DNA of 64,000 nt. It comes from Diplonema japonicum. Lineage: Eukaryota; Protista; Euglenozoa: Diplonemea. Position 1 is the first letter of the stretch. Each line of letters opens with the position of its first letter. The position numbers and the translations under genes were made by a program. The stretch spans positions 62,001-126,000 of the forward strand of contig OZ025702.1 in the NCBI GenBank assembly GCA_964019335.1, in the 5' to 3' direction. Under the pieces are notes generated by a model. That model had not been told where the DNA came from, did not search any database, and saw nothing but the letters and a program-made list of their open reading frames with translations. Below are positions 1 through 64,000 of this stretch, one piece after another.

Positions 1-1
1 G

Positions 2-2913
2 ATGGAAGGCCGTGGGGCGAGCAAGTTGCGGATCACGAGCACACGCCACAGACACGTGCTTTTTAACATTATCCGAGCCCTTCGGCGGCCTCGTGTGAAG
101 TGTGTTGTGAGGGCCATGTCGGCCCCAAGGCCAGGGCGGAGCATCTCCAGCCCGTCACCTAAAATACCTGACGAGGATCTCTTCAGTCATGCCGAGACTT
201 CTATCCAGAGAGCACGGTCCAGCAGCTTTAAATCAGTGACTCCACCAAGGAGCGCACTTTCGCGGTCGCAGTCCATCCCGTCTCCCAGCAGATCATGGGT
301 TGAAGTTGTGTCCGAAGTAACAGCAACCCCTTACACCCCCTACCATCGAACCCTCGCTCAGGCTGTTGTTGACACAGAGATCAGCTTCCTTGTCAACTCT
401 CCTCACACCTTCTCCTCTCCCCTCCCAGTTGCCGGTAATCCCGCGTCCCCTTATGGCCGCCGCAACCTCCACCCAAAGCGTCGCGTCTGCGAGCTTGATC
501 TCGCCCCCCGATCCAAATCCTCCGAATCTTGGCGGTAAACATAGACACACAACATAACACTTGTATTCCCCTTGTTCAAACTGCCAACTTCAATATCTTT
601 GATAACAGCCATGTGAATAAAATGGAGATACCTTTCAGAAGGCTCCCCAAGTTGTATCAGAAACCTGAAGCGTGTAGCAGCCCTGTGAAAAAGCTTCGCG
701 AGAAGAAGCGCTGCGTGGCGCATGCAAAAGGGAATATACATGTTCCTGAGGAGGCCGACAGGAAGATGCTGCACGGCATGGTGGTGATGAAAGGGAAACT
801 GGCTGCGTCTCTGCTGAAAACGGCACACAGCGACACGCATTTCATCCCACTACCACCGCCAGCAGCGACAACGATTACGCATGAGCAGCACATTCAGTGC
901 TGCGAGGATGTGACAAGGTACCTTACGAAAGTGTTCATGACGAAGCTCAAAGAGTACTCCATTCCAAACAAAGTTCACAAACCCCCCTCCCTTTCCTTAC
1001 CAACCATCACGGACGGGATGCTCGAGAGGACATCAGGGAGTCAAACCCTACGACCTTATACAGCACCAAGCCATAAAAAGAGCTCAACGAGAAGCTACAA
1101 GCGCGAGTCCTGCCTCCCTCCACCTGTGGACAACGAAGCTGACAACAGCAAAATTCACAGCAAAATACAGCAGCCCATGAACAACATCGCGAGACTGGAA
1201 GAGAAAAAGAGGAAACTCATGACGGCCATCAATGAGAAAAGGCCGGGAATGAAGCTAGTCCAGGACGGCGGTATCAACGAAGGCCCCGACCTTCTTGACA
1301 AGAACCACAACAACGACAACTGCGAGGACGATGCCGCCGTGGCTGCCACTAGTCCACGGTACTTGAAGCTGCCGCGAAGCCCGAGAACCCCGAGAAAACC
1401 CAGCACCTCGAAAAGCCCAAGCGATGGTAGAATGAGTGCTTTCACTCGTGTGGGCAATGTGGTAAAACCCCTCAAGCGCATGACGTGTGTAGGACAGAAG
1501 TCTATAAATAATAGTAATACCAATACTACTAAAATCAAGGAGAAACCCAACAACACCGAGAGTGGCCTGGGTATCGGAGATATGCTGAGTTCATCAAACC
1601 CCACAGGACAGTTTGTAGATATGATTAAAAACAAACACCTTGCAGAAGCTACACAGTACGTGCTCCCGAAGACACAGAAAGGCAACATCGAAAAAGTGCA
1701 GGAATTCAAACAAGGCGTGCGCGATCTGCTAGACGAGCTAGGGGTGTTGGAGGAAAAACTGATGAAAGGCATACAAAAAAGGTGCAGGCAAACAGCCCAC
1801 AACATTGGAGCACGGTACGGTAATGAGCCACAGCAGCCACCCAAGGAGCGTGACACAGTCGTGGTGCTGCATGAGCACGAGTGGAAGGAAGCACGCGTAG
1901 TGCAGGTGAACAAAGGCTGCCCCATCGTTCAGGTGGGCAAGGAGGGCATCTTCGAAAAAACAACAATACCGTACATGGGGAAGCTTGTCATATGCACTGA
2001 TAAGGACCTCGAATCGACAGAGCGGCAGAATCTGCTTGACTTCGAGGCGTGTAAGAAGATAACTGCTATAAAACACGAGATCGAGAACACCCAAGGCTAC
2101 AGGGAGCTTCTTCAACGAAACGAACAAGCGCGGGAGCAGAGAGATTCCATGACGAAGCACATGGTGGCGAACCACATGGAGAGGAAGCACGTGCTGCATC
2201 TGCAGCTTCAAACATTGGCAAACCAAATAACGCAAACAAAAAAGCAACACAACGAGTTTAAAGCAGAGGAGGTACGGCTGGAGGTGGCTATACTAAAAAC
2301 CAAGAACGAGGTAAAAGAGCACGAGAAAGACATACGAAACTTGAAACTAAAGACCAATAGGATGAAGTATAAAGGCAAGTACAAGAAGATGCTGAAAGCG
2401 ATGCTCGAGGAAACAGCACCGGATGAAGTGGGGGACCTCCTAGGACTGCATGACGTGGGCGTGCAACATGACCTTCAGGAGATGGTCGGGTTGAAGTCGA
2501 AGGTGTTCTTCCAGAACAAGGAGAAAGTGATCCAGGAAGAGATAGAAAATCTAAAGGAGTGCGCGCAAGAATTAGCTGAGTTCAACTTTGAGCTGGAATC
2601 CGAAATCACGTGCAGCCAGTGCCTCAACATTGCTCGCGACATGGTCATGATGTGGCCTTGTGGACACAGCTTCTGCGAAACCTGCGCAGCGACAATGGAA
2701 ACCAACATCTACGCTCCTGTTGAGTGCTGGCGCTGTGCCGACTGTAACCAAATGTCCGCCTTCGAGTCAGTCCCTAACCAGTCTATCACGAACCTCAGTA
2801 CAAAATGGAGTGTCAAAGAAAGCGGCCATCGTGACTTAACAGTTGCTATCATGGCCTTCGAGGCAGAGCTTGCTGCCATTAACAGAAAGTGTATCGCTCC
2901 TTTGAAACACTAA
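2..2913 (+). CDS. Coiled-coil protein with C-terminal C3HC4 RING finger (probably two exons, may start upstream of window)
   Basis: ORF 529-2913 has a long coiled-coil and RING motif CSQC...CGHSFCETC...CADC. ORF 2-538 joins it in frame via a putative intron 535-608 (GTAAAC...TAACAG, phase 2). Alternatively two separate genes. Confidence 0.75.
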
Positions 2914-2978
2914 AAAGTCTTACTCTTCATGTAATCCAAACTTCGTACTTTTTTACACAGCTAACATGCTGACTCGCG

Positions 2979-5285
2979 ATGGCGCTTGAGGCTGAGGTTG
3001 CACTCCGCACGGCATGGGCCACCGGACCGGAGGTGTTCTCGTATCAACTATGCTTACTAGCAAGTCATGACACAGGAGGAGTCTTGCGAAATCATTTACT
3101 TCGAGAAGGATGGGGCGAGAGGATGCTGCAAACTACTGCTAAAGGACCCCTGGCTAGATGGGCTTACATTCTTGGCATGTTCTGTGAGGTGGATGTGGGT
3201 GGTGGCTTCGGGAGGCGCCTTGCGAGGTCCCCCGAGGTAGTGCAGACCGTGTTCAATGGCTTGACACCAGCAAACGGCAAATGCCCACAGTGGTTGTGCT
3301 CCCTTGCGTACAGCTGCCCCCCAGCGATAGTTATCCCTGCAACTATTGGTTTGATTCAAAGTCAGCTTGACATGCGAGAACAACCCCGTAGGGACGCCAT
3401 CCAGACCATGATAGCTGTGCACGGTATTGACACTGTGCCAGGCCTCATGGCTTTGAACTCAATACTTGAAGGAAGAAAGCTGAAGGCTGTGTTCACCCTG
3501 CAACGGTTCATAAGGGTTTTTACTGCGAAGCGTGCAGCCCTCAGAGCAAAGCGGGAGGCAGAAAAACGAGCAAAACACAGCTACATCTCTGCACAGCAAG
3601 AGTGGTCTGCCATCATGATCCAGTCGCACATACGGAAGGTGCTGGCAAAGGTCAGAGCAAGACGGCTCCACAAGGCGCTACCCTTTATAGTGTGGATAAT
3701 GGGGAAAGAGACAGTACCGGGGCTACATGTAGTGAGTAGAGCCTTAGAAGAGACTGTCACCAGCACAACTGAAGTAGATGCACCCAAGTCATCCGAAGTC
3801 ACTCAGGAGGAAGAAAGTAAGGATCAACCCGAGCCGTCAACATGCCTGAACTTGCTGACGAGAATGGGGTCCTACCCGTCACTCAATGTTGTGGCGAAGG
3901 CCTTGGACAACATAGACACGGACTTTCTTATTTCTGAAGCTGACACTGAAACCTTCCGCGGCCACTTGTCCACGCTAGATGTTGCACTCGGCAAGGGCGG
4001 TGCTTGGGGCATCTCTGTTTGGGACTTACTCACACAGCTTGTGCTCCTTTCGCTGCAGGAGCCCTCACTTGCTATACGTGTCTTCGACATCCTCGCGCGG
4101 AATACCACTGCCTTGCAGAAGGAATTGACACATGCTAAAGGTGACCCCACCTTCACAGAAAAACATACAAACCTAGTTAGCCTAATGCTGGGCTTCTTGA
4201 AGCCCGTGAGATGCCCCCCAGTGGTGCTGACCGAAGTGGGTACGTATTGTGGACTTCGATGTGTCAGAAGGCAAGTCGTCCTGCAGCAAGGAACCCCTTT
4301 ACACTATTATCTCGTGATGAAATGTGTACTTTCCGTCTGTCCTGCTGTGCTGCGGGGCTTTCCTGCAAGGTGTTTATACTCTTTGTTTAGTTACCCTGAG
4401 TCTCTTGTACACCTGTGGGATGTCATGCGGGAGGTAGATGTTGCAGGGATCCTGCTGTCTCCCCTTGAAATGAAAGAGCAAGGCATGCTTGAGATGCACC
4501 ATGCGCAGTCGGCTGCCTCAGTGATTAAGAGGGCGTGGGGGAGAGGAGCAAGGAAGGGCAAGCGAGGACAACTAACACCAGCAGAATCTGCTCCAGTACA
4601 GGTAAGCGATTTGAAATCTCTTGAAGAAGAGGCGATGACCGTTCTTGGCAATATTAGTGTGCAAAGCATGGGTACCTTGGAGTGCCTTGCAGAGCAATAC
4701 GAAGTCCTGAAGGACATAGTGCTGTACGAAGCAGGAGGGAGGCTAGACATAGCCTTGGAAGAGACGTATGCGGCCATTGCTGTTGTGGAGCACGTGGAAA
4801 CCACGTGGCGTGCTAGACAGGCAACCGCACTCGACACCCAGCGTGCTGCTATAGATACTGTGCGGAAGGCATGCAAGCAGCTTGTGGAGGAGGAACGAGA
4901 GATGCGAGGGATGCTCTTCAAGTCCAGCATGGACTTCTTCAAGGAGGCATCTCGCTATAAAAAAACCTTCTCCGTGCAAATGAAGTACATCTTCACACAT
5001 CTCTTCAACGAGGCCACCGTGCGCCGCAGTATCGAAACCTCAGAACGCTCCCACCGCGACCTCCTCATGCGGTACGAGGTGTCCTGCAGACTTACTCCTC
5101 TTCAACGCGCTCGCAACATTGAGCAACGTGCACCCAAGATAAGGCACCTCAGATATCTGGAAGCAGCAAGATCCCGTCCGCCCTCCACATATTCCCCTCC
5201 AAGAAGCAGAAGCAGGAGTGCAGGCAGAAGAAAACCTTCGCTCCTGCCTTCGATCTCCCCGCACGCGGACAGGCAGTTCCGATAA
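2979..5285 (+). CDS. IQ-motif-containing protein
   Basis: 768-aa ORF with IQ-like motifs AVFTLQRFIRVFTAKR and SAIMIQSHIRKVLAK; ACACAG acceptor-like site ending at 2960. Confidence 0.75.
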   Translation: MALEAEVALRTAWATGPEVFSYQLCLLASHDTGGVLRNHLLREGWGERMLQTTAKGPLARWAYILGMFCEVDVGGGFGRRLARSPEVVQTVFNGLTPANGKCPQWLCSLAYSCPPAIVIPATIGLIQSQLDMREQPRRDAIQTMIAVHGIDTVPGLMALNSILEGRKLKAVFTLQRFIRVFTAKRAALRAKREAEKRAKHSYISAQQEWSAIMIQSHIRKVLAKVRARRLHKALPFIVWIMGKETVPGLHVVSRALEETVTSTTEVDAPKSSEVTQEEESKDQPEPSTCLNLLTRMGSYPSLNVVAKALDNIDTDFLISEADTETFRGHLSTLDVALGKGGAWGISVWDLLTQLVLLSLQEPSLAIRVFDILARNTTALQKELTHAKGDPTFTEKHTNLVSLMLGFLKPVRCPPVVLTEVGTYCGLRCVRRQVVLQQGTPLHYYLVMKCVLSVCPAVLRGFPARCLYSLFSYPESLVHLWDVMREVDVAGILLSPLEMKEQGMLEMHHAQSAASVIKRAWGRGARKGKRGQLTPAESAPVQVSDLKSLEEEAMTVLGNISVQSMGTLECLAEQYEVLKDIVLYEAGGRLDIALEETYAAIAVVEHVETTWRARQATALDTQRAAIDTVRKACKQLVEEEREMRGMLFKSSMDFFKEASRYKKTFSVQMKYIFTHLFNEATVRRSIETSERSHRDLLMRYEVSCRLTPLQRARNIEQRAPKIRHLRYLEAARSRPPSTYSPPRSRSRSAGRRKPSLLPSISPHADRQFR

Positions 5286-5351
5286 AAAGTTGCAACACTG
5301 TTCTATATTCAGCTTTCTTCCTTTTCAAATTTTTACCCACCCGCCAGGTTC

Positions 5352-7625
5352 ATGGCTCGCTGTGGAGAGTTTGAGTGCACCAACCAAAGCTATCCATGGG
5401 TGGTCGATGGGACAGCGTGCTTAGGGGGGTGTAACTTCACCGACTGTTGTGCAGTTGCATGGGAGGAGGCCCTAGCACCTAGGTGGTCGTGGCACGAGAC
5501 ATGTGAGGTTGAGGCCAAGTTGAGTGAAGTGGCTACAGATGACTCAGAGAGGTGTGCCACAGAGTGCGAGAATGAAGGGGACTGTGCCGTGTCGCAAATG
5601 AACAGTGCTGCCCAAACATGCACCTTGTACAAGAGTGGCAACTGCGATGCTGCTTTCCTAGAGCAGTGTCCTACTTGTGTCTACTCAAGGAAGGCTCTCC
5701 TCCCTTGGTACAACGTAAGCTCTACCTTTTGCAACGCCACCTCAGCCATCCAGCTCGCTAACATGTCTGTTGCAGCCTGCATGCGTGAGTGCGACAAAAG
5801 TCAGTCCTGCGGCGCTGTCGTCAAGTCTGGTGACAACTGCCAGATGTGGGGCATGCCTGTCACTTGCAACGGCACCGACCTCAATTTCACAGATGGCTGC
5901 CTTGGCGAGACATGCTTCTACCAAAAATCGTCCTTCGCCGACTTATGTCAACCTGTTCTCGATAGCTATATAGGTCACTGGGGGCCAATCCTTTGCATTG
6001 TGGTGCTCTCACTCCTCTGCTTGTGGTCCTTCCTGTTGTTGTGTTCGACTTTCCGACCTGGTGGAGGGGGGCGCAGTGTTTACAGATACCAGTGCGGCTT
6101 GTTCCTCTTGTGTGCAGTGCCGCTGATGCTGCTTTTCGTAATAGGGACGAACCCTGCTGTGCGGCGGGCAATGTTGGTCGAGTGCCCTCCGTACATCGAA
6201 CCCGCGTGGGGCCCCTTCCTCAATAGGGAGGTCATCGATGAGCCAACTGGCGACTTCGGTAGCTTGAACATTGAAGGTTGCAACGGGACACATCTCGACA
6301 CCTGGCTCAATTTAGGGAGCTGCCTGCAATCCAAGGAGTGGGAAGAGGAGCTACGGAGCTTTCACTTCAAAGGTGAAGAAACAGAGTTAGGCGACTACGA
6401 CGTGAAGATAGAGTGCTTGGGCGATGGACCTGTGTTTATCCAATACAAGACAAAGGATGGGTCTTGCAAGGATGCAGTCGCGCGGAAGCACGTGGAGGAG
6501 AACGAGTGCCTCCATGGTACAGAGAGTGCAACAGGGATCGCGGTACACTGCAGTGCATGCGACTGGCTGTGGTGGCGGCACGTAAAAACAGCGCCTTACA
6601 TAGTTATGCTCATCAACAGCGTTTGCAGCATGATGTTTTCGTCCTTGTGTGCATGGATGGGCTCGAAGGTCTCGGAAGCAACCGACATTGTAGTCGAGGA
6701 AGAGGAGGCCTCAGACGACGAGGTGCCGGGTGACTCCAGCGCACCGGACTACATCTCCGAGTCGGCAGGTTCGAAGTCACACGAACCGACAGGTGACGAC
6801 TCAAAAGAATGTGTGAAGCAGCCCACCACGAGACAGCTGCTGCAGAAGAAGATCGAGCTGATCACCGAAGAGCTCACCGACGAAATGTCTGAGGAGTCGT
6901 CGATGAAGGAGTACGCCGCGCGGTCGGCAGCCCCAAACCACTACTTCGTCATTGTGAAGACTATTTTCCTCGCAATTTTCTTCGTGTTCTGCGCACGCGC
7001 TGCTGCACAGCACAAGGCAACATCGTGGCAGCGGTACCAGATCATGTTTACACGACTCATGAACTCAGGAATCGTGCTGCTGTTGCTGGAGTCGGCAAGA
7101 GGCGTGATCGGAAACCTCAAAATGCTGCAACTGTTGAAAGAGTCCGGATCGCGAGGGGGCCCTGAGGTGAAGGAGAACATGCGCAAAGTGCAGGTGTCCA
7201 TTGCCATCACCTTCTTCACATTGATCATCTTTCTGCCTGTGTTCCTGACACATGTAATCCCCATGGTGGGCATGTTCCCTTGGATGCTCGTCATCTTGCT
7301 TGTGGTGGGCCACTTCGTCATGACTTGGCCCATCCAGTACCTGGACGAACAGCTGGGCAGAGATTGGGCCAACCTGGTGGTCAGGTCACCTATTAGGGCG
7401 TACTTCTTCTCTCAACTAATGGGTATATGGCTCAAGTTCACATCATCTTTCGTAATTGTGCTCCCTATGCAAATGCTTTTTAATTATGGGGTGCTTGCCT
7501 ACAAGGGGCATCCCTACTGGCAGATCCCGTTTGAGGAGTACAAGTCGCGCTCACACTGGTGCTTCTTTGAAGAACCTTTTGAGGAGGCTGCTAATGCTTT
7601 ACAGTTTATAAGCTTTTTTTTCTAA
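5352..7625 (+). CDS. Multi-pass membrane protein with Cys-rich PAN/apple-like extracellular modules
   Basis: 757-aa ORF; two PAN-like Cys patterns (CATECENEGDC...CTLY; CMRECDKSQSC...CQMW) followed by many hydrophobic segments. Confidence 0.75.
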   Translation: MARCGEFECTNQSYPWVVDGTACLGGCNFTDCCAVAWEEALAPRWSWHETCEVEAKLSEVATDDSERCATECENEGDCAVSQMNSAAQTCTLYKSGNCDAAFLEQCPTCVYSRKALLPWYNVSSTFCNATSAIQLANMSVAACMRECDKSQSCGAVVKSGDNCQMWGMPVTCNGTDLNFTDGCLGETCFYQKSSFADLCQPVLDSYIGHWGPILCIVVLSLLCLWSFLLLCSTFRPGGGGRSVYRYQCGLFLLCAVPLMLLFVIGTNPAVRRAMLVECPPYIEPAWGPFLNREVIDEPTGDFGSLNIEGCNGTHLDTWLNLGSCLQSKEWEEELRSFHFKGEETELGDYDVKIECLGDGPVFIQYKTKDGSCKDAVARKHVEENECLHGTESATGIAVHCSACDWLWWRHVKTAPYIVMLINSVCSMMFSSLCAWMGSKVSEATDIVVEEEEASDDEVPGDSSAPDYISESAGSKSHEPTGDDSKECVKQPTTRQLLQKKIELITEELTDEMSEESSMKEYAARSAAPNHYFVIVKTIFLAIFFVFCARAAAQHKATSWQRYQIMFTRLMNSGIVLLLLESARGVIGNLKMLQLLKESGSRGGPEVKENMRKVQVSIAITFFTLIIFLPVFLTHVIPMVGMFPWMLVILLVVGHFVMTWPIQYLDEQLGRDWANLVVRSPIRAYFFSQLMGIWLKFTSSFVIVLPMQMLFNYGVLAYKGHPYWQIPFEEYKSRSHWCFFEEPFEEAANALQFISFFF

Positions 7626-7689
7626 CACTTACACACAACTTATCGTTCTTATTTTTCCTACAACCTGCCACTGCTTACTCACCTTTAGG

Positions 7690-7947
7690 ATGAACAAGGC
7701 AACGCACTCGCCGCAATGCACCAACGGGAACATCATCGCCATCTATGACGACACTGTTGAGGACGTCAGGGCCCTCACACCCACAGTGCCCGTGACCAGA
7801 GACGGAGATGGGTTGCAAGAGATGGTGGCAGACCTGCAGAGGCTACGAGCAGCAAACATCGACACCCAACTGAAGTGCCGTATGGTGCAGGATGTGTTGC
7901 TCAGCGCAAGCAGCGTGCTGTTCAAAGAGATGAAGTCAGACAGTTAA
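7690..7947 (+). CDS. Small coiled-coil protein (85 aa)
   Basis: ORF fills the gap between neighbours with coding-like composition; TTTAG acceptor one base before the ATG. Confidence 0.55.
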   Translation: MNKATHSPQCTNGNIIAIYDDTVEDVRALTPTVPVTRDGDGLQEMVADLQRLRAANIDTQLKCRMVQDVLLSASSVLFKEMKSDS

Positions 7948-7979
7948 CACACCAAAGGTCATCAATACAACACAGTAAA

Positions 7980-9193
7980 ATGGCAGAGCGTGATGTGGGG
8001 ACTGCCTTTGTACACAAATACTACAGCACCTTCAGCAAGAACCCAGTAGAGCTGGGCTCCATGTACTCAAAGGGCAGTCTCTTCGCCCACGCTAGTGTGG
8101 GGAGGAGCCTGGACTTCGTAGAGGGAAGGGAGGACATTACGGCAACCCTCGAAGAGATTGCGAGAGGGGATGGCAACCAGGACTGCAAGTTCACGCTGCA
8201 CAATGTAGACTGCGTGCCGTCCCTGGGAGGCTCGATCATGCTGCTGGTGCAGGGCATGATGCTGACACGGGAGACCACACGGGAGTTTGCACACACATTC
8301 TTGTTGGGGAGGAACACCGACAACACCTTCTACATCCACAACGATGTGATGAGGATCTGCGAACACGACGATGAAGACGAAGAGGACTACGAGGCAGAGG
8401 AGGAGGAGGAGGAAGAGGTTGCCGCCACAATTCCCACTGTTGAGGAGGTCACTGGTGAAGTGTTCGATGAACCTAAACCCGCTGCTGCCAAACCACCCGC
8501 ACCCACACCAAAGAAGGCTGCACCTAAGGAGGAGGAGCCTGAGCCTGTTGTCAAGATAGAGAAAACCAAAGCACGCCCTTCCTCGTGGGCTGCCATGGTC
8601 AGCGCTACTTCGTCACTTCAAGGAGAAACTAAGAAGGCCGTCCGGGTTACCGGTGGTGCCACAGTGGTCCAGCAGGCGGCAAAGAAGAAGGTTGTAAAAT
8701 CTGATGAGCCCCGCAAAGGAGGGAAGGGCGGGGACAGGCCGAGGAAGGACAAAGGGGACAAGGGGGACGTTGTGAGGAAGGAGAAGAGGCCCGACATCAA
8801 CTACAACTACCACTCGCTGTACCTGTCGAAGTTACCGGAGGGGTTCAAGGAGGCAGACGTGAAGAACGTGTTCGGGAAGTTTGGCACAATCAAGGGGATG
8901 AAGTACCAGGTAGGCAGCAACACATCACATCGCACAACACAACACAACACAACAGGATGGCCAGACTATGAACGCTGGTGGGCGAAGGTGCTTCGTCGAT
9001 TACGACAGCAAGGAGGCTGTGGAGGCCGCCTTGAAGGATCAGGTGTGTGCTTGGAAATGTTTTCAATAAAAAAAAACACGCACACACGCAGATAAAGTGG
9101 AACGGTGTGGTTCTTAACGTGCAGGAGAGGAAGAGCCCCATGCAGAGGAAGCAGGAGGAGAAGGGCGGAAAGGTATGGCAGAGGGGGGTTGGC

Positions 9194-9231
<38 letters not shown>

Positions 9232-9263
9232 ACGCCCCGCGCAGGAATGAGAAGAGGAACTGA
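7980..9263 (+). CDS. G3BP: G3BP/Rasputin-like NTF2 + RRM protein
   Basis: N-terminal NTF2 fold (VGTAFVHKYY...FAHTFLL...FYIHNDVMR), acidic/Pro region, SWAAMV motif. The RRM is completed only after splicing introns 8910-8955 and 9043-9091 (restores RNP1-like RCFVDY). A third intron 9173-9230 is tentative; otherwise the stop ends at 9199. Confidence 0.85.
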
Positions 9264-9695
9264 AAATGTAAATCATCACCGCCGCCCCCTCTTTGCCAAA
9301 TAGATCATCCCCCACCAAGAGGAAAGAACGAGAGGAAAGAGATCGTTAAATAATCACACCCACCCAACCCCCCCCTTTTTTTTTAAACCCCCCTACACCG
9401 ACCGCTCAGAAAGGACTCTTGCCCAGTGTGTGTGTGTGCTTCTCTGTCTAGTTTCTATCGAGGGTGACCCTGTTGCCTAATTTGGTTTTTTTTTTTTCTG
9501 TTTCCCTTTTTTTTGATATTATTGTTATTTTTCCACGTACAAGAAAAAAATTGATCCGAGTCTACTTTTTTTAAAAAAAAATATTTCCCTTATTATTTTT
9601 TTTTTGTGTTCTTTCTTATGTTCGATGTGTTCACCCCTCACAGATAAACTTATTGCAGGTATACACAAAAATATATTTATTTACACAACTGAACA

Positions 9696-9920
9696 ATGTC
9701 CTACGGCTCCTGGTCACGAAATGACTACGATCCCCACCCAGGGCTCAAGGACGAATTCAATAACACACAACTTTTGTACCACCCTCACGAACTGGGGATC
9801 GGAAAGGGACACGGGACGTTACCCTTACCAAACTCACCTGCCGCCTTAAAGTTGGTACCTTTGAAGGCTGGCCCATTGCCGAAGCAAGATAAATTACCGC
9901 TTCCTAAAGGACCTGTGTAG
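9696..9920 (+). CDS. Hypothetical small protein (74 aa)
   Basis: Complex-sequence island between homopolymer-rich spacers coinciding exactly with an ATG..TAG ORF. Confidence 0.55.
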   Translation: MSYGSWSRNDYDPHPGLKDEFNNTQLLYHPHELGIGKGHGTLPLPNSPAALKLVPLKAGPLPKQDKLPLPKGPV

Positions 9921-10070
9921 CAACCGGACAAAAAAAAAAGAATAAAAAGTGGGGCCAAAATGAATTAAAAAAAACTTTTTTTTTTCATTCTCACGAACAT
10001 CATCACCACACTACAGGAAAGGGGGAGGAACACGCAAAAAAAAAAAAAGAAGCGGGGAAAAAAAAAAAAA

Positions 10071-11344
10071 ATGGGTGTGGATGAGGATGCTATCATACAT
10101 AGTAAGGATATCATTAAAAGCATATTGGCAAAGTTCCCCGAGGCGAAGCCAGAGCTAAAGAACATGATAGTAAACCTGGACAAAGGAGAAGCAGTAATGC
10201 TGACCAGCGTGCAAGATGTTGAGTCACGTCTCAAGCTGCTGCAAATTTTCACTTTCTTGCGGCTCGGTGCAACTGAGAAAGTCCCTGGGGCGGTGTGTGC
10301 AAAAAAAAAAGGAAGAAAAAAAAAAAAACACAGGACAAAAGCTACCGTACCACCCCTTCTTCTGTGCCCCTCCTCCGTAGGCGCTTTGCCATGCTTCTCG
10401 GTATCACCGCTGGAGAAATGGGCAATGACAGCGATAGCGAGTCAAGCAGCGACAGCAGCAGCTTCGTGAAGAAGAAGAAAAAGAAGTCGAAGAAAGAGAA
10501 AAAGAAGTTGAAGAAGGAGAAGAAGGAGAAGAAGAAAAAAGCGAAAAAGTCGAAGAAGCCCAAAAAAGGCGAGAGAGGGGAGGAGTTGCTTTCCTTTGAG
10601 GAAGATGAACCTTTACAGGCAACACCGGCACCAGTACCAACGCCAGCGGCTGAAGAGCAGCCTCAAGAAGACCGCAGGGTGCGTGGCCCCGCGATGCCAG
10701 AGGCGGGCCGTGATGATGATGAAGACGACGAAGACGCCTTCGGCCCTGCGATGTCCTACAGGGAGACAGTAGGCGAGGAAGCATTCCTCTGTGACACAGG
10801 TGAAACGACCATCGTAGCACCCATGGTCAAGGAGAAGGAAGAGAAAACAGGAGGACGAGACGACTGGATGACAATACTGCCCGACTCTGGGACGGGCCCC
10901 CTCGGTTCCATCGCTTGGCGGCACGGCAAAGCTCGCACAGTTGACAAAACAGTCGGTGACAAGTCCCGTCAGGACTGGGTCATGACACCACAGGAGAAGG
11001 CTAACCCAAAAGGCCCTGAGAAGCGCGACAGGGAAGAAGACGATGCCGAGCTCCTAAAGTACCAGAAGCACCTTCGCGACCAAGCGGCCAACGAGAGAAT
11101 GCAGAAGGAGTACGATAAGGCGAATGAAAACCGCCAGACATCCCTCATGGAAATGCACCAGCAGAAGCTGAAGGAACAAGAGCGTCAGAACCCCACACCC
11201 GCCGGCGTTGGGAGGTGGGACAGGGAACGTGACTTCGAGTCCGCTGGCATCGTCGACAGCAAGCGGCTCTTCGACAACATCGCCAACGCGAACAGCGGGC
11301 TCAAGAGCAAGTTTTCGCACGGCAGCAGACACTTCAATGCGTAG
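10071..11344 (+). CDS. GPALPP1/DUF3752-like protein (two exons)
   Basis: Intron 10293-10333 (GTGTGT...ACACAG, phase 0) joins two ORFs; motifs GPAMP, RDDWMT, SLMEMHQ, RWDRERD, SKFSHG typical of DUF3752. Confidence 0.8.
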
Positions 11345-11410
11345 TGATGCTGTGTGATGCTGTTGCTATTTATTGGACGTGCTGTCCTATTACCTTCCAG
11401 ACAGGCAAAC

Positions 11411-12580
11411 ATGAAGCGACCAGCGAGCGCTGTGATGGGCGAGAGAGCGACAGTGAACAGGGTGCTGCTAGCAAGCTTCACGCGGAGTGACAGCAACGAG
11501 CAGACAGTCATGTCGTGTGACCAGCTGAAGATGCTTGTCGAGGACAACACACGAGAGGACTCCGTCGACAAGATCATGTTGTACACGAAAAAAGGGAAGC
11601 TAGAGGCGATGATACAGTTGGCGAAATACGAGGACGCTGCGACCATGATGGCTGCTCTACACGAGGCGGAGGTGGACTTGGAGGACCAGACATGCCTTCT
11701 GAGACTGAGCTACACCACGAACAGAGAACTGCATGTTATCGATGAGAAGCACGGGAAGGACTACAGAACAGGCTGGGGACTGGGGATATGCCCCAGAGAG
11801 ACAAAAATGCTGCCATTGCCACAATCACAGCAACGCCAGCAAGTGCAACCGAAGACACTGGCAGAGCTGCTGTCGACCCTCCCCCCCAAACAGAAGCCAG
11901 TGGAACAAGGGCGTGAAAAGGTCGTGGCAGTGGCGGATCTGCGGAGGGAGGTTACATCAGAGGCGCTTGCGAGACTGTTTGGAATTTGTGGGAAGGTGAG
12001 GGCAGTGCTGCTTACAGCAAGACAGAACAAGGCTCTTATAGAGTACCACTACACAGGTGCTGCAGCACGTGCGGAGAAGCAATTGCACAACGTTCCTCTG
12101 TACGGGTTGAAGATGGACGTCAGGGTGACTTCCCTGCGAGAGGCATGCAAGGTAGGCAGCAAAAATGAAGGCGAAGCGACTCTGTTCCTTACTGAGAACG
12201 ACCCATCTCACAGGACCCCAGACTGCTTCTACCCACCGTCCACCACAGTGTGCATCAAAAAGGTGCCCCTCACACAGGACAAGTCCCTCTTAGAAGGCAT
12301 CATCAAACAGTTCCAAAGCTGGCGCCCTTTTAAGATCAATTGGGTAGCCTCGCCCGTGTTCTACACCCTAACACTCACCCTCGACTCCCTCAATACGGCA
12401 ACCGCCCTTGTGGCAGGCCTCCACTCTGTAGACTTTGACGGCACCCATCCCGGCGGCCTCTCTGCTTCCTTCAGCTCCCCCGACGACCCCTTTATAACCA
12501 CCTTGAAGGGGCAGGTGATCTACGACCCGACCACCATGCTCAAGCCACGGCCGATCTTGAAAGCTGAGAATATTATTTAG
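11411..12580 (+). CDS. PTB/hnRNP L-like multi-RRM RNA-binding protein
   Basis: RRM-like segments (KIMLYTKKGKLEAMIQL...LRLSYT; LARLFGICGKVRAV...KALIEY...LHNVPLYG; YPPSTTV) resemble PTB/hnRNP L RRM2-4; first ATG after the CAG at 11402-11404. Confidence 0.7.
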   Translation: MKRPASAVMGERATVNRVLLASFTRSDSNEQTVMSCDQLKMLVEDNTREDSVDKIMLYTKKGKLEAMIQLAKYEDAATMMAALHEAEVDLEDQTCLLRLSYTTNRELHVIDEKHGKDYRTGWGLGICPRETKMLPLPQSQQRQQVQPKTLAELLSTLPPKQKPVEQGREKVVAVADLRREVTSEALARLFGICGKVRAVLLTARQNKALIEYHYTGAAARAEKQLHNVPLYGLKMDVRVTSLREACKVGSKNEGEATLFLTENDPSHRTPDCFYPPSTTVCIKKVPLTQDKSLLEGIIKQFQSWRPFKINWVASPVFYTLTLTLDSLNTATALVAGLHSVDFDGTHPGGLSASFSSPDDPFITTLKGQVIYDPTTMLKPRPILKAENII

Positions 12581-13144
12581 AGTGATCACCAATATACCGT
12601 AATTCAAGGAAATATGTTCCACAGGAATAATGCCAAAAATCTTTTTTTTTTTTGTTTTTTTGTTTTTGCCTGGTTGATGAAATTCGATTTTTTAACGTCA
12701 AGGTAACACAAGTCAAACGGCGCTCAGTTGGGCGGGGTGGTGGGGTGGTGTTTCAACATGGACCTGTGCGGCGTACCTGGTCCCCGTTTCCTCGCGGTAG
12801 GGTAGGCTTGTTTAAGGTCAATTTGTGCAAAGGTGACAGTTGCTCTGTTATTTGGTAGCGACAACCGGCCAAGGTTTGCCTTTATTATTCTCGTCTCTCG
12901 CAGAGCACCCGTCACCCCTGGCTTCTGGCTTGGACTCCAAAGTTCTGAATTTATTCTGTGTGTGTTGCAGTCACTAGTTTTCATGTTAAGACTACATTTT
13001 TTTTTTTTTTAATTTCTTTCTTGCAGAACATATTTAAATGAAATACGGGTAACATCCCCCCCCCCCTTTTTTTTTAAAAGATTTTTTTTCAATTTTCTAT
13101 TGTTCTTCAGTACGCAAAACAAAAACACAGGCAGGGAGACCCTC

Positions 13145-13897
13145 ATGGGATGCGGGGTCACAAAACAAGCCATGTCGGAGGTGCGCAAGGCGCAAGAGGA
13201 GCTGCTGACAAAGCAGAACAGCTTAGTGCGTGAAGTGGAGGATCTGCGGAAAGAACTAAACGACAAGGACAAGAGGGACGAACAACGGGAGCGTGCGAGG
13301 GTGGAGCGGGAACGGGAGAGGGTCAAAGAAACACCGCAGGATATGACATCCCCGGCCAGCACGAGTTCCAGAGGACGGCGGTCACCCCCACCACTCCACG
13401 GCATGCAAAGAGTGAACGACCATAGGAAACGACGTGCGAGAAAACTGGATGGAGACAGCGACAGGAGCAGCCCCAGCCCACCAGACAGCATCTTAAACAG
13501 CCCGAGAAGCCCACGGCGACATATGGGAAAACGTTGCGTTTCTTTTTGCAACGATTCATATACAGAAGATGAAGCTACCCTTCGAGGGCCTCTGAAGCCC
13601 TCCTTCGTGGACGACGATGATGAAGGGGGAAGGCGGGTTGTGCGGAAGAAGACAGGCATCCCGCGAGACCCACACATCATAAAGGCCTCCAACCCAACGG
13701 ACCTCCCAAGGGCACCCTCGTGTACCTTTTCCGGTATTCAACGGCAAGAGTCCTACCGGTCCATCACATCCGGGCTGACATGCGACACGTCCCCCGACAG
13801 TATAGTTATCGGGGGTGATCCCACTTTCGGGCAGCGTGATTTTTTCCTTCCTTCTTCACCGCCTAACTCACCTCCGAACTCTGGCGGGGCTGCGTGA
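13145..13897 (+). CDS. Hypothetical protein with N-terminal MGCG dual-acylation signal and coiled coil
   Basis: Starts MGCGVTK (Gly2 myristoylation/Cys3 palmitoylation pattern), short coiled coil, Ser/Pro/Arg-rich tail. Confidence 0.7.
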   Translation: MGCGVTKQAMSEVRKAQEELLTKQNSLVREVEDLRKELNDKDKRDEQRERARVERERERVKETPQDMTSPASTSSRGRRSPPPLHGMQRVNDHRKRRARKLDGDSDRSSPSPPDSILNSPRSPRRHMGKRCVSFCNDSYTEDEATLRGPLKPSFVDDDDEGGRRVVRKKTGIPRDPHIIKASNPTDLPRAPSCTFSGIQRQESYRSITSGLTCDTSPDSIVIGGDPTFGQRDFFLPSSPPNSPPNSGGAA

Positions 13898-14159
13898 AGG
13901 GGACGCAGGAAAGGAAAAAAAAAAAACTATTTATTTCCAGATAAAGACTATGTGAAAGTGCGGAGGATGGGGGGGGGGGGGGGGGACGAGGCAGAGAAAG
14001 GGGGGGGGGACAGCATTTTCCTCGTGGGTTTCCTTCCCTCACTCTTCCCCTTCCCCCTTTTTTGTTGTTGTTCTCCTCTCCTTTACTTCCCATACCCGGT
14101 CCTTTATGTATCAATAGGGTAGAGTTAAGGTTCCGGGCACACTCTTCGTTTGTTTTGGT

Positions 14160-14191
<32 letters not shown>

Positions 14192-15181
14192 TTTTTTGAA
14201 GGTGGGTCGCTGCTCACTTCTCTGTCCAAGTGAACTTTTTTTTTTTTCTAAAAAACCGTGCGAAAAGAACCAATACGTATAAAGGAAAAAGAAACTAATG
14301 GGGGAGGGGGAGGGGGATATTTGATTTGCAATTCCTTCTGGCATCCACTGTAAGAAAAGGGAGGGTGGAAAAAAAAAAGGAAAAGAAATGAACCACTAAG
14401 GGGAAAAAAAAAATCTTTTTGACATTGATGTGTTGTCGGTAGTACAGATCAAGGAACTCAGGAAAGAAGGGGGGAAGAAGAAAAATGTTCTCTTTTTTTC
14501 CCCCCTTTTTTTTCTTTTCTTTTTTTTTTACCTGCTGAAAGTTCCTTGCTCTGGACACATGCGCGAGTCAAAGATTGATCTTTTTCTTTTTTTTTTTTTT
14601 TCTTCTTTTCATTGAAAGAATAAAAAAAAGATTTTGAATTGCTATTAACTTGTTTCCCCTGGTTTAATAGCAGCTTCTATGTTGCCTTGCAAAACAGGCA
14701 ATAACTTCTTTCTTTTTTTTTTCCCCCTGATTCTTTTGAATCACCGCCCCCCCCAAAAAAAAGGAAAAGTGCACGGTCTTGAAGAAGGGGAGGGGTAACG
14801 TTATTTCATTATGGACCCTAATGTGGCGTTTGTCACTCTTTCTACTGACTCAGGAAAAGAAAATGTGATTTTATTATTTTTTTTTACTCCTTTCTCTTCA
14901 CTTCTGTTATTGGCAAACCTTTTTTTCTTTTTTTTTACACCCCCCCTTCGGTATTTTTTTTCACTCAAGAAAGGCTCCAACGTGCGAGGCGAGGCCGCTT
15001 ATATGGAGGTGGCGATCTGTCGCGTTCAAGGTGGATGAAAAAGGTACAACCTTAAAAACCACCCACCCCCCACCCCTGCAATTCAAATTTCTCCGCCTTT
15101 AATAATTAACCATTAAGCCCACAGGCGAAAAACCGAAAAAAGCCCATTTTTGAGGCGATTCCAAAAAATTCAAAAAAAAAT

Positions 15182-15259
15182 GGCAGCATTTAACCATACA
15201 AAGTGCTCAAATTCTTAAAATAATGCTGAAAAAAGGGCAGCATTTAGCCAAACAAAGTG
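15182..15259. repeat. 24-bp direct repeat in a non-coding island (possible transposon relic)
   Basis: GGCAGCATTTAACCATACAAAGTG (15182-15205) and GGCAGCATTTAGCCAAACAAAGTG (15236-15259), 2 mismatches. Confidence 0.6.
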
Positions 15260-15573
15260 GAAAAAATCGCGCAATGGCGTCAGAAAAGTGAAAGAAAGGT
15301 CATAATTTGACCAAAAGGCCTATAGATTTTTTCCTTTTTTTTTTATGTCATATATATATATATGACATGTGGGTTTAATGGTTTAAAAAAAAAAAAAACA
15401 ATAGAGGGTCCTCTTCAAATGAATTATTATCAAATAATAAATGATCGAATAATGTACTTCCCCCCCCCCCTTTTTTTTCCTGTTGCAAAAAAAAAAAAGA
15501 ACATTACCATGGGGACGATTATGTCTTCTTTTTTACAGGCGTCCTGCCACATACCGCAGGTACCCTTAAATGT

Positions 15574-15646
<73 letters not shown>

Positions 15647-15853
15647 GGATGTGAGAAAAGGATGTTGATGTGAGTGGAAAGGACATGTTAACAAAAAGGA
15701 GAGAGATAATTTTGTGTTTAAAAAAAAAACACGGATGCGTCCGTCTTTAAGAGAAAAAAAAAAGAAAAGAAAAAAAGGGAGAGTCCCTTCCCACACATTC
15801 TTCCCTCCTTATCTCTCCTATTTGGTAAGTTAATTATACGTTCCTGCCTTTCT

Positions 15854-15886
<33 letters not shown>

Positions 15887-16179
15887 GAGAAAACTCTTGA
15901 GTAGATGATGTGTTTCTTTTTTCTTTCTCTTTTTTTCTTCTTCTTTCTTTTTCTTTCTCTTTTTCTACCCGTACAGCTTCTTTTCACGAACAACGTTAAG
16001 TTTTTGATTTCCTATTTCATTTTGGAATAACGAAACTTCTGATACCATGAAATGAACAAAGTAAAATATATTTAAAAAAAAAAAAGCTAATAAAAACAAT
16101 AAAGAAGAAGAAGAAGAAAAAAACGAGAAAAAAAAACAGCGGCTATTCTCAGGTTTTCTCCCCCTTTTTTTTCCTATTT

Positions 16180-16212
<33 letters not shown>

Positions 16213-16292
16213 CTTCGTTTTTTGTTTTTGTTTTTTTTTTCCGGCAATAATAATGTTTATAGAAAAAGAAAAAAAAAGAAAAAAGAAAAAAA

Positions 16293-16329
<37 letters not shown>

Positions 16330-16330
16330 A

Positions 16331-17963
16331 ATGTCGGAACCGGAGGCTGCACCTAAGAAGGAGAAAAAGTCCAAAAAGGAAAAAAAAGCAAAAAAAGAAA
16401 AAAACACGGGATCTGAAGGGGAGGAAGAGGAAGCCTCCGGCGCCGATTGGGTTTTCGGAGTAAAAAAGTATCGAGGGCCAACATTGTATGTTTCCAGCAA
16501 AACAACAACAACAACAACAACAACAAACAGACACAAAGATTTCATAGCAGCGCTGTACCACTTTGAAAAGACGGCAGTTGGCAAGGATGGCCTAGAGGAC
16601 GTGACGAATGAGGAGGTGGTAGAGTATGCACTGCAGATCACATTGTTATCCATCACAGGCACTATCACTACAATTTCCCTGTAGATACACGCCGCTGGAG
16701 CAACGACGAAGCCGTGGAACTGTGGCAGGCACACTTGAAGAGGTATGACGAGGGGGGAAAAAAAAAGAGAGAAAAAAAAAAAACAGGAAAAAACGAAGTG
16801 ACCGTCGCCGTGGCAGTGAAGCAAGTCCTGCCTTCAGCGAGGGCAACCCTGCCGCCAGCATCAAAGAAGACGAGGTCAGCACGCCACCTGACCCGCCCAT
16901 CGATGCAGGAGTTGCCGCAGAGACGCAGGACGTCGAACCACAGCAACCTGAGCCGGAGCAGGAGGACCTTGTCCCCCCACCGCAACCTGAGGCAGATCCC
17001 AGCACAAGGCGCACGCCTGTGAACCTCCCTGCGCAGCCCCCAGTGCCCCCACCCCGCGGTGACAGCCCCTTCGCACGTGACAAGTCACCGTCTGTGGACA
17101 CAGAACGCAAGCCTTCAAAGGCTTCGGAGTTCGACCTCTCCGATAGTTACGCAGATGTGAACATTAAGGGGATTCCTGTCGGGGAAAGTGATAGTGAGGG
17201 TGAGAAGGAAGCACCGCCTGTTCCACAGGGCACAACGCCGAGCAGCTCTGCCCCGCCCACCCCGACCACGTCGCAGGGCAGTAAACAAGAAACAGGCGAG
17301 AAGTTTACCGTGAAAGACCTTCTGGAGAGGGTGAAGCTTGGGAACAGCAAATCCGCGAACCTGCCGACCAGTGGGGGTGGGATGAAGGCGTTGGCGAGCA
17401 AGCTGACTCAGCCTGGGACCGCGAAGAATGCGGAGACAGTGCTGAACGTGAAAGACAGTGCGCCTCCCTTGAGTGTGGACGACCCGCGACTAGCGCTGCA
17501 GCTGGAGAACTACCAAAGGATATGCGACAGCGGGAAGTCGCTAGTCACCTTTGAGGAGGAGGACATTGTGGGTCGCTACTCAGTGCAGGTGATGTCTACG
17601 GTGTCCTTCTGTCTCACCTTCAAGTGCTACGGCAAAGTGAGCTTCTCGACATCAACTGTGCTCCGCTTGGAGTCTCCTCTGGAGATGCTGAACTGGGACT
17701 CACGCCCTCCCTCCCACCTACTCCCTGCTTCGTCTCTTCTAACCCTTGCCGACCTGCACTGGCCGTCACGCTTCATTAATGGTTCTAGCAAAGCCACATC
17801 CCTTCCCATTCTCACCCTTTCCCTGTCCAACCGGAAGGTAACCTTGCTCTTCTCGCCCTCCGTCCATGCAAGGGTTGCCCTCATAGACGAGACGGGTGGC
17901 ATCCTCAAGAGCTACTCTCTCGCACCAACGGAAGCCTTGAAAGAGGCAGGTATCGCTTCCTAG
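16331..17963 (+). CDS. Hypothetical protein (four exons)
   Basis: Introns 16486-16530, 16624-16658 and 16743-16786 (all GTATG...CAG, frame-consistent) join three ORF-track fragments into one frame. Confidence 0.75.
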
Positions 17964-18097
17964 TAGACGGTCTGTTCTTTATACTTTAGATTCACTGTGT
18001 TCTTTGCCGAGGTATATGAAGGCTCTGAGGGCTTTCATACAAAATACATTTATTTAATACACGCTCTGGCCTTTCGATCTTCCCACAGTATACAGGG

Positions 18098-18901
18098 ATG
18101 GATGTGACGGGGGAGCGGAAGAGGAAGAGGGACGAGAGTGACGATGAGATAGAACACGATGAGCTGCTGGGGAAGGTGGGGGCGCTTTGGGCTGGGGTGC
18201 TGAGGGGGGAGAGGAAGAAGGCATACTACAAACAGATGCTGCGCGTAATAAAGAAAGACAGGGCCACCATGGATGTCGTGCCTGAAGAGGCCCTCGTTAT
18301 GAATGCCTTCAGGCTGACGCCTCTACATGCTGTGCGTGTGGTCATCATTGGGCAGTTCCCCGGGCCTGATGGGCTCACCTTATCACGCGACGGGCCTGTG
18401 ATGGACAGTATTTGCACTGAACTCACAGGACGGAGACAAAAAAACCTGAAAGGCATAAGCCTGGAATCCTGGGCTGTGCAAGGTGTTCTCCTCCTCTCAG
18501 CCTCTCTCACTGCCCCTGCCACAGACGTGGCGAAGCACGATAAAATAGGCTGGCAGACCTTCACCGACTCTGTGCTACAAGCGCTTGACGACTGCCCACC
18601 CATTGTCTTCCTTCTTTGGGGTGGATTCGCGGTGCGAAAGGCAGCCATCATAAACAACACCAGACATGTGAAGCAGGTGTCGGCACACCCCCTCACCGTG
18701 GGCTGGAAAGGTTGCTGCCCTTTCGAGCAGTGCAACGCCCACTTGCGACAGCTGGGCTCCGAAGAAGTGAGGTGGGATGCCATATTTCCAACCGAACAAA
18801 AGCGTGACAACGAGGACAGTGCGCCCCACAGTTCATCGGCTCACACGCGACTATCTACAAATGAGGGGGAAGGAGAGAAAGAAAGGGAGGCATCGCTCTG
18901 A
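18098..18901 (+). CDS. Family-1 uracil-DNA glycosylase homologue with degenerate active site
   Basis: UNG scaffold is clear (VRVVIIGQ, LESWAVQGVLLL, GWQTFTD, VFLLWG, SAHP, terminal W), but GQDPYH reads GQFPGP, LLLN reads LLLS and HPSPLS reads HPLTVG. Confidence 0.85.
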   Translation: MDVTGERKRKRDESDDEIEHDELLGKVGALWAGVLRGERKKAYYKQMLRVIKKDRATMDVVPEEALVMNAFRLTPLHAVRVVIIGQFPGPDGLTLSRDGPVMDSICTELTGRRQKNLKGISLESWAVQGVLLLSASLTAPATDVAKHDKIGWQTFTDSVLQALDDCPPIVFLLWGGFAVRKAAIINNTRHVKQVSAHPLTVGWKGCCPFEQCNAHLRQLGSEEVRWDAIFPTEQKRDNEDSAPHSSSAHTRLSTNEGEGEKEREASL

Positions 18902-18996
18902 ATTTCTAACTATTTTATCTTTTCTTATTTTCCCCTTCCCCGTTCGCTAGTAACAACCTTTCCCGACCCACGTCGACCCTCAAGTAGGTGCGCAAC

Positions 18997-21080
18997 ATGT
19001 CTGGCGGTTCAGAGCTCACGAATGCTGCATTTGAGAAGTTCTCGGTGTTCATCAAGACGCCGTTCTGGTTCGAACTGAAGAAGAAGAAGATCCACGTTTT
19101 CAAGCTGACGGCCGAGGAGGTTCCTGTCCATGGTTTGTACAGCACGCCACGTGAGGCAAATGACAAGTCGAAGCTGGAACTGAACAAAGAGTCGTTCGAC
19201 GATGAGGTGCGTGCAGGCCCCTTTGAGTACGTGCAACCGGGTGTGCTGCTCAACTACAACACCATAGAGGAGTACAAGGCCATGGAACACAAGGTACTTC
19301 TCAGGACAAAGGCAACCGAGCTGTGGAACTCCATCCATTCTGGAGCGTGGCTCAACGACCCTGCAACCCTTCTCAAGTTCTACATCTATTCTTTCTCTGA
19401 CCTTAAAGCGTTTATTTTCAGAGGGCGCTCAATGCTCCCCACACTATCCCCAAAGACACCCATTCAGTGCGGTACCCTCATGGGCATCTTCACTGCCCTC
19501 AGTATTGCACAGGTGGCCTCTCTTAAGACGGCCTGCGACGCGAAACGAGGCATTGGCTCCGACGGCACTGATCCCACTTTCGTGAACAAACCCTTCTTTG
19601 TCGTGAAACTGTTGCCGGAGGACAAACTGGAGCTGGCTACCCTCTCAGAGCTGACGCCTGCAAACGCTGACAAGCTAGCCAAGGGAGAGATCATGGTGTG
19701 CATGGCCGACCCCTGCACAGCAAGCCACATGGGATGGCCTGCCAGGAACCTTCTCTTCGCCCTGGCATACCACTTCGGCTTCACGACCATAACGCTGCTT
19801 AGTTACAGAGACCAGATGGGATCCATTGAAGGATCGAAGGTTCAGAAGTACACAGTTACCTTACCGAAGAAGGAAGAAACCGCCGGCGGTGCAATCCCCG
19901 ACTGGGTGACCCCTGTGGGGTGGGAGGACGGGCGCAGCCCTGTCAACCTCTCAAAACTCATGGACTCGAAGCTCCTAGCGAGCGAGAGGTATGCATGAAT
20001 ATAACGATGAAAGCCAATACAGTGCTAACCTGAACTTGAGCCTCATGAAGTGGAGGATGCTGCCCAATTTGGATCTGGAGAAAATAGCGGCGCAAAAGTG
20101 CCTGTTGGTCGGGTCAGGCACACTGGGGTGCGGTGTGGCAAGGAACCTGATGGTGTGAATCTGAAAAGAACACAAAAAACCACCAACCACAGAAATGGGG
20201 CATCCACAACTTCACGATGATCGACAGGGGACAGGTGTCGTACTCCAACACCGTGAGGCAGTCACTGTTCGTGCACGAGGACGCGGTGGCGGGGAAGAAC
20301 AAGGCATTGGCGGCAGCAGACGCCTGCAGGAGGATACACCCGCTGTGCAAGGTGGACCATGTGGACATGTCCGTGCCGATGCCGGGACACATCGTGTCGG
20401 AGAGTGAGGAGGAAGCGGTTAAGGCCACATGCGAGAAGTTTGAAAAACTAATTGAGGAGCACGATGCGGTGTTCCTGTTGACGGACAGCAGGGAGAGCAG
20501 ATGGCTGCCGTCGATGTTGGGCACAAAGCACAAGAAGATTGTGATCAACGCAGCACTGGGGTTCGAGTCGTACCTGGCCATGCGGCACGGGTGCCCGGGG
20601 GGTGAGAGCAAACGGTTGGGATGCTATTTCTGCAATGATATCACATCGCCTGTGGACTCGTTGTCCGACAGGACACTAGACCAGCAGTGCACCGTAACCC
20701 GTCCTGGTGTGAGCGATATTGCTTCAGCTTTGGCAGTGGAACTGCTGACAGCAGTGCTATCGCACCCTGAAGGTATCTATGCACAGCCTCCAGGCAACGA
20801 AGGGCACTCCACGGGCGTGCTCGGCTGTGTCCCTCACCAGATCCGAGGGGGTCTCTACAGCTTTGACCAAAACCTCATCAGAGGTGACCACTTCCCTAAC
20901 TGTGTGGCGTGCTCCTCACGTGTTGTCGATATGTACACAGAGCAGGGCTTCCCTTTCCTCCTTAAGGTCCTTAACGATTCCTCCTACCTCCCTGAGATCT
21001 CGGGCATCACCGAGATGCTGAAGAAGTCCGAGGACCTCGACCTTGAATCTTGTTCTGAGGACGAGATCGACGAGGCTTAA
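18997..21080 (+). CDS. ATG7: Autophagy E1-like enzyme ATG7 (three exons)
   Basis: Introns 19989-20022 and 20153-20192 restore [12 protein letters not shown]...[19 protein letters not shown]...VSYSNTVRQ; also [23 protein letters not shown] (catalytic Cys), PHQIRG, CVACS. Confidence 0.96.
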
Positions 21081-21439
21081 GGGATGTGAACGTGAAATCC
21101 TTTTGTTTTTTTTCAGAGGTGTGGGAAACCTTGCAAGCATGTATTAATATTTCTCAATAACAGGAGGGGGGGGGGGGGGGGGGGGGTGAACGGGGAAAGG
21201 ATAACTTTGTACACCACTGTTCCAAAAAAAGAAAAAGAAAAAAAGAGTGCAAAGGAGGGAAAAGAAATAAGAAATGGGTGGGGGGGGGGGGTTCTCTCAA
21301 TTTTTCTTCTTTTTTTTCTATTTAGGGGGAAAAGTAAAACACTCCCAGGGAAGCGGAAGGCGGGGGGAAAAGTGTGCAAAATGGAAGAAAGAAAAAACTA
21401 ACCTAAGAACACCCCCCCCCCCCCCCCCCCCCCCCCCCG

Positions 21440-21596
21440 CAGGGCTATGCTGGCAGGAAACGTTTCCGTTTCCATACTTTTCAAAATTCTTATGGAAACG
21501 CGTTTCCTTCTTAAGGAAACATAAGGAAACGTTTCCGTTTCCGTTTCCCCTTTTTTCAAAAAATGCATGGAAACGCGTTTCCATGCCAGCATAGCC
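21440..21596. mobile_element. MITE-like element A (CAGGGCTATGCTGGCA terminus, hAT-like)
   Basis: Inverted repeat GGCTATGCTGGCA (21443-21455) / TGCCAGCATAGCC (21584-21596); internal GGAAACG(CG)TTTCC palindromes; related copy at 57653. Confidence 0.75.
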
Positions 21597-22202
21597 GTAG
21601 GGGGGGTCACATGGTCCTAAAAAACGTGGTTAAACGTGAAAAAAAAAAGTTTTTTAAAAATTTTCCCCTAAGGTAAAAAAAACCGCCCAATACCCTCCAA
21701 ATTAACCAAAAATCAAAATTCGCCGGATTAGAGCATTTCTGGGCACTTGTTAATACTTTATCTGTGTTTTTGAAAAACAGTGACCACGGTTTGGTACCTG
21801 AAATACAAACTTACCATCCTAACCTCGGGAAAATGATAGATATTCATCAGAAATGCCGCGCAAAACACAGAAAAGTTCACAATAAGACAGTACTCTGCCG
21901 TTCAAACGTTAGCGGCGTCCTAAAGAGCCGCGTTCAAAGGGTGGAACAAACCATGGTCAAATTCTAAAATTTTCAGAAAACTCAAAAACTACAGGGTGAC
22001 AACAGGCCAGGTACCAAACCGTGGTCACCAGTTTTAAAAATGCAAAATAATGCCTTGTAGGTGCCCAAAAGTGAAAAGTACCGGGCGGAAATCGATTTTT
22101 TGGTCGAGAAAGGGGCGTCTTACATGGTTCAAGCGGCTCCAGTGTTCTGCATTTCCGAATTTGAAAAAACCCACTTTACCACCCCCATGTGACCCCCCCT
22201 AC
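21597..22202. mobile_element. Non-autonomous DNA transposon B with 18-bp TIRs and an internal 21-bp inverted repeat
   Basis: GTAGGGGGGGTCACATGG (21597-21614) / CCATGTGACCCCCCCTAC (22185-22202) perfect; internal GTGACCACGGTTTGGTACCTG (21780-21800) / its reverse complement (22008-22028) perfect; no credible ORF. Confidence 0.8.
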
Positions 22203-22354
22203 CCCCCCGCAACCTATCGTGTTTCTTCTCTGGTCCTTCCCCTCGGTTCATTCACTTTCTTTGCGCATTTTTCACTACAAAACTAAGTTTAAAAACAAAA
22301 AAAGGGAGGGGTACACACATGGTATAAAAAGATAGACATAAAAAAAAAAAAAAA

Positions 22355-23324
22355 ATGCCAGTTCCACGCGTGTGTTCCCGCAACACTCCAGAGGTAGTAG
22401 TTCAAGGAAGAGATAGGCAACCGTACACCACAGGCTATTGCTGCGATGGGGAGCAAGTGGACAAGAGGGAGGGGAAGAACAGGTGGGGGTCCACGTGGTT
22501 CGAGTCGCAGCGAACAAAATCCGTGGAAAGAGAGAAAAGGGGCAAAGAACAAACGCGGGGGCTTCCAAGGGGGCAGGGAAACCGAAGAATGCCCTCCAAG
22601 AACATACCGCCGCACGTCCATCCCAACAGCCTCCCGGTCATCGTCAGCACCTAAGACGTCATACTCAGAGATATCAAGAAAGAAATGGCCGGGAAGGTAC
22701 AAGGATAGTGTTGCCGATCTGCAAACTGACTATTTTGCCACAACACTCGAGACGGTGCCGTCGAGCATCCACTCGCCTAGGTTCGGCGGCGGGAGGGTGA
22801 ACAGCAGGACAAAGCGGAACTACCCCCAAACACGACATGCCTCTCCTTCCCTCCGATTTCACAACAGAGAACCGGACCACCCTCGTAAAGGCCTTCGTGT
22901 GGCTGACATTCCCTTAGACACCGTCCTTCTCACTCATGATGTTCCTGATGCCACTTCGCGGCGGCCTAGACAAAGCCGCTTTGACGCGTACAGCATCCTC
23001 ACACAAGGGTATTGTGAACCTGACTCCCCCAGACCGGGGAAGCAGCAACGCTCTGGATCGCACCATTCTCAGGGGACGGTGGAGTTGCTAGGGGGGCGGA
23101 GGAGAAAGGTGCACCCGGAGTATGTTAAAGCTCACGTTCCTGAGATGCCCCGATCCATGCGGGGGGGGTCCCTCCATAGGCACCAACCCTGGCTGTCTTC
23201 GCACCAAACTCAACAAGCACTGGAGACCCCCTACACCCCTGTGGAACACCTAAACACATCGAAGAAAGTACACCGCTCCCGTAGCCACAGCAAAACCTTT
23301 TCCGATTTTGTAATGGGTTGCTGA
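22355..23324 (+). CDS. Hypothetical basic low-complexity protein (probably two exons)
   Basis: ATG after a poly(A) leader at 22355; putative intron 22394-22433 (GTAGTA...CCACAG, phase 0) joins into ORF 22446-23324. Confidence 0.65.
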
Positions 23325-23545
23325 TCCCATCCCCCCCCCCCCCCCCCCCCCCACTTTGTTGTTTATTGTTGTTATTAAAAAAAAAATATTATGTCTCTCT
23401 TTTTTTTTGTTGTACAAAAAGAACTACACAACTTGCTTTTAAAAAAAAAAGTTTTTTTTTTTTATTATTGGTGACCAAGCCCATACACCGCAGCCATGCT
23501 AATATAATACAGCAGCGAAAAAGAAAACAAGGAAAAAAAAAAAAA

Positions 23546-23989
23546 ATGTTTCGACCAATGAGGCGGCTGTGCTGTGCTGCAGGAAAGACGGTCTCGGCGA
23601 AGGAGAAGGGGCTCAAGCCCGTGCAGCCGGAGTACGAGACAGTGGACTACGTTAACATCGACATGAGACCACCGTTAAGCGAGGACAAGTTTGAATTGGA
23701 CTTAGAGAGGGCCAGGAGGAGGCTGATGTACCAAAGCGGCAAAAGAGGAATGCTTGAAATGGACGCACTACTGGGTACCTTTGGTCGTGCCCGCATCCCG
23801 GAATGGAGCAGAACGCAGCTCATGCAGTGGCATGACATCTTGAGACATTATGACAACGACCTCTACTGCTGGCTCGTCAGGAGAACAAAACTGGAAGAAG
23901 TTCCCTCCGATCTCACAAACTCACAGGTGTACCAAGACCTCGTGATGTATTCGCAAAATGAAGAACACAGAACTGAGATTCCTGAGTAG
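23546..23989 (+). CDS. SDHAF2: Succinate dehydrogenase assembly factor 2 (Sdh5/SdhE flavinylation factor)
   Basis: RRRLMYQSGKRGMLEMDALLGTF...DNDLYCW signature (RGxxE); basic N-terminal mitochondrial presequence MFRPMRRL. Confidence 0.92.
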   Translation: MFRPMRRLCCAAGKTVSAKEKGLKPVQPEYETVDYVNIDMRPPLSEDKFELDLERARRRLMYQSGKRGMLEMDALLGTFGRARIPEWSRTQLMQWHDILRHYDNDLYCWLVRRTKLEEVPSDLTNSQVYQDLVMYSQNEEHRTEIPE

Positions 23990-24079
23990 TATTTTTCTTT
24001 TAAGTGTTTCTATTTTATTTCGATCTGTTCAAAAAAAAAAAAACACCCCCCCCCCAGGCTACACGGGAGGCGTTACACA

Positions 24080-24178
24080 ATGGGTGCAGATATCTATCTG
24101 GCTGTCGGGATTCCCTGCGGCTGCTACTGTGTTTTCGTTATCTGCTTGATTACCGCCGTTGCGAATGAGTGGGTTTAG
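24080..24178 (+). CDS. Candidate 32-aa single-pass membrane microprotein
   Basis: MGADIYLAVGIPCGCYCVFVICLITAVANEWV*; occupies a complex-sequence island preceded by CCCCAG; below the ORF-track cut-off. Confidence 0.4.
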   Translation: MGADIYLAVGIPCGCYCVFVICLITAVANEWV

Positions 24179-24683
24179 GGGAAGCCGTGGTGCGTGATGA
24201 GAGGAACAGATGGGGGGGGGAGGAAATTTGTCCCCCTTTTTTTTTTTCTCTTCTTTTCTCTTTTTCTTTTCTAAAAAAAAAAAAAAAAAAAAGTTGCTGG
24301 TTCCGCCCCTCAGGGGGGGTGTATGGGTCTTAAAAAATTTTTTTTTTAAGATCTGTGATCCACCTTGTTTTTTTTTTAATACCGAGAAGGAGAAGGGAAG
24401 GGACAATTAGAAAGAAAAAAAGACAAAAACCACCCCCCCCCCCCCCCCCCCTCTTTCCACCTTATTTCGCCGTTTGGCCAAATCTTTTCTGTTTTCACTT
24501 CGCTTTCTCAAAGTTTAGTTTTTCCTCTTTTTTTTGCCGGGGTGGGAGGGGGGGAGTATTTCTCCTTGATCGCATGATCCAATTACAGGATATTATAGTT
24601 ATGACCTTTTTTTTTCTCTTTTTTTTTCCCCCACTCCAAAACCCAACACAGCACACACACCCCTCAAAAAAAAAAGAAGAAAA

Positions 24684-25178
24684 ATGAAATCAGCACAGCT
24701 ACAACTATGCATTGCAGTACTTGTGGTGCTGTCGGTCGTCCCTGTCTGCGAGTGCATCAACGCCAAGTGGAGCGGGAAGATCCCAAAAGGGGGTTTTTCT
24801 AAAAAGGCGAGAATGGATAATGCCCGCAGGAACGGGGAAAAATATGAAGACAAATACGAAAGCAGCTCTACAGGAACGGCAGGGGGGTGGTGGGGAAAGT
24901 CCGCACGTAGAGGAAAGCCTTTCGGACCGAGCGGCATCGGCTTGGCAGTTTTACTGGGGGGGCTTTACATCTTGTACAACACTGGAGCCTTGAACCGCTT
25001 TGCTGCGATGGTACGGGGGTACAACCTGAACAGGATAACGGATAAAATAATGGGGAAGAAGACAAAAAAAACAAGGCTTTCCTCAGCAAGGGACAGGGCG
25101 CAAAACGAAAATGCAGCAGAGCTAGACGATGCTACCAGAAGACGACGAATCCATAGGTACGCCAAATCGGAAACATGA
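24684..25178 (+). CDS. Signal-peptide + single-TM small membrane protein
   Basis: Hydrophobic N-terminus, TM segment GIGLAVLLGGLYILY, basic tail; poly(A) leader before the ATG. Confidence 0.7.
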   Translation: MKSAQLQLCIAVLVVLSVVPVCECINAKWSGKIPKGGFSKKARMDNARRNGEKYEDKYESSSTGTAGGWWGKSARRGKPFGPSGIGLAVLLGGLYILYNTGALNRFAAMVRGYNLNRITDKIMGKKTKKTRLSSARDRAQNENAAELDDATRRRRIHRYAKSET

Positions 25179-25293
25179 AAAAAAAAAAAGAGTATTTTTT
25201 TTTTTACCACCCCCCCTTAATTTTTTTCTCAGCCCCTTCAAAAAAAAAAGAGAGAGGGGAGGGTTGGACGGGCAAAAAAAAAGAGGAAAAAAA

Positions 25294-25636
25294 ATGAGTG
25301 GGGTAGATATGTCATTGGATGAAATAATACAAAAAAGTAAGGTGGTTCCGACACCACCTCAGATACACCCTATTGGTGGTGGGCGGGGTCTGCCTATGGC
25401 AGGACTCCCCACAGGAGGGAACATGCAGATGAACACGCCACTGTGGGTCCCCCCTGCAGGACGGGGGAACAAGCTCCGCGGGGTGCCATTTCAGCAAAAT
25501 ATGGGGCAGAATATAAACATAGTAAGCGGACCAGGCGGGCTGCAGTTTCAGAAGAACATGCTCGGGGGCGCAGGGCCGGGGGTACTAGGGTTGATGGGGG
25601 GTGCTATAATCCCTCAGGTACTTTTTTTTTTTTTTC

Positions 25637-25670
<34 letters not shown>

Positions 25671-26241
25671 ACAGCAAGCGGCGTTGCCCATGGACGCTAT
25701 GGTTCCACCACCACCTCCACCACCACCAAGCAACGAGTTTCTAGCCAACAATTTGCTTCAAACAGCTGGTCAAGTAGCAGCCACAATGTCCCTGATGGGC
25801 AACACCCCGCCTGGGTTCGATGGGTTGATGCAAAATATCTCGAGCATATCAAATAACAGCAATCCCGAGGACGTCATGGGTGTGGCTAATATGGTGGCGC
25901 AGTTGGCGGACAATACATTAAACGGTGGTGTGGGTGTGGGTGGTGGTGGGGGGCTGCCGCCTACCTTCATTAAGGTTCCAGGGGCGACACGTGTGGAGAA
26001 GGTTGACCCCCGGGCAATCAACCTTTCCGGTACGGGGAAGAAGGTGCGTGACGACGTTGCAACTCTTGTTCGTTCCCACAACAAAGCCACAGCCCTTGCA
26101 GCCGCCAGAGGCATCCCCCTCCCTACCCTCGCTGAGCAGAGGAAGAAAATTGTCCGCGAAAAGCAACTGCAAGAGAGCGCTCCCATGAAAGGCCCGACAC
26201 CCAGCCCTAAAAAGGTATTTTTAGAAAATGAAGGGTTAAAA

Positions 26242-26281
<40 letters not shown>

Positions 26282-26337
26282 AGCCCCGGATCTTGCTGAA
26301 GCACCGTTTTGACCGCCTTAGAGGGATATCGTCATGA
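25294..26337 (+). CDS. Protein with N-terminal UAP56-binding-like motif (ALYREF/CHTOP-like mRNA export adaptor), three exons
   Basis: Starts MSGVDMSLDEII (ALYREF-type motif); introns 25618-25674 and 26215-26283; last exon PRILLKHRFDRLRGISS*. No RRM seen. Confidence 0.65.
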
Positions 26338-26539
26338 TGCGGAAAAGGGGGTGTTGTCTGATTTGCTATCCCCTTTTTTTTTCTTTTTTTTTTTGGAGGG
26401 GGATATTGAAATTTTCGACTTTTTTTTCTGGGGGTGTTGTGTGTTATGTGAATTGCCCCTTTTCTTTTTTTTTTTTCTTCTTCTACCCCCCTAGCCCTTC
26501 TCCTGTGTGAGGAGGAGAGGAGGGCCAACTATTTTAGTA

Positions 26540-26573
<34 letters not shown>

Positions 26574-27243
26574 GACTTGAGTTTTCAAAGAAGGTACAAA
26601 ATCAACCACCCCCACCCCAGATTTTGAGAAAGTACAAGAAAATGACCCCAACTTATTATTGGAACAAAAAAAAAGTAAAGAAAAACAGCTAAAAACCTTT
26701 CATGTGAAAAGAGAAGGGGGGGGGGGGGGGGGGGGGCATACAGGGGAAGAATAAGCCCGACAACAGTTTTAACCGTCCCAACGGAGAGAGTTGTGAAACT
26801 TCAACAAGGAGGCATAGAATGCAAGAATAGTAAACACAAACTAACCCGCACGTGAGACATGGGTAGTCCGAAATTCCTTTGTTTCCCCCAAAGGTAGGGG
26901 TGCAACGTTGTTGGGGTGTTAATTTTTTGTACTTTTTTTTTGAAAAAAAAGTTTTTGAAAATTTAGTCGAATATTGTACTTTCGCCCCCCCCCAAAAAAA
27001 AAGAAAACAAAAAGAAAACGAAAAAGAAGAAGAAACAAAAAAAAAACCCCCCCCCACCCCCAACACACACCAAATATAAGAGGAATGAGAGTGTGTAGTA
27101 GCCGGGGGAAGGAAAAAAAAAAAATCCATTGCGAGAAAGGGGAAAAAAAAAAGTTGTGTCGATCTTGCACTCAATCTTTTTTTCTTGTTCTGCATGGTTT
27201 CCTCAAAAAGAAAAAAAAAGGGGGGGGGAAAGAGGGGGAAGAA

Positions 27244-27879
27244 ATGACAAGTTCGGTGCAAGTCCGAAGCGCGGCAGTACCAAGGTACGTGGGGGAGGAG
27301 TTATCGGTCTTCGAAGAAGAGACAGGAAAAAGGTGCAAAGTGGTGCTGAAAAAAGGTGTGTTGTACATGAGAATAGCGAAGCTAAAGGGGTATTTGGTGC
27401 ACCATTTTGGAATACCTGCAAATGAACAAATTCTTCGTTTTCGTGGGAAGGTTCTAGGAGACGGCGAGAATGCAGGCGAAGCAGGGCTGCATCACGGGTG
27501 CACTATAGAAATACACCGCTTGCGTCTTGACGCACACCGATCTGTCAGCGAAGCGTCACATGACCACGGGCGTTGCTTCTGCCCTCACTGCCATGGTGGC
27601 TTCCAGTCAGACAGTACGCATCACCGCCCTGCCGCCCAGCCCCCCGCACCTTCTAAGATCCAGACAGCAACCTCCAAGCTACACGACCTTGAGGCCGCCT
27701 ATGCAGAGATCGTTAAAAACCAAAACTGGGTCCTCCAAGGTGCAGACGACAGCCAAGCCCACATAATTCAATCTGTTACCTACCGCGATCTTAATCCGCT
27801 TCCCGCAGCATCCCCCGCCCCTGACCCGCGCACCTTCGAGTCCAATAGAGTTTCCCCTGTTCGGAGGCAGCCTTTCTAG
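27244..27879 (+). CDS. Ubiquitin-like domain protein
   Basis: IAKLKGYL...GIPANEQILRFRGKVLGDGE...GLHHGCTIEI is a ubiquitin-like pattern. Confidence 0.8.
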   Translation: MTSSVQVRSAAVPRYVGEELSVFEEETGKRCKVVLKKGVLYMRIAKLKGYLVHHFGIPANEQILRFRGKVLGDGENAGEAGLHHGCTIEIHRLRLDAHRSVSEASHDHGRCFCPHCHGGFQSDSTHHRPAAQPPAPSKIQTATSKLHDLEAAYAEIVKNQNWVLQGADDSQAHIIQSVTYRDLNPLPAASPAPDPRTFESNRVSPVRRQPF

Positions 27880-27885
27880 AATCTG

Positions 27886-27918
<33 letters not shown>

Positions 27919-28007
27919 TTGTGTTTTTGTGTCCCCCCCCCCTTTTTTTTCTTCATTCATTGAAAAGAGAGGGTGAGCGCCACACAGGTCGGGGGAGGGG
28001 GCCAGCG

Positions 28008-29252
28008 ATGGAGTGTCCCACCCCCACATCGCCGTACCCTGTCACACCGTACGGGACACCTCTGGCACAGTGGGGCTCGTCTGGGTACCCTGCTGCGCAG
28101 GAGCTGTTCGTGATGAACGACAGGCCTGGCGAGGTGCTGGAGATGGTGCAGAACGAGATGATGGACACAATTGGAACTATGAGCGCGGAAGCGGCAAGTG
28201 CAGCTGGAAGGCCGTCGGAAACGACTGTCAGTGGCACACCAAGCACAGGGCAGGGCTCATCAAGCACACGGCAGAGTTCATCAAACACAGGGCGGGGTAC
28301 TAGTATAGGGCAGGATACAGAGGTGGCAACAGCAAGGACAACGACAACCGGCGAATTGTCGCAAGCTGCTTCTGTGCTGAAAATGCAGCAGACGTACACA
28401 CAGGCACCGGATATTGTATTAGGCACCACAGGGACAGGGACAGGGACGCTGTCTTCCTTCGCGGCAACAAGGAAAACGACATTGCAGGGAAACCCCGGCA
28501 CGACAGTGCTGGAGGAGCTCCACACCCAGGTCCCCGAGATCACTTTCGGAACGATGACAGGGTCGCAGTCGTCGCGGCACACGCCTCACGGGACACCTGC
28601 CGCAGTGCTGGAGATGATGCTGACCCAGCCACCACGCACTCGGAAGTCTGTCAGCAAGCTGCGAGAGCAAATCGAGGCATCTTTGCGACTAGAGGGGGAC
28701 AACGGTGTACGCGCCATGCACGGCGTGTGGCGTAGGCTCTCTGATGGCATCACAGCACGGCAGGCGGCGAAGCTGCGCGGGCGGCACAAGGCCATGCTGC
28801 TGAAGGGTATTAAGTTGATGGAGGCAAAAAACATGAACAGGACTGTTGCGAAATACTTTTACTCTTGGAAAGGGTGGAAATTAGTTAAGGCTGTCATCCA
28901 CCCTACACCGCCGAAAATGGCCTATGACAGATTTGAAGTAGAGCTCAGAGCCGAAACCATGCGGCGTGCGGCTTACCCTTACTCTCCAATGAAGCAGGCA
29001 CAGTGCGCTCCTGCTGCGCATTCGCCGCAAGCGCAACCCCCTCTCATCACGGAGGACGATGTCAACGCCCGTGTCACACAGCTGCTCGAGGCGGTGAGGA
29101 ATAAACACCGGCCTTCCTCCCCTACTACTGCCGTAGAAAGAGCTGCCACGAACAGATCCATGCCCAGCATGCCTAGCTACAGACAGGTTTCCCCGGTGCG
29201 CAGCAAGGATGCCAGCCGCGTGCATCGTACTTACCGCTCGCGACTGCTGTGA
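28008..29252 (+). CDS. Hypothetical Thr/Ser-rich protein with internal repeats
   Basis: Long ORF; imperfect repeats VLKMQQTYTQAPDIVLGT / VLEELHTQVPEITFGT / VLEMMLTQPP; CACACAG upstream. Confidence 0.7.
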   Translation: MECPTPTSPYPVTPYGTPLAQWGSSGYPAAQELFVMNDRPGEVLEMVQNEMMDTIGTMSAEAASAAGRPSETTVSGTPSTGQGSSSTRQSSSNTGRGTSIGQDTEVATARTTTTGELSQAASVLKMQQTYTQAPDIVLGTTGTGTGTLSSFAATRKTTLQGNPGTTVLEELHTQVPEITFGTMTGSQSSRHTPHGTPAAVLEMMLTQPPRTRKSVSKLREQIEASLRLEGDNGVRAMHGVWRRLSDGITARQAAKLRGRHKAMLLKGIKLMEAKNMNRTVAKYFYSWKGWKLVKAVIHPTPPKMAYDRFEVELRAETMRRAAYPYSPMKQAQCAPAAHSPQAQPPLITEDDVNARVTQLLEAVRNKHRPSSPTTAVERAATNRSMPSMPSYRQVSPVRSKDASRVHRTYRSRLL

Positions 29253-29354
29253 AATATGGACACCCCCTTCCTTGCCCCCCTCCCCCCCTTATTGTAATGT
29301 ACGTTATTATTTCCATGCCCACCTTCCAGCACCACCCATCACAGGCATGTTGAT

Positions 29355-30536
29355 ATGGAGAACATGACAAGCAACGCGACTGACGGGGAGTTGTGCGAGT
29401 GGTGCTTAGGTGCTGCGGGTGTGTCGGGCGTGATTGGTGTGGCTGCAGGGGTGACGAATGGCGTGACAGCCTTCGGCGCGGGGCTCATCTACACAGTCCT
29501 GTGGGAAGCGGTGGGGCTTGTGAGCGGCGTGCTGGGCGACGACATGCGCAACGGAATCGTTGCCTCGACACTGGCCATCGTGGCCATCCAGGGTGCGTCA
29601 CTGGTCATCATGCGGAAGCTGCTCTGGACCCGGATCTCACTTATGACAATCACAACACTGCCCTCTGCAGTGGGAGTCGTGCTGGGCGCCATCTGCATCA
29701 ACGCTCTCGACAAGGACGCCGTGCGGTACGTGGCAGGGTCGCTGTTTGTACTCATTGCACTGCAGAAGTTGACGAACATGCTGACGGCACATTACAGAAA
29801 AACAACGCCACCGGAACCCGTGACACACCCCGCTGAGGGGCTCTACAAGTACAAAATGGTGGAGACCATCATGAAAGCAGTCCCTGCGCACACCATAGGG
29901 ACAGACAAGATGTTCGTAATGCAATACTGCATCGCGTTGGTGGTTGCTGGGTTTTTCTTTGGGCTGATATCGGCACCTGGCCCGCCTGCTATGGCGTACT
30001 TCGCACACGCAGGCACACCCACCGACGACATCCGTGTTATATATGGCCCTGTTGTCTTTGCGATGTGTTTTGAATCTGTTGTGGTGCACATGGTGACAGA
30101 TGCCTTCACGCCAGGTCTGGTCCACATCACGTCATTCGTCGGGGGCGTCTTGGGGTTCGTGGTCGGGAAATTTTTCATTGCGCCGCGTGTTCCTGTGCCG
30201 ATGGTGCGCTTTGTTGTCTTCCTCCTTGTCCTTGCTTCGGGGATGAAGTCTGCCGGGGTCTTCGACTGGTCAGTCCCAACAGGGCCTTACGTCATGTCAC
30301 TCATCGCCCTCTGGGCGTTCCTTGCGGCTTGCTACACTGGTTACAACACTTATCTCTCACGCAAGGGGCATATGCAAACTATGGTGAGTTTAAGTGACTT
30401 CGCGGACCTTGTTGAAATGTCCGTTGACGACGAGGCTGAACAAATGGAGGAAAGGGACCAATCATATATATATAGCATAGTGTCCAGGGTTAACCGATCA
30501 CCTTCGGGTTTTGAAACCCGACCCGAGCAATTTTAG
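29355..30536 (+). CDS. TauE/SafE (TSUP)-family membrane transporter
   Basis: Two-fold repeated Gly-rich TM halves (GVTAFGAGLI; GFFFGLISAPGPP), about 9 hydrophobic segments. Confidence 0.7.
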   Translation: MENMTSNATDGELCEWCLGAAGVSGVIGVAAGVTNGVTAFGAGLIYTVLWEAVGLVSGVLGDDMRNGIVASTLAIVAIQGASLVIMRKLLWTRISLMTITTLPSAVGVVLGAICINALDKDAVRYVAGSLFVLIALQKLTNMLTAHYRKTTPPEPVTHPAEGLYKYKMVETIMKAVPAHTIGTDKMFVMQYCIALVVAGFFFGLISAPGPPAMAYFAHAGTPTDDIRVIYGPVVFAMCFESVVVHMVTDAFTPGLVHITSFVGGVLGFVVGKFFIAPRVPVPMVRFVVFLLVLASGMKSAGVFDWSVPTGPYVMSLIALWAFLAACYTGYNTYLSRKGHMQTMVSLSDFADLVEMSVDDEAEQMEERDQSYIYSIVSRVNRSPSGFETRPEQF

Positions 30537-32374
30537 ATTTTCGATCACAGTCGGGTTAATGATCGGTTTTTTTCTAATTTCGGATCGGTCTGATCGGTTT
30601 TTTTTAATTTCGGATCGGTTTGATCGATCCAAATATTTCTGGCAAAAAATACCAAGACCATGCTCAAAAATTCTTTTTTCTAAAAACCCCATTTTGACGA
30701 TCTGAGCCCATTCCAGCTATCAAAACCCAAAATAGAGCCTTATTTAAGGCCTTAAATGCAGTTTTGAAAAAACTGGTTTTCGGACTTTTTTATTATTTTC
30801 GTAAGAACTCACCCCAAATACTTTTTTTTAGATAAAATGTCCGACACTTGTTCCTCTTCCTCTTCTGAAGAATCTGTGACTTCTTCAGAGGTGCGATACA
30901 AGACTCAGCTCTTGGAGAAGAGCAGGGACCAGCTGGTGGCCCATGCCAAAAGGAGGAAATTAAGCTCCTACGGCACCAAGGGCACACTTGCTAGCAAGAT
31001 CGCTGCTGACAAGGCTAAGAACGGTGGGGAGGACACCGATAACGCAAGTCGTCGTGTGGCAACTTCTTTGCCCGAAGCACCGACCCCCGGGCAGTTAAAG
31101 TCGATGCTATCCTCGATCATCGACTCCGCCTCCGACGGCCCACCTCAGGCGAAGAAGACTCTTAACGACACCCGCCTGTCTTCAGCCTTTGGGTGTTATC
31201 TCCACATTGCGAAGCGGTTTAAGCTACTCCAAGGCTTTGTGGCTTCGGAGGTCGAAAAGACAGGCTCAGCATCCTGCAAATCCTTGCTGGAGCTCAAGGA
31301 TCTTCTGCAGTTGCCAGACATGCAGGAGAAGATCGCTTCGGTTGCTCACCGATTGTTGCCGGTGATCGAGACGATGGACCGCATTGCTGACCCGGTCAGA
31401 AAACCGATCGCCGCCGACATCGCGGGGCAGATGGGCTTGTCCAGCAAGCTGGAGCCCGCTGCTCGTGAAACTTTCCTGGCTAGATGGCGAACCCACCCCA
31501 ATTTTCCTTTTTGGGAAGCGATGCGCTGTCTTGACCCCGTATTTCAAAGCGCGATGCAGGCCGGCTTCGCATACGCGACAGCCTACCTCTGCAAGACGTG
31601 TCTGAGGGGGAATGGCTGTCCTACTCGGCATAGCCCAAATGGACCACAGCCTTGAGACGAGTACCTCATTCGATATTGAAGCGTGGGGCTGGCTCAGAAA
31701 GCTGCTCTCCCTGTTTTGCATGACAGGGCCTTGTCGCTGCTGTACACGCAGCCTGTGGTAACAGCCGTGGACGCGGTGTTCTCCTCGATCGACGCCAAGT
31801 TCGGAGAGATGCATCGCGTCCGCCTCACACCAGACGTACGAAGGCAGCTGTTGTTCTTGTACCTGAACCAGGACATCAGCGGTGCTCTGTCTTCGTCTGA
31901 CAGGCACCACGTTCTCAGGCACGCCGGGTTGCAAGCAGGGAGGTAAGAAATTGTGCGTTCATCGCTGTGTGCGTGCATTCAGTTCTCTGTGGGTGAACAT
32001 CCTGCCTCAACGGGCACGCTTCCGTGTGTCCCATGGAGCTTTTCAAGGCGCCCCCTTATTTTGTGCGTTGCTACTTCCCGTTCAAGTTTCAAGTCATTAT
32101 TGACTTTCGTGCCCAGTTAAAAACCCGCCAAAAACAGGGAGAATGCCGATTTTCGGGAAAATAATCCTTTTCTAAGTTGTTTCGATGCAGGCGTTGTGTA
32201 CCTGGGAGGTCCGGGAGACGAATAGAAGGGTTATAAGTATGGTTGCATGCTCTCCTCCCGTTCTAATTATTGATTTTTGATTTCGCTCCTATTTAAAAAG
32301 AAGAAAAACCGCCAAAAAAAAGCGAAAAAACAGCTTTTCGGGAAAATAAACCTTTTCTAAGTCGTTTTGATGCA
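30485..32374 (+). mobile_element. Decayed hAT-superfamily DNA transposon (right end not defined)
   Basis: CAGGGTTAACCGATC terminus at 30485, GATCGG subterminal repeats (about 30-bp tandem at 30560-30620), transposase relic, and a 40-bp direct repeat 32150-32189/32335-32374. Confidence 0.7.
30837..31946 (+). pseudogene. hAT transposase remnant, frameshifted and internally deleted
   Basis: DTRLSS (TRWxS-like), CLDPVF, then EWLSY and FDIEAW in other frames, then C-terminal dimerisation-like PVLHDRALSLL...VDAVFS...RVRLTP...LLFLYLN; N-terminal SAP-like motif. Confidence 0.78.
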
Positions 32375-32880
32375 TTATAGACTATAGAAAAAAGAAAAAA
32401 ATGACGAAAGGTGGTCGCGAGGGAGGGGGAAAAAAAAAGAATGAGGAACCAAAGTATTCCTTGTTTCCAATCTTCTATTTCTGCGACAACTGGTTTCATA
32501 CCCTTCCATCATGGGTGAATATACCCCTTTCTGTTTCTCTATTTAATTCAGAAGGGCGGAACGGGGGGGGGGGGGGGGAGTATTTTTACCTCCTTAAACC
32601 TGTCCCTTTGCTGATGTGAGGGTTTTAGCAAACCCTGCCACCGTGTGAAAACACATCAAGAAAAAAAAAAGAAAAAAAGAAGAAGAAGAAAAAAAAAAAA
32701 ACTATTTCTCTTGAAACCGTGCGACCACTGTAGGTTGATGTGGAGCCGTTTAGCTTCCACGGGTAAGAAACCCAATACTTTTTTGAGCCCCAGCAGGGAC
32801 TCGTCAGTTTTCTTATTCTTCTTCTTGTTTGGGTATCCCTCATTTTCCACCTTTAAAAAGGAGAGGGGGAAACCAAAAAC

Positions 32881-34140
32881 ATGGCCGCGATACTAGTGGG
32901 ACTGGTAGTGCTGACAGCGCGGGCACAAAACCCTGACAGTGACGGATTGATGAACCTCCATCTCATGCCTGACAAAGTGGCGGACGGGGCTATGTGCTTA
33001 GATGGGACCCCAGCAGGGTTTTACTTCAAGCCCTTTTCAGGGATCGCTAACAGCAACAAATGGCAGCTCTTTATCGAAGGCGGCGGCTGGTGCTACGACG
33101 CAGAAGACTGCTACCAAAGGTCCAAGGGAAGGCTCGGCAGCTCGACAGGATGGAACACTACCACCACACAAGGCGGGATGATGTCGCAAAACTGCACCGT
33201 GAACCCGGATTTCTGCAACTACAACAAAGTAGAGCTGACATACTGCGACGGCAACAGCTTCACAGGGAACAGAGAGGACCCTTTGGTGTACAATGGAACG
33301 AACATGTACTTCAGAGGAAAGCGGAATTTAGATGCAATTTTGGAAACGCTTTTGGAGAAGTACAACCTGCGCGACGCCCAAGAGGTCATGCTCACAGGAT
33401 GCTCGGCAGGTGGCCTCTCTACCTTCATCCACACCAACTACGTGCAGGACTGGCTCTCAACGCACACTACAAGCTTGAAAAAATTCAAGGCGGTTGCACT
33501 GTCGGGTTTTTTCCTGGATCACACCAACATCGAAGGCAATCCCGTCTACCATGATGAGATAGTGAACATCCACAGTATCTCAAATGCGACACTGGACGTG
33601 CGGTGTGTTGAGGCAAACAAGAATGCTCCCTGGAAGTGCAACTTTGCACAGTACACATACCCCCACGTTGCCGCACCCATGATGGTGATTAACTCTGCTT
33701 ACGACCAGTGGCAGCTGGGGTGTATCTACACCGCAGTGTACCCCCAAGGATGGCCTAACCAAACAGACCCCGTCCATGGAGGGTGTAATAAGATTAAAGG
33801 ATGGACTGAGTGTACTGATAACCCAGACGACTGTTCTTCGTCGCAAATGGTCACTATGAACAAGTACATCACAGACTTCAACGTGACCATTCAGCAGATT
33901 CCGAAGTTCTCTGAGGCGGGGAGCGGTGCTTTCCTTCATTCGTGCCACACGCACTGCGAGGCGAAGAAGGATGATTCTTACATCGGGTTCAAGATTAACG
34001 GTGTCAGCATTCGCGATGCGTTGTCGAAGTGGTGGGCCGCCCCCACCACGGACCCCGCGTCGTCTCACCAGTACACCCCGTGTCTCTACAACACGGGTAA
34101 CACGACTGAAAGAGATTGTAACCCCACGTGTCTTCTGTAA
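32881..34140 (+). CDS. Secreted pectin acetylesterase / Notum-family esterase
   Basis: Signal peptide; CLDGTPAGFY, EGGGWC, YCDGNSFTG, GCSAGG nucleophile, NSAYD and HC motifs. Confidence 0.92.
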   Translation: MAAILVGLVVLTARAQNPDSDGLMNLHLMPDKVADGAMCLDGTPAGFYFKPFSGIANSNKWQLFIEGGGWCYDAEDCYQRSKGRLGSSTGWNTTTTQGGMMSQNCTVNPDFCNYNKVELTYCDGNSFTGNREDPLVYNGTNMYFRGKRNLDAILETLLEKYNLRDAQEVMLTGCSAGGLSTFIHTNYVQDWLSTHTTSLKKFKAVALSGFFLDHTNIEGNPVYHDEIVNIHSISNATLDVRCVEANKNAPWKCNFAQYTYPHVAAPMMVINSAYDQWQLGCIYTAVYPQGWPNQTDPVHGGCNKIKGWTECTDNPDDCSSSQMVTMNKYITDFNVTIQQIPKFSEAGSGAFLHSCHTHCEAKKDDSYIGFKINGVSIRDALSKWWAAPTTDPASSHQYTPCLYNTGNTTERDCNPTCLL

Positions 34141-34443
34141 GGGGCATCATCAGGTCGTGGTGATCTTGCCCTCTTTTTTTATTTTATTTTCTAAACTTTT
34201 TTTCGCCTCAAAAAAAAAAAAAAAAAAAAAAAAAGGCGGTCGTGGGTGGTACTATTTTGTTTCAACCGAAAGGGGGGGGGGGGGAAAGAAAAAAAGGAAA
34301 AAAAAAAAAAAAAAGGAAAAAAAAAAAAACCAACGTATTCTTTTTTTTTTGTGTTTTCATTGTATTACGCCACAGTTTTTTTTTTTTTTTCTTCTCTTAC
34401 TTACTTTTCACAAACAACACACCCTTCTGCAGCCCTACACAAG

Positions 34444-36219
34444 ATGTCCTCGTGGATCCTCGAGGGCGACGAGAAGGCAACCGTGGTGGTCGATGGACAG
34501 GAGCGGAGGGTGCACACTGCGTATGACGCAGGAAGGGTGCAGGTGGCGGTGGACGGGTACGCGCTGATGCATTCGAAGCAGTTCAAGTTGATCAAGGATG
34601 GCGTGGGAGAGGAAGGATGGGGGGAGTGCAAAGTGCGAGAGGGCGTGCGGGTGTGGACCAAGGTTCGACCCATGCTGCAGTTCAAGGCGGCGATACGGGT
34701 GGAGCGTGATGCGTCAGTGGCGTACAGCACACTGCTGAACACCAGCTACAGACTGGAGTGGGACACCACACTCATGAGCAGCAGACGCATCGGCGTTCTG
34801 TCGCACAACAACGATCTCTTGTACTTCAAGACCAACCTCCCTGCACAGGATGGATCTGCTGACTTTGTCGTGCAGCGTGCGTGGGCCGCATTGCCTCAGC
34901 ATGAGTACGTCCTCGTGCACCACTCTGTACCGCACCCCGACTACCCCACCACCCCCGACAGGGGTCACGTCTACGGCTTCGGGTACCTTGTGACACCATG
35001 TGCCGACGACCCGGAGGCATGTGTTGTGCGTTCCTACACACAAGTCGACAGCGGCCTCTTCTCTAGCACACCTGCCGAGCTGGCCGACCTCTGCGGAGAG
35101 AACCTGCTCAGCCTCCGTGAGGGCGTCCTCGCCTACCCGCAGAACCTCCCCATCGTGACAGGACCCCTCCTGCGTCAGGCGGACGTCTGCGACGTCGCCA
35201 CCCTGGTGCGGAACATCCTCGATGAAGAGACAGAGGGGCGTGACATGCTCCTCAAGGAGCACGACCTGGAGCTCCCTGCGTGCCTCGACATCCCGCGCAG
35301 CGGGTCGAAGGAGGTCCTGAGCAGCTCCCCCGGTCTGACGGACCCATCGTCGCCCTCAGAACTGCACTCATCGTGCAGCACACCTGTGGGCATGCTCATC
35401 CACGGCAACCAGATCGCCCCTAAGGAGTGCAAGCGGTGCCTGCAGCCATTCCATGCAACACGCAGGCGGCATTGCTGCCGTTCATGCGGCGACTCGTTCT
35501 GCTCAGCGTGCTCCCCGAACAAGGCACTGCTGCACGACGGTGAGGGCGTGCAAAGGCCTTCCCGCGTGTGCGACGCGTGCCACCGGCAACTGTCGCCCAA
35601 CACGAACCTGATCCTCTCCCCGAAGGCAGTCGGCAGGCTGTCGAGCACGAGCTTCCTGCGAAGACAGGACTCGAATAACTTCGAGCTGCAAAGAGCGCTG
35701 GCGAAGGTGAAGGAGCTGGAGGAGCAGCTGAACGAGATCAAAGACTGTCATGAAAAGCACGCGGATCAGATACAAGTGGGACGGATGGCGACAGCGATGG
35801 AAGAGGAACGCGCGGTCAGCAGGCGGAGGGACTTCATTGCAGGGAAGCACCACACCAAAGCCTGTCAGATATGCGGGGCTGCCTTCAGATTATTCAGGAG
35901 AGAGCACCATTGCAGAATGTGCTATCGGTCGGTGTGCGCAACGTGCAGCCCGAGCCGTGTAGGGAAGGAGGCTTTGCGGAAGTGCTTGTGGTGCGACATG
36001 GCACCCCCTGCCAACATGCCTGCCTGTGCAGTAGGCCACACTGCCGCCATGCGGGCAGCGGAGTACCTGACAGCTGCTGAGATCCTGTGGCAAGCTTCTG
36101 AAGAGGAAAGGCCTCTTACGCCTATTGCCTCTGACCACGATGATAATTCTTCATTCGCGCCTTCTGATATGCCCACACCTGACCCGAAGGTGTCTGTTAA
36201 CTTCTTTGCTAACTCTTAA
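34444..36219 (+). CDS. START lipid-transfer domain + two FYVE zinc fingers
   Basis: START-like (YRLEWD, DFVVQRAW, SVPHPDYP); FYVE1 RRRHCCRSCGDSFC...RVCDAC; FYVE2 RREHHCRMCYRSVC...KCLWC; coiled coil between them. Confidence 0.85.
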   Translation: MSSWILEGDEKATVVVDGQERRVHTAYDAGRVQVAVDGYALMHSKQFKLIKDGVGEEGWGECKVREGVRVWTKVRPMLQFKAAIRVERDASVAYSTLLNTSYRLEWDTTLMSSRRIGVLSHNNDLLYFKTNLPAQDGSADFVVQRAWAALPQHEYVLVHHSVPHPDYPTTPDRGHVYGFGYLVTPCADDPEACVVRSYTQVDSGLFSSTPAELADLCGENLLSLREGVLAYPQNLPIVTGPLLRQADVCDVATLVRNILDEETEGRDMLLKEHDLELPACLDIPRSGSKEVLSSSPGLTDPSSPSELHSSCSTPVGMLIHGNQIAPKECKRCLQPFHATRRRHCCRSCGDSFCSACSPNKALLHDGEGVQRPSRVCDACHRQLSPNTNLILSPKAVGRLSSTSFLRRQDSNNFELQRALAKVKELEEQLNEIKDCHEKHADQIQVGRMATAMEEERAVSRRRDFIAGKHHTKACQICGAAFRLFRREHHCRMCYRSVCATCSPSRVGKEALRKCLWCDMAPPANMPACAVGHTAAMRAAEYLTAAEILWQASEEERPLTPIASDHDDNSSFAPSDMPTPDPKVSVNFFANS

Positions 36220-36996
36220 ACGGAAGATTTTTAAAAATGAATGAGAAGAAGAAGAAGAAAAAAAGAAGAAGAAGGGGAAAACCATTTTTTTTCCCCCCTC
36301 CGTGTGTGTATGCGTCCAGTTTTATTGTGATTTTTTTTTTTTTTCCCTTTATGCTAAACTCTTCCTTCCCTTTACCCTCTACTTCTGCTTCCTTGACGGC
36401 ACGTAGCTACGCTTCACCCTTCCCCCCCTTTATACCCCTTTTCTTTTGGTCTGGTTTGTGTTATGTTTTTTTGCGTAGGAAAAAAAAAAAAAAAGGAAAA
36501 CAAAAAAACACCGTTCACGGGAAGCAAAAAAAATTTTTTTTTAAAAATACACCACAGGTCTGTAAGTAGAATTCTTCAGAGCTTTCTTTTGATTTTCTTT
36601 TTTGTGCTTTCCCAGCTGAAGTCCCACGGGGTCTTTTCTTTTGCCAAGCCACCATTATTTTTTGCTCCCCGTGCTACGGTTTGCGTCACGATAAACCCCA
36701 ATCAGGTATAATAAAGTTGGAAGTCACCGTAGTTGAAAGAAATGGTGGAAAAAAAAAATGATTTTCGCCAACTGTGAACGATTTTTTTCCCAAAAGGGAA
36801 AAAAAAAAAAAAAAAAAGAGGAAAGAAAAAAAAAAGAAAAAAAAAGGAAGGGCGGGAAATAAAAATAAAAAAAGGAGCTTTTCATTTTTTTTTTTCCCCT
36901 CCTCTTTTCCGTTTCTCCCCATCGTGGGAGGTTGTGGGGGTTTCCCCCTGCTGAACTGACCTTTTTCAATTTTCTTTCTTCTTTTTAGAGGACATT

Positions 36997-37040
<44 letters not shown>

Positions 37041-37923
37041 CGGTGCTCTTCTCCCTTCCCGAGTGCTAAACAGACGACCCGGAACGAAAAAGAAAAAGAA
37101 AAAAAAAAAACTAGATACTTATTTACCCTCCTCCACCGTCAGACCCCAGAAGACCTATATAGGAGTTCCCATTCTTGTTCTCATGTTTGCTGCACTAAGC
37201 ACATAATGAACAAATCTCGAACAAATTGTTGGAGAGAGAATGAAGACATGATCCCCCCCTCCCATTTCTCCCCCTCTTCTATTGCTGACCTTATTTTTAT
37301 GCAACCCCTCCGTGAGGGTGATTGGTTTTTTTTTTTTTTTTCTTTCTTCTTTTTTTGCCCTATCAAAAAAAAAAAAAAATCCTTTCCTGCTTCTTTTCTT
37401 ATTATTTTTTTTTTTAATGTCTCTTTTTTTTTTTTTTTCTTTCTTCCCTTGCTCAGTCCTCTTTTCCCATGGTCCTTCAGTTGCCCCATGTTACATAAGC
37501 GAAGCTGAGAAGGAGAAGGGAAAAAAAAAAGGGGGGGGGAAATACAAGTTTTTTGTGGTGGAAATTGCTAGCAGATTCTGCCTTTTTTTTTTTTTTTTTT
37601 ACTATTAATTTCTCCCCTTTCTCCCCCTTTTTTTTTTCTTCCTGTGTTTTTTTTTTTCTCTTTTTTTTATTGTTGTAATATCCAAAAGAAGAGAGTAGTG
37701 ATTATAGGTGTTGTTATAGGTGATTATCCCTCTTTCTCTTAAAGAAGGCCTTCTCCTAAAAGCCCCATTCTCGCTTCCGCAAACCCAGCTCCTGTAGGCT
37801 TGGCGGCTCCATGGAAAGCAAAAGGGTTTATTTCTTGCGGGCCGTTGCTAACCACTTCGTTCCTATCATAGTGAATTTCTTTTTTTTTTTTTTATTTCAC
37901 TCTTCGTCATTTTCTTCACTCAC

Positions 37924-38439
37924 TAGGGGCCTCATTATTTAACGCGAAATGGCCATTATTTAACGCGAAACGGCCATTATTTAACGCGAAATCGCCATTA
38001 TTTAACTAGTTAAATAATGAGATTTTGCAGTTAAATAATGGCCCTTCAGAGTGAAAAAATGGGTCTTGTCGTGGAAAAAAATGCACCCAACCCCTTGAAA
38101 AATTTTTTGGGGTGGGGGTATTTTGACTATTTTTGGCCATCTGAGGCCATTCCAGCCCTTAAAAGTGGGAATAAGTGCCTTACTTCCCCTTTAAATGCCA
38201 CGGCGAAATAGCTACCCTGTATTACCTTAGGAAAATCCCCAAAAAGCTGACCTGCGTGAAAAAAAACAGCAGTGAAAGCAGTGAAGAGTGAGTGACTCAA
38301 ATGACGAAGAGTGAAATAAAACGACTTACTTGCCGCCAAATGAGCCATTATTTAACACTCGTTACCCGTTTTTTTGCACTCGGGCCCTGCGGGCCCTCGT
38401 GCAAAAAATTCGGGAACTCGAGTTAAATAATGACTCATT
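37924..38439. mobile_element. Palindromic MITE-like element built on ATTATTTAAC repeats
   Basis: TAGGGG start, 21-bp tandem units, 24-bp perfect palindrome 37996-38019, about 97-bp imperfect hairpin 38341-38437; eight copies of the 10-mer in both orientations. Confidence 0.65.
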
Positions 38440-38867
38440 ATTTGTTGGCAATAAATAGTTATTTTTTTTTTTTTTTGCTGTTCTTTCGCTGACACTTCTC
38501 CAATCATAAAAATGAGGAAAAAAAATTTTTTTTTCTTTTTGACATTATCGTGGATCGAAGTTACTATTATTTTTCTTTCTTTCTTTCTATATTTTCTCAA
38601 AAAAAGAAGAAGGGGGGGGGGGGGGGGGGAAGAGGGAGAGGGAGAGGGGGTAAATAAAAAAAAAAAGAAAACAGACCTGTCTAGCGTGGCTTGTTCCCAA
38701 TCAAAAAAAAAAACACTTTTTTTTTTTTTTTGAAAAAAAAACGTGTCGAAAAAAAAAAAAATGTGATGTCTGGTCTGGCCCTTCTTCTTTTTTGCTATTT
38801 TTTTTTTTTTTTTTTTTTTTTGCCTAGGTTTCCCTTTCACCGAAAAACAGGAGGGGGGGAAAAAAAA

Positions 38868-39856
38868 ATGGGCGACAAAGACCTCACCCTGTTTCACACT
38901 ATGGTGGCGGGCAGTGTGGCAGGGATGTCGGAGCACATCGTAATGTACCCTATGGACACAATCAAAACTAAGCTCATGAGCCGGAATGTGGGGTGGAAGT
39001 ACAGCGGGGCGACCCACTGCGCCAAAAAAATTATAAAGAACGAAGGGTTCAGAGGTATGTACAGGGGCCTGGGGCCTGCATTCGCATCGGCCGTCCCTGC
39101 GCACGCAGCTTTGTTCAGCAGCTACGAGTTTGTTAAAAAGGGTTCAGAACCATATGTTTCCGAGGACATCTCTCTCTTGCTAGGTGCAGGCGCAGCAACC
39201 TGCTTGCACGATACCGTCTCTGTCCCCTTTGATGTCGTCAAGCAGCGATTGCAGGAACAGCACACGCAGCACGGATCTGCCATTCGGTGTTTCAAGTACA
39301 TCTTGAAAACGGAAGGCCCCTCCGCCTTCACCAGGTCCCTCCCTGCCACGTACCTGTTAAATTTCCCAGCACAAGCTGTTCATTGGCTAACATATGAAAC
39401 CGCTAAAAAATACACCGGGAAAGAGATCGAGGAGCGAGTGGCAATGGACTATTTCATATGCGGGGTATGAGAAAGGGGTTTTGGAGGGGGAAAAAAAAAA
39501 AAAAAAAAAAACTCAGGCGTTTGCTGGCATATGCACTGCAGTCGTGACAAACCCCCTTGATCTGGTACGCACACGGATACAGCTGGGTGAGAGCTCATAC
39601 AAAAATACTATCAAGGATGTGTACACCACACATGGGATCACTGGGTTTTGGAGGGTATGTTTTTTTTTTTTTTTTTTCAAAAAAAAAAAAAAATCAGGGA
39701 TGTATACCACGGATGGCCTTTCAAGCACCTTCTGCAGCACTCACGATGACCAGTTACGAGGTGACAAAGGTCTTCCTTTTGGGACGTGATATAGCGACGA
39801 TTACAACCGACACATCACATCCCCCTACACTCACAACGGCTAACCCGGCTATTTGA
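38868..39856 (+). CDS. Mitochondrial carrier, mitoferrin (MRS3/4)-like, three exons
   Basis: Three PxDxxKxR-type repeats (YPMDTIKTK, PFDVVKQR, PLDLVRTR); mitoferrin-type AGMSEH, PAHA and LHD motifs; introns 39465-39516 and 39655-39697 restore the third repeat. Confidence 0.9.
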
Positions 39857-41338
39857 GGGGAGGGGGGGGGAAGAAGCAAAAGAGGAGAGTCATGGGCTCC
39901 TTCTTTTTTTTTTTTTTTTTTTTTTTGAATTATTTTCGTTCTTTCCATTTCCCTCTTCCCCACCCCCTGCTACGTTTCTGTAACGAAAAAAAAAAAAAAC
40001 TGGACTTGAAATAGGAGAGAGAAAAAAAAAAAAGAAAAAAAAAACTAGCTCTGGACGGCTGGATGGGGGTGAGGGAGAGTGGGGAGGATAGGGTTCGATT
40101 TTTTTTTTTTTACCCTCCCTCCTCCCCCCCCCCCCCCTCCCCGCCCTCTTTTTTTTCTTCCCCCTTTTTTTTAATATTTTTATTTTTTCTAAAGATGTAA
40201 AAGAGTTTTCTTTTTTTTCTGAAAAAAAAAAATGAAAGAAATCTCAAAATGGGGGGGGGAACTTTTTTTGAGGTTTCAAAAAAAAAAGAAAACTTTTACC
40301 TCTTTACGAGACATTTATGATGGGAAAAAAAAACAAAGAGAAATAGCGAGGAGAAACCAGGAGAAGGAGAAAGGGAAGGAACTAGTAGGCAGGTGTGGAC
40401 CAGCAGAAGAAAGAGGGGAGGAGAAAAAAAATTCATTTCTTCATTTCACGGCCCATAATACAAAACAGTAAACTTTTTTTTTTTCCTTTTCTGAGTTTGG
40501 TTACAGAGTGCCGTTTTGTATTTCTTGAATAAAAGAATTAAAAAAAACTTTTTTTTTTTTTTCCATACCCCTTTTTTCATTTCCTTTTCACCTATTGAAT
40601 GCCCACCATCGACTACTTCCAAATTAGAGCCTGTTGGCCACCGCCCCTGTGAGTTTAGTCCCCCCCCCTTTTTTTGTGAAGAATAGTGCATTCTTGTGAA
40701 ATACAAAAAGGAAAGGAGGGTGAAAAAAAAAAGAAGAAGAAGAGAAAGCAAAAAATTACGACGTGTGTGTGTTTTGTTTCTTCTCTCTTTTTTTTTTGTT
40801 TCTTTTCTCAAGAATTTTTTTTTACCCCTAAACAAGGTATACACCTCCTTTAGTTTCTTCTCTTTCTCCCTTCCCCTGGCTGTTTAAAAAAAAAAAAAAA
40901 ATGAAGAAAGCAAAATCATTGAGGGTTTGAGAACTCAAAGGCTGTGGTTCCAAGGGGGATTCACCTCCTGTGACTATATCTTTTGTGCTCTCCCCGCGTG
41001 AGCCCCTGCCCTTCGCATTGGAAAGGAAGGAGAGGGCTTTTTTTTTTTTTTTTTTTTTTTTTTTTTCCCGTTCTAGCTTTTTTTTAACCTTTTTTTGTGC
41101 TGAAAAAAAAAAGAGAGAACAAAATCCGGATGCAAAAAAAAAAAGAAAAGAAAAAAAAGAAGAAAAAAAAAAAAGAAATGAGGTGAGAACGAAAGAAAAG
41201 AAGAAAGAAAAAAAAAAAAGAAACGGAGTACCAGTAAGAAAAGGATGTCTTTTTTGTTATGTTTTCTCCCCCCATTTTTTTTTTTTTTTTTTTTTTTATA
41301 CTTTTTATCTTCATATCTCGTCATTTTCACCAATCCCC

Positions 41339-41375
<37 letters not shown>

Positions 41376-41451
41376 CTTTTTCACTGCCGGGGTAGGGGGA
41401 ATATTATTTCAAAAAAAAAAAAAAAAAAAAAAAAAAAGGAAGGGGGCAAAT

Positions 41452-42357
41452 ATGAGCTACCTACATTTCGGCCCAGATCATGAAGACGAGGCAAGACGGC
41501 TACGAGCAATGCAAGCAGGCAAGCAGCTAAGCCCCGAAAGAGCAGCACGGATGTACATCGACGCAAAACCTTTAGTAACGACAGGAGAACACAAAAATAT
41601 AAGCCCGGGAAAGGAGGGAGGAAGCAGGTACAGGATGATGGAGATGATGAGGAAAGAAGTCGAGGCCATACAACAACATAAAAAAACAAAAGAACAGATG
41701 ATAAGGCGAATCGACTCCACCGCCCAGCAACCAGTTCGAATAAGTCAGTACCAAGGGGTTGAGGTGTTCAATCCAATGGACGTTTCACGACATGTCCAAG
41801 GGTATCTAGATCCCGTGGTTCGAGGTGACAAACTGCTTCCCTTAGAGGTAACACAACAGGTTGCAAAGCTGAAGGAGGAACTGGGCAGCGAGCGTCAAAA
41901 ATCGACAGTTCTTGAAAGACGTTTGGTAGCCTCAGATGGCGTGCTCACACAGTTAACAGTCGAAGCAGAGGAAAAGAAAAGAGTTGTCACAATGGCACCG
42001 GAAGTAAATGGACTCCTTACCAGGCTTGATGAAATGAACAAAGCAGCAGCTTATGAGCTTGCTCAGACGCAGTCAGAGACTGAGCTTCTTCGGCACCAGC
42101 TTGCGTCACTTAGGGAAGAACAGGCTGCTCTCAGTTCTCAGCTGCAGGAAAGACAGCGGCAGCCACCTCCCCCGCCCCCCTCTTCCCTCCCCGATCTCCC
42201 CCACCATTCTTCTTCTCTCCCCTCCTTGCGGTCAAAGGTGAACGACCTCCTTGCATCGCGGCCCACAACCAACTCCAATGCGTCCATCACCCCACTCTCC
42301 AACAGGAAGTGGCAGGGCGGTTCCGCACCCCCACCAGGGGGACCTTCTATTTATTAG
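41452..42357 (+). CDS. Hypothetical coiled-coil protein with Pro-rich tail
   Basis: Complex ORF from the first ATG after the homopolymer leader; heptad-rich middle. Confidence 0.72.
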   Translation: MSYLHFGPDHEDEARRLRAMQAGKQLSPERAARMYIDAKPLVTTGEHKNISPGKEGGSRYRMMEMMRKEVEAIQQHKKTKEQMIRRIDSTAQQPVRISQYQGVEVFNPMDVSRHVQGYLDPVVRGDKLLPLEVTQQVAKLKEELGSERQKSTVLERRLVASDGVLTQLTVEAEEKKRVVTMAPEVNGLLTRLDEMNKAAAYELAQTQSETELLRHQLASLREEQAALSSQLQERQRQPPPPPPSSLPDLPHHSSSLPSLRSKVNDLLASRPTTNSNASITPLSNRKWQGGSAPPPGGPSIY

Positions 42358-42588
42358 TTAGATGTATCCCCTTTTTTTTTTTTAAATTTTTTTCTTTTAT
42401 TAGAAAAAGAGCGTCATGGCCTTAAGAAGGTTACGACGTTCTCTCAAAAAGGTTGTATTTTTTTTTTCTTTTTCTTCCCCCTCCCCCACTCCCCATGTTT
42501 TTTTTTTTTTAAACCCTGCCCGTTCTTTTATTTCATATCGAACCCCCTCCCAAAGGGCAAGAAAAAAAAAAAAGAGAAAAAAAAAAAT

Positions 42589-44067
42589 ATGAACAAACGA
42601 AAAATCTCTGTAATAACACAACAGCAGAAGCAGCCCGACGAGGAGGGCGAGGAGGATGAGAAGAGGCCTCGGAAAAGCAAGGCGGGGTGGTGCTTCATGG
42701 GAACGGACGTCGAAGAAGAGGACGACTACAACCCGGAGAACCACGTGGGGGACGGGTACGGAGAGATAAGCTACAAGTACGGCAGCGACTACCTTGCACT
42801 GGAGAAGGACAGCATCACGCTGGAAGGCGTCGCACGGGCAGACGCAGAAAAATACAAAATTGCAGCTCCCGGTTCCGACGGTTGCTCCGAGGACACCGAC
42901 TCCGACAACGGCTCCTTGGATGGCTACATGGATGCCTTCTTCGCCTCGGAAAAGCGAAACAGAACACTGGAACGATCCAACATATGCCCATTGCTCTGCA
43001 GGCACGGCAAGACAACCGACCGTTTCTCATCGCTCCGCGCTGGTGTGGATTCGTCCTGCTGCGCCATAAACGAACATCAAGCAATTTTCTACGGCGGGCG
43101 AAAAACCCTTGACGACGAAGCCGGGACGTCGAACTTACTGAAATGGTGTGAACAAAACAGAACCTTCTCAAAGATCACGTGCATCCCTTTCGAGATGCCT
43201 CCTCGATACGGCCATGCTGCCGTTTGCAACGGGACACAACTTCACATATTCGGCGGGAGGCACAACAAGAAAACGCTGAAGGACCTGTGGACGTTGACGC
43301 AAATGCCTTCAGGTGAATATCATGTAAAGGAGGTCAAACCCGTATCCGGAAGATCACCCGTTGGTTCCTACCATTCCAGCATGGTGCTCCACAATTCAAA
43401 ACTGGTACTATTCGGAGGCATCAGCCCTCAAGGAGCATCAACAGACTCATTAATCACCTTCAACACTACAGAAAATACCTGGGAGCATCTCAAGCTTCAA
43501 GGCGGCACACCTAAGCCACGACATGGCCACACTGCTTGTGTAGTAGAGCAGTCCATGTACGTGTTTGGAGGGATGGGGAGTGACGACACAGTACCTGACA
43601 GAAAGGAATACTTCAATGATTTGTTCAAAATGGACTTTGAAGGGATGGTGTGGACGCAGATTCACTTTGCAAATGGTGTCCCGCCTAGCCCGAGATGTTT
43701 TCATTCATCCTTTTCTCACGGTGGCTTGTTGTACGTGTTCGGGGGGGTGACTGTTGAAATTCTTACCGGGTCACCGCTTCTCCTTCATGTGTACTCTCCT
43801 CAATCCGACACTTGGCTCCCACCGAAGACCTACCCCTTGATCAGCCCTCATCTGTCGCGGCACACGTCGGTTGTTTTTCATTCTGCTGTTTTGACGCAAG
43901 GGGTCGATCGGTTGACAGGGGCGGCTTTCCTTTACCTCACCCCTTTGTCGACAACACTGAAAGATCTGTGTGCTGTTTTTGTTTTGCAGAATGCACTTCA
44001 GTACAGTGTTAAGAAGGATACGACGCAGACGAGAGTCGTGAGAAGGCGTCCTAATAGACGGTGCTGA
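42589..44067 (+). CDS. Kelch-repeat protein with C-terminal BC-box-like motif
   Basis: Repeats PRYGHA..IFGG, SYHSS..LFGG, PRHGHT..VFGG, PRCFHS..VFGG; TLKDLCAVFV resembles an Elongin BC box (KLHDC-type). Confidence 0.85.
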   Translation: MNKRKISVITQQQKQPDEEGEEDEKRPRKSKAGWCFMGTDVEEEDDYNPENHVGDGYGEISYKYGSDYLALEKDSITLEGVARADAEKYKIAAPGSDGCSEDTDSDNGSLDGYMDAFFASEKRNRTLERSNICPLLCRHGKTTDRFSSLRAGVDSSCCAINEHQAIFYGGRKTLDDEAGTSNLLKWCEQNRTFSKITCIPFEMPPRYGHAAVCNGTQLHIFGGRHNKKTLKDLWTLTQMPSGEYHVKEVKPVSGRSPVGSYHSSMVLHNSKLVLFGGISPQGASTDSLITFNTTENTWEHLKLQGGTPKPRHGHTACVVEQSMYVFGGMGSDDTVPDRKEYFNDLFKMDFEGMVWTQIHFANGVPPSPRCFHSSFSHGGLLYVFGGVTVEILTGSPLLLHVYSPQSDTWLPPKTYPLISPHLSRHTSVVFHSAVLTQGVDRLTGAAFLYLTPLSTTLKDLCAVFVLQNALQYSVKKDTTQTRVVRRRPNRRC

Positions 44068-44105
<38 letters not shown>

Positions 44106-44256
44106 TGTGTCTGAGGCCGCAATAAGTTAGAAACCCACTACACTTTTGGAGCTGACTGTGGTTGGAAAACATTTTTTTACCCCCCCTTTTTTTTTCGCTT
44201 TCCCACCTTTCGTAATTTTTTCTCGATAGACACACCGAAGACAAAAAAAAAAAAAA

Positions 44257-44513
44257 ATGCCGGCCAGCCCGACCATTGCGCGTAAGAAGTCGGAAAAGTA
44301 TGTTATTTGTGGGGGAATTTGAAGAGGGGAAAAAAAAAATAATGAATCAGGTTCAGCGGCAACATCAACAAGCGTGGACTGCAACGGAAGGAGGAGGAGG
44401 AAAAAATGCCCGTTGGCAACGTCGTCCTTGTGGTCCTGTTGTTCGTGATTGTCGGTAGTTTCTTTATGCAGTTCTTGCAGAGCCTTAACAACCAGCAGCC
44501 GATGGAGGACTAG
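44257..44513 (+). CDS. SERP1: SERP1/RAMP4 ER stress-associated tail-anchored protein (67 aa, two exons)
   Basis: Exons 44257-44297 and 44351-44513 (intron GTATGT...ATCAG) give MPASPTIARKKSEKFSGNINKRG...KMPVGNVVLVVLLFVIVGSFFMQFL, the RAMP4 pattern; absent from the ORF track. Confidence 0.88.
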
Positions 44514-44959
44514 TATAATTTAAAAAAAAAAAAAAAAGAAATTGCCCTCTTTTTCCCCCCCTTGTTCCTTCCTGTTTAATAACGTGGCTCTCGGGTTTCA
44601 CTCAGAATAATGAGGGGTTTTTCACAGCAGTGTGGTTTTTCTTCATTTCCTTGTACTCCGATGGGTCAATATGTTGCCTCCTTCCCTCTTTTTTTTTCTT
44701 TTTTTTTTTTTTTTGCCTTTCTTTTTTTTTCTGGTGTGTTGCCCCCTTCTCTCTCACAGCTTGAAAAAAAGAGTTTTTTTTATTTTATTTCCCCCCTTTT
44801 TTTTCTCACCCCCCCTCACCCCCCCTTGTTTTTTTTTTCTTGCAATTTTCTTTTCGTGATGTTGACTGGGGAAAAAAAAAGAGAGGGAAAAAAAAAAAAA
44901 AAAAAAAAAACACAGGACAAAAGCAGAACAAAAAAAAATAGCCGAATGAGAATAATATA

Positions 44960-45562
44960 ATGTCGAGGCTACTCATTTTAACGATTTTCTTACACATTAA
45001 GACATCTATGGGTGCAGTCATGGAGGTGACGGATCCCGACGGGCGAAAGGGAATATTGTCTGGGAGGGTGGTGCCGGGACCATGGGTCCGAGTGGACGGG
45101 GGAAAGGGTGATGGGTACGACTGCAAATGCAACATGCAGAGCCAATGCCAGTGCGCGACAAAACAAGCAAAAAAATACCCCACCCCTGCGTCGGTAATGG
45201 AGAAAACCTCATTCGAAGGCCCTGTTTTCACCTATGGTGTGGCCGCAAAGTTCAAAAAGAAATACTTATTGCAACACCTCGGCACCTTCCACGCTTCCTT
45301 GAAGCCGAGAATCGAGAACGCTGCCGACCAGCTCTCCGAATGGCCGACATCTCTTCTCAAAGAAACCAACCACGCCCTCCACACTGCTCAGAGGGACCGC
45401 AAAATCAAAAGCGGCCTCCCACTGCTGGACTGCTCCCCATGCGAACCCTCCGCTTCTCTTAGACGGCTTGTCGGTGAAGAAAACTGCAAAACATGTGAAG
45501 ACAACGGTATAGGGGGCTGCGGGTGTGCAGGGTTCTGTTGCTGCGAAGACTGCCCTTGTTAA
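44960..45562 (+). CDS. Secreted Cys-rich protein
   Basis: Signal peptide; CKC...CQC and C-terminal CSPC...CKTC...CGCAGFCCCEDCPC. Confidence 0.7.
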   Translation: MSRLLILTIFLHIKTSMGAVMEVTDPDGRKGILSGRVVPGPWVRVDGGKGDGYDCKCNMQSQCQCATKQAKKYPTPASVMEKTSFEGPVFTYGVAAKFKKKYLLQHLGTFHASLKPRIENAADQLSEWPTSLLKETNHALHTAQRDRKIKSGLPLLDCSPCEPSASLRRLVGEENCKTCEDNGIGGCGCAGFCCCEDCPC

Positions 45563-45731
45563 TTTGTTCCCCCCCCCGTTCCCACCCGTATTTTTTTTTC
45601 CTTTCTGAGTTCGATTTCGCGGAGGGAAAAAAAAATAATAATGAAGAAAAAAAAAAAAGGCGGGGAAGAAAAAAAAAAAAAAAAAAAAAAAAAGGTGGTA
45701 GTGGGGGCGAGGGGAAGCGACCGACACAGCC

Positions 45732-48629
45732 ATGCCGACCGCCCTGCCCGCGATCCTCGAGGCGGACCCAGCAGGGATGCTGCAGCACAACAACGACACG
45801 TTGGGTGACTATTTGCAAGCCATCACCAACGCCATCAAACTGCTGCACGAAAAAGACGTGAGCCGCGGGCTGTCTAAAAAGCGAAAGGCGTTCAACAACG
45901 TAGCATGGCTAGTGGGGACCACACGGAAGGCTGTGCTCGGGAGGTACTACAAGACATGGGTGCGCTTCCATGAAGGGAAGCGACGAGCAGTTCTGAACGG
46001 GAAGCTGAAGACTGTAGGGTGGGTGGAAAAAGAGTACCAGCGCATGACACACGCCATTCAGGACATCCTCGGGTTGCTGTCAAAGGAACGAGACGACAAG
46101 GCCATCATCCAGAGCAGCGTGGAGCGCCTTGCCATCGTCTGCAACGAGACGCAGAAGCAAATGCAACTTCTCAGCGACGAGCTCGGCGAAACCTTCCGCA
46201 ACGACCACCTCGAAGGCCACTTCAAGGCGTTTAAAGCAATCTCTTTGTCAAAGGAGCATAACAAAAACCTCCTTGCTCCCTACTTCTCTAAATTTGCACA
46301 GTATCGGCTCTTCGCGCTGAAGGTGCGGAAACGGCTCCGTGCCACTCGACACCTTCTCAAGTCCTCCGCAAGCTCCCTCCTCCGCAGCAGGCTCCGCACG
46401 TGGATGGTCTGGCTTCAAAGCGTCGTTAATCGAAAAGTGCTGAAGCGCATGAACAAGCAGACGGCCTTCGCCACCCTGCACAAGAAGACCAAAGCCAAGA
46501 CTCTTGCTACATACTACAAGAAACTTCAGCATAACGCGCTCGCTTGGAGGAAGTACCGCAAGAATCACAAGAAAGCACAGTACCTTATCACACGCACGCT
46601 GAAGAGCACTCTGCACTCCACGTTGGACAAGCTGCTGCGTTTCCCGCTTATGAAGCGCGCCTACCGAACAGAGCTAGCGGTCGCACGCGGCATCAACTCA
46701 GCAAGGGCCGAAGCAGACAGGATACAGAAGAGGGTACTCGAGATGCACGTTGCATCGCTCCGCGAGAAGAACTGCCGCGTAACGCTGCAGAAGTACTGGT
46801 TCAAATGGGGTGGGTTCGGTGGTGCGGTACGGCGGTTGAAACGGCATGCCAGGGCGCAGAGATATCTCGTAAACAAGTTGCACTCTGTGCAAAGGGCTGC
46901 GTACTTTAAAACCTGGCAGCAGTGGTGCAAGGTGAGCAGGCGCAGGCAGCGCGTGATAGACGGACCGCTTTTGAAGATACTAGCAAAGAACACAGCGCTA
47001 CTGATGCTACGGTACTACAAGAAGCTGTACATCGCATCACTGCGACTGAAGAAGAAGAAACGGCACGCCACACATGTGCGGTACCTGGTCTCGAAGTCTG
47101 CACTGCACATCGTACGACGTGCGTATGACAAGCTAGCGAAGTATGCAACTGAGGCTGTCACTAGGGGCCCCGACACAAGTGACGTCGCTAAGCTCATGGG
47201 CATCGTGGAGAACCTTGTGACACAGACTGGAAACGTGAGGTTAGGCGTCAGGAAGCAGCAGGTTCTCATAAACACGCTGAGGGTGCGGCACCTCATTGAC
47301 AAGAACAACAAGACGATCTTAAGACTGGCTTACATGAAATTCCTGCTACATAAACAGACGACCCAACAGCGGCGCAGGAGGTGGGTGGCAGGCTCGAGGC
47401 TGTCGGTGAAGAGCGGCAACACGCTGCTGCGCGACAGATACGAAAAGCTGGCGAAGTACTGTCAAAAGAGAAAAGCTTTTAAAACAAAACGACACAAGCA
47501 ACAGCAGAGTGTGGGACACATGGCACAGAGGAACTGCAAAAAGATGATAAAAAGGTACTTCAAGCAATGGACGGGAACGGTGAGGAAGAGCGGGAAGAGC
47601 AACCTTGTAGTCATGAAGCAGATCAGGGTGGGGACACGACATGCAGCGATGGCAATCTTGCAGCAGAGGGGACCCGCACCCACACGAGTATTGTTGCAGA
47701 GGTACTACGAGAAGCTATGCAGGGCAACACAACAACGTGGCGCACAACGGGCATGGGAGAAGAAACACAGAATGCGACACCAAAACCTGTATTACCTGTA
47801 CAATGCCAACATGCTTAAAAGGTTAAACAGCGCATACCAATGGTGGAAGGAATACACTGCAGCAGCAAAGTACGCATCACGAGACTCAGAAGAGGAAGTC
47901 CGAAGATGGATGGACACACAAATAAAGCTAAAAAGCCTGAGGGAGAAGCTAGTGTCGTTGGATAAAGAGGTTAGAAAAACAGAGACGACACCGAGAGATC
48001 TGCACGACGTGAATGAGAGTCTTAAAGCGCAGCTGAGTCATGTTGCAGGGAGGCTGGAGAAGGTGGAGAAGGTCAAGCCGGTAGACTATAGGGCCGAGAT
48101 CAATGAAGTTAAAACGGTTTTGAATGAAGTTACTAAAGCGGTTCGTGGGCTCGATGAGTGGAAGAATAGGGAAGCTGACAGAACAGGGGAAATGGCAGGG
48201 ACGGTGGCCGCACTGCAGCGTCAGATGAGCAACACCAGCAGCGTGCTGAACAAGCTTATTGACCGGCTTATGGCAGTTGACGAACATCTAGAAAAACTCG
48301 ATAAGCGTAGCGAGGAACGTGTCGAGCCGCCTGCTCCTGACAACTCTCTAAGGAGCTCAAAGGCCGCACTTCCAACAACTCATCTAGCTTACAGCACCAG
48401 AAAGCCAGTTGTTCCCCCTGGCCCCCCCGACCCAACTCCTACTTTGTCCGCATCTACAACTGCTAAGGTAGTCGAAGCTCGGGGTTTGCGAAACATCTCT
48501 CCTCCTCGTCACGCACGTCCCTCTCCTGCCGAGTCAGAGCACTTAACCTTGTTGCATGCCACCGGCCAGCTTACCCCTGAGAGCCAGCCCTCGCTGCCCC
48601 CAACTGGCAAGAAGCGAAATTGGGTTTAA
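45732..48629 (+). CDS. Basic helical-repeat (Sfi1-like) coiled-coil protein
   Basis: 965-aa ORF with recurring YYKTW/YYKKL/YFKQW/YEKL motifs and a C-terminal coiled coil. Confidence 0.75.
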   Translation: MPTALPAILEADPAGMLQHNNDTLGDYLQAITNAIKLLHEKDVSRGLSKKRKAFNNVAWLVGTTRKAVLGRYYKTWVRFHEGKRRAVLNGKLKTVGWVEKEYQRMTHAIQDILGLLSKERDDKAIIQSSVERLAIVCNETQKQMQLLSDELGETFRNDHLEGHFKAFKAISLSKEHNKNLLAPYFSKFAQYRLFALKVRKRLRATRHLLKSSASSLLRSRLRTWMVWLQSVVNRKVLKRMNKQTAFATLHKKTKAKTLATYYKKLQHNALAWRKYRKNHKKAQYLITRTLKSTLHSTLDKLLRFPLMKRAYRTELAVARGINSARAEADRIQKRVLEMHVASLREKNCRVTLQKYWFKWGGFGGAVRRLKRHARAQRYLVNKLHSVQRAAYFKTWQQWCKVSRRRQRVIDGPLLKILAKNTALLMLRYYKKLYIASLRLKKKKRHATHVRYLVSKSALHIVRRAYDKLAKYATEAVTRGPDTSDVAKLMGIVENLVTQTGNVRLGVRKQQVLINTLRVRHLIDKNNKTILRLAYMKFLLHKQTTQQRRRRWVAGSRLSVKSGNTLLRDRYEKLAKYCQKRKAFKTKRHKQQQSVGHMAQRNCKKMIKRYFKQWTGTVRKSGKSNLVVMKQIRVGTRHAAMAILQQRGPAPTRVLLQRYYEKLCRATQQRGAQRAWEKKHRMRHQNLYYLYNANMLKRLNSAYQWWKEYTAAAKYASRDSEEEVRRWMDTQIKLKSLREKLVSLDKEVRKTETTPRDLHDVNESLKAQLSHVAGRLEKVEKVKPVDYRAEINEVKTVLNEVTKAVRGLDEWKNREADRTGEMAGTVAALQRQMSNTSSVLNKLIDRLMAVDEHLEKLDKRSEERVEPPAPDNSLRSSKAALPTTHLAYSTRKPVVPPGPPDPTPTLSASTTAKVVEARGLRNISPPRHARPSPAESEHLTLLHATGQLTPESQPSLPPTGKKRNWV

Positions 48630-48924
48630 ACTAAAAGAGGTGAAACAAAAAAAAAAAAAAACAAAAAAAAAAGATCTAACATATTAGAGTTAATGTATGT
48701 ACACAATTTATCCCCCCCTCCCCACTCTCCCTTCCTCGACTAGATAGAGATTATTAATGCTAAACTTTTTATTTTGTATTTTTTTTTTTTATTTGCGTCT
48801 TTAGGAGGGGGAAAAACCCAACCACAGGTCCAAAAAAAAAAAAAAAAAAAAGAAAAAAAAAGAGAAGAAATCTAATCTTTAACCGGACCCTGTCTTAACA
48901 CACTTTTTAACCCCAGGGAGGGCA

Positions 48925-51558
48925 ATGGTACAGCAGTGGGTATGGCATCCAGATGCACTTGTGGAGAGCATCGACCTGGAGGTGCCAGGGAAGCCTAAGT
49001 GGTTCTCTGGGTTTGACGACAAAGTGTCGACGGCGTTCGAGAAGCTTCCAGGACAGAGGCGGCATGTAGGTAGTGGGAATGGGGGGCTCTTTTACAGCTC
49101 AGGAAAGGCTGCCTGTTTGAGACTGGTGCGGAACGGCGTGCGAACGACTGAAAAGGCTCCCACGAAGCTTACCAACCTGGTGGACATCTGTGGGTGTGAG
49201 GACTTGGTCGCGATATCTGATTTCCAAGGGCAGCTAGGCATTGGTGGGTTTGGGATGAACAAATACCCCAAGTCCCCTGATGTTGTTCTCAAGCATCCCT
49301 TTAGCACCTCTTCTCCCACATCGCCTCTCCCGCCTTCGGAGACGGCCTCCCCCCGCGTCTTCTTCACCCACATCGAGTGGCTTTCAAGCACCTCTCTTAT
49401 CGCACTCTGCAGTGACTCTTCCATTCTGGAATTCGATGTTCCCGCACTTCAAGCGCGTGCCTCGACTACCAAGACGGATGAGCCGCTGGACCTGTCCGAG
49501 GGCGTCTCCACCATCCGAGCAGCATCTGAGAGACAGCCTCTCGCATGGACCTCCCACATCACACCTAATCGGTGCAGCAACACCGTGTCCTCCATCTCCC
49601 CCGACCACACCTCCATTGAGACTTATCAGTTAGACGGCTCTTCATGGAAGCTTGTCCACAAGCTCCTTGCACACGACGGTGCCAAGGTGCACGCCGTGCA
49701 CTCCGTAGAGTGCAGCGACACCGACTACCTCGTGACAGTCAGCACCGAGCTCATCATGCGCATCTGGGACCTCAGTGATGCCAAGCATCCCGTCCTCGTC
49801 TATGACATCCACATCCCGGAGGGCAACGTCAGCAAGGACAGCACGAAGATATGCAGTTTCACCAACGGCCGGTTTGCCCTCTACTGGGAGGAAGCCATCC
49901 AGCTGGTCTTCGACCTCTCCCCCGGTAGCAAGACCCCCAAGCTTGAAGCATGGCGGCAAGACGTAGGCGGTCGCCTTGAATTGGGCTGTATCAGCGGACA
50001 CCACCAGCTTTGTGTCCTTTTCGCTGATCGACTTGCAGTCGGCTCCTTCAACTGCAGCTCCGACAACGCTGTGCAGTTCAGCAGGGGGGCGCACAAGTCC
50101 AATGTTCCCGTGTCGCCGAAAGCATCTCCTCTCCCTGTCCCCGCCTTCCAGGGGCAAGCAAGAGACGAAGAGGAGTGCAAGGCGGTCAAGATCATGGACA
50201 AACTGAGAGCCTCCCTCACGCACCTCACAGATACATGGTATGCAACGCAACACAACACAACACAACACAACACAGCAACGGTCTTGGTGCTCTGTCGGAC
50301 CGTGTCAACAGCATGACAGTGGAGCTGCATAAGGTGAACTCAGGACCGCAGCCCCGCACGCAGAAGGTATATGACGAGCTTCTGGCGGACTGCGAGGAAG
50401 TAGTTGAGAAGCTGGACACAGGCAAGGGTGTGGTGGATGAGATAGTTATGACGGTTTCGAAGCAAACTAGGGAGCTGAAGGAGGATGTCAGCAAGAAGAA
50501 GGACGCCCTCCACACAGAGCTTGAGGAAACGAAGAGGGACTTGACACCTGAGGTTAAGAAGTTCAGGGAAGACGTGTACTTGGGAATGATATCCCCCGAG
50601 CTTCAGGGGCTCAAGTACAGCAAGAAGAACAAGGCGAGGGAACTGATCGCTTCAGAGTTCGCAACGCTGCAAGAGATTGAGGTCACCACTCTAGAGGCCA
50701 TCTCCGAGTTTTCCATGACGATGCTGACAGAGCACTTCCAAACAGCACAGCAGTTGGGCACCTCTCTTGACAGCACATTCACCTCTCTCGCACAGGAAGC
50801 AACCCGGCAAGCCGCCATACCGGCTAACCAGCTCCCCGTGTGCACACCTTCCCTCTCACCTTCTCTTGATGTATGTTTATATATTTAAAAAAAAAAAAAA
50901 AAAAAAAAACCCTGAAAAACTCACCTTATCAGGAGATTCCTTCTGTCATTAAAGATTTGGAGGCGAAATACGCGCAAAGCGCGTTGAAGGGCGAACAGCA
51001 AACAATGCAAATCCTTGATGAGATGTACAGGGAAGAAGCGCATGAGGCGATGCCGAGAGATGTATGCTGACACATGAAAGGGGGAGAGGGATGACAACAA
51101 CAACGACAACACAGGATTCCGTAATGCCCGATGACAGTATCTCTGTTGCGGGGTGGGGACACGATCTCAAGACGGGATGGAGAAGGTACCTTGCGGACGG
51201 GAAGTACAACGGGTGTATCTTCCAGATCAACTCAAGCAAGGCGGATGAGCTCGAATGGTTCAGAAACGAGGTCGCGGGGAAGAAAGAAGAAGTCATTCGG
51301 TCAATCACGGTGGAGGCCTGGGTGATGTTGCTGAGGAGCACGGCTATGCAACTAGATGTATCTTGGGGGAAAAAAGAAAAGAAAAAAAAAAGAGAAAAAA
51401 AAAAACAGGCAAATCCCCATGACACCTCTGCCATTGGCTGGCTTGTCACACTTGGTTCTGAGCTGGATCTTTCATCTTTCGCCTCGGCGGATGCACAGGA
51501 GAAAGAGCCGTTGTGTAGGAATGTTCAATATGCTGAAGAGATTGCGGCACAGGTGTGG

Positions 51559-51597
<39 letters not shown>

Positions 51598-51693
51598 CAT
51601 TTTTTACAGATTCTCCCCTCTGTCCCAGCACACAGGGCTGATTTGGAAATTGCTATTATGAACTTGAATGCCAACGCGTCAATGCTAGAGTGA
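48925..51693 (+). CDS. WD40/beta-propeller + coiled coil + helical C-terminus, possibly EDC4/Ge-1/Varicose-like (six exons)
   Basis: Introns 50238-50275, 50871-50932, 51062-51114, 51358-51408 and 51553-51609 chain four ORF fragments plus a last exon. WD motif LAHDG...LVTVS...MRIWDL; architecture and C-terminal pattern loosely match EDC4. Confidence 0.7.
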
Positions 51694-52608
51694 GGGAGAA
51701 AAATAAAAGATTTTTAAAAAGATTGAGGGATAAAAAAAAAGGGAACAAGAAGTGTTTTTTTTTTTTCTTATATTATTATTATTTAGTTCGAGAAAATATG
51801 GGGAATTCTTTTTTTTTTTTCTTGTGTTAGTGTCTTCCTTTTTTATACTTTACTATAAACTGGAGGGGGAAAAAAAGGAGAGAAAAAAAAAAAAAGAAAG
51901 GTGCAGGCTGACAGACAAATGCCTGTGTTTTTCATTTTCTTTTTTCGCGTCCCAGAATTTGCCAGGCTGGACCATTTTCTGTCCGGGGGGGATTCTCCTT
52001 GAAGACCACTGAAGGAGCTTTTCGAGCGCCAGAGGTAATCCGACATTTTTCACTTTACAGTATTTCTTTTGTTTTATTTTTTTTTTGTTTCCACTTTTTT
52101 TTTTTCTTTTTGTGTGTGTTTTTGTTTGTTTTGCCGATCGATTTTTCCTTTTTTTTTTTTTTTTCTAATCACAAAAATCGGAAGAAAGAAAAAAAAAAAA
52201 AAGAAAAAGAACTGGGGGACAAGAAAAAAGTAAAAATCCGGAAACAATCATTTTCACAACGAGGGGGGGGAGGAAAACAAAAAAAGAAAGCTTAATCACT
52301 TGGGGTGGGGGGGGGGGGGGGGGGGGTCGATCGAAGGAGATGATATGAAAGGCAGGAGAGAGAGAAAAAAAAACAAAATAAAAAAGCTTTACTAAAAAAA
52401 GGGGGGGGGGTTAGGTGGGTAAACTGTATGGTAAGTCTGTGTAAGTGTTTTCTTCTTATTTATATCTGTGCCCAGTTTGGTTGCGCACGGTGCAGTAATC
52501 GGGGGGGGGGGGGGGGGATAATACCAAACAACAATTTCCCCCTTTAAAAAAAAAAAAAAAAAAAAACACTGACCACAAAAAAAAAAGGGGGAAGTGGGGA
52601 GGGTGACA

Positions 52609-53256
52609 ATGGGCAATAAAAACCCAAAGCTGAACGCCCCACAACAGCAACAAGCACCAGCTCTGTACGAAACAGAGAGGTTCAGCAGCTATGCAAAGAC
52701 AAAAAGCGAAGGAAGGGAAAGCAAGGAGGAGTGCTGCATTACTATACTAGACAACGCATCTAAATGTGTTGGGCCGCTGCTGTCTGTTAAGAGCAAAGAA
52801 ATTGTGGTCAAGCCATGGTACGAGGGGTTCAAGAAGATAGAAAAACTGGAATTTGAGTGTGAGCGGCTCGTCTTAGAAGGTGGGGGTGTCTGGGATTTCC
52901 CCTTCCTCCACACACTGACTCTCACAGGAGTGCGGTCATTCCTCTTTTGTGATGTTACTGGTGAGTCATGTGGGCACACCCATCTGGTAACTCCGAACCT
53001 TACTTCCCTCTCCCTTACAAGAGTTTCTCCAACCGCAACCAAGCAGTTGCGGTGGGCGCTTGAGGGATCAGTCGCCAGCCGTCCTATGCCAGTTCTTGCG
53101 TCGTCGGCGCTTCCCACTCCTTCCCCTCCTCGGCAGACCTTGCGCAGCCTCCCTCGGCATTCATTTCCTCGGCAAGACCCGCTTGTGCATGACCATCTTC
53201 CTCCACTCCCTCTAACCTTCCCCTCTCGCGAATGCAACCTTCCTCCTTTACCTTAG
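52609..53256 (+). CDS. Hypothetical protein, possible N-myristoylation and LRR-like segments
   Basis: MGNKNPK start; FPFLHTLTL and TPNLTSLSL are LRR-like. Confidence 0.6.
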   Translation: MGNKNPKLNAPQQQQAPALYETERFSSYAKTKSEGRESKEECCITILDNASKCVGPLLSVKSKEIVVKPWYEGFKKIEKLEFECERLVLEGGGVWDFPFLHTLTLTGVRSFLFCDVTGESCGHTHLVTPNLTSLSLTRVSPTATKQLRWALEGSVASRPMPVLASSALPTPSPPRQTLRSLPRHSFPRQDPLVHDHLPPLPLTFPSRECNLPPLP

Positions 53257-53348
53257 ATTTCTTTTTTTTTTTTTTTTCCTTCTCCCCTTTCGTTTGCTAA
53301 TGTCAACGTAGAAAAAGAAGGGAGGAGGGGGGGTGCTTAGCTTGCAAG

Positions 53349-56300
53349 ATGCCTCTACTACTGCAGAACCCCTCCATGAAGATGCCTACTAAAAAACTGA
53401 GTTCGAGGAAACTGGTGTCGCTTCGCAGGGCAAAGTCCCAGGTTATGGAGGCGAGGTCGCAGTTTGGAAACGAACAGCTTGCTTTGGAGTCGCTGAAGAA
53501 CTTGGAGGCCATCCAGGTATTGGGGAAAAAGAAAAAAAAAAAAAAAAAAGAAAAAAAACAGGAACACTATAGAGGGAAGATAAAAGTAGCGCAGATGTTC
53601 GCGAAGAACGCTGTGAAGAAGTCCGCATGGCCTCTGCCTGCGATCGTGGCGAAGTATCTCAATCAGTGGTTCAGCAAGCTGGCCGTCGTTGTCTTGGTAT
53701 GAATAAGAAGAAAAAAGAAGGGAAAAAAAAAAAAAAATACACTTAACCAGAACCACCGAATTATTGTTCTCGCCGTACTGGTGGCATTCGTGGGGTGGAG
53801 CGTGCTCTCTGCGGCGCTGCTGGTAGAGAATGAGGTGGAGTCAAGCGAGCTGTGGAACCCTGTTGACATGAAGGGGTACAAAGACTGGAAGAAATACAAA
53901 CAGTCCTTCCCGCCTTCAGGAAAGGTCACGCAGGTGGTTTTGAATAGTGCCGACGATGACATCAGCCTCCTCCGCTTGGAAGTCCTCGATAATCTACTGC
54001 TCATGCACAGCAGGATTGGGGACGAGGCGAAGTATCTTGAGTACTGCTTCAGAATAACCCCTGCAGAACCTTGCCCGAAGCTGTCGATCCTGGATGCCTG
54101 GGGGTTCAACAGTACCCTCATGCACAATGACCGCAACTTGCATGCCACTTTCGATAGTTACTTGGCAAGCTATTCCAACCCCGCTGAGTTCACAAGCGTA
54201 GTGCGGGATGCCAATGGCAGTATCACCAGTGTGCGGGCGGTCATGGAGGTGTGGACGTATCAACCATCTCCCAATGAATTTATATGGGACCTCGAGGATG
54301 TTTTGATGGGCACTCTCGCTTCGTGGCAGCTTCCTAGTGTGAACGTCTACGTCATGGCGTCAAGCTCTGTGAACAAAGAGATCAAGCGTGTTGTCGCACA
54401 GGATATCACCCTCATCGCTGTCAGTATTGTGCTTGTCGTGGTGTTTTGCGCCATTGCGCTGGGCGACAGGACGCTTGTCGGCAGCAGGCTGCTGCTTGGC
54501 ATGATAGCCACGTTTTTCATGTTGCTCGCCTTCCTCATCGGTATTGGGTTTTTGCCTCTCGTCGCTCAGACTATGACGCCCATCACGCCGCTTGTGCTCT
54601 TTGTGCTGATTGGTATTGGTGTTGACGATGTCATCATCATCGTCGACTGCTACAACGCGCACTTCTACCTCACAGACCAGAAGAAGCGCATGGCGAAGTC
54701 CCTGTCTAACTCCGGCCCTGCCATTACCCTCACAACAGTCACTGATGTCCTCGCCTTCGCGGTGGGCTCCAGTGCCACCATGCCCGCTGTGCGGTCATTC
54801 ACCATCACCGCGCTGCTTGTTATTTGTGTCGACTTCCTCATTCAAATCACGGTGTTGCTCATCTTCATCGATCTTGACGAGACCCGTATTACGAACAACA
54901 GGCTGGACGTGCTCTTCTGCGTTGTGCTCCCCGATAGGTACACTACCGTCAAGCAGCTGTTGCTACGTCTACGCGCTCCTCCTGAGCGGCGTCCCACTGC
55001 GCGTGCATCACAGATAAGGTTCTCGATTAGTGAACCTCTTCCACTGTTGCCGCCCTCGCAGCGGAAAGTCAGTCTGCCGAAGGAACTTGACAACAGCGCC
55101 ACGGAATCGATGGAAGGCAGCGGCAGCACGACGTCGCAACCGCAACATCTGATGCCGAGGAGGAAGAGCTCGTTGTTCGTGCAGACCTTATCCGGGATGA
55201 AACGACGTTCCATGGTTACGGGGAAGTCCATTAAGGATTCGTTAGCTCCACTGCCCTCATTAGACTTGGTGGACATCATGGACAGCGTAGAGGAGGAGAG
55301 TGTGATAAACACGGGGGAATATTCAGCTGATTTGAACACCCCGGAGCTAAGCGTACTGGAATTAGATGAGAGCGGGGACAAGTCACCCGACCTTGAGCAT
55401 AAGGAGATAAAAGACAGTGTGCTGAGGAACAAACAGCAGGACATCAAAATAGATGCAGCCTCGCTGGCCTCTACAGAGATGACGGAACCGCTTAACGACG
55501 AGGACCACACGACTATGATCACGAAGTTTATGGTGAACTGGTACGGGCCGGTTCTGACGCACCCTGTTGGGAAGTTGTTGGTGGTGGGGGTGTTCCTCGC
55601 GTGGGCGATTTTCTGTGCGACGTTGATCCCCAGTCTGAAACAGGGCTTGTCGCTGTCGGAGACGCTGCCCACAGACTCCTATGTGAAGGACTTCATCGAA
55701 GTTCAGAATTCGTACTTCGTAGGCATCGCTTCAGAGCTGCATGTTGTTCTGTACCAACCGGCAGACCTCAACTGGACATCGGTGGAGTTTACGAACACGC
55801 TACGTGGCCTACAAGATGTGCTTGAAGCAGAAGTGTCCATCTCCAGCTTTGTACCGTGGCTTATTGCTTTCAGGGAATGGGCGGTTTTAACAACAAACTC
55901 AAGCGAGGCGTACGTCACAGAGAATTTTTACGACCTCCTCAAAGTGTACACAACGGAGGTGTCGAAGATAAGCACGATGCTTGTTTACAAACAGGACGGC
56001 ACGCTGGAACAAATACGGTTAACAGGAAAACAAAGAATCTCAGACGGGACGTGGGAAAAGGCGTCTGACATGAACAACGTGAGGGCTACCTTCGCAACGT
56101 GGCAGGACCAGCATCACATCGACGGCTTCATCGTGACAAGGTGGTACGCCTTCACGGACGCAGACGTCATTATCGACACGATGATAAGGGACAATCTGGT
56201 GTATTCAGGTCTGGCGGTGCTGCTTGCTTTGATGTTTTTTGTACCCCCGATGATGGCGGTACTGGTGACGATGGTGGTTGCACTGATAGATGTGTCGATT

Positions 56301-56708
56301 TTGGGATGGATGTATCTTACAGGTGTCACTCAGTCCCCTGTTAGTTATATTGTTATTGCCATGTCTATTGGTGTGTCTGTGGACTATTGCGCGCATATTG
56401 GTATTGCTTTTACGAACGCCCGTTTGCACGAGTCCGAAGAATTGCGCAAGAAGACGCCTCGTAGTGCGCCTTATTATGTTCGCGTGGCGTTGGAGGAAAT
56501 CGGTGGTAGTGTTGTGGCAGGAGGTCTCTCCACCCTCTTGGGTGTCGTGGCTCTTGCAGGCTCTTCGTCCTCGACTTTTCTTATCTTTTTCAAGATGCTT
56601 TTTGCCGCCGTTCTTTTCGGCATGATCCACGGGTTTGTTTTCTTCCCTTCCGCCCTTGCGTGCCTCCCACAATTCATGGTGTCTATTCTTGTTTTAGACC
56701 CTCTGTAA
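53349..56708 (+). CDS. Patched/NPC1-family sterol-sensing-domain (RND) protein, three exons
   Basis: GIGVDD, GPAITLTTVTDVLAF, GVSVDYCAH, GMIHGFVFFP motifs; introns 53517-53561 and 53697-53750 add the N-terminus. Confidence 0.9.
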
Positions 56709-56769
56709 AAGTAACATAAAAAAAAAAAAAAGAGGAATACGGTTTCTAACACTCCTAAACTTTACCTTT

Positions 56770-56805
<36 letters not shown>

Positions 56806-57360
56806 CCTTCTCCTCTTTCTGTTCTCTCTTTTTTAAAAGACCTCATGGGTCTATCACATCTCATGGTGGGATACCTCAAACCGTCGGCGGTTAGGTTGGG
56901 GTAACGTAAAAATAGAAGGAAGTCCATCAGATGTGTTGTTCGCTGTTGACTTCCTAGTCTGGGACCTGTACACCGCACGCATTAAGAACACGACACGGGT
57001 AACTCCTCTATCTCTTAAATATATTTTCCCCCCCTAGGATTGGCAGCGCCCTGATTGTCTGTTGTCCAAAAACTTTTCTTTCTTTTTTTTTCTTTTTTTC
57101 TGCCCGTGCATATACGCCTTCAAAAATAGTTGTACCTTTTCTCCGTTCCTACTTGTTTTTACTATTCTAATTGGAATGTTGACAAACAGGCGGGGGGGGG
57201 GGACAAAATTTCTCATTTGCATGTTTCTTTTTGCTTTTTTAATAATTTTCCTCTCCCGAAGAACGCGTCTTTAACTTGTCAAAACAAAAAAGGGTTTATG
57301 AACTTTCTCCGGATTTTTCTACCTGGCACGGACAAACAACGGCCAGTCTCTTTTTTCTTG

Positions 57361-57815
57361 GTGGGGGGTCACCGCCCCTTAAAAAGCTCGAAATTTTACT
57401 TTCCGCCGCTATTTGGGGGTTTTTGTGACTTCTATGTGACGTATCCACAATTTTGAGCGGGTGTGACAGAGCCATTTGAGCCGTTCAGTGTTGAGTGTTG
57501 CTTAAACATAGCAGTAAAAGTATCGGTTCTGTTTTAGGGTATCCAACTTGCATATTTCGTGGCGATTTTGGGGTGGTACAAGTGGTTTTTTAGGCCTTTG
57601 TGTCACATATGTGCAAGACACAGTTTTAGCCTAATTTCGACCCATTGACCCCCAGGGCTATGCTGGTAAGAACGGGGAAACCGTTTCCGTATCCGTTACC
57701 TTATTTTTTCAGATACCTAAGGAACGCGACTCCTTTTCAGAGGAAACGTGTTCTCTTCTACATATATCCAATGCTTTAACATGCTAAGACTTTTCTTCTT
57801 CTTCAGCATATGCTG
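57361..57815. mobile_element. Degenerate relatives of elements B and A, abutting
   Basis: GTGGGGGGTCAC (57361) ... CCCATTGACCCCC (57641-57653), directly followed by CAGGGCTATGCTGG (57653-57666) with GGAAAC/GTTTCCG motifs as at 21440. Confidence 0.55.
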
Positions 57816-58041
57816 CTCGTCTTCTGGTTAATGTCACATGGCAGTGTTCTCACTCTACAAGGGATATCAATCCCCCCTTTTTTTTTGTCCCTCCTCTACC
57901 CACGTTTGCGCAACTGCCTTCTTTCCAGAGACAGTACGCGGAAGCACCCCCTTACCCCCTTACCCCTTACTCAGTTCCCTTCCACGTTTTGTTACAGTTA
58001 TCGTAGCCATATCTGTCACTTAAAGGTATTGAAAAGGAACA

Positions 58042-60066
58042 ATGAAAAGACATCTGCTTTTCTCAATATTAGCCTTGGCGACAGCGGTGGGTGGTGAGCT
58101 GCTGATCTGTGTTGATGACATGGAGTGCAAGGCCCAATCCCCTGACCTAAGATGTGTGCGCTTCATGGTGGATGGAAATGTGCTGGGAGAAGGCGCTTGC
58201 AAGCCGTTGATGAAACTGGGCGATGTGTGCTATGGGGACGCCGTAAGTGTGTATGAGCCACAAGAGAACGGGTGTCCTGAAGGCACGGTGTGCAAAACAG
58301 CTGACTACTTTGCGGACTACAAACAAGCAAGTGATCATGTCGGGGATAATGTTGCGAGCCATACCATCCATATGTTGAAAAAAGTAAAGACTTGCCAGGC
58401 GATCATCGAGCCTGTCAAGAACTGCACACACAGCGACAGAACCATCGAGCACGGGAAGTCCATTCGAGTCCAAGACCAGACCTGCGTCTGCTACTCTGGA
58501 CTGGTCACATGCATGAACCTGCCTTGTGAAGACCGCCCCATTTGCGAAGGAAGTGAAGACTGCCTGTCGAACACCTGCGTCGACACGCCCAACGGTGCGC
58601 GGTGCACGATGAACGGGCAGGGGATCTTCCCCACAGTGAACGGTACCTGCGAGGAGAGGGCCGAGGCGGACGACCTCTGCTCCGCCGACGAGCACTGCGG
58701 CGCCCTGAGGTACTGCGACGTTGACACCGCTACATGCTTGATGCGTGTCGAGCTAGGCGGTGCATGCACACCTAACGGGAAACCTTGCGTCACAGGGGCC
58801 GGATGCACAAACTTCAACTCTCGATACTGGAGTGACTACGATCCTTCAAGCCAGTTGGTTTGTGAGGTTCAGAAGGTTGCTGGCGAGTTCTGCGGGTACA
58901 ACGGCGAGCGCCCCTCCACTATACCAAAGCCACAGTGCGAGGCCGGCTCGAAGTGCCTGCGGGCAGACGGCGTGATAGTTGAGTGGTTCCTGACATGCCA
59001 GCATACCCTCGTCGAACCTGTCGAAGGTCCTCCAACAGGCAAACCCGTGCCCGTGGTGCAAGGTATCTGCCAAAGCAACGCGGACTGCAATGGTGACAAT
59101 GTGTGCGACATGTTTCTCAACCCAGAGACCGGCTCTGTCATGAAAGAAGGTGTTTGCGGGAAGGCGATGAAAGAAGCCGGTGATGTGTGTGCGGGTCCGA
59201 GGGCTGTGTACCCGTACCTGCTTCACACGTGTATGGAAGGGACTAACTGTCTAGTGATTCCAGGGGCGGTGCCTGACTTAGGGTTCCCCACTATTATGGA
59301 ATTCCGTCCGTCGGTGTATCTATGCACGGCAGGGCAGGCGCCGATGCTGCCTGAGGCTAGCTGCTTCGATGTCGCACACAACATAACAGTGCTGCATGGT
59401 CGTAGTTTCTACAATGTTGATGATGGGAATTGCAAGTGCTACAATGGTACGTTCGAGTGCAAGAAGCTGCAATGCAGCAACGTTGACAGAGGTTGCTGCA
59501 ACCAAGACAGCGACTGCGGGGTGAACGAGAAATGTAATGAGATGAACAGGAACTGCGATGTGCTGCAGCCATTAGGTGAACCGTGTGACACTATCCTGGC
59601 TTGTGAGGACGACTTGTGGTGCCACAATAGCAAGTGTGTGGACAGGCTTCCTGGTGGTAGCCACTGTACGAACGATGGCAGTTGTGGTGTTGGTCTTGCA
59701 TGCAGGTCAATAGATCAGGTTTTCGATGAAAGCGTCTTAGCATGCAAAGCTATTCCAGACACTCCAGCCCCCCCTCCGTCCCCTGCCACCCCCGCACCAA
59801 GCACACCAGCGCCTCTCACTTGGTCGCCTAAAACGCCAGCACCACTGACAACTGCCCCGCTCACCCAGGAACCGACTGCAATTCCTACTCTCGCTCCCAA
59901 CACCCCCGCTCCCCCGCAGCCCGAGTCTTCGAAGGCAAAGAAAGCTGTCATCTTTCTTGCCATTCTTTGCAGTGTTGCCTTCATTGGTTTTATCGTCTTT
60001 TACGCCTTCTGTAGAGCGAAGGCTGGCGGTGGCGACTATTTCGTCGAGATGACCCCAGTCAACTAG
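58042..60066 (+). CDS. Cys-rich type I cell-surface protein
   Basis: Signal peptide, repeated CxxxxDC/GxxC...C modules, TPAP-rich stalk, TM helix, short tail ending YFVEMTPVN. Confidence 0.85.
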   Translation: MKRHLLFSILALATAVGGELLICVDDMECKAQSPDLRCVRFMVDGNVLGEGACKPLMKLGDVCYGDAVSVYEPQENGCPEGTVCKTADYFADYKQASDHVGDNVASHTIHMLKKVKTCQAIIEPVKNCTHSDRTIEHGKSIRVQDQTCVCYSGLVTCMNLPCEDRPICEGSEDCLSNTCVDTPNGARCTMNGQGIFPTVNGTCEERAEADDLCSADEHCGALRYCDVDTATCLMRVELGGACTPNGKPCVTGAGCTNFNSRYWSDYDPSSQLVCEVQKVAGEFCGYNGERPSTIPKPQCEAGSKCLRADGVIVEWFLTCQHTLVEPVEGPPTGKPVPVVQGICQSNADCNGDNVCDMFLNPETGSVMKEGVCGKAMKEAGDVCAGPRAVYPYLLHTCMEGTNCLVIPGAVPDLGFPTIMEFRPSVYLCTAGQAPMLPEASCFDVAHNITVLHGRSFYNVDDGNCKCYNGTFECKKLQCSNVDRGCCNQDSDCGVNEKCNEMNRNCDVLQPLGEPCDTILACEDDLWCHNSKCVDRLPGGSHCTNDGSCGVGLACRSIDQVFDESVLACKAIPDTPAPPPSPATPAPSTPAPLTWSPKTPAPLTTAPLTQEPTAIPTLAPNTPAPPQPESSKAKKAVIFLAILCSVAFIGFIVFYAFCRAKAGGGDYFVEMTPVN

Positions 60067-60166
60067 TCCACAGTCTTCTTAGTGTTTGATACAAAAAAGG
60101 AAAAACGAAACAAAAAACACATATCATGCACCATACCACCCCAAAGTACCATACCCCACAGGAAGT

Positions 60167-63034
60167 ATGTCCGCAAAGCCACCTTTTAAAAAGGTCACGA
60201 GAGATGTCGAGCGCATTAAAGTAGCAGTAAGAATACGCCCTATGATCAAGATGGAGAAGGGGGACAGTGAGGTTGTGAGGGCCGTGAAAGGTGTGAATGC
60301 TTTGAAAGTGGAGGGGATGACAGAGGAGTTGCAATATGACTACGTGTTCGGGCAAGACAGCAGCCAGAAGCAGGTGTACGTGGACGCGGTGGCCCCGCTG
60401 GTAGAGACGTGGGTGAACGGGTACAATGCTTGCTTGTTCGCGTACGGCCAGACTGGCAGTGGAAAGACGTACACGATGCTCGGTCCTGATGGCGGTTTGA
60501 AGAACTTGGAGGGGATGATTCCTCAGGTTGCTAAGCAGGTCTTCGAGAGCATCCAGCAGGAAGAGAAGGATTTCAAGCTCTTGATGGGCTCTTCGTGCGT
60601 GTCGCAGTTCCAAGTGCGTGCATCGTACGTAGAAGTGTACAACGACGATGTCCGCGACCTCCTAGGCACCGACGACCCTCCTGCCGAGCTCCAGGTGCGT
60701 GAGAAAGACCTCCGTGTGTACGTTGAAGGCTGCAAAGAGGTGGAGGTCAAGACACCTGAACAAGTGATAAAACAGATCTACAAAGGAAGCAAGCGACGCG
60801 CCACCGGCAGGACCAACATGAACACCCACTCCAGCAGGTCGCACGCCGTGTTCACGCTCATCCTGGAACACAGGTGGCGGAACTCTTCTGACAAAGAACG
60901 CCAATTTCACAACAAGATATCTTACTTCAACCTAGTCGACCTAGCAGGGAGTGAGAGGTCTAAACGCACTGGAAACAAGGATGTTGCCTTTAAAGAGAGC
61001 GTGTCCATCAACAGCGGTCTCCTTGCGTTGGGAAACGTCGTTGCAGCCTTGTCTGGAGTGAGTGGAAGGGGCGCACACGTTCCATACAGGGACTCTACAC
61101 TGACGAGGCTCCTGCAGTCGTCTCTCGGGGGTGACAGTAGAACAGTGATGCTAGCATGCGTGAGTCCTGCTCTCAGCAACATCGACGAGTCTACAGGGAC
61201 TCTAAAGTACGCGCACGTTACGAACAGCATCAAGATCGCTCCCAAGCAGCACGTGGAAGTAGTTATGGAGGAGGCAGGTCCTATGGACAATGACGTGCGA
61301 GACCCTGACAGCAACTTGGACCGGAGATGCTTATGGATCGACACGTCGTATCACGGCTCAATCTACGCACGGTGCGTGGGCGACGTGGAGGACCCGCTGA
61401 TCCTGCTCATCCACGGGTCAGGGCCTACGAACTCGTCGACCTGGTGGAACAGCTTGGTGCACGAGTTAGCTGTCACGTCGAGTAGAAGCTTCTTCATGGT
61501 GAGCATCGACTGCCCTGGGTACGGCCGGACAGTGGGCGACAAACAAGACGTGAGGTCGAACCCTGGGTCCCTTGTGAAGGATATCATCAATTCGTTAGGC
61601 AGAGCAAAGGCGTTCTGTCTGGTCGGGTCCTCACAGGGGAGCTGCTCGACATTCAACGCCGTGCTGGAACACCCGGACATCACCGACTTCGTGGCAGTGA
61701 TGGACCCTGTGGGGCACGACGTGTTCAGGTACAAGGCGATTAAGCAGCCAACGTTGCTGATCTTTGATGTGGAGGATGCCGGGCACCCTGTCAAAGTGGG
61801 CAGGTGGATGCGAGACAACCTCCCACACCCACACTACCATGAGTTTGCTGCTTCAAAGACACCTTTTTGGCATGTTGACCACATGGCGACTGAGATGATG
61901 AAGATGTTCTCGTCGTACATGACCTCTATGCGTAGGGTGTCCCCTGGCACCATGATGACCCGTCTGGCAGGTGGGCTCATCAAATGGTGTGAAAACGAAG
62001 GATATGGCGAGCCCATCAAGCAGATCGACGAAGGGCTGCTGGACCCACCATCGACTTTCATCGAAGAAATGCTCGGTGAGGATGTCATGAGGCAGCTCAG
62101 CGTAGATGAAGAGGTGTACGAGGAGTCCCCCGACACATGGGAGAAGAAGGCAGACATGAAAACTGGAAGGGTGTTTTATTTTAACAGGAAGACAGGCGAA
62201 TCTACATGGAAGCGTCCGATACACGCAAGCGTCGAACATTTTAAGGAGCAACATGAGAAGAGCGACACTACAGATCTATTTTGCGAGGAAGAAGAGGAAG
62301 AACAACGGCAGATCGAGACCGAGGAGGAGAAAGCAAAGAGAGAAACGATGGAACGAGGGAAAACACACTGCGACCTATGCGCAAGGATGCTGTGGCGCCC
62401 TGTGAGGATCGATCCATGCACGCACACTGTGTGCGAAATGTGTGCAACGCGAACATTGACATACAACAAAATTTGCCCAGTGAAAAAATGCCGTGTTGCC
62501 GTGAAGGGTAAACAACAAGACGCAGTTCACCACGAACAGAACATCACGAGATTCACTGAGAAAGAAGTCGCCCAGCGGGAGGATGAAAACTCCAAAGAAT
62601 CTCAGATCAGAGACAGCTCACTCCGGATAGTTCTCGAATACGGAAACACTTCATCTGGAACTACCGAAGGATCATCACACACCGTGCAAGCCCACATGAA
62701 GGTTCTTAAAGTAGAGAAAGGCAAGCTGTACAAAAAGAAAATGGTGAAGCCCAGCATCAAACGTGTTGATTTCAACATTAACCCTTGCTACCCAAAGTCG
62801 GCGGTGAAGGTCTCGGAGTCTCCGTTCACACTGACGCGCACCATGTCTTCTCGCTTCCCCTGTGACATGACCATCAAGTGGTCTGATACGCTCCCTTCCA
62901 TTACAATCCCGTACACGATCCAGCACCAGTTGGTTACCCAACGCAAAGCTGTCATCATCGTCAGCAACCCTGACAAAAAACCCTCCAACGCCACTGTTGT
63001 CATGTCCGGTCTCTACCCTGAAGTGTTTGTTTGA
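60167..63034 (+). CDS. Kinesin motor fused to alpha/beta-hydrolase, WW, RING and YEATS-like domains
   Basis: GQTGSGKT, SSRSH, DLAGSE, HVPYRDS; LLIHG, IDCPGYG, GSSQG; W..GRVFYFN..TWKRP; CDLC..CTHTVCEMC..CP..CR; LEYGN...IKRVDF...SPF. Confidence 0.9.
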   Translation: MSAKPPFKKVTRDVERIKVAVRIRPMIKMEKGDSEVVRAVKGVNALKVEGMTEELQYDYVFGQDSSQKQVYVDAVAPLVETWVNGYNACLFAYGQTGSGKTYTMLGPDGGLKNLEGMIPQVAKQVFESIQQEEKDFKLLMGSSCVSQFQVRASYVEVYNDDVRDLLGTDDPPAELQVREKDLRVYVEGCKEVEVKTPEQVIKQIYKGSKRRATGRTNMNTHSSRSHAVFTLILEHRWRNSSDKERQFHNKISYFNLVDLAGSERSKRTGNKDVAFKESVSINSGLLALGNVVAALSGVSGRGAHVPYRDSTLTRLLQSSLGGDSRTVMLACVSPALSNIDESTGTLKYAHVTNSIKIAPKQHVEVVMEEAGPMDNDVRDPDSNLDRRCLWIDTSYHGSIYARCVGDVEDPLILLIHGSGPTNSSTWWNSLVHELAVTSSRSFFMVSIDCPGYGRTVGDKQDVRSNPGSLVKDIINSLGRAKAFCLVGSSQGSCSTFNAVLEHPDITDFVAVMDPVGHDVFRYKAIKQPTLLIFDVEDAGHPVKVGRWMRDNLPHPHYHEFAASKTPFWHVDHMATEMMKMFSSYMTSMRRVSPGTMMTRLAGGLIKWCENEGYGEPIKQIDEGLLDPPSTFIEEMLGEDVMRQLSVDEEVYEESPDTWEKKADMKTGRVFYFNRKTGESTWKRPIHASVEHFKEQHEKSDTTDLFCEEEEEEQRQIETEEEKAKRETMERGKTHCDLCARMLWRPVRIDPCTHTVCEMCATRTLTYNKICPVKKCRVAVKGKQQDAVHHEQNITRFTEKEVAQREDENSKESQIRDSSLRIVLEYGNTSSGTTEGSSHTVQAHMKVLKVEKGKLYKKKMVKPSIKRVDFNINPCYPKSAVKVSESPFTLTRTMSSRFPCDMTIKWSDTLPSITIPYTIQHQLVTQRKAVIIVSNPDKKPSNATVVMSGLYPEVFV

Positions 63035-63262
63035 GAATCTGCTTTACACGGGTTAACACCCCCCTTTTCTTTCTTTCTTTCTATCTGAGAGACTGCCTCA
63101 AGATTGTCTTTTCCCCTCCCTCTTTTCCCCCCCACTTCTCTCTCCCCTAGCCTTTGACGCGGAAAAAAAAGTAAGAAGCATAAGAAGAAGCGAACCCCCC
63201 CCCCCCCCCCCCCCCCCAACCGTCCTCTTTTGTATCTTGCACTACACCACACACAGGTGTTG

Positions 63263-64000
63263 ATGAGTGGCTCACCAACGATAGAGACGAACAGATGGTG
63301 GAAGGTAATACAGAATGTACTCCGGTCGGGTGAACTGAGGAGGAAAGTGGAGCAGGTGCCACATGATGCTGCAGATCAGGTGTTGGTGGTAGCGATGGAA
63401 GTTGCAAAGCAGCAGTCGTGGGGCCCGAAGCTGGTCGACTCCTTGTTGTGGGCGTTGCGTTTTAAGACGCCGAAGGAGGTTCTGATGCCGATCCTTGAGG
63501 CTCACGGTTGGGAGAATGGGGACTTCAAGGACGTTCTGACTCCAGACAAGGCTTTGAAATTACATGCTGATATGGTGGTTGCTTTCGCAGTTGCTGAGCA
63601 CGAGAAGACCCCACCTCCTGCGGAGCTCCAGGTAGCCCGCCCGATAACACCGCGCTCCCGTCAGAGGAAGCAATCCCGGTCCATCTTCCATACCCTCTGT
63701 CTTGTCCTCAACCTTCTACACAACCCTTCTGACCCACAGATGCGCCGTAGGCGGCAGCTCCACACCGACCTCGGCCTTGACATCAACCAGATGGAACCCA
63801 AGCACCTCTACACCGCAGCCCTCCGCGAGGTCAACGCTATGCAGACCCTGTGGACCAATCTCACCGACGCACTCAAAACCCTCCCCAGCGCGATCAACAG
63901 GGAAAAGACAAGCACTTGGAAACCAACCCTCCGGAAGCTTGACAAGACCCTGAGCCAGATCCACCCCCCCGCGCAGGAGGCACTCCTTGTCATCGACATC
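63263..64000 (+). CDS. Hypothetical protein, runs off the window end
   Basis: Open frame of 246 codons (MSGSPTIETNRWW...LLVIDI) with no stop; ACACACAG ending at 63256; not in the ORF track. Confidence 0.7.
   Translation, partial: MSGSPTIETNRWWKVIQNVLRSGELRRKVEQVPHDAADQVLVVAMEVAKQQSWGPKLVDSLLWALRFKTPKEVLMPILEAHGWENGDFKDVLTPDKALKLHADMVVAFAVAEHEKTPPPAELQVARPITPRSRQRKQSRSIFHTLCLVLNLLHNPSDPQMRRRRQLHTDLGLDINQMEPKHLYTAALREVNAMQTLWTNLTDALKTLPSAINREKTSTWKPTLRKLDKTLSQIHPPAQEALLVIDI

Follow-up and report, generated by a model that had tools for sequence, protein, structure and literature searches.

Kinesins are normally transporters whose cargo is bound via stalks and adaptors. An open reading frame of Diplonema japonicum (positions 60167-63034 of the window, i.e., of the whole stretch of 64,000 nucleotides analyzed; + strand, as for all features below) raises the question whether a kinesin motor can be directly joined, within one polypeptide, to a tail of enzymatic and recognition modules, and what such a protein would do. 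The sequence-only reading of this locus had described a kinesin motor, an alpha/beta-hydrolase, a WW domain, a C3HC4 RING and a YEATS-like domain in series and had proposed a motor-borne editor of acyl-lysine marks.

The coding sequence is complete and intron-less. It starts with the ATG at 60167, ends with the TGA at 63032-63034 and encodes 955 amino acids in a single frame which, as previously described, is interrupted neither by a stop codon nor by a frame change. The gene is present in a single copy: the search of the genome for paralogues with the tail and with the hydrolase-only profile A3 recovered only the present gene, and a weak match (L002) was found to be an ordinary epoxide-hydrolase-like protein. 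An RNA contig (run X2, record 10) aligned with 60161-60436 and was preceded by 16 unaligned letters, GTTTCTGTACTTTATT, which differ from the genomic sequence upstream of 60161. Followed by GGT, GTTTCTGTACTTTATT occurred 169 times in this genome (G000), as compared with 0 occurrences in the reversed control, and it was therefore identified as the exon end of the spliced leader (SL) RNA, followed by its donor. The leader is joined at an AG trans-splice acceptor (60160-60161) located 6 nt upstream of the ATG. The contig originates from a near-identical strain, about 96-98% identical to the window. Comparison of the RNA contigs with the window revealed no joints and no internal SL, the SL being found only at 60161. 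The gene is real and transcribed.

Collinear orthologues of 950-1100 amino acids, covering 94-100% of the tail, were found in diplonemids, prokinetoplastids, Acrasis, Ancoracysta, Paulinella, dinoflagellates, Chromera, Cymbomonas and rotifers. The full-length, transcript-derived orthologue of Diplonema ambulator (961 amino acids) shares 67% identity in the tail and 78% in the motor. With more than 40 collinear full-length orthologues, the architecture is not a one-off fusion, and the protein belongs to a widespread, conserved and uncharacterised kinesin family. Residue conservation is given below for 42 family members. Hydrolase-RING-YEATS proteins devoid of a kinesin motor were also found, on AT-rich metagenomic contigs and in Lithocolla, which indicates that the cassette is an evolutionary unit. 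When IMG/VR was scanned for a giant-virus origin, using the profile of the hydrolase, nothing was found. P0256, a protein of 215 amino acids consisting of the hydrolase only, is encoded on a contig of 1.2 kb and lacks full-length relatives; it was not counted as a stand-alone enzyme.

The existence of these kinesin-less tails could suggest that a kinesin gene and a neighbouring hydrolase-RING gene had been read as one frame, through a mis-assembly or an unnoticed internal trans-splice site, all the more as none of the RNA contigs from the near relatives of this strain bridges 61147-61318; continuity of the RNA over the motor-hydrolase junction comes from the transcriptomes of related species and not from this strain. 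Such an artefact is nevertheless hardly conceivable. One DNA contig from run X4 covers 59600-63184 with zero differences from the window, the frame is open throughout, the SL was detected only ahead of the ATG, the residues of the motor-hydrolase linker are conserved in the family and de novo transcript assemblies are among the collinear full-length orthologues. Neither a mis-assembly nor an internal trans-splice site, either of which had been named as fatal to the proposal, was thus found.

Each of the five domains was detected by Pfam above its curated cut-off within the one 955-residue protein: Kinesin (residues 40-355, E 2e-101, with Microtub_bd also matched), Abhydrolase_6 (residues 412-559, 28.9 bits for a cut-off of 26.3), WW (residues 655-684, 34.9 bits; cut-off 26.9), zf-C3HC4_2 (residues 735-772, 27.3 bits; cut-off 27) and YEATS (PF03366, residues 858-923, 25.1 bits; cut-off 22). 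The nucleotide ranges previously assigned to the domains agree with these matches within a few codons, and the serial order of the domains was confirmed by Pfam. The Pfam scan of the protein detected no DNA- or histone-binding motif. The statement that no characterised kinesin has this architecture stood in so far as the full-text literature search found no description of a kinesin with a hydrolase-WW-RING-YEATS tail, and such a tail is not mentioned by Wickstead 2010 (PMC2867816); any impression that the protein is unique to this genome did not stand, the family being widespread. KinesinWW (DIPPA_09231) of Paradiplonema papillatum is likewise kinesin-like with a WW domain and occurs in diplonemids and prokinetoplastids (PMC13615690). 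Identity with this protein was rejected since KinesinWW has a degenerate motor; moreover, the present protein occurs far beyond Euglenozoa.

The N-terminal kinesin motor domain (60215-61231) contains the P-loop GQTGSGKT (60446-60469), the switch I motif SSRSH (60830-60844) and the switch II motif DLAGSE (60938-60955), in agreement with the superfamily patterns GxxxxGK[ST], SSRSH and DxxGxE, and the conservation of each across the family reaches 90% or more. The motor is followed by a neck-linker-like segment, IKIAPKQHVEVV, and a conserved acidic linker (DPM..D..D.D..L.RR; together 61232-61324) that continues directly into strand 1 of the hydrolase, which starts about 30 residues past the motor. 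D379, R386 and R387 of the linker are invariant in the family consensus, and the model of the linker (pLDDT 80-93) contains no helix. The predicted lack of a coiled-coil stalk was borne out: no helix in the models of residues 368-955 exceeds about 19 residues, which leaves no space for one.

The nearest solved motors are those of KIF7 (240 bits) and KIF4 (230 bits), and, among database proteins not belonging to the family, KIF27 orthologues come closest (41-46% identity). Kinesin-4 proteins (KIF7/KIF27, KIF4) likewise have an N-terminal motor with an intact P-loop and switches and form the neighbouring clade in our ML tree, but possess a coiled-coil stalk, whereas the present family has an enzyme-cassette tail and no long coiled coil past the neck. 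In the tree, 30 family members formed one clan (SH-aLRT 100) located beside, and not inside, the KIF27/kinesin-4 clade; the KIF27-like clade (SH-aLRT 99) was separate and contained this genome's own KIF27-like gene (L013). This placement outside kinesin-4 is to be read with the limited sampling of named families, as the tree comprised 75 motors, this genome being represented by 28 of its 124 or more kinesins and the kinesin-1/2/3/5 families by no named reference; for this reason a position as sister to kinesin-4 rests on a single branch (SH-aLRT 92). In precomputed Pfam lists, PF25764 is found in the KIF27-like matches but in none of the members of the present family. KIF7, the nearest solved motor, is essentially immotile, and the present motor could therefore be a microtubule anchor only. 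Processive transport by a motor lacking a coiled coil is doubtful.

The second domain (61325-61921) was modelled as a capless alpha/beta-hydrolase (AF2 pLDDT 86.9) with an eight-stranded sheet and the GSSQG nucleophile elbow after strand 5. Searching for structural homologs by Foldseek revealed the CIB-like hydrolase 3bdi as the best match (E 1e-9, TMt 0.82). Superposition by VIA gave a Z of 22.6 and an rmsd of 2.1 Å over 193/207 residues, many other hydrolases reaching a Z of about 19-21. The HG oxyanion motif (H416-G417, 61412-61417), the elbow (61625-61639, with S489 at 61631-61633) and the acid D537 of IFDVED (61775-61777), all noted before from the sequence, were present and invariant in the 42 members. 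A further invariant histidine, H540 (61784-61786, DAGHPV), is located three residues past D537 (DxGHPV). H416, S489, D537 and H540 are found in 42/42 family members and are retained in 11 kinesin-less relatives, and Q490 is invariant as well. The hydrolase is prolonged by an extension (61922-62116) composed of a strand, TRLAG, and helices, with the motif T-R-[LV]-A-G-G-h-x-x-W at 61958-61975 and beyond; it was modelled with a pLDDT of 85-95, and G603 (42/42), G602 (39/42), A601 (37/42) and R599 (34/42) are conserved.

The Ser and the Asp of the canonical Ser-acid-His triad are thus invariant, but the His expected in the loop after strand 8 is missing. The corresponding beta8-alphaF loop (AASKTPF, residues 561-567) contains no His here and a His in only 1/42 members. 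The catalytic His had previously been assigned to FWH; this segment (FWHVDH, 61865-61882) forms the start of helix alphaF after the shortened loop, so that H569 belongs to the first helical turn rather than to the canonical loop. H569 is present in 14/42 members and H572 in 28/42, W568 being invariant, and no His is found near alphaF in 4/42 kinesin forms and in most of the kinesin-less forms, the 11 relatives mentioned above included for the most part. The assignment therefore needs correction. Since the canonical His loop is lost, H540 is probably the putative general base of the hydrolase, as judged from its conservation; to our knowledge, a His on the acid loop has not been established as the base of alpha/beta-hydrolases.

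The comparison with the small capless hydrolase ABHD14B, to which the domain had been likened, was only partly justified: the closest solved structure is indeed CIB (ABHD14B)-like, and Ta0194 (PDB 3bdi) and human ABHD14B share the size of about 200 residues, the eight strands, the lack of a cap, the HG motif, the elbow and the Asp after strand 7. However, the catalytic His of both is part of a G-x-G-H-P motif after strand 8, whereas in the present protein this loop, shortened by about 6 residues, is devoid of His, and G-H-P-V is found behind the Asp after strand 7. ABHD14B is defined by an SxSxS nucleophile motif, HxxxxD after beta8 and an S-D-H triad (bioRxiv 10.1101/2023.07.30.551196); none of these signatures was found, the elbow being GSSQG (GxSxG), H540 being followed by PVKVG in place of HxxxxD and no His being located past strand 8.

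The WW domain (62129-62218; W658, Y671, W681, P684) has W658 and W681 within the spacing of 20-23 residues typical of the two Trp of such domains, with P684 behind them, and its strands were modelled; its PDB matches are Pin1 WW domains (E 3e-5). W658, Y671 and P684 are each conserved in 39/42 members and the second Trp in 12/42, while rotifers and P0051 lack the domain. A linker of low pLDDT (62276-62302), composed of a nearly invariant L and F and acidic poly-Glu, connects WW to the RING. The RING (62369-62491) was confirmed as C3HC4 with all ligands of the eight-ligand zinc cross-brace (C735, C738, C751, H753, C756, C759, C770 and C775). C735, C738, C751, C756, C759 and C770 are conserved in 42/42 members; ligand 4 is His in 22 and Cys in 19, and the last ligand pair is C-x4-C in this species, where the Pfam score is just at the cut-off (27.3 vs 27). 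The spacing C-x2-C-x3-L-x2-P-x-R...C-x-H-x2-C-x2-C...C resembles that of RING-HC (C3HC4) E3 ligases of the BRCA1/TRIM type (C-x2-C-x3-L-x2-P-[VI]), from which the present RING differs by its fusion to a motor and a hydrolase and by the Cys at ligand 4 in alveolates.

Following a helical hairpin (62513-62614; helices 2-14 and 17-35 in the model of residues 782-955), the C-terminal beta-sandwich (62618-63007, AF2 pLDDT 89) was found to be a true YEATS fold and not only YEATS-like, with the Ig-like topology in addition to the PF03366 match. Among the Foldseek matches listed, all top ones were YEATS domains (best E 4e-6), with a probability of 1.0 to Yaf9, Taf14, GAS41 and YEATS2, and VIA gave a Z of 12.2 to GAS41. 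In YEATS2, the acyl-lysine pocket is formed by the aromatic sandwich of Y262 and W282, the side-chain-free G283 and hydrogen bonds of H259 and S261; mutation of W282, G283, H259 or S261 weakens or abolishes acyl-lysine binding, and G283A loses all binding (PMC4856769). Alignment to YEATS2 revealed that this pocket is not conserved family-wide. As had been noticed, TMSSRF occupies the place of the usual GWGEF, aligning with the RGWGEF segment of YEATS2. W282 is replaced by S894 (Ala, Gly or Ser in 38/42 members), G283 by S895, a side-chain-bearing residue across the family, H259 by N872, an invariant Asn, and S261 by the variable C874, whereas aromatic residues are kept at Y875 and F897 (corresponding to Y262 and F285, respectively). 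The invariant residues, F869, I871, N872, P873 and C899 among them, cluster in three pocket loops: YGNT (62639-62650), FNINPCY (62771-62791) and TMSSRFPC (62840-62863). Hence the domain shares the sandwich and the two aromatics with GAS41/YEATS4, YEATS2, AF9, ENL, Yaf9 and Taf14, but displays a different invariant loop set (G826, N827, N872, P873, K877, M893, C899), and it is located in a kinesin tail and not in a chromatin complex. As far as the alignment can tell, this YEATS-fold domain with a strongly conserved but non-aromatic pocket most likely does not bind acyl-lysine canonically but recognizes something else.

These results bear directly on the proposed editor, in which the YEATS domain would read acyl-lysine (e.g., of tubulin), the ABHD14B-like hydrolase would deacylate and the RING would ubiquitinate. 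The true YEATS fold with its retained Y875 and F897 and the CIB (ABHD14B)-like neighbourhood of the hydrolase are in line with it, and ABHD14B is a lysine deacetylase (PMC9270251). The replacement of the equivalents of YEATS2 W282, G283 and H259, the absence of SxSxS, HxxxxD and a His after beta8, and the poorly conserved canonical His weaken this proposal to the point that we consider it quite improbable; judged by these residues, the protein is probably not an acyl-lysine editor. The tail could also be thought of as a chromosome-binding one: in analogy to KIF4, which has a chromatin-binding tail, the YEATS-fold, RING and WW domains would bind or ubiquitinate chromatin proteins while the motor would link chromosomes to spindle microtubules. 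The proximity of the motor to kinesin-4 would fit, and all characterised YEATS domains that we know of are chromatin readers. Yet the pocket for acyl-lysine of histones is not preserved, the Pfam scan revealed no motif for the binding of DNA or histones and the family has been well retained in dinoflagellates, in which chromatin is for the most part poor in histones. A chromokinesin-like role is therefore unlikely.

The loss of the canonical His loop across the family, together with the forms lacking any His near alphaF, raises the further question whether the hydrolase might be a non-catalytic scaffold (pseudoenzyme) that only connects the motor with an adaptor or E3 module formed by WW, RING and YEATS; placed directly on the neck linker, the domain could be a rigid spacer. 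Pseudo-hydrolases, however, have usually lost their nucleophile, whereas the present family retains, without exception from Discoba to rotifers, the nucleophile Ser and the acid Asp as well as the HG motif, Q490 and H540. We regard a scaffold as a minor possibility.

The reading that we prefer, with a probability of roughly 60%, is that this expressed diplonemid gene represents an old conserved kinesin family whose members are motor-placed RING E3 ligases with a non-canonical hydrolase and a repurposed YEATS fold. The intact N-terminal motor, most like those of kinesin-4 (KIF7/KIF27), would bind microtubules and turn over ATP, and its neck linker passes directly, with no coiled-coil stalk, into a fixed tail cassette. 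This cassette begins with a capless serine hydrolase (S489 in the GxSxG elbow, HG as oxyanion motif, H540 as putative base), followed by the WW, C3HC4 RING and YEATS-fold domains. The motor may thus place a RING E3 ubiquitin ligase and its own hydrolase on microtubule structures, while the WW and YEATS-fold domains may select the partner or substrate. We infer the motility of the motor and its direction, its monomeric state, the E3 activity and the hydrolase activity with H540 as the base; any substrate or cellular site, including tubulin and spindle or flagellar targets, is pure inference. More tentatively still, the family might be an early-eukaryotic sister of kinesin-4 that never had a stalk and whose built-in cargo is an ancient hydrolase-RING-YEATS cassette, found also by itself, with a catalytic His relocated to the acid loop (SGNH-like D-x-x-H) within an alpha/beta-hydrolase fold and a YEATS fold with a non-acyl-lysine ligand, together making a microtubule-guided protein-marking enzyme; this fuller picture is possible rather than probable.

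If true, the direct fusion of a motor with both an E3 ligase and a hydrolase would represent a mode different from cargo transport via stalks, in which the enzyme is carried to or held on the microtubule. The hydrolase would define an alpha/beta-hydrolase subfamily in which Ser and Asp were kept while the canonical His disappeared and another, invariant one arose beside the Asp, and the conserved non-aromatic pocket would widen the range of YEATS recognition. None of the usual model organisms possesses the family, which may be the reason for the lack of a description; it is found in rotifers and in protists of ecological dominance, namely diplonemids and dinoflagellates, coral symbionts among them. 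Genetic tools for tagging exist in the diplonemid Paradiplonema papillatum (PMC13615690).

The gene at window positions 60167-63034 (+) lies in a single open frame (60086-63034), whose first ATG, at 60167, opens a coding sequence of 955 amino acids ending in a TGA stop; the uninterrupted frame put forward in the sequence-only reading was thus recovered. The 62.5-Mb genome assembly contains only one copy of the gene. Pfam recognised Kinesin, Abhydrolase_6, WW, zf-C3HC4_2 and YEATS domains in the protein, each exceeding its curated cut-off. The part after the motor (tail) was modelled in two parts using 42-sequence alignments (residues 368-790, pLDDT 86.9; residues 782-955, pLDDT 89.2). The first model comprised a capless eight-stranded alpha/beta-hydrolase (residues 387-585), a conserved strand-helix extension (residues 586-650), the WW domain, an acidic linker without ordered structure and the RING. 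The best solved match of the hydrolase was the "CIB-like hydrolase" Ta0194 (3bdi; Foldseek E 1e-9, TMt 0.82; VIA Z 22.6, rmsd 2.1 Å, 193/207 residues). In the second model a helical hairpin leads into a beta-sandwich, and every listed top structural match was a YEATS domain (best E 4e-6; Z 12.2 to GAS41), in agreement with the YEATS-like C-terminus proposed earlier. No helix of stalk length was present anywhere after the motor in the models of residues 368-955, which bears out the suggested lack of a coiled-coil stalk.

Four public sequencing runs were mapped to window 59600-63500 (3,901 letters). Run X2, which samples a strain of about 96-98% identity, gave a contig whose aligned part starts at 60161; the contig's letters ahead of this point, GTTTCTGTACTTTATT, do not match the genomic sequence upstream of 60161. 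The spliced-leader exon end with its GT donor, GTTTCTGTACTTTATTGGT, occurs 169 times in the assembly vs 0 for the reversed control. Since the leader is joined at 60161 and mismatches the genome upstream, the acceptor AG corresponds to 60160-60161, giving a 5' UTR of 5 nt after the leader and a start codon at 60167. Neither joints nor an internal leader, the sign of the internal trans-splice site that would have refuted the sequence-only reading, were seen within the gene in the four runs (59600-63500). A DNA contig of run X4 covers the whole gene with zero differences; it does not count as independent support because it possibly derives from the source sample. RNA pieces of the four runs leave 61147-61318 unbridged, and the case for an mRNA continuous from motor to tail rests on full-length orthologues taken from transcripts of related species. 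It is very unlikely that the gene is an assembly or annotation artefact.

In run X1, the match of two longer contigs is confined to 60437-60478 (42 nt, P-loop), beyond which they diverge; they come from other kinesin genes and are not splice variants. The upstream gene (58042-60066, +), whose end lies a mere 95 nt or so from the trans-splice acceptor, codes for a cysteine-rich protein of 674 aa; EGF-like spacing recurs in this protein, which also has a Pro/Thr-rich stalk and a membrane helix at its C-terminus. On the 3' side, contigs of all runs break at a long poly-C run (63185-63227), which was passed over as a repeat in the mapping.

Searching with the tail retrieved 61 proteins, most of 950-1100 aa with an N-terminal kinesin and 94-100% tail coverage. 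The closest relatives were from Diplonema ambulator (tail identity 67%, motor 78%), Sulcionema, Flectonema, Lacrimia and Namystynia; together with the spliced-leader string they agree with a diplonemid, euglenozoan source genome. Family sources included five diplonemids and the prokinetoplastid Apiculatamorpha, with a match labelled PhM_4 as its sister in the motor tree, as well as Ancoracysta, Acrasis kona, Paulinella micropora, dinoflagellates (Symbiodiniaceae, Gymnodinium, Polykrikos, Amphidinium, Alexandrium), Chromera velia, Cymbomonas tetramitiformis and the rotifers Rotaria and Adineta. None of the 61 matches came from trypanosomatids, Naegleria or a standard model organism. By this distribution the kinesin-hydrolase-RING-YEATS protein is a family, not an accident. 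Rotifers are the sole animals among the listed matches; their copies (P0054, P0056) sit on a long branch, and their horizontal acquisition is a possibility.

Compared with solved motors, the motor scored highest with KIF7 (240 bits), followed by KIF4 (230), KIF3B (226), Eg5 (215) and kinesin-1 (about 200), and KIF27 orthologues led the non-family matches in the large database. A maximum-likelihood tree (IQ-TREE, LG+G4, SH-aLRT) of 75 motors contained 30 from the family, 16 KIF27-like or other database motors and 28 other kinesins of the assembly; the partial motors P0011, P0030, P0062, P0067, P0070 and P0082 were excluded. The family motors formed one clan (SH-aLRT 100) beside a KIF27-like clade (SH-aLRT 99) that holds the assembly's own KIF27-like gene L013, with the remaining kinesins past a branch of SH-aLRT 92. 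Because this clan is separate, the family is placed, in a tree sampled without named kinesin-1/2/3/5 references, as a neighbour of kinesin-4 and not a member. L013 (G000:C32:561279-562283) was sister to P0137, whose EukProt label begins Hpha. The kinesin repertoire of the assembly is very large: at least 124 motor matches, from which the 28 were taken, many of them in open frames 400-1800 aa long and some in frames that reach 4,399 and 9,169 aa.

An exhaustive search of cluster representatives gave 102 matches at E<=1e-30, part of which were unrelated multi-WW proteins. The 102 matches also included proteins of about 500-620 aa with the hydrolase first, then RING and YEATS, and no kinesin; that of Lithocolla (P0019) comes from a complete transcript ORF. 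The existence of such proteins indicates that the tail cassette is an evolutionary unit, occurring both fused and free. The metagenomic, AT-rich proteins P0189, P0196, P0204, P0212, P0219 and P0222 have the same order without kinesin and a ciliate-like composition; their elbow reads GHSQG, and their YEATS loop (G-x-Y-E-F) is nearer to the canonical G-W-G-E-F.

Residue frequencies were counted over 42 family members. In the hydrolase, H416-G (oxyanion motif), S489 in G-S-S-Q-G, D537 and H540 were invariant, and H517 was kept in 40. In the model, D537 occupies the canonical acid position in the loop after strand 7, with H540 three residues further. Strand 8 (555-560) and helix alphaF (starting at 568) are joined by the canonical His loop, here AASKTPF, in which only one member has any His. 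H569, proposed earlier as the catalytic His of FWH, lies outside this loop, in the helix's first turn, and is kept in 14 members (H572 in 28). Four members and 8/10 of the AT-rich kinesin-less proteins have no His across the whole strand 8-alphaF stretch, and all of these retain GxSQG and D-x-G-H-P. In Ta0194 the segment behind strand 7 reads KDHVVP and that behind strand 8 GSGHPVY, and the latter place is taken by GAGHPCYLD in ABHD14B, whereas in the fusion hydrolase the G-H-P-V motif comes after the Asp. A D-x-x-H arrangement is found in SGNH hydrolases, and H540 has probably taken over as general base in such an arrangement with D537. Assignment of the domain as ABHD14B was ruled out by the published criteria (SxSxS, HxxxxD and the S-D-H triad; bioRxiv 10.1101/2023.07.30.551196).

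The YEATS-fold pocket was aligned to YEATS2 and read against the YEATS2-H3K27cr structure (PMC4856769). H259 of YEATS2 corresponds to the invariant N872, S261 to the variable C874, Y262 to Y875 (Tyr or Phe in 41/42) and F285 to F897 (Phe or Tyr). W282 is replaced by S894 (Ala, Gly or Ser in 38/42) and G283 by S895 (mostly Arg or Ser). As W282A weakens and G283A abolishes binding in YEATS2 (PMC4856769), the canonical aromatic sandwich is, by alignment, absent from the family. The three pocket loops hold most of the domain's invariant residues (G826, N827, F869, I871, N872, P873, K877, M893, C899), a pattern indicating a site under selection for something else. In the RING, six Cys were invariant and ligand 4 was either His (22 members) or Cys (19); W658, Y671 and P684 of the WW domain were each kept in 39/42, the second Trp in only 12/42, and the domain is absent from the rotifer copies and P0051.

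Since the motor (of working type), the hydrolase with its nucleophile, the RING and both binding modules are intact and conserved, the predicted function that we favour is that of an E3 ligase bound to microtubules and joined to a non-canonical serine hydrolase (probability about 0.6). A pseudo-hydrolase scaffold could be imagined from the His-less canonical loop and is improbable beside the invariant S489, D537 and H540. A chromokinesin-like role for this kinesin-4 neighbour is likewise unlikely. The motor-borne acyl-lysine editor of the sequence-only reading, with its YEATS fold and hydrolase in place and its cage replaced, is possible but disfavoured. The family sequences carry generic labels in public databases ("kinesin-like protein", "kif4", "pimeloyl-ACP methyl ester carboxylesterase"); a literature search with most subscription journals outside its coverage found no published description of the kinesin-hydrolase-WW-RING-YEATS architecture, in line with the earlier claim that it was uncharacterised.

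Outside the named domains, conservation is highest in the motif T-R-[LV]-A-G-G (window 61958-61975, residues 598-603), which is followed by h-x-x-W and in which G603 is kept in 42/42 members. The motif is similar to R-L-R-G-G at the C-terminus of ubiquitin; as it is modelled as a strand beside the hydrolase, then a helix, it is probably a structural turn, although it could also be a pseudo-substrate or processing site.
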